A DNA stretch of 20,000 nucleotides, from the IMG/VR virus record IMGVR_UViG_3300030330_006853; one strand, written 5' to 3'. Below the pieces are notes generated by a model. The model saw only the letters and a program-made list of their open reading frames with translations, had not been told where the DNA came from and ran no database searches. This document shows positions 1 to 20,000 of the stretch, piece by piece. Made by a program: the position numbers and the translations under genes. The stretch is from an uncultured virus (IMG/VR IMGVR_UViG_3300030330_006853). Lineage: Duplodnaviria > Heunggongvirae > Uroviricota > Caudoviricetes. Numbering within the stretch: the stretch's first letter is position 1; each line of letters opens with the position of its first letter.

Positions 1-20
1 GTCGAAACCGTGTCGGCCCC
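1..20 (-). ncRNA. ssrA: tmRNA, 5' end only (continues beyond the window edge)
   Basis: Reverse complement of 20..1 is GGGGCCGACACGGTTTCGAC, matching the conserved tmRNA 5' end (GGGGCYGAnnnGGwTTCGAC; E. coli GGGGCTGATTCTGGATTCGAC). It starts just after the stop of ORF 22..657. Only 20 nt are visible. Confidence 0.75.
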
Positions 21-21
21 A

Positions 22-657
22 TTATAGTTCCTTATTTAGAGCGCCAAGCGCTACGTCTTTTATCCCTGAGGTAGGAATTCCTAGGGCAGACTTGTATGCA
101 GAAGAGAAAACTTCTTTAAAATCAACGTCACAAATTGTTTGTGCAACAGCTTGATAAATTGGACTTGCTTTATCGTTCGCAGCATCAGAAAGTATTTCTT
201 TTATTGCTCTTGCAAAAAGAGAATCGTTAGGAACGCCAAAAGATAGAGCTACTTTATCAATCCCTGTTTCCAAAAAAGCCTTCATGATCGCGTCGGTCAC
301 GTTGTAACACACATCGTAGTCATCAGAGTATATCAAGTCTGCAATGTCTTGAAAGTCTAAGTTTCCAAACGCGTTAACGATCATACCGTAAAACCAAGAC
401 TTAGGACTGACTCCCAAGTAGTCAAGAAAAGATTGTGCCAAAAGCTCTTTAACTGCGCCTACAGTGCTAGCCCCAGCGCTTGACAAAAAGCTAGACAAGC
501 GTGAAGGATCAGTAAACCTAGACAAGTCTATTTCTTTTAGAGCATCTAGATTTTTACTTTGATTTTGAGCTATAGGCTGAGATGTTTTTTTATTGAGCTG
601 GTTTTTAATCTCTTGCTCTATTAACGATTTAAACGTAGAAGGTGATACTTTATTCAT
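22..657 (-). CDS. Hypothetical helical protein with a divergent copy of the shared N-terminal motif
   Basis: 211-aa ORF with GGGAG SD. N-terminus MNKVSPSTFKSLIEQEIK. Preceded by ATACTTA at 675-681. Confidence 0.8.
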   Translation of the reverse strand: MNKVSPSTFKSLIEQEIKNQLNKKTSQPIAQNQSKNLDALKEIDLSRFTDPSRLSSFLSSAGASTVGAVKELLAQSFLDYLGVSPKSWFYGMIVNAFGNLDFQDIADLIYSDDYDVCYNVTDAIMKAFLETGIDKVALSFGVPNDSLFARAIKEILSDAANDKASPIYQAVAQTICDVDFKEVFSSAYKSALGIPTSGIKDVALGALNKEL

Positions 658-674
658 GACGATCTCCCGCCATA

Positions 675-681
675 TAAGTAT
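675..681 (-). promoter_or_regulatory. Putative phage late-promoter motif (ATACTTA)
   Basis: One of six intergenic RATANTTA-like copies upstream of minus-strand genes. Confidence 0.55.
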
Positions 682-690
682 TGTTATCTT

Positions 691-885
691 TTAAGATTTT
701 CTTGACTTGTCTTGTGCAAGGGATTCCTTTACAAGGTCTCCGGCAACTGTCTTCACCATTCTTAGGCCTTTTCTGGCACGAGTTCCTGCTGAAGCATTTC
801 CGCCTACGTTTTTGTGTATATCAATTTCTAGGGTCTCCATAAGAACCTTAAGCTCGTTCCACTTATCTAAAACTGAATTTCCCAT
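691..885 (-). CDS. Histone H1-like nucleoid protein (Hc1 family)
   Basis: 64-aa basic protein with the Hc1 signature GNASAGTRARKGL (family pattern GNxAAGTRARK). Confidence 0.8.
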   Translation of the reverse strand: MGNSVLDKWNELKVLMETLEIDIHKNVGGNASAGTRARKGLRMVKTVAGDLVKESLAQDKSRKS

Positions 886-886
886 C

Positions 887-1585
887 TTATCTCTCTCTTT
901 CTAATAATGACATAGTTTTGTCATATTGTTTTTGTAACTCTTCGAATAGTTTTTGTAAATAGCCATTCCTTCTTAAAACCTTAAAAACAATATTCTCTGT
1001 TGACATTTCGCCTCCGACTTCAAGACCTGCTGCTCTCATATTAGTAATCTTGTTTTTAATTTTTTTAAGCTTAGAATAAGAATTTTTCTTTCCAATCAAA
1101 TTATCAATTTGCTTAGCTATGTCTTTTGACTTCTTTAAAATAGTAGGCCTATCATAATCAACCTCTGACTTTATCGGAACAGAAATCCATTCATTGTCTA
1201 GTAAACTAAAAGCTCCTGCCATTTTCGGGACTTCTTTTGGAGCATGAACATAAACCTCAACTTCGTGTCCTTTGATTCTGATATCGTGTTTATTGTTCCA
1301 GAGTCTCCGAGCAGCATCAAAAAAAGCTTCGGCTAAATCCTTCTGGATTCCAAAGCCATCTAAATCAACTACTATGTGAACATCTATATCACTCTGAGGT
1401 GTGTAGTTGTAGTTTGCCATGCTTCCTGTGACTATTATATCACGAATTGGAGCACTTACCCTCAAGCTTTTCATGAAGTCGCTAGCAATTTTTTTAAGCT
1501 TTTCCAAGACTTGAACAGACATTTTCATGTCTTCGTTCCAGAGTTTTTTGCTCAGTTTAGATTTATCTTTTGCAGGTAGTTCCAT
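887..1585 (-). CDS. Pol-beta superfamily nucleotidyltransferase (phage type)
   Basis: Motif IVTGSMANYNYTPQSDIDVHIVVD (hG[GS]...DhD), later acidic strand EVEVYV, C-terminal ENIVFKVLRRNGY. Start moved from 1678 to the ATG at 1585 (GAGG SD, removes a long overlap). Confidence 0.85.
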   Translation of the reverse strand: MELPAKDKSKLSKKLWNEDMKMSVQVLEKLKKIASDFMKSLRVSAPIRDIIVTGSMANYNYTPQSDIDVHIVVDLDGFGIQKDLAEAFFDAARRLWNNKHDIRIKGHEVEVYVHAPKEVPKMAGAFSLLDNEWISVPIKSEVDYDRPTILKKSKDIAKQIDNLIGKKNSYSKLKKIKNKITNMRAAGLEVGGEMSTENIVFKVLRRNGYLQKLFEELQKQYDKTMSLLERER

Positions 1586-1613
1586 TTTAACCTCTTGCAG
1601 TAAATATGGAACA

Positions 1614-1856
1614 TCAAGTAATGATTTTAGGACCTTCTTTAAAAACTTCACCCTCATCAATCTTTTTGCATACTTCATTGATCATAAGCATAGCGTCTCT
1701 ACTCTCCAGCTCAAAAGCCAGTAGTTTTATAATTTTGACTATCTGATCTTGTGACACTCCAAAATCCATAATTTCGCTTACGATTTGTCGACATCGAAAT
1801 GTATCGAGCGCCCCTTTCTCTGTATTAGTTTCTCCGTATTTCTTAACTGTCATCAT
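1614..1856 (-). CDS. Hypothetical protein
   Basis: 80-aa ORF with AGGAG SD, coupled to the upstream gene and in the same orientation as its neighbours. Confidence 0.7.
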   Translation of the reverse strand: MMTVKKYGETNTEKGALDTFRCRQIVSEIMDFGVSQDQIVKIIKLLAFELESRDAMLMINEVCKKIDEGEVFKEGPKIIT

Positions 1857-2325
1857 CTTCTCCTACGTAAAGATCGCTTCCTTCAGCTTCTATTGTAAAT
1901 CGATCAAAGTATAGAATTTTTAAAAATTTACCCTCTTGACTTTTTTCAGTCTCAGACCTAGACAACAAAATTCTTTCATCCCACTTTTTGTTGTCAAAAA
2001 TAAATTTTGCATGCTCCCATGTTGCTAAGTCTACTTTATACTCTTCTAAAATGTCACAAAGGTCGTTTGGTAAACATATCTTAATATCCCTCTTTGTAAT
2101 CAATGTAGGAAGATCTTCTAAATTAGTGACAATCTCGCTTTTGCAAATATCCTTAACATTATGGACAACTCCGCAGTTTTCACATTGAGAGTATTTTTCT
2201 ACAACATCATCATCTCTAATCTCAGAAAAAACTACAAACTTATGAAAGACAGGATCAGGTCTTTTTCTATACTGTGGTAGTATGCAGTGACATTCAACTA
2301 AATGCTTTACGCCTGTAATGTTCAA
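1843..2325 (-). CDS. Hypothetical Cys/His-containing, probably zinc-binding protein
   Basis: 160-aa ORF with ECHC and CENC motifs; TTG start. Confidence 0.75.
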   Translation of the reverse strand: MNITGVKHLVECHCILPQYRKRPDPVFHKFVVFSEIRDDDVVEKYSQCENCGVVHNVKDICKSEIVTNLEDLPTLITKRDIKICLPNDLCDILEEYKVDLATWEHAKFIFDNKKWDERILLSRSETEKSQEGKFLKILYFDRFTIEAEGSDLYVGEDDDS

Positions 2326-2340
2326 CTTCTAATTTCACTA

Positions 2341-2562
2341 TCAGCGGTTATGTCTTTCTAGAACATTTGATAGAATTGCAGAGTCATTTGAAAGAACCTG
2401 CTCGATCGTTTGATCAAGCAAAAGTGAAAGACCCTCTATCTTCGAATCTTCAATGTCGATCATTTCTTTTCTCATTGCCGCGGTGAGGTTTTGCTTATAT
2501 CTGACCTGTAAAGTTTCTAAAACCTGCTTGACTGCATACATCACATCTGATTGTAAGCTCAT
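2341..2562 (-). CDS. Hypothetical helical protein
   Basis: 73-aa ORF with AAGGAG SD that fills the gap between its neighbours. Confidence 0.7.
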   Translation of the reverse strand: MSLQSDVMYAVKQVLETLQVRYKQNLTAAMRKEMIDIEDSKIEGLSLLLDQTIEQVLSNDSAILSNVLERHNR

Positions 2563-2585
2563 TTTAAAGCTCCTTCTGCTTTTTT

Positions 2586-3944
2586 CTAGTTAAATAATAC
2601 AGCATTATGAGTGTCTGTTAATAATTTTGAAAAAACTTTTGCATCTCTTAGACCAAGCGTAATAGAAGAAGAAGGTATGACGGGTATTCTTGAAAGCTTC
2701 TTTATTGTTGAGTCTGATAAGAATGTTTCTTCTTTTTTGAGTAGGCTTTTCAAAGATGAGAAATTAATTTTTCCAAATGCGATAAGAGACTTCATAGTTC
2801 TAAGGACGTTATCAATTTTTTCTGTCATTAAAACGTTGGAAGCTTCATCTTTTCTAGGAAGAATAATTCTGACAGTTCTTCCCGTCAGAGATTTAATTCT
2901 GCTATCTAGATATGCTAAATCATTCTCATTTTTTTCACGAGAATTTTTCAGTCGATCGACATGATATCTTACTGCATCTTTTTGTGATGGGTTGACTATT
3001 TTTATTTTTCCCATGCTAGCATGAAAATCATCAACGATCGGAAGGCTTTCTGGGTCAACTGATGATATGAGTTCACCCTTTAAACTTGAAATTACATCAC
3101 TTCCTGAGCATATAGCAATATCTACTAATTTATTAGGATTTGATTCTTCGATTGGGATTCCGATACACATAACATTAAGAACTCCTCTTTGATTATTCAG
3201 GACTATGGTAGAAATTACATCGTAAGAGAATCCTCTTGCACAAATAACTAGAGGGGCCTTTCTGTCCACGCAGTGATTCAGTATGTTATCAATCTCAGAA
3301 ACTTTTTCTATTAAGCCGTCAACAACAAGAACTTTGGCGTCTTTAAATTCCCATATATGTTTTTTCATAGAAGATAAAACATTAACATCAGGCGTGCACT
3401 GGAAATAATATCCGCTTGTTACATCGATCGCAGGCTGGTTTACTTCACTAAACTCTATAGCAACAGTTCCCTCCAGCCCTGCTTTCTTAATAGCTTCAAT
3501 TATAATGCTTTGCATTTGAGGATTGAAGTTCCACTTTAATATTTTTTTAAAGTCTTTGAGTTTTGCTCTTTCCGATGACTTGTGAAATATTTCAAAAAGC
3601 CTTAATACTTGTTCGTTAAAGTCAATTATCCTAAATTCACTTAGTGATGCCTGCATTAAATCTACAAGTATGTGAAAAAGGACTTCAGAAGAAATTGCAG
3701 ATTTCTTTTCGGCCTCGTAGCATGCTTCTCTTATCATTGAAAGTATCAAGTTTTCAAGCCTGGACTCGCCCTTCATTATCTTCAGGGCTGTCAATATAGA
3801 CCTGCTCACCAAGGGCGTATTGTCTACGCTGAAAATAAAACCTCTTTCATCTTTTTCAGACGAAATCTTTTCAATTTTTTGCAATGATAAAAGAAGAGCT
3901 TTTTTAATCTCTTCTCTTTTGTGGACAGTAATATTGTCTTTCAC
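2586..3944 (-). CDS. Divergent GroEL/Cpn60-like chaperonin lacking the GDGTTT motif
   Basis: Segments KAGLEGTVAIE, KVLVVDGLIEKVSEIDNIL, PLVICARGFSYDVISTIVLNNQRGVLNV and LVDIAICSGSDVIS align by eye with the GroEL intermediate and apical domains ([45 protein letters not shown]). Confidence 0.8.
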   Translation of the reverse strand: MKDNITVHKREEIKKALLLSLQKIEKISSEKDERGFIFSVDNTPLVSRSILTALKIMKGESRLENLILSMIREACYEAEKKSAISSEVLFHILVDLMQASLSEFRIIDFNEQVLRLFEIFHKSSERAKLKDFKKILKWNFNPQMQSIIIEAIKKAGLEGTVAIEFSEVNQPAIDVTSGYYFQCTPDVNVLSSMKKHIWEFKDAKVLVVDGLIEKVSEIDNILNHCVDRKAPLVICARGFSYDVISTIVLNNQRGVLNVMCIGIPIEESNPNKLVDIAICSGSDVISSLKGELISSVDPESLPIVDDFHASMGKIKIVNPSQKDAVRYHVDRLKNSREKNENDLAYLDSRIKSLTGRTVRIILPRKDEASNVLMTEKIDNVLRTMKSLIAFGKINFSSLKSLLKKEETFLSDSTIKKLSRIPVIPSSSITLGLRDAKVFSKLLTDTHNAVLFN

Positions 3945-3954
3945 CTAGAACGAC

Positions 3955-5886
3955 CTAGCCATCTCTCCAAAGATTATTAGCAGCAAACTTAATCACTTCT
4001 TCTGCAGAATCTTCATTGTATCCATAGTCATCAATAAGTGTAGACACCATATCATTATATTTTTTCTGCTGCTTGTTGTCTCTAGACTTTGATTTTGTAA
4101 CAATTCTTGACATATCTTTCACAGATGTCATAAGCTTATTTTCAATGGCTTCTTTGAGGGGCCCATAAGCCTTCCAATCAATCTTCTTTTTAGCGCGAAG
4201 AAGAGTGAACATGTAAGTAGTAACATCAGACCTAAACCCGTCTCTGGCTGAACCCGTAATCCCTATATTCTCTTCAATTGATTTCATGAAGTTTTCGTCA
4301 GGTTCCATCTCTTCTCTAGTCACTTTATCTTTTACTCTAGTCTTGTTGACGTAAGCTTCAGCATGATCAAGGTAGTTATCAAACAGGGTTTCTGCCTGCT
4401 CTTCGTATGCACTTACAAAAGCTTTGGTAATTTCCTTCTCCAAAATTCTCAAGTATTCTTCATGAAGAGTTTTCTGCAAGTATTGAAGATATCTTTCTCT
4501 TGCTTCCTCATCAATGATCTGCTCTTTTACTTGCTTAATCAGAGAGTCTCTGACGGAAATCGGAGTTACCATATTTCTCTCAGAGTCTGAAAGCGCTGAG
4601 TCGATCGCTTTGGTGATGAAGCGCGTTGAGATGCCGGTCATGCCTTCATCGCGGGATTCCTCACGAAGATCTTTGATGTCGACCTTCTTGACTCTTCCCT
4701 TTTCAATGATGTCCTCACCGTTGTAGATCTTCATCTTAACCAAAGGATCAACCTTACCAGAAGGTTTCAGGCGAGACATCACGGCGAACATTGATGCCAC
4801 CTCAAGTGTGTGTGGTGCGATGTGTGCATCAAAGTCAGACATCTTTAACATCTTCTGGTAAATCTTTACCTCTTCGTCAAGTTCTAGGCAGTACGGGACA
4901 TTAATCTTAACGATTCGGTCAAGGATTGCTTCATTTGTGTGTGTGGATTTAAATCGGTTCCATTCCGCTTCGTTACAGTGTGCAAGAATCACACCGTCAA
5001 AGTAAATCATAGCACCTTTACCAGGGGAGGGAACTGCTTTCTCCTGCGTTGCTGTGATCATTGTGTGAAGGAACTCGATCTCATTTTTAAAGACCTCCAC
5101 AAACTCAACGATACCTCTGTTACCAACATTAAAGGCCCCGTTTAAGGAAAGCACTCTGGGATCATCCTCGGGATACAGATCCAACTTAGAGATGTCCTCT
5201 GAGCCTATGAGGATTGAAGTGTCTTGAGTATTAGCATCTACAGGAGGAACGACACCTACACCCCGTCTTCCTCGAACTGAGAAAGATGATTGCTTGACTG
5301 GAAAATCTTCGTACTTACCGTCGAACTCTTCTAAGAGCCTATGGCGGCAAACTGGACAGAGATCTCCTTCAATCTTCACACCAAGCATTTCTTCAAATTG
5401 GGGTCGAAGAGATCGAGGCAGCAGATGAAGAGGTTCTTCTCTAATCGGGCAGCCCTCGAGATGATAAATGCTGTCTGCTCTTTCAAGCCCCTTTTTAATG
5501 TGCTCAATAAGCGCTGATTTTCCGGCGCCGACTGGGCCTAGCAAAAGAAGAACTTGTCTACTTTCCTCGCCTTTCATTGATGCAGATCTAAGGAATCTCA
5601 TTACCTTGGCAAGTGACCTCTCCATTCCAAAGAAGTGAGGTTTAAAGTAATTGTAGACTTTTATTTTCTCGCTATCGAAAAGTCGTCGACATCTTTCATC
5701 AGTTTCATCGAGGACTTCGATTCCTTCTGAAGTTAAAGACTCATATAGCCTTTTATGTGCAAGATTTGCAATCTTAGGATCTTCTTCTAAGACTTCTAAA
5801 TATTCAAGAAAAGTTCCCTCAAATGACTTGTCTTTCTTTTCAGCTCTCTGCTTGCTAATAATTTCAGCAAATTTTGATTTTGACAT
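3955..5886 (-). CDS. prkA: PrkA/YeaG family AAA+ ATPase / serine protein kinase
   Basis: 643 aa. Walker A GPVGAGKS, FFGME, CPIREEPLHL, NRGIVEFVEVFKN, NEAILDR and VPYCL are all typical of PrkA. Confidence 0.95.
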   Translation of the reverse strand: MSKSKFAEIISKQRAEKKDKSFEGTFLEYLEVLEEDPKIANLAHKRLYESLTSEGIEVLDETDERCRRLFDSEKIKVYNYFKPHFFGMERSLAKVMRFLRSASMKGEESRQVLLLLGPVGAGKSALIEHIKKGLERADSIYHLEGCPIREEPLHLLPRSLRPQFEEMLGVKIEGDLCPVCRHRLLEEFDGKYEDFPVKQSSFSVRGRRGVGVVPPVDANTQDTSILIGSEDISKLDLYPEDDPRVLSLNGAFNVGNRGIVEFVEVFKNEIEFLHTMITATQEKAVPSPGKGAMIYFDGVILAHCNEAEWNRFKSTHTNEAILDRIVKINVPYCLELDEEVKIYQKMLKMSDFDAHIAPHTLEVASMFAVMSRLKPSGKVDPLVKMKIYNGEDIIEKGRVKKVDIKDLREESRDEGMTGISTRFITKAIDSALSDSERNMVTPISVRDSLIKQVKEQIIDEEARERYLQYLQKTLHEEYLRILEKEITKAFVSAYEEQAETLFDNYLDHAEAYVNKTRVKDKVTREEMEPDENFMKSIEENIGITGSARDGFRSDVTTYMFTLLRAKKKIDWKAYGPLKEAIENKLMTSVKDMSRIVTKSKSRDNKQQKKYNDMVSTLIDDYGYNEDSAEEVIKFAANNLWRDG

Positions 5887-5932
5887 TCTTTATGCTCCAC
5901 ACGTTCAATAATACACAATAATATGTAGGAGT

Positions 5933-7240
5933 TTAAATCTCGAAAGGTTCGTCTTCTATGATTGTAAAGAACTTAAAGTCATCACCCCAGAGGTCTAGGA
6001 TGTGGTCACATACATTGTGTGCGTAATCAAGATCTAAATCTCTACCATCATGCTCATGTCGCAGAACTAGAGTGTGATCCTTCTGCATTTCTTCTATATA
6101 AATGTTTGGCAGTGAGTTAAGACCTACATTTTTTATAAGGTCTTCTCGAATCTGCTTCCACCCACCTTCGTCAGATATATCGTCGATTGTCCACTCTTTC
6201 TTTTTCTTTGAATAAGAGAAAAGATTAAGATCTTCGCAGATCTCGCGGTTAAGGTATGTCCTAATAAAAGATTCATCATTGTGTGATGTTCTAGCTATGA
6301 AGCACTCATCTAGACCCTTATTTTCTTCAATCCACTTAAAAATGGTAAAACCTAAGTGATATGGATTAATTCTTCCAACCATAGGCCTAAGAACTTGATT
6401 ATGAAACTTCAAAAAAGATAAGTGGAACTCTTGAGGAAGATCTAATTCTGACATGATTTTATAGTGCCAAAACGATGCCCAGCCTTCATTCATAATTTTT
6501 GTCATTGCTTGCGGCATAAAATACATCGACTCTTCTCGAACAATATTAACAATATCTCTTTCCCAGGAATCTAGATTCCTAGAATATTTTGCTATAAATC
6601 CTAAGACATCATAGTCTGGCTCTAAGGGTATTTTATTGACATTGAAGTCAAGTGGTAAATTCTCCGGCATGTAATTGGCAATATCAACATAATATTGCTT
6701 TATTTCATCGTGAGTCTTTCTTTTTATTCCGAATTCACGATAGTTGTGATATTTGAGAGCGTGACAGGCGTCAATAATCTTCTCTACAGACTCTACGCCG
6801 ATGTGTGTGTTATCAACATACTTCTTGATTCTCTTTGCCGCATTTCTAAATCTAGAAATTACATTTGCAGCATCTGTATGGCCAAACATTCGGTTGTTCT
6901 TAAAAAAGTCAGAGTGGCCTACACAATGTGCCATAATAAGAACCTGGAGAGGAAGAGGATTCTCAGACATTAAATATGATATCGAAGGATCACTATTGAT
7001 GATCATCTCATAGGGAAGACCCTCCATGCCGAGATTATACATGGTGTGTGTTCTCTCAAAAGATTTTCCATAAGACCAGTGCTGGTAGTGTGTCGGCATT
7101 CCAATGTATGACATGTAACCAATCATATCATGATAATCACATACCTCATAGTCAATCGGATACCAGTCAAGATTGTATTTCTTGGCTAGGCTAACAATTT
7201 TTTCGTCCCATTCTTGCAAGTCTTCAAAAGTCCATTGCAT
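5933..7240 (-). CDS. spoVR: SpoVR/YcgB family protein
   Basis: 435 aa with the SpoVR motifs GMPTHYQHWSYGK, YEMIINSDP, AHCVGHSDFFKNN, TKIMNEGWASFWH and NPYHLG. Confidence 0.95.
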   Translation of the reverse strand: MQWTFEDLQEWDEKIVSLAKKYNLDWYPIDYEVCDYHDMIGYMSYIGMPTHYQHWSYGKSFERTHTMYNLGMEGLPYEMIINSDPSISYLMSENPLPLQVLIMAHCVGHSDFFKNNRMFGHTDAANVISRFRNAAKRIKKYVDNTHIGVESVEKIIDACHALKYHNYREFGIKRKTHDEIKQYYVDIANYMPENLPLDFNVNKIPLEPDYDVLGFIAKYSRNLDSWERDIVNIVREESMYFMPQAMTKIMNEGWASFWHYKIMSELDLPQEFHLSFLKFHNQVLRPMVGRINPYHLGFTIFKWIEENKGLDECFIARTSHNDESFIRTYLNREICEDLNLFSYSKKKKEWTIDDISDEGGWKQIREDLIKNVGLNSLPNIYIEEMQKDHTLVLRHEHDGRDLDLDYAHNVCDHILDLWGDDFKFFTIIEDEPFEI

Positions 7241-8409
7241 TACTCTGATCTCCCTCCGAAAAGCTTTTTAAATGAAGGCCAAATCTCCTTTGAATTAATC
7301 ATCTTTAACGTCTTAAATTTCTTTCCTACCAGCGGTTGGTAAACATCCCACATTCTAGAGTTTCCATTTTGACGCCACTGAGATGATTCATTTGCAGGAT
7401 CAATTTCACAAAAAGCGTAGAGCTGTGAAATCTCTTTAAGTTTTTGCGAAACATTAAAAGCTTTTTCTTCATCCTCTGACCAGTTGTCTCCATCAGAGCA
7501 GTGAAAAGAATAAATGTTCCAATTACTAGGGTGATATCTCTTTTCTACTATTTCCAGAGTAAGATCAATGGCAGGGGAAATAAAAGTTCCGCCTGAAGGA
7601 GCTAAGCTAAAGAAATCGTTCTCGCTTACTTCTTTTGCTGTTGTTGTATGAGCAATGAATACAACTTCCACATTGTCGTACTTGTGCCTCAAGAATTGAT
7701 ATAGAAGAAAGAAAAAACTGCGCGCAATATACTTTTTCTCTGTGCTCATTGACCCAGAAATATCCATGATAAAGAATATTGCCGCCGATGATATTTCTGT
7801 CTCTTTTACTTTGAAATGCTTATATCGAAGGTCGTCATCATGAAAAGGAAATCTTTCCTCATCTTCAGGGTTATAAGTTCCTGCTTTCTGAGCCATTTTC
7901 TTTCGGCGGATCTTCTGCTTGAGAGTCTCTTTTTTCGAAAGGCGAGGACGAATTCCCTTGGGTCTAAAACCTTTTCTACGAAAAGTATCGGAGGACAGAA
8001 ACTTAAATTTCTTTTTATCCAGGTCAGGAAGCTCAAGATCGCTGAAAAGATATTCTGCGAGTTCCTCTAATGTAATCTCTACGTCATAGAACTCTTCACC
8101 TGGTTTATCACCTGGTTTGTTACCTGATTTGTTACCTTCGTTATCCTCAGCAATCTTTTGACCGCGGTGGATATCTTTGCCAGGAGCTGATCCTACTTTC
8201 TTGGAGTTGTCGCCGTAGATAAACTGGTATTCTTTAATGCCTTTGACAGGTATCCGAACTTTTTTCTTGCCATCTTGTCCAATAATAGACTCTTCAGCAA
8301 CTATATTTCTAATTCCTTCTTTTAAGGCTTTATCTATTTTTTGTTTGTGTCTAGATCGATCTGTAGCTGATCTGTCTGCTATGGATTTATGTTTTCGAAA
8401 AGTGCTCAT
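7240..8409 (-). CDS. yeaH: YeaH/YhbH (DUF444) vWA-domain protein
   Basis: 389 aa with the MIDAS-type motif MDISGSM, plus FIAHTT, GGTFIS, WNIY and SDGDNW. Its stop overlaps the spoVR start (TAATG). Confidence 0.93.
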   Translation of the reverse strand: MSTFRKHKSIADRSATDRSRHKQKIDKALKEGIRNIVAEESIIGQDGKKKVRIPVKGIKEYQFIYGDNSKKVGSAPGKDIHRGQKIAEDNEGNKSGNKPGDKPGEEFYDVEITLEELAEYLFSDLELPDLDKKKFKFLSSDTFRRKGFRPKGIRPRLSKKETLKQKIRRKKMAQKAGTYNPEDEERFPFHDDDLRYKHFKVKETEISSAAIFFIMDISGSMSTEKKYIARSFFFLLYQFLRHKYDNVEVVFIAHTTTAKEVSENDFFSLAPSGGTFISPAIDLTLEIVEKRYHPSNWNIYSFHCSDGDNWSEDEEKAFNVSQKLKEISQLYAFCEIDPANESSQWRQNGNSRMWDVYQPLVGKKFKTLKMINSKEIWPSFKKLFGGRSE

Positions 8410-8427
8410 AGTTGTTCTTGGACATTT

Positions 8428-8880
8428 TTAAGATAACATCATCTTCCATAGCATATTAACAACTAGAGCGAAAAGTGTACTACCGAATAGCCATTGTAGC
8501 CTAGAAACATTTGATTGCCATATCTTGAGTCTATCTAAATCAATATTATGCTGGTCGATTACATCTATCTTTTTTGCAGCTTCTTTTTGCCAACCAATAA
8601 AGTCCTCAAGTAGCTCAATTTTCTGCTCTGCTCTTTCGACAAACTGGAGCCTTCTATTAGACTCTGCTTCAAGATCTCTCACTCTAGAGATAATTCCTTT
8701 TTCAGGATCATTTATAGTGTCTTTAAGTTCATCAACAGACTCATGAAGAGACTGGATGCTAGAATTTGCATTCTTTACATCAACAGCAAGTTTATCAAAT
8801 CCACCGTTTAATACTTTAGCACTTGCCAGCTTCTCATTAATTGAAGCTATAGCTTTTAAAATTTGATCGTTGGTTGCCAA
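8428..8880 (-). CDS. Coiled-coil protein with C-terminal transmembrane helix (XhlA/holin-like architecture)
   Basis: Heptad-rich body and C-terminal hydrophobic segment LQWLFGSTLFALVVNMLW. TTG start with AGGAG SD. Confidence 0.75.
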   Translation of the reverse strand: MATNDQILKAIASINEKLASAKVLNGGFDKLAVDVKNANSSIQSLHESVDELKDTINDPEKGIISRVRDLEAESNRRLQFVERAEQKIELLEDFIGWQKEAAKKIDVIDQHNIDLDRLKIWQSNVSRLQWLFGSTLFALVVNMLWKMMLS

Positions 8881-8884
8881 TTTA

Positions 8885-8936
8885 CTCTCCTGAGAATCTG
8901 CAAAGAACTCTGTATTAAGTATCTAAAACAGGAGAG
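8885..8936 (-). promoter_or_regulatory. SD-sequestering inverted repeat enclosing a putative late promoter
   Basis: Perfect 8-bp inverted repeat CTCTCCTG (8885-8892) / CAGGAGAG (8929-8936). The downstream arm contains the SD of the 8880 gene, and ATACTTA (8916-8922) lies between the arms. Confidence 0.6.
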
Positions 8937-8945
8937 AATTTGCCC

Positions 8946-9077
8946 TTATAGAAGAAACAGAAGAGCTAAATTTACAACTGCTAAAACTGCAGCGCCTGTT
9001 GCAACCCAACCTATTTTTTTAACTCTGTCTTCAACGGCAATTAATTGAGCTGCCATTCTTTTAGGATTGATTGACAT
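8946..9077 (-). CDS. Small membrane protein (43 aa), absent from the ORF track
   Basis: Hand translation: MSINPKRMAAQLIAVEDRVKKIGWVATGAAVLAVVNLALLFLL*. The ATG directly follows the M23 stop, and there is one C-terminal hydrophobic helix. Confidence 0.75.
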   Translation of the reverse strand: MSINPKRMAAQLIAVEDRVKKIGWVATGAAVLAVVNLALLFLL

Positions 9078-9671
9078 TTAGTTTCCTCCTGTGTGAAAAT
9101 GATCTTCGTGATCATGTGAGTGAGCCTCATCGACAAAGCTGTTAGGGTCGATCTGAACTCCGCTCGCATCCGTGACTTCAAAGTGAAGATGAGGACCGGT
9201 GCTTCTTCCCGTTGAACCTACCTCTCCGATAAGCTCACCTTTCTCGATCCTGTCACCTCGCTTTACATAAATATTACTCAAGTGACAATACTTGTTAAAG
9301 ACTTCTTCGCTGACCTTCACTATGACATAGTGTCCACAACCCCGATACCCTTTTGAGGTCTTAACAATCCTTCCTGCTGCTAGTGCAGGGATTCCAGCTC
9401 CGTATCTTCCCGCGAAATCAATGCCCCGATGAAAACGAGTCCCGAAAGTAAAGGGATCGTTTCTCCAGCCCCAGTTAGAAGTCACGATATCGTAACGAAC
9501 TAAGCCCTTTGATTTAGCAATCTCGGACTTAACAATCGGAACGGGCTTTTTCTTGTATTTTTTGTTAAATTTATTGATCTGGGGAACAAAATTATGATTT
9601 GCATAGTCGATTCCATGAAATAGAAGGTAGAAAAAGCCCATCATTTTCATGTAAGCAGCTAATTTATTCAT
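9078..9671 (-). CDS. M23 family metallo-endopeptidase (peptidoglycan hydrolase)
   Basis: Zinc motifs HRGID (HxxxD) and GPHLHFE (HxH), plus YCHL and GSTGRSTG. N-terminal hydrophobic anchor and His-rich C-terminal tail. Confidence 0.93.
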   Translation of the reverse strand: MNKLAAYMKMMGFFYLLFHGIDYANHNFVPQINKFNKKYKKKPVPIVKSEIAKSKGLVRYDIVTSNWGWRNDPFTFGTRFHRGIDFAGRYGAGIPALAAGRIVKTSKGYRGCGHYVIVKVSEEVFNKYCHLSNIYVKRGDRIEKGELIGEVGSTGRSTGPHLHFEVTDASGVQIDPNSFVDEAHSHDHEDHFHTGGN

Positions 9672-9711
9672 CTTATTTCTCCTGTTTCTATTTTACCACA
9701 GGAAATAAAAC

Positions 9712-9996
9712 TTACACATTTTCATTACACTTTGGACATCGATACAAAATCTCAGCACCTCTAAAAGTTGCTTGCCAATCATCTAAAGCCCCGGGTTGAT
9801 TTTGATCGAAAGGCTCTGGGCAAAAACTACACTTTTTAGGGAGCATTCTGAGAAGATTCGTAAGACCATCAAGCTTTTTTTGTGAATCAATTCTGTGCTT
9901 TTCTTCAGAAAGCCTTTTTTGCTTAGACTTATTAGCTCTTTTAAGTCTTTTCTTTTCAGACTTTTTCTGATTTTTACGAGAATTTTTATTTTTCAT
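9712..9996 (-). CDS. Basic protein with C-terminal zinc ribbon
   Basis: Lys/Arg-rich N-terminus followed by CSFC and CPKC. Confidence 0.75.
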   Translation of the reverse strand: MKNKNSRKNQKKSEKKRLKRANKSKQKRLSEEKHRIDSQKKLDGLTNLLRMLPKKCSFCPEPFDQNQPGALDDWQATFRGAEILYRCPKCNENV

Positions 9997-10023
9997 TAAA
10001 CACCTTCTCTATTATGGTTATCT

Positions 10024-10052
10024 ATTATATAGAGAGAATACAGAGTTATCTA
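10024..10052 (-). promoter_or_regulatory. Sigma70-type promoter candidate
   Basis: On the minus strand, TAGATA (10052-10047), a 17-nt spacer, then TATAAT (10029-10024), upstream of the 9996 start. Confidence 0.55.
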
Positions 10053-10056
10053 TACT

Positions 10057-10311
10057 TTATTCATTATCATCTAATATTATAGATCTTATAGGAATATTGT
10101 ATCTCTGATATCTGTACAGTACGGGAATAGCTAACGTGAGATAGTCATCATCCTCGTTAAAGTGAAATCCGGAGCCCCGATCATCTTCGAAAAGATATCT
10201 TCCTGGACGACCTACTGGCCGACCAATAATCAAACCTAGATTTTCCGATTCTTCGTCCCTGAATTTTATTAGATTACCTACTGCGAATGTATTGTAGTAG
10301 ATCTTTTTCAA
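10057..10311 (-). CDS. Hypothetical small beta-rich protein
   Basis: 84-aa ORF whose TTG start abuts the upstream stop. FAVGNLIKF...LGLIIG resembles small KOW/SH3-like phage proteins. Confidence 0.6.
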   Translation of the reverse strand: MKKIYYNTFAVGNLIKFRDEESENLGLIIGRPVGRPGRYLFEDDRGSGFHFNEDDDYLTLAIPVLYRYQRYNIPIRSIILDDNE

Positions 10312-11433
10312 TTACTCAAAGACTGCTAGCAGTTCACCTTCTCCGCCCGGAATATCATCTTCATCATATTCCTCTTCAGCGAAGATATCTTCTTCTGCGC
10401 TAGCTAAAGTTTCACTTGAAGATTGTGGCATATTTTTAGGTTTTACTAAAGGCTTGCTAGGTGTTTTGATATTCTCTGATAAGCCTTTAAATAACTCAAT
10501 TACTTTGTTGTAAGCATCATCTTCTGTCTTGACATCATCGCGTATGAATATCAAGTAAAGTGCATTACCCAGTCTCTTCTGTGCAAGCAGAGCATCGCTG
10601 TCAAAAGATTCCATGAAGGCGTCTAATGACTTTGTGACACCAAACAAGTCTTGCATAAAGTTAACGACACCTCCTGCATCCCATCCCGGTGCATTTTTCA
10701 TAGATAATCCGTAGTCATCAGCTACCTTTTCGCTCGCAAAAGGATTATCTTGCTCGGAAACTACTTTCTCTGCTCCGACAGCTGCATCTCCTGCAAGGCC
10801 AGGAGCAACAATCGACGCCCCTATACCTGCCCCCATTTGACGCTTAGTAAGTTTATAAGTTGCCCCTTTTGATATATTGAGAGCCTTTGCAACTTTACCT
10901 ACAGGAGGTGCAGCTTTAGTTGCTACTTGCACTGCACCAAACACACCAGGCGCAATCTTTCCAAAAAATGCTGCAGCAGGACCAAAAGCAATCCAGCTTA
11001 AGAAATAAATTGCACCCGTGGCATACTTCTTCAGTCTAAAAGCATCAAAAATATCTCTGACGGCTTCTTGGAAGTCACCCCTTCCTTGAATTGTTACCGT
11101 TCCGTCCTCGTCAGGCTCAGATTTCTCAGGTTTTGAGGCGATCTGCTTAAGCCTAGAAAATCCAGAATTAATAAGTTCTGCAATGTAGTATGCTCCTCGT
11201 CCTGCCATGTCCTTGCTATTAAATCCGCTTACCTGCCAAGTAGCAGTTGTCAGTGCATCTAAATCAGACATTACTTTTGAAGAAGCTTCACCGTTTCTAA
11301 TTTTATCTAAGTTATTAAAAACGTTGCTCTGTATGTTATTCCATGCTTGCTTTCTACCCTGTTCTTTCTTTTGCTCAGATATCATCTCTTGGATTACAGG
11401 TTTTAATGTCTTTATATCCATAATCTTTTTCAT
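10312..11433 (-). CDS. Motif-bearing Ala/Gly-rich protein with hydrophobic segments (putative virion-internal/ejected protein)
   Basis: N-terminus IKTLKPVIQEMISEQ, hydrophobic stretches GAIYFLSWIAFGPAAAFFG and GAGIGASIVAPGLAG, acidic C-terminus. Confidence 0.8.
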   Translation of the reverse strand: MKKIMDIKTLKPVIQEMISEQKKEQGRKQAWNNIQSNVFNNLDKIRNGEASSKVMSDLDALTTATWQVSGFNSKDMAGRGAYYIAELINSGFSRLKQIASKPEKSEPDEDGTVTIQGRGDFQEAVRDIFDAFRLKKYATGAIYFLSWIAFGPAAAFFGKIAPGVFGAVQVATKAAPPVGKVAKALNISKGATYKLTKRQMGAGIGASIVAPGLAGDAAVGAEKVVSEQDNPFASEKVADDYGLSMKNAPGWDAGGVVNFMQDLFGVTKSLDAFMESFDSDALLAQKRLGNALYLIFIRDDVKTEDDAYNKVIELFKGLSENIKTPSKPLVKPKNMPQSSSETLASAEEDIFAEEEYDEDDIPGGEGELLAVFE

Positions 11434-11441
11434 AATTTTTC

Positions 11442-12614
11442 CTACAAAACACTTTTAAGCTTAGACTGAGTGTCTTTAAGTTTAGCTCGCCAGTCAGGAT
11501 CACCTGATTTTCGATAAAGACTTCTAAGGGTTACAGGTGATATCTCATCATTACCTCTTATCTCAACAAAACTCCAAGAGTTTCCTCCTGGATCACTTAT
11601 GAATCTGGCAACTAGCTTTTCTGGTTTAACCTGACTTCCTTTGTACTTTGATATCACCACCTTGCCGCGATACTTGGAATCTTTTCCTGCTTTTCTCGAG
11701 GGCTTAGTAAGCGTATAAATGTTTCCAGGCTGATAAACCCCGACAGCCTTCAATTTACTTGTTATGTCGACAGCTTTTGCTTGACCTAAATTAACTTCTT
11801 CTTGGCCCATATTTGCGACATCAACTTCATCACTATCTGATGCTGAAAAATAAAGTGTTCCCGCCAGTGCACCCCCAATAACAAGAGTTCCTAGTGTTTT
11901 CACTAGCCACTGCGGGACAGACCAGCTTTCATCGTCAACTGCACCTGTAACCACTCTAGATGAAACATCAGCAACTGCATATGCTTTTCCAAGCCTTGTG
12001 GCATAAAGTCTACCCACTCCCGGGAGTTTTTCCAAAGCACCATCCAGCTGCTTGAATATTTCTATTACTTTGTTAGAGTCTCCTTTGGCTGCAGCCGCCT
12101 CTGCCTGACCTAAAAGTCCGGCAACGTCATCCATTCCTTGTGCAGCAACATCATCTGCAGATCGAACAGCAGCTTTTCCACCTTCTCGGGTAACTGTAAC
12201 AGTAATAGCTTCTCTTCCTCCTGCTGCCGGGAGTCTAATACTTGTTGCACCCTTATCAATTAAAACCTTGAGCTCGTCCATTCCGGAAGCCCCTAGAGCT
12301 TGTGCGCCTTTAGCTGTAGCTCTTCCTGTAGAGCTGCCGGTGCCTTTTCTAAGATTAGCTCTTTGTCTTGAAAGCCTCTGGTATCTTTTTCCTAACTCTC
12401 TTTCAGCAGCATCACTACTTTTTCTTAGTGCAGAAACAGACTTACCAGTTTTACCAATATCATCTGCTAGTTTAGTTGCCGCTGCAGCAGCATCATCTGC
12501 TCCCAGCTTTCCAAGATCATCAGCTAGTCTTAAAATTGTTCCAAGTCTCTCCGCTAGAATTGAAGAGAGTTCTTCTATGATGATAGGCTTAAGATTTTTC
12601 GGATCTAATGACAA
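11442..12614 (-). CDS. Motif-bearing Ala/Gly-rich protein with hydrophobic segment
   Basis: N-terminus LDPKNLKPIIIEELSSILAE, ADD repeats and segment LGTLVIGGALAGTLYFS. TTG start with GGGAG SD. Confidence 0.8.
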   Translation of the reverse strand: MSLDPKNLKPIIIEELSSILAERLGTILRLADDLGKLGADDAAAAATKLADDIGKTGKSVSALRKSSDAAERELGKRYQRLSRQRANLRKGTGSSTGRATAKGAQALGASGMDELKVLIDKGATSIRLPAAGGREAITVTVTREGGKAAVRSADDVAAQGMDDVAGLLGQAEAAAAKGDSNKVIEIFKQLDGALEKLPGVGRLYATRLGKAYAVADVSSRVVTGAVDDESWSVPQWLVKTLGTLVIGGALAGTLYFSASDSDEVDVANMGQEEVNLGQAKAVDITSKLKAVGVYQPGNIYTLTKPSRKAGKDSKYRGKVVISKYKGSQVKPEKLVARFISDPGGNSWSFVEIRGNDEISPVTLRSLYRKSGDPDWRAKLKDTQSKLKSVL

Positions 12615-12632
12615 CTTAATCTCCCGGTATGA

Positions 12633-13106
12633 TTAGGCATCATCGCCTGGTAAATCAATCTGAGCAACGTCAGAAGCTCTAACCACATTGCCTTGAGCCA
12701 GAGCGCTGATAGCATTTTTAACTTCACTATATACGGCATCAACACTGTCGTGAAGGTCCGAAAAAAGATCTGTATCGCTATCTTCTAAAGAGTCTTGATT
12801 AAGATTGTATTCTTGTCTAGTAAGCTCGTCTAAGTCATCTCGAGCCGCGGCCAGATAAGCTAGAACATCTGCTAGCTTCTTGACTTTAATAGAATTATCA
12901 TTTTGCTCTTTTAGAGGTTTTCTTTTAGGTGGTTTTTCCTCATCTGCTTTGCGATCAGCAGGAACATATTCAAAGGGATCTACAAGATCATCACCACCGG
13001 CCCAAGCATCTTCAACAGCCCCAACTTCTGCGGGATCTTTGACATCGGAAATTCTTCCAAGTTCTTCACGAATTACTTTTCTAAGTTGACTAAGTGTTAA
13101 ATACAT
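12633..13106 (-). CDS. Motif-bearing acidic protein
   Basis: N-terminus MYLTLSQLRKVIREEL, strong GAGGAGG SD, and ATAGTTA upstream (13135-13141). Confidence 0.85.
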   Translation of the reverse strand: MYLTLSQLRKVIREELGRISDVKDPAEVGAVEDAWAGGDDLVDPFEYVPADRKADEEKPPKRKPLKEQNDNSIKVKKLADVLAYLAAARDDLDELTRQEYNLNQDSLEDSDTDLFSDLHDSVDAVYSEVKNAISALAQGNVVRASDVAQIDLPGDDA

Positions 13107-13134
13107 AAAGGCCTCCTCAAAGACACTCTCAGTA

Positions 13135-13141
13135 TAACTAT
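13135..13141 (-). promoter_or_regulatory. Putative late-promoter motif (ATAGTTA)
   Basis: Intergenic RATANTTA copy upstream of 13106. Confidence 0.55.
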
Positions 13142-13168
13142 TCTACAGAAAAGTAAAGTGTGATAATG

Positions 13169-13321
13169 TTAACCTACTTTGCCGAGAACCTTTTTGAGAA
13201 GCTGGATCACACTGTCCTCTAAGCCAGAGTTTTCAATAGCTTTAGATGCTGCAGCCTTAAGTCTACCAGCAGTGCTTTCTTTTTCCTGTCTATCAGGTGT
13301 GCCTGGAGTGGGTTTACTCAT
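13169..13321 (-). CDS. Small hypothetical protein (50 aa), absent from the ORF track
   Basis: Hand translation: MSKPTPGTPDRQEKESTAGRLKAAASKAIENSGLEDSVIQLLKKVLGKVG*. The start overlaps the upstream stop (TAATG). Confidence 0.7.
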   Translation of the reverse strand: MSKPTPGTPDRQEKESTAGRLKAAASKAIENSGLEDSVIQLLKKVLGKVG

Positions 13322-14559
13322 TAGTAGGTCCTGTCGACCAGTTCCATCGCTGCTGTAGTTCTCGGCCCAAGGCGTCGGATTCTACCCTTAAAGTCTGCTC
13401 TCCAACCCTGGGGACCTTGAAAATAGCGTGCCATGTGCGAACCATCGGCTCTTCTTTTGAAAACTTCTCTTTTCTCTGTGTCAAAGAAGTATTTGATATC
13501 TTTGAAAGATGGGTCAGTGGTGTTATCGTAAACTTTTTCTCTAATGAAGATATCTGTGATATCAACTTCGTCGCCACCACCGACACCAGGATCTTCGTCC
13601 TCACGTGGAAGTGTCATCGGAGGAGGAGGAAGGTCTTCAACGCTCATGTTGAGATCTTCATCAATATCCTCATCTGTAAGAACAGGCTCGATTTCACCCG
13701 CTGTTGCTCTACCAATTAATCCAGCTGCTATCATACCTGCGATTGCAAGAGCAGTCCAGTGTCCCGCGATCCCAGGAACTCTAAAAATAACATTTCTAGG
13801 ATATCGAACAAATCTAGCAAGAAACTCTTTAGCTCTTGCGGTAGGCGTTCCAAACTTTGCCACTGCTGCTAAAGCTTCTTTGGTTGTTGCGCCATCTGCA
13901 GTCTTTAGTGCTTTAAGAAGATCAGGAGTATTATGAACTCTCATAGTCCTTACACCGATTCCTCTTCCAGTAGCATCTTTAACGACTTTTTCTGCAACGC
14001 TTTTATTGAGGCGCATGAAAGAAGTTGTTCCGGGAAGGGTAAAAAATGTCTGGTCTCCAATCTGGAAAATTCTAGGACCTGGGTGAGGAGATCTACCTAG
14101 AGCGTGTGCAGCGCTAAGTGCATCTGCCATTTTCTTTCTTACTTTTGCACCGCCGGCCCCTTTTTCCATTACCTTCGAATATAGAAGCTTTGCATCGTCT
14201 GCTGTCAAAAGCCCTTTTTGAACACCTAGTTCAATCTGTGAAACGACAGTAGCTTTTGATGATGAAAATCCCCTAGCGCCCTGTCTTGCAGCGACGTTAA
14301 CTAGATCATCACCCACAATTTTAAGAACATCATCCGCTGTCTGAGCAGTTCTTGCGCTGCCAGCTGTTGCCGCTTTAGCAGCGACCTGTGCAGTGTCATC
14401 AGCAGCCTTTGCTGCAGTTTTTGCACCTCGTCCAAAAAGGGAGGCTATTCTTGACAGAATTTGCTCGTCCATTGCGGCTAAGCTCTTTGATTCATTTGTC
14501 ATTTGTCGAATTTCTTCTTGAATGACTTTTCTAAGTGCGATTTCTAATTGATTACTCAT
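13321..14559 (-). CDS. Motif-bearing Ala/Gly-rich protein with hydrophobic segment
   Basis: N-terminus IALRKVIQEEIRQMTNE, an AKAADD-type region, and segment WTALAIAGMIAAGLIG followed by an acidic/Pro linker. Confidence 0.85.
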   Translation of the reverse strand: MSNQLEIALRKVIQEEIRQMTNESKSLAAMDEQILSRIASLFGRGAKTAAKAADDTAQVAAKAATAGSARTAQTADDVLKIVGDDLVNVAARQGARGFSSSKATVVSQIELGVQKGLLTADDAKLLYSKVMEKGAGGAKVRKKMADALSAAHALGRSPHPGPRIFQIGDQTFFTLPGTTSFMRLNKSVAEKVVKDATGRGIGVRTMRVHNTPDLLKALKTADGATTKEALAAVAKFGTPTARAKEFLARFVRYPRNVIFRVPGIAGHWTALAIAGMIAAGLIGRATAGEIEPVLTDEDIDEDLNMSVEDLPPPPMTLPREDEDPGVGGGDEVDITDIFIREKVYDNTTDPSFKDIKYFFDTEKREVFKRRADGSHMARYFQGPQGWRADFKGRIRRLGPRTTAAMELVDRTY

Positions 14560-14580
14560 TAATAAATTCCTATTTAAAGC

Positions 14581-15786
14581 TTAAAATTCTTCTTCTTTGA
14601 ATCGACCTTGAGACATTTGCTCCAGGCCAACTATCATAATGTCAAGAAGCTCCTTCGCGCTTGCATCTGCAAAATAACCGCCTTTAAGTTTCTCTTGAGC
14701 GGCTTTCATCGGGTTCTTCTTATATTCAGACGCGAAATTATTTCTAAATTTGTTGTAAAGCTTTTGTTGAGTTTTTTGGTCCTTTATTCCTTCAAAAGCC
14801 CTCTTCATTGCTTCGATGCCGTCCTGGACATGAGACCGGTTTGGCGAGCCAAGGACTCCTAAATGCAACCTAAGACTTTGCCCAACTTCACGCTGCATTT
14901 TGCGTGCACGACTAGCAATTTGAGAGTCAGTAATTTTTTCACCCTCTGCACCTTCGCCTTCTTTTTTCTTACTATCTTTTTGCTTGCCTCTTTGATTTAT
15001 TAAAAATTTCATAAGGGAGCCAAAAGCTACCGTGTCGTGCTTCTTTAAGTGATTCTCAAGTCCTTTAAATGCGCTGGAAGGGATTGAGTTTATAAAGTTT
15101 TTTAGATGAACGTCATCCGAAGTATTTGCCGCTTCATCTCCTAGCTCAAAGTCAATGCTTAGCTTCCCTTTTAAGACTTTGGCAATCTCTCCAGCAACAT
15201 CTGGACCAATTTGCTCATTAAGGCTTCTAATGGACTCTCTCACCATCTGTCTTATATCAGACTCCGATATTGCTGAATCAACCTTTTTTTCTCTAAAAAT
15301 ATCGAGCATTTCCTCATAGGATTTAGGGTTAGATTGAAAAGCATTTTTCATCGCCACAACAACTTTAGCTTCAACGGAATCTTTGCCCAGGCTGGCTAGA
15401 TTAGAAGGATCATCAAAACCTGAAGCTGCTTTTTCCTTTTCATCGTCACCAGAAACTTCTTTTTCAGCAGCTTTAAAAACATCATCATCGGAACCTACCT
15501 TGTAAAGGCTTTGCAAAGTATCCATAATGCGACGATACGCTTTAGGAAGCTTAGTGGCTGATATTTTTCTCTTACCTACGATTCTTTTAAACTTATCAGG
15601 AGCTCCGGAAACTGTGAACTCTTTAGCTTTTACATCTAAGTCGTATGTGAATCCTTGCCCGCGGTCCACGCGGATGGAAACCTTTCCGCCCTCTTCAACT
15701 TCTTCTTTGGATGCTTTTTGCTCGCTTAGAATACTGGAGGCAGGGATAAGGTTTTCAAGCTCTTTGGCGGAAATTTTAAATTTCAT
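14581..15786 (-). CDS. Charged hypothetical protein with divergent N-terminal and internal motif copies
   Basis: 401 aa. N-terminus MKFKISAKELENLI and internal ISESDIRQMVRESIRSLNEQ. Confidence 0.85.
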   Translation of the reverse strand: MKFKISAKELENLIPASSILSEQKASKEEVEEGGKVSIRVDRGQGFTYDLDVKAKEFTVSGAPDKFKRIVGKRKISATKLPKAYRRIMDTLQSLYKVGSDDDVFKAAEKEVSGDDEKEKAASGFDDPSNLASLGKDSVEAKVVVAMKNAFQSNPKSYEEMLDIFREKKVDSAISESDIRQMVRESIRSLNEQIGPDVAGEIAKVLKGKLSIDFELGDEAANTSDDVHLKNFINSIPSSAFKGLENHLKKHDTVAFGSLMKFLINQRGKQKDSKKKEGEGAEGEKITDSQIASRARKMQREVGQSLRLHLGVLGSPNRSHVQDGIEAMKRAFEGIKDQKTQQKLYNKFRNNFASEYKKNPMKAAQEKLKGGYFADASAKELLDIMIVGLEQMSQGRFKEEEF

Positions 15787-15793
15787 TTATGAG

Positions 15794-15859
15794 TTCTCCC
15801 GGCGACGCAAAAATGAATTACATTCTACGTTCAGACAGTAAATATTTCATCCGGAAGAA
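15794..15859 (-). promoter_or_regulatory. SD-sequestering inverted repeat enclosing a putative late promoter
   Basis: In the mRNA, UUCUUCCGG (15859-15851) pairs with CCGGGAGAA (15802-15794; contains the GGGAG SD) over 9 bp with one G-U. ATATTTA (15839-15845) lies between the arms. Confidence 0.55.
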
Positions 15860-15872
15860 AAAATAAAATCTA

Positions 15873-16103
15873 TTAAGAAGCTTCTTGCTTAGCTTTCATC
15901 TCATCCAAAGACGACTTCATATCATCAAGTCGAGAATTAATGCTTTCCTCCAGGGCTTTGATCGCTGTGAGGATCTCTTCTTTGGCTCCACCAAGTTCAG
16001 CCTCAACGTGTGCCTTGTCAGCTAGCTCCTGCTCTTGAATAACAGGGCGATGATTCAGCTCTCGACGAATAAATTCTCTTAATTGTCTTTGTGATAGCTT
16101 CAT
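15873..16103 (-). CDS. Motif-bearing small coiled-coil protein
   Basis: N-terminus MKLSQRQLREFIRRELN; ATGA overlap with the cglF-like gene. Confidence 0.85.
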   Translation of the reverse strand: MKLSQRQLREFIRRELNHRPVIQEQELADKAHVEAELGGAKEEILTAIKALEESINSRLDDMKSSLDEMKAKQEAS

Positions 16104-16357
16104 ATGTTATCTGCGCTTTCTGATAACTTATCGCGAAAATTAGCGCGAACTTTGATAAAATTTTTGAATTTAATATCTTTGCGAACACCAACGTATGCAC
16201 CTTCGGGCTTAGTAAGCTCACCCTTAATTGTGACATCGGAAAAATCAATTGATGTCTTCTTTTTGTAGGACACAGTGTCTTCTTGCTGGACCACATCGCC
16301 GGCATAGACATGAGATGCCCATAAAAGCGCTATTAAAAGTGCAAGAATTTTATACAT
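16100..16357 (-). CDS. cglF: Adventurous gliding motility protein CglF/GltF homolog (secreted)
   Basis: Signal peptide MYKILALLIALLWASHVYA, then YKKKTSIDFSDVTIKGELTKPEGAY...IKVRANFRDKLSESADNI. This closely matches my recollection of myxobacterial CglF (KKTVIDFxDVxVEGELTKPEGSY...LIKVRxNF...SVDNL). Start taken at the ATG at 16357 (AGGGA SD); the track uses TTG at 16372. Confidence 0.8.
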   Translation of the reverse strand: MYKILALLIALLWASHVYAGDVVQQEDTVSYKKKTSIDFSDVTIKGELTKPEGAYVGVRKDIKFKNFIKVRANFRDKLSESADNI

Positions 16358-16408
16358 GATATCCCTAGACAAATTAATCCCCGCGAAACACGAATGTCGC
16401 GCATTGAT

Positions 16409-16415
16409 TAACTAT
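16409..16415 (-). promoter_or_regulatory. Putative late-promoter motif (ATAGTTA)
   Basis: Intergenic RATANTTA copy upstream of the cglF-like gene, followed by a small hairpin with a UUCG loop. Confidence 0.55.
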
Positions 16416-16464
16416 CCAAGAAAAAGTAGAAGTGTCTTAAAATTTAACGTCGTGATCCTGGCGG

Positions 16465-16818
16465 TTACGCCATACCCACACCGGTGTCACGATATCTATT
16501 TGGCCCGCTGGAGACGCCCCGAAGCCTTGACACAAAGTCCGAAAGTTGAGCATCGCTAGCATCATCAAGCAAGTCTAGTGCTTGACGAACAGGTGATCCG
16601 ACCGGTAGGTCGGCTCGATTTCGAATGGCGCGGAGGACAGAATCGTGAAGGACGTCGGAATCCACCGCGGAGCGGGTCACGGCGCGGGCTTGAACAACAG
16701 GGGCCATTGGATCGGCATCTTGATCATTGCCGGAAGGCAAAACGTAATCGGTGGTGGGGCTTATGGCAACTAGTTCTTCTCGAACAATCTTGCGCAGATC
16801 TTTAAGCTTGATCTGCAT
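16465..16818 (-). CDS. Motif-bearing hypothetical protein
   Basis: Start reassigned to the ATG at 16818, giving MQIKLKDLRKIVREEL; AAGGTG SD. Confidence 0.8.
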   Translation of the reverse strand: MQIKLKDLRKIVREELVAISPTTDYVLPSGNDQDADPMAPVVQARAVTRSAVDSDVLHDSVLRAIRNRADLPVGSPVRQALDLLDDASDAQLSDFVSRLRGVSSGPNRYRDTGVGMA

Positions 16819-17125
16819 CGCTTTCACCTTCGGTGTTCTCGAGCATGCTCACGGCACGAGACTTGGTGCCACTATTTGCAACTTTCATAGCCTTAGAAAG
16901 GTCACCTGCGACGCATTGATCATCATGATCGGAATCTAAAAGATGCACGACAACATCTGTCGGAACTCCTGCCAATGTAGCTTGACGTGCCATGTCTAAA
17001 ACATGTTTGCTACGTCTACCTTCGGCGTCGGTTTGAAAAACAACAGGAGCGCGGTCGGCTTCTTTAAGGGCTGTTTGAAGCTCCTCGGCAATGATCTCGC
17101 GGAGGCGATTTTTAGAAATACGCAT
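16802..17125 (-). CDS. Motif-bearing hypothetical protein
   Basis: Start reassigned to the ATG at 17125, giving MRISKNRLREIIAEEL; AGGA SD just after the upstream stop. Confidence 0.8.
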   Translation of the reverse strand: MRISKNRLREIIAEELQTALKEADRAPVVFQTDAEGRRSKHVLDMARQATLAGVPTDVVVHLLDSDHDDQCVAGDLSKAMKVANSGTKSRAVSMLENTEGESDADQA

Positions 17126-17133
17126 GTTAAATC

Positions 17134-17907
17134 CTAGAGGCCGGCGATTTGCATCCAACGGGAAACCGCAGGATTAGAAGGTGCAGCAGACTCATTAAGG
17201 TTTTCAGCTTCAACAGATTCCTTTACCTTGAGACCTTGAGTAAGCTTATCAGAAATGTGCTTCAGCATTGCTACTTTCTCTTCAGCATCGATTTCCTCAC
17301 CTCTAGCAAATTTATCTGTTGCCTTTTGGCCGGCGGTCTCGTCAATCATTTCTTCTTCCATGCTGCTGTAAGAGCCTTCGTCCGAAGGAGGGTGTGCAGA
17401 TTCTTCGTATCCGTACGTCATTTCATCCATCGGGTCTTCTTCCATTCTCACTTTTCCTCCACCGCAGTGGCTCTCGTCGGTTTCTTCTTCGGAAAGTTCG
17501 GCTGGAAGTTCTTCTTCATGCATGTGACGGCGATGGTCATGTGCGCGATCATCTTGCATTTCCAGGTTGTGGATGTGAGCGTTAAGAGCGTCTCTGATAT
17601 CGCGCAAGTGGTGAATATCCATGCGGTCGTGCATCATTTCTCTAGCAAAGCTTTCTTCATCCATCATATCGCCGCCGTGGTCACCACCGTGGCCTTCACT
17701 CATGTCGACATCACCTTCTTCGTAAACATCCATTTCTGACATTTTGTAACCCTCTTCGAAAAGTTGGGCTTCTTCCTGAATGATGGCGCGAAGCGTTTCA
17801 ATATCGAGGCTTACAGCCTCTTCCTCGAGGCGAGTTGCCCCCTCGTTTTCGATTTTTTGGGCCTCGGCCAAAATTATAGCTCTAAGTTGATCAGCTGTCA
17901 GTTCCAT
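17134..17907 (-). CDS. Highly acidic Glu/Met/His-rich motif-bearing protein (scaffold/core-like)
   Basis: Start reassigned to the ATG at 17907 (GGAG SD), giving MELTADQLRAIILAEAQ. Second motif copy LDIETLRAIIQEEAQ; ends RWMQIAGL. Confidence 0.85.
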   Translation of the reverse strand: MELTADQLRAIILAEAQKIENEGATRLEEEAVSLDIETLRAIIQEEAQLFEEGYKMSEMDVYEEGDVDMSEGHGGDHGGDMMDEESFAREMMHDRMDIHHLRDIRDALNAHIHNLEMQDDRAHDHRRHMHEEELPAELSEEETDESHCGGGKVRMEEDPMDEMTYGYEESAHPPSDEGSYSSMEEEMIDETAGQKATDKFARGEEIDAEEKVAMLKHISDKLTQGLKVKESVEAENLNESAAPSNPAVSRWMQIAGL

Positions 17908-17945
17908 GAATGGTCTCCGTGCGCGCAATATGCGCTTTTGTTCTA

Positions 17946-17952
17946 TACATAT
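17946..17952 (-). promoter_or_regulatory. Variant putative late-promoter motif (ATATGTA)
   Basis: One mismatch to RATANTTA, upstream of the 17907 start. Confidence 0.4.
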
Positions 17953-18146
17953 TTCGTTTCTTAACAAACTTACTGCTCAAAATCCCTTTGGAGATCCCAA
18001 AGATTTAGTCAAATCTTATGATGATCTCTCCGGATCTTTTGAAAATGGTATAATTTTTGAGTGAAATTTTAAATAGCTAATTTTGTGAAGTTCTTAATCG
18101 ACCCATTGTCCGAGCTAGATCAATAACGAGAAAACACAAGCAAAAG

Positions 18147-18518
18147 TCAAGTCTTCCAGTAGAACTTTTTCCATTGGTGGGCCGGGCGAGTCTCAAGATA
18201 TCCCTCGTCCTCATCGTGTGCGTAGGCTTCTCTCTCAAAACAGATCATGCGATACGACAGTTGCGCAGAGGAGCCGGAGAACAGGTGCCGGAGCCAGTCC
18301 AACAGGTAGATCACGTAGAAACCCAAGACCCAGAGCTCTCTTTGCTGGACGATATGGATGCGCTCGTGACGCAGCAGCGTCGGGCTCTCGTAGCGCGGGT
18401 TCACAATGATGAAGGGCCACAGGGTGATCGCAGCCACGGGGATAAACCACGACATAAGGCGCGTTAGTATCCCTGAACGGATGATATAGCCTGAGAATGG
18501 TGGGTTAGGCGTCGGCAT
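18147..18518 (-). CDS. HExxH (zincin-like) small membrane-associated protein
   Basis: AITLWPFI...LLRHERIHIVQQ...FEREAY gives an HExxH plus a downstream Glu, with two hydrophobic segments. Confidence 0.75.
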   Translation of the reverse strand: MPTPNPPFSGYIIRSGILTRLMSWFIPVAAITLWPFIIVNPRYESPTLLRHERIHIVQQRELWVLGFYVIYLLDWLRHLFSGSSAQLSYRMICFEREAYAHDEDEGYLETRPAHQWKKFYWKT

Positions 18519-18551
18519 ATGCGATATTAGACCTTCCGGCTCGCTAGTAGC

Positions 18552-19019
18552 CTAGTCTTCCTCGCCGTCGAATCCCATAGCAGCCATTTTGTGATCGAGG
18601 TGCCCGTGGACGGCGTCCATGCTGTCCGCCATCGTAGCGACCTTGGACTGGACCCATTCGGGTAGTTCGTCTTGATCGTCTAAGCGATCGTAGAGGGATT
18701 GAGCAAATTTCGCGATGCGAAAGAGTTGAGAGCGCGCCATGCGGGCAGCGCCGCCTCCGCCGTAGACCGCGTGATCGTGCTTGTCGGCAGGCAGTTCGCT
18801 GTCGTCAACCTCGTAGTCAACTGAGAAGTCAGCAACGTGCTCCCCCTCGTTTAGCTCAGACGTAGTAGGCGCATCAGAAGCCTCGCCAAGTTCACGACGA
18901 TAACGTGCAAGCTCCGCCAAAACCATCTCTTGAATATCTGCATGGCTTAGCGTCGGAGGAAACGCAGACTTCATCTCCTCGGAGATAATGCTCTTGATTT
19001 TTTTCATTGATATTTTCAT
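18552..19019 (-). CDS. Motif-bearing protein with a phage-type helical C-terminal domain
   Basis: N-terminus MKISMKKIKSIISEEMK and internal LSHADIQEMVLAEL. The C-terminal MARSQLFRIAKFAQSLYD...LPEWVQSKVA resembles a domain I recall from large-phage hypothetical proteins. Confidence 0.85.
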   Translation of the reverse strand: MKISMKKIKSIISEEMKSAFPPTLSHADIQEMVLAELARYRRELGEASDAPTTSELNEGEHVADFSVDYEVDDSELPADKHDHAVYGGGGAARMARSQLFRIAKFAQSLYDRLDDQDELPEWVQSKVATMADSMDAVHGHLDHKMAAMGFDGEED

Positions 19020-19606
19020 GATTCACCTTCTTCGTCGAAAGCTACCATCTCTTCGGGAGAAAGCTGACCCCTTACTAGCGGCTGCATAATCTCAATCTCT
19101 GCATCTGGGACGACATACTCATTATCTTTTGTGTATAAGTTTAAGTCGACTATGAAACGCCTCTTACCTGAGTCGTGCGAGCGATCGTCGGCATTTTCCA
19201 TGCCTAGTAGTTTCCAGCGATCATGTCCGCCAATGCTCATGCTTTGGACGCCGCCTGCACCTAGATCCATGTCATAGGGTAGAATGTTGAGCGGATCGTC
19301 ACTGCGCAAATAAGGGTTATTATCGCGGTCAACGGGCACCCGCGTTGTTGCTGAGGGTTTTCGACCCACCAGCCTGAGTGTTGTCGCGTCGTTCGTCCAC
19401 CCCTTACCAATTTCGGAGTTTGTAGCTCCGACCCTGATTCCCATCACGTCACCCCTGAGAAATTTGTCCATTACATCTGGGTGGTTCATGAGTATTCCTG
19501 TGCCGTCATGAACAACGTCTGTTTTGATAGCGTCTGAAGGCGCTGGGTATTTTCGGGATAGTTCTTCGCGAATAATCTCTCTAAGTTTTCTAGCTGTAAT
19601 CTTCAT
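19016..19606 (-). CDS. Motif-bearing hypothetical protein
   Basis: Start reassigned to the ATG at 19606, giving MKITARKLREIIREEL. ATGA overlaps at both ends. Confidence 0.85.
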   Translation of the reverse strand: MKITARKLREIIREELSRKYPAPSDAIKTDVVHDGTGILMNHPDVMDKFLRGDVMGIRVGATNSEIGKGWTNDATTLRLVGRKPSATTRVPVDRDNNPYLRSDDPLNILPYDMDLGAGGVQSMSIGGHDRWKLLGMENADDRSHDSGKRRFIVDLNLYTKDNEYVVPDAEIEIMQPLVRGQLSPEEMVAFDEEGES

Positions 19607-19701
19607 GCGCAGCACCCGCAATCTGTGCAGCTGCAGGCTTTGCAGCAGCAGCAACAATATTCGCTAAATAAGTTAGCTAATCTACGTAGTATTTTTCTCA
19701 T
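19603..19701 (-). CDS. Cys-rich 32-aa peptide, metallothionein-like; absent from the ORF track
   Basis: Hand translation: MRKILRRLANLFSEYCCCCCKACSCTDCGCCA*, with 10 Cys in the last 17 residues. ATGA overlaps with both the upstream stop (19698-19701) and the downstream start (19603-19606). Confidence 0.75.
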   Translation of the reverse strand: MRKILRRLANLFSEYCCCCCKACSCTDCGCCA

Positions 19702-20000
19702 CCGTCCATCTCCGTTTTGACGCGTTGTTGAAGTAGGTACGCGTAACCTTCAAATGTGTTTGCTGATTGTGCGAGGAAGTCGTTTAGACCAAGGCTAAGT
19801 TCGCCTGCTTCCTCTAAGTCGTTGAACATCTGCTCAACGAAAGCGATGTATGACTTGGCAAGTGCCAAAGCTGTGAGTGCGATCTTGACTGCGGACGCAT
19901 TGGTTGGTACAGGATAATCCATCAGCACCTCCAGGGCCTTATATGTGATCACCCTTGGGCAAGCCATGACCTCATCATTTGTGATGCCCACAGCTTTCTC
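19698..20000 (-). CDS. Ferritin-like/Dps-like protein, 5'-truncated by the window edge
   Basis: The frame is open to the window end (EKAVGITNDEVMACP...). EKAVG and GLNDFLAQSANTFEGYAYLLQQR resemble Dps helices (AERxxxLG; DhLxxxxxxxEKxxWhL). Confidence 0.55.
   Translation of the reverse strand, partial: EKAVGITNDEVMACPRVITYKALEVLMDYPVPTNASAVKIALTALALAKSYIAFVEQMFNDLEEAGELSLGLNDFLAQSANTFEGYAYLLQQRVKTEMDG

Follow-up and report, generated by a model that had tools for sequence, protein, structure and literature searches.

A probable NfsF ortholog encoded by contractile-tailed phages of putative marine myxobacterial hosts

Within a 20,000-nucleotide stretch of DNA from an uncultured virus, here called the window, we identify a gene for an 85-residue protein (16,100 to 16,357, minus strand) that profile match, BLAST and phylogenetic tree place in the NfsF clade of the GltF/NfsF family. 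As far as can be judged from sequence, the protein is very probably an ortholog of the sporulation-type subunit NfsF and not of the gliding subunit CglF/GltF, which a first-pass annotation of the same DNA had proposed. Capture of a host gene by a phage is in itself ordinary; the captured part, a linker of a sporulation-type motor complex that is kept by many marine phages, is unusual, being an auxiliary gene whose product is a single structural component of a trans-envelope machine driven by protons, and coming from the sporulation-type rather than the gliding paralog.

NfsA-H of Myxococcus xanthus are described as paralogs of GltA-H; when the cell sporulates, the AglRQS motor moves from Glt to Nfs and powers the latter, which wraps the Exo polymer to form the coat (PMC3858216, PMC12288465). 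NfsF (MXAN_3376) belongs to the nfsA-H set encoding the Agl-Nfs spore-coat machine (PMC2875238, PMC3858216), and its gene has a transcription start of its own (PMC11980068); GltF is the same protein as CglF (MXAN_4868; PMC3169522, PMC11761067). The AlphaFold model of GltF, a prediction, is mostly disordered, with a strand in the TonB-like domain of GltG and a C-terminal helix in GltC (PMC11761067). In our literature search, which covered mostly openly available main texts, GltF or NfsF was nowhere described as encoded by a phage.

The gene, its protein family and its paralog

The open reading frame begins with ATG, ends with TGA and contains the core motif quoted in the first-pass annotation, whose call of a genuine 85-residue gene is thereby confirmed. 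A ribosome-binding-site-like AGGGA (16,362 to 16,366, minus strand) lies 4 nt before the ATG, and the TGA shares 4 nt with the ATG of the next gene, an ORF of 76 residues (15,873 to 16,103, minus strand) with an LRxxIxEE-type N-terminus that is also the neighbor in close relatives; given this overlap, translational coupling of the two is likely. Residues 1-19 (16,301 to 16,357, minus strand) are predicted to form a type I (Sec/SPI) signal peptide: our own heuristic, used in place of SignalP, detects a hydrophobic stretch with V-Y-A ending at residue 19 and no lipobox, in agreement with the signal peptide claimed earlier, and the alignment reveals this segment as variable among the phage copies. 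By the same heuristic, the general traits of the GltF/NfsF family, namely a type I signal peptide, no lipobox and a length of 85-97 residues, are found in 47/47 phage copies, and the family core D-F-x-D-x-x-I-x-G-E/D-L-x-K-P-x-G ... I-x-x-R-x-x-F is present in the protein from the window.

The NCBIfam profile NF033764 (gliding_CglF) matches residues 4-85 significantly (E = 4.8e-22), with a score of 77.8 bits that falls under its curated cut-off of 90 bits because the protein is, on our assignment, the other paralog, NfsF. Annotation by the best HMM match would thus wrongly point to gliding. Searches of Pfam and PHROG with the phage protein returned no match, nor was there any among 50,697 GenBank phage records. 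The best-conserved parts of the protein are residues 32-49 (16,211 to 16,264, minus strand), a strand-like motif which, by offset from the C-terminus, may be the counterpart of the GltF segment in the GltG TonB-like domain, and the C-terminal residues 71-85 (16,103 to 16,147, minus strand), which by the same measure may correspond to the GltF helix predicted in the GltC crevice. AlphaFold2 predicts the mature phage chain alone to be unfolded, at low confidence (pLDDT 54.6), as has been reported for GltF alone (PMC11761067). Complex prediction of the mature chain with the C-terminal domain of a host NfsG (alignments A3, A2) gave 0.30 against a mark of 0.32, a score that we count neither for nor against such an interaction.

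To which paralog the protein belongs can be read from genomes encoding both. Profile searches recovered two main F copies in each Myxococcus genome. In M. xanthus AM003 the first is GltF (89 aa; 144.6 bits against NF033764), which precedes a 640-aa GltG, an arrangement that agrees with Table 1 of PMC3169522. The second (94 aa; 67.1 bits) lies in a contiguous A-H cluster and was recognized as NfsF by the product sizes of that cluster, with 512, 1202, 94 and 680 aa matching NfsC (512), NfsD (1202), NfsF (94) and NfsG (682; PMC2875238 Table 3). The phage core shares 31/57 residues with M. xanthus NfsF and 26/57 with M. xanthus GltF. Four marine genomes (G001-G004) likewise encode two F copies each, the closer of which is recovered by BLAST with the phage protein at E = 4e-43 to 5e-35 (69-81% identity over ~75 aa), against E = 4e-8 to 3e-7 (29-39%) for the other, GltF; in the two nearest genomes (G001 and G002) 51/57 core residues are identical to those of the phage. 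The closer copy sits in a barrel-barrel-C-D-E-F-G-H cluster, which is the contiguous nfs-type A-H order. In a D-subunit phylogeny (26 rows, 1016 columns, computed by a quick method and carrying a long-branch warning) the clusters with the closer F copy join NfsD (17 rows, SH-aLRT 100) and the second clusters join GltD (8 rows, 98), and reciprocal BLAST agrees with this assignment save for two rows, the D of L011 and the G of L200, both judged on single-HSP scores.

The F subunits themselves give a concordant picture. Their tree, built from 41 rows and 64 columns only and leaving out six distant paralogs, two divergent phage copies (L007 and L008) and many near-duplicates, joins 12 phage and 5 marine host copies in one branch (100/100) that is nested in NfsF (96/88), with GltF as a separate clade (99/97). 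This phylogeny with host copies, which the first-pass annotation had named as a check, accordingly speaks against its CglF label: the family assignment stood, and the paralog did not. Phage and host NfsF copies have the lineage marks S36, G57, V58, F67, R75 and I85 in common. Patterns based on NfsF found 6 viral loci, and two pattern sets based on GltF found none (0/53 and 0/150 candidate stretches). That the protein might nonetheless be CglF/GltF and act directly on the gliding complex draws on the NF033764 match, on its 26/57 identity to M. xanthus GltF, on an AU test in which a grouping of the phage copies with all GltF on one side of a branch is not rejected (p-AU 0.27), and on conceivable cross-talk between the paralogous complexes. 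We consider it very unlikely in view of the score under the CglF cut-off, the identity of 29-39% to host GltF against 69-81% to host NfsF, the rejection of a grouping with the hosts' own GltF (p-AU 0.005), and the finding of Luciano et al. that paralogous clusters cannot substitute for the glt genes (PMC3169522). Monophyly of the phage copies is neither supported nor rejected (p 0.22).

With NfsF rather than CglF/GltF as the encoded subunit, the earlier proposals of direct control of gliding and of Cgl-type stimulation by outer-membrane exchange lose their basis. CglF mutants are reportedly stimulatable, as Pathak and Wall are said to have found in 2012, and on that account the phage protein had been imagined as passing to neighboring cells. 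Such stimulation is described for CglF and not for NfsF, a lipobox is absent from 47/47 phage copies, and outer-membrane-exchange transfer depends on type II signals (PMC4488436), which together make the idea highly improbable.

Phage genomes, probable host and residence of the gene

The contig containing the window (G000) is a linear IMG/VR virus record of 133,826 bp, rated 21% complete by CheckV, with nearly all genes on one strand. It encodes a major head protein, portal, TerL, head protease, sheath, tube and baseplate proteins, the gene set of a T4-like contractile-tailed phage, and the earlier description of the DNA as a phage genome is correct. Its best capsid match (~51%) is to the uncultured LR756508, with no record reaching 80% coverage, and it appears to be without a close cultured relative. 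Since the CheckV size estimates for close relatives conflict (~640 kb for G000, ~335 kb for the record of L001) and Mar_Mega_1 is missing from the PrkA matches and from the capsid matches listed, we claim neither a phage family nor a genome size. A tblastn search of G000 and 46 further phage loci with 17 host Glt/Nfs/Agl partner proteins gave 0/17 matches, NF033768 was found in 0/5 viral records, and a complete Agl-Nfs locus, with nfsA-E, G and H on the same replicon, is absent from the phage fragments. The earlier remark that no other glt genes accompany the gene thus holds for this contig; because all these records are fragments and most of the phage genome is absent from them, nfsF stands alone only within the DNA examined. 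Elsewhere on the contig, ~23 kb of sugar-modification genes (G000:82841-105984, minus strand) code for glycosyltransferases, NeuB, a cytidylyltransferase and a dehydroquinate-synthase-like protein, and adjoin a gene for a 1733-aa collagen-repeat protein.

A protein search yielded 121 matching clusters at 90% identity, and a profile search 1,432 clusters at 50% identity, the latter without gene context. We collected 6 loci from IMG/VR (by alignment), the best 80 of 225 from GTDB and the best 80 of 269 from metagenomes. Their gene contexts are bimodal: machine genes adjoin the F gene in 79/80 GTDB and 41/80 metagenome loci, and the remaining 39 of the best 80 metagenome loci are without machine genes, have a GC content of 0.43-0.51 and match phage genes; L084, with a GC content of 0.73 and no machine neighbor, was provisionally counted as cellular. 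At least 46 phage loci besides that of the window result; with it they fall into 23 clusters at 95% nucleotide identity, apart from two divergent copies. A survey of other phages, also envisaged in the first-pass annotation, therefore recovers many carriers of the family, with 0 viral copies in the GltF clade. The divergent copies (L007:9875-10180 and L008:9941-10192; 35-40% identity) lie near an amidase gene and groEL in a second, distant phage lineage, and were set with neither paralog. Some cellular clusters contain a second, tandem F-family gene (L045:9114, L062:8195, L168:524, L182:549).

The nearest cellular relatives of the phage NfsF, among the best 80 of 225 GTDB matches, are the marine Myxococcota metagenome-assembled genomes G001-G004. 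Their class is represented by six genomes, five of which match the phage protein, and we regard this uncultured six-species marine class as the likely host group, with good confidence. Of the two host phyla suggested earlier, Myxococcota is retained; no Bdellovibrionota genome is named in the titles of the same 80 matches. The phage tmRNA, just left of the window (G000:113528-113846, minus strand), has a tag resembling those of three host genomes, a weak hint. Neither PrkA nor Hc1 of the phage is matched in the incomplete assemblies G001-G004, so that the host assignment rests on nfsF and the tmRNA tag. As far as these incomplete assemblies reach, the hosts have one short OPX gene per genome, located outside any exoABCD-type operon, and ExoC matches are weak (3/5 genomes, 20-22%), which makes a spore-coat role of their Nfs cluster conjectural; a 2026 preprint describes exo, nfs and spore genes as complete mainly in Myxococcaceae (10.64898/2026.07.10.737566).

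Several further features of the host genomes deserve mention. Host NfsG, at ~1350-1390 aa (L009:5140-9198, L011:5316-9497), is twice as long as that of M. xanthus; its N-terminal region is long and unannotated, and there was no FHA match. A third cluster (L231:12140-19900, L233:647-5563, L234:12101-19901) brings together TPR genes, genes for an AglRQS-like motor and a GltG-like gene, and adjoins the single OPX gene and genes resembling those of type II secretion. ORFs of 1620-1655 aa and zinc-ribbon-like ORFs in the glt cluster of the hosts, unnamed by NCBIfam at E = 1e-10, are presumably gltI and gltJ.

Phage nfsF is under strong purifying selection: the median dN/dS is 0.059 and the maximum 0.28 over 250 unsaturated pairs (dS > 0.2) of 496 among 32 distinct phage cores, 234 pairs being saturated. 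The copy in the window keeps every invariant residue, and its four differences from all three distinct host cores fall in variable columns. Its GC3 of 0.35 equals the phage median of 0.35, against 0.57-0.80 in the host loci L009-L013, which indicates long residence in the phage. The gene was captured from, or shares common descent with, one marine class. A neutral passenger or an assembly artefact is barely credible, being contradicted by the dN/dS of 0.06, by a GC3 ameliorated to the phage level, by the same flanks on independent contigs and by the bimodal separation of phage and cell contexts.

The upstream motif and the gene neighborhood

The stretch ATAGTTAA (16,408 to 16,415, minus strand), 58 nt before the nfsF ATG, is a copy of a phage-wide intergenic ATANTTA motif and a likely late promoter. 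Among the intergenic word classes of G000, ATANTTA shows the strongest enrichment: 19/52 of its coding-strand matches are intergenic against 1.7 expected, and it occurs in 17/40 intergenic segments against a shuffle mean of 3.8 and a maximum of 10. It precedes several structural genes, from which its late timing is deduced; the putative late promoter of the first-pass annotation thus finds statistical backing in the enrichment, with "late" resting on the position of these genes. A copy stands at the same place before nfsF in 9 close-relative loci, and within 120 nt upstream of it in 18/46 phage loci; in most loci without it, the gap to the preceding gene is <10 nt. For the canonical T4 late motif, G000 shows no enrichment (0/3 intergenic). 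In one RNA run a single 169-nt contig of depth 2 corresponds to 16,023 to 16,186; it was itself found with that stretch, and we do not count it as expression.

The neighbors in the window named here are likewise on the minus strand. These include genes for a Hc1 histone-like protein (691 to 885), a nucleotidyltransferase (887 to 1,678) and a diverged GroEL-like protein (2,586 to 3,944), a complete trio of YhbH (DUF444), SpoVR and PrkA identified by domain match (3,955 to 8,409), and, in the same array as nfsF, an M23 peptidase gene also identified by domain match (9,078 to 9,671). Thermus phages and a number of huge phages have counterparts of the phage PrkA at 30-35%. Unannotated ORFs in a long series (10,312 to 19,657), seen in related loci too, start with an L-R/K-x-x-I-x-E-E-type motif; such N-termini are also common in other phage loci, and by analogy we take them to be a possible head-targeting signal. 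In 33/46 phage loci nfsF is followed by an ORF of 90-96 aa without known function. One group of phage loci encodes a secreted protein that combines a VWA domain with MopE-type repeats (L004:3059-4321); in M. xanthus, VWA adhesins serve the gliding machine.

M23 genes near nfsF support a role in the envelope or wall. Directly upstream of it, most related phages encode a protein of 740-790 aa that has M23 domains and, N-terminally, a part without annotation (e.g. L120:695-2983, L128:3679-5961, L004:6856-9120). It could be supposed that NfsF is an accessory of lysis, loosening the link between inner and outer membrane as the phage M23 peptidases cut peptidoglycan, given that 34/46 other phage loci (20/23 clusters) have an M23 gene whose end is no more than 1.2 kb upstream of nfsF, and that in L004, L123 and L007 the first or second gene upstream codes for a PG-binding protein or an amidase. 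We hold this improbable: the adjacent M23 gene is missing from G000 and its closest relatives (3/23 clusters), the M23 gene of G000 lying 6.4 kb downstream, common synteny may reflect descent only, and the large M23 protein has by eye no obvious signal peptide.

Possible functions and comparison with known systems

We tentatively propose that the phage NfsF is made late, exported and joins the Nfs-type machine of the host as a working linker that keeps it assembled or on. Late synthesis, suggested by the upstream motif, and Sec export to the periplasm, suggested by the signal heuristic, are together probable. Once exported, the protein may slot into the Nfs-type machine of its marine Myxococcota host, in a linker role transferred from the AlphaFold model of the paralog GltF. 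A small subunit that is unfolded when free and has its own promoter could become dose-limiting once host transcription fails, by the logic of cyanophage psbA. The machine would then stay assembled or be switched on, and the surface or wall of the infected cell might be remodeled together with the phage M23 peptidases. Glt draws on the same AglRQS motor as Nfs, so that an increase in Nfs could, indirectly, bring gliding to a halt as well.

The faithful conservation of the protein fits the opposite action equally well, as a bridging subunit in excess inhibits with its sequence unchanged. Surplus phage NfsF would in that case saturate NfsG and NfsC separately and uncouple the motor from the outer-membrane barrels NfsA/B/H; the jam could close a putative receptor to superinfection or prevent the adsorption of progeny to cell debris, as happens when T5 Llp blocks FhuA. 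The earlier idea of a blocked receptor survives here, transferred from the gliding complex to the Nfs-type machine. The late-type motif upstream of nfsF, the presence of only one machine part in the phage and the beta-barrels of the host cluster, potential receptors, are all compatible with such a jam. Nevertheless, no interface is lost and no accelerated change is seen in the phage protein, and a decoy would gain by dropping one binding end, whereas neither end varies across 23 distinct phage cores; we thus regard the jam as rather unlikely, and slightly favor a working supplement over a jammer.

A bolder version of the working-linker reading, which we consider unlikely, is that these phages push the host to a spore-like, non-gliding and hardened state, the infected cell becoming a protected virion factory. 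Phage NfsF would switch on the Nfs conveyor and draw the shared Agl motor from gliding, the M23 peptidases would reshape the wall, and the phage PrkA-YhbH-SpoVR proteins might support dormancy. Whichever reading applies, nfsF offers a host handle for widespread large marine phages without a cultured relative, and places the Nfs cluster of small-genome marine myxobacteria under viral pressure. It also raises the questions of whether the dose of the F subunit controls Nfs assembly or the switch of the motor between Glt and Nfs, and whether excess linker jams the machine.

Among known systems, the phage protein resembles M. xanthus NfsF as its ortholog by the F tree, by the D-subunit tree and product sizes of the nearest clusters, by 31/57 core residues, and by its signal peptide and invariant residues. 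It differs in being encoded alone behind a late-type motif, in having its signal region replaced, and in that its probable hosts are without a clear exo operon. With M. xanthus GltF/CglF it shares the protein family, the predicted strand-plus-helix layout of a linker and the unfolded state when alone; it is distinguished from it as the other paralog, by its sub-cut-off score, by the separate clade (99/97) and by the distinct GltF that the hosts keep in their second cluster. Like T5 Llp, it would be a small exported protein, as predicted, aimed at a TonB-like energized outer-membrane complex; unlike Llp, which is a phage-specific lipoprotein, it copies a host subunit and has a predicted type I signal. 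Like cyanophage psbA it is one part taken from a host, conserved faithfully and provided by the phage. The same can be said of the viral spoVR, spoVS and spoVG genes of marine viromes (PMC8940887), with which the phage of the window has a further likeness in also encoding prkA, yhbH and spoVR. Unlike those auxiliary genes, which specify enzymes or regulators, phage nfsF would provide a structural linker of a proton-driven trans-envelope machine.
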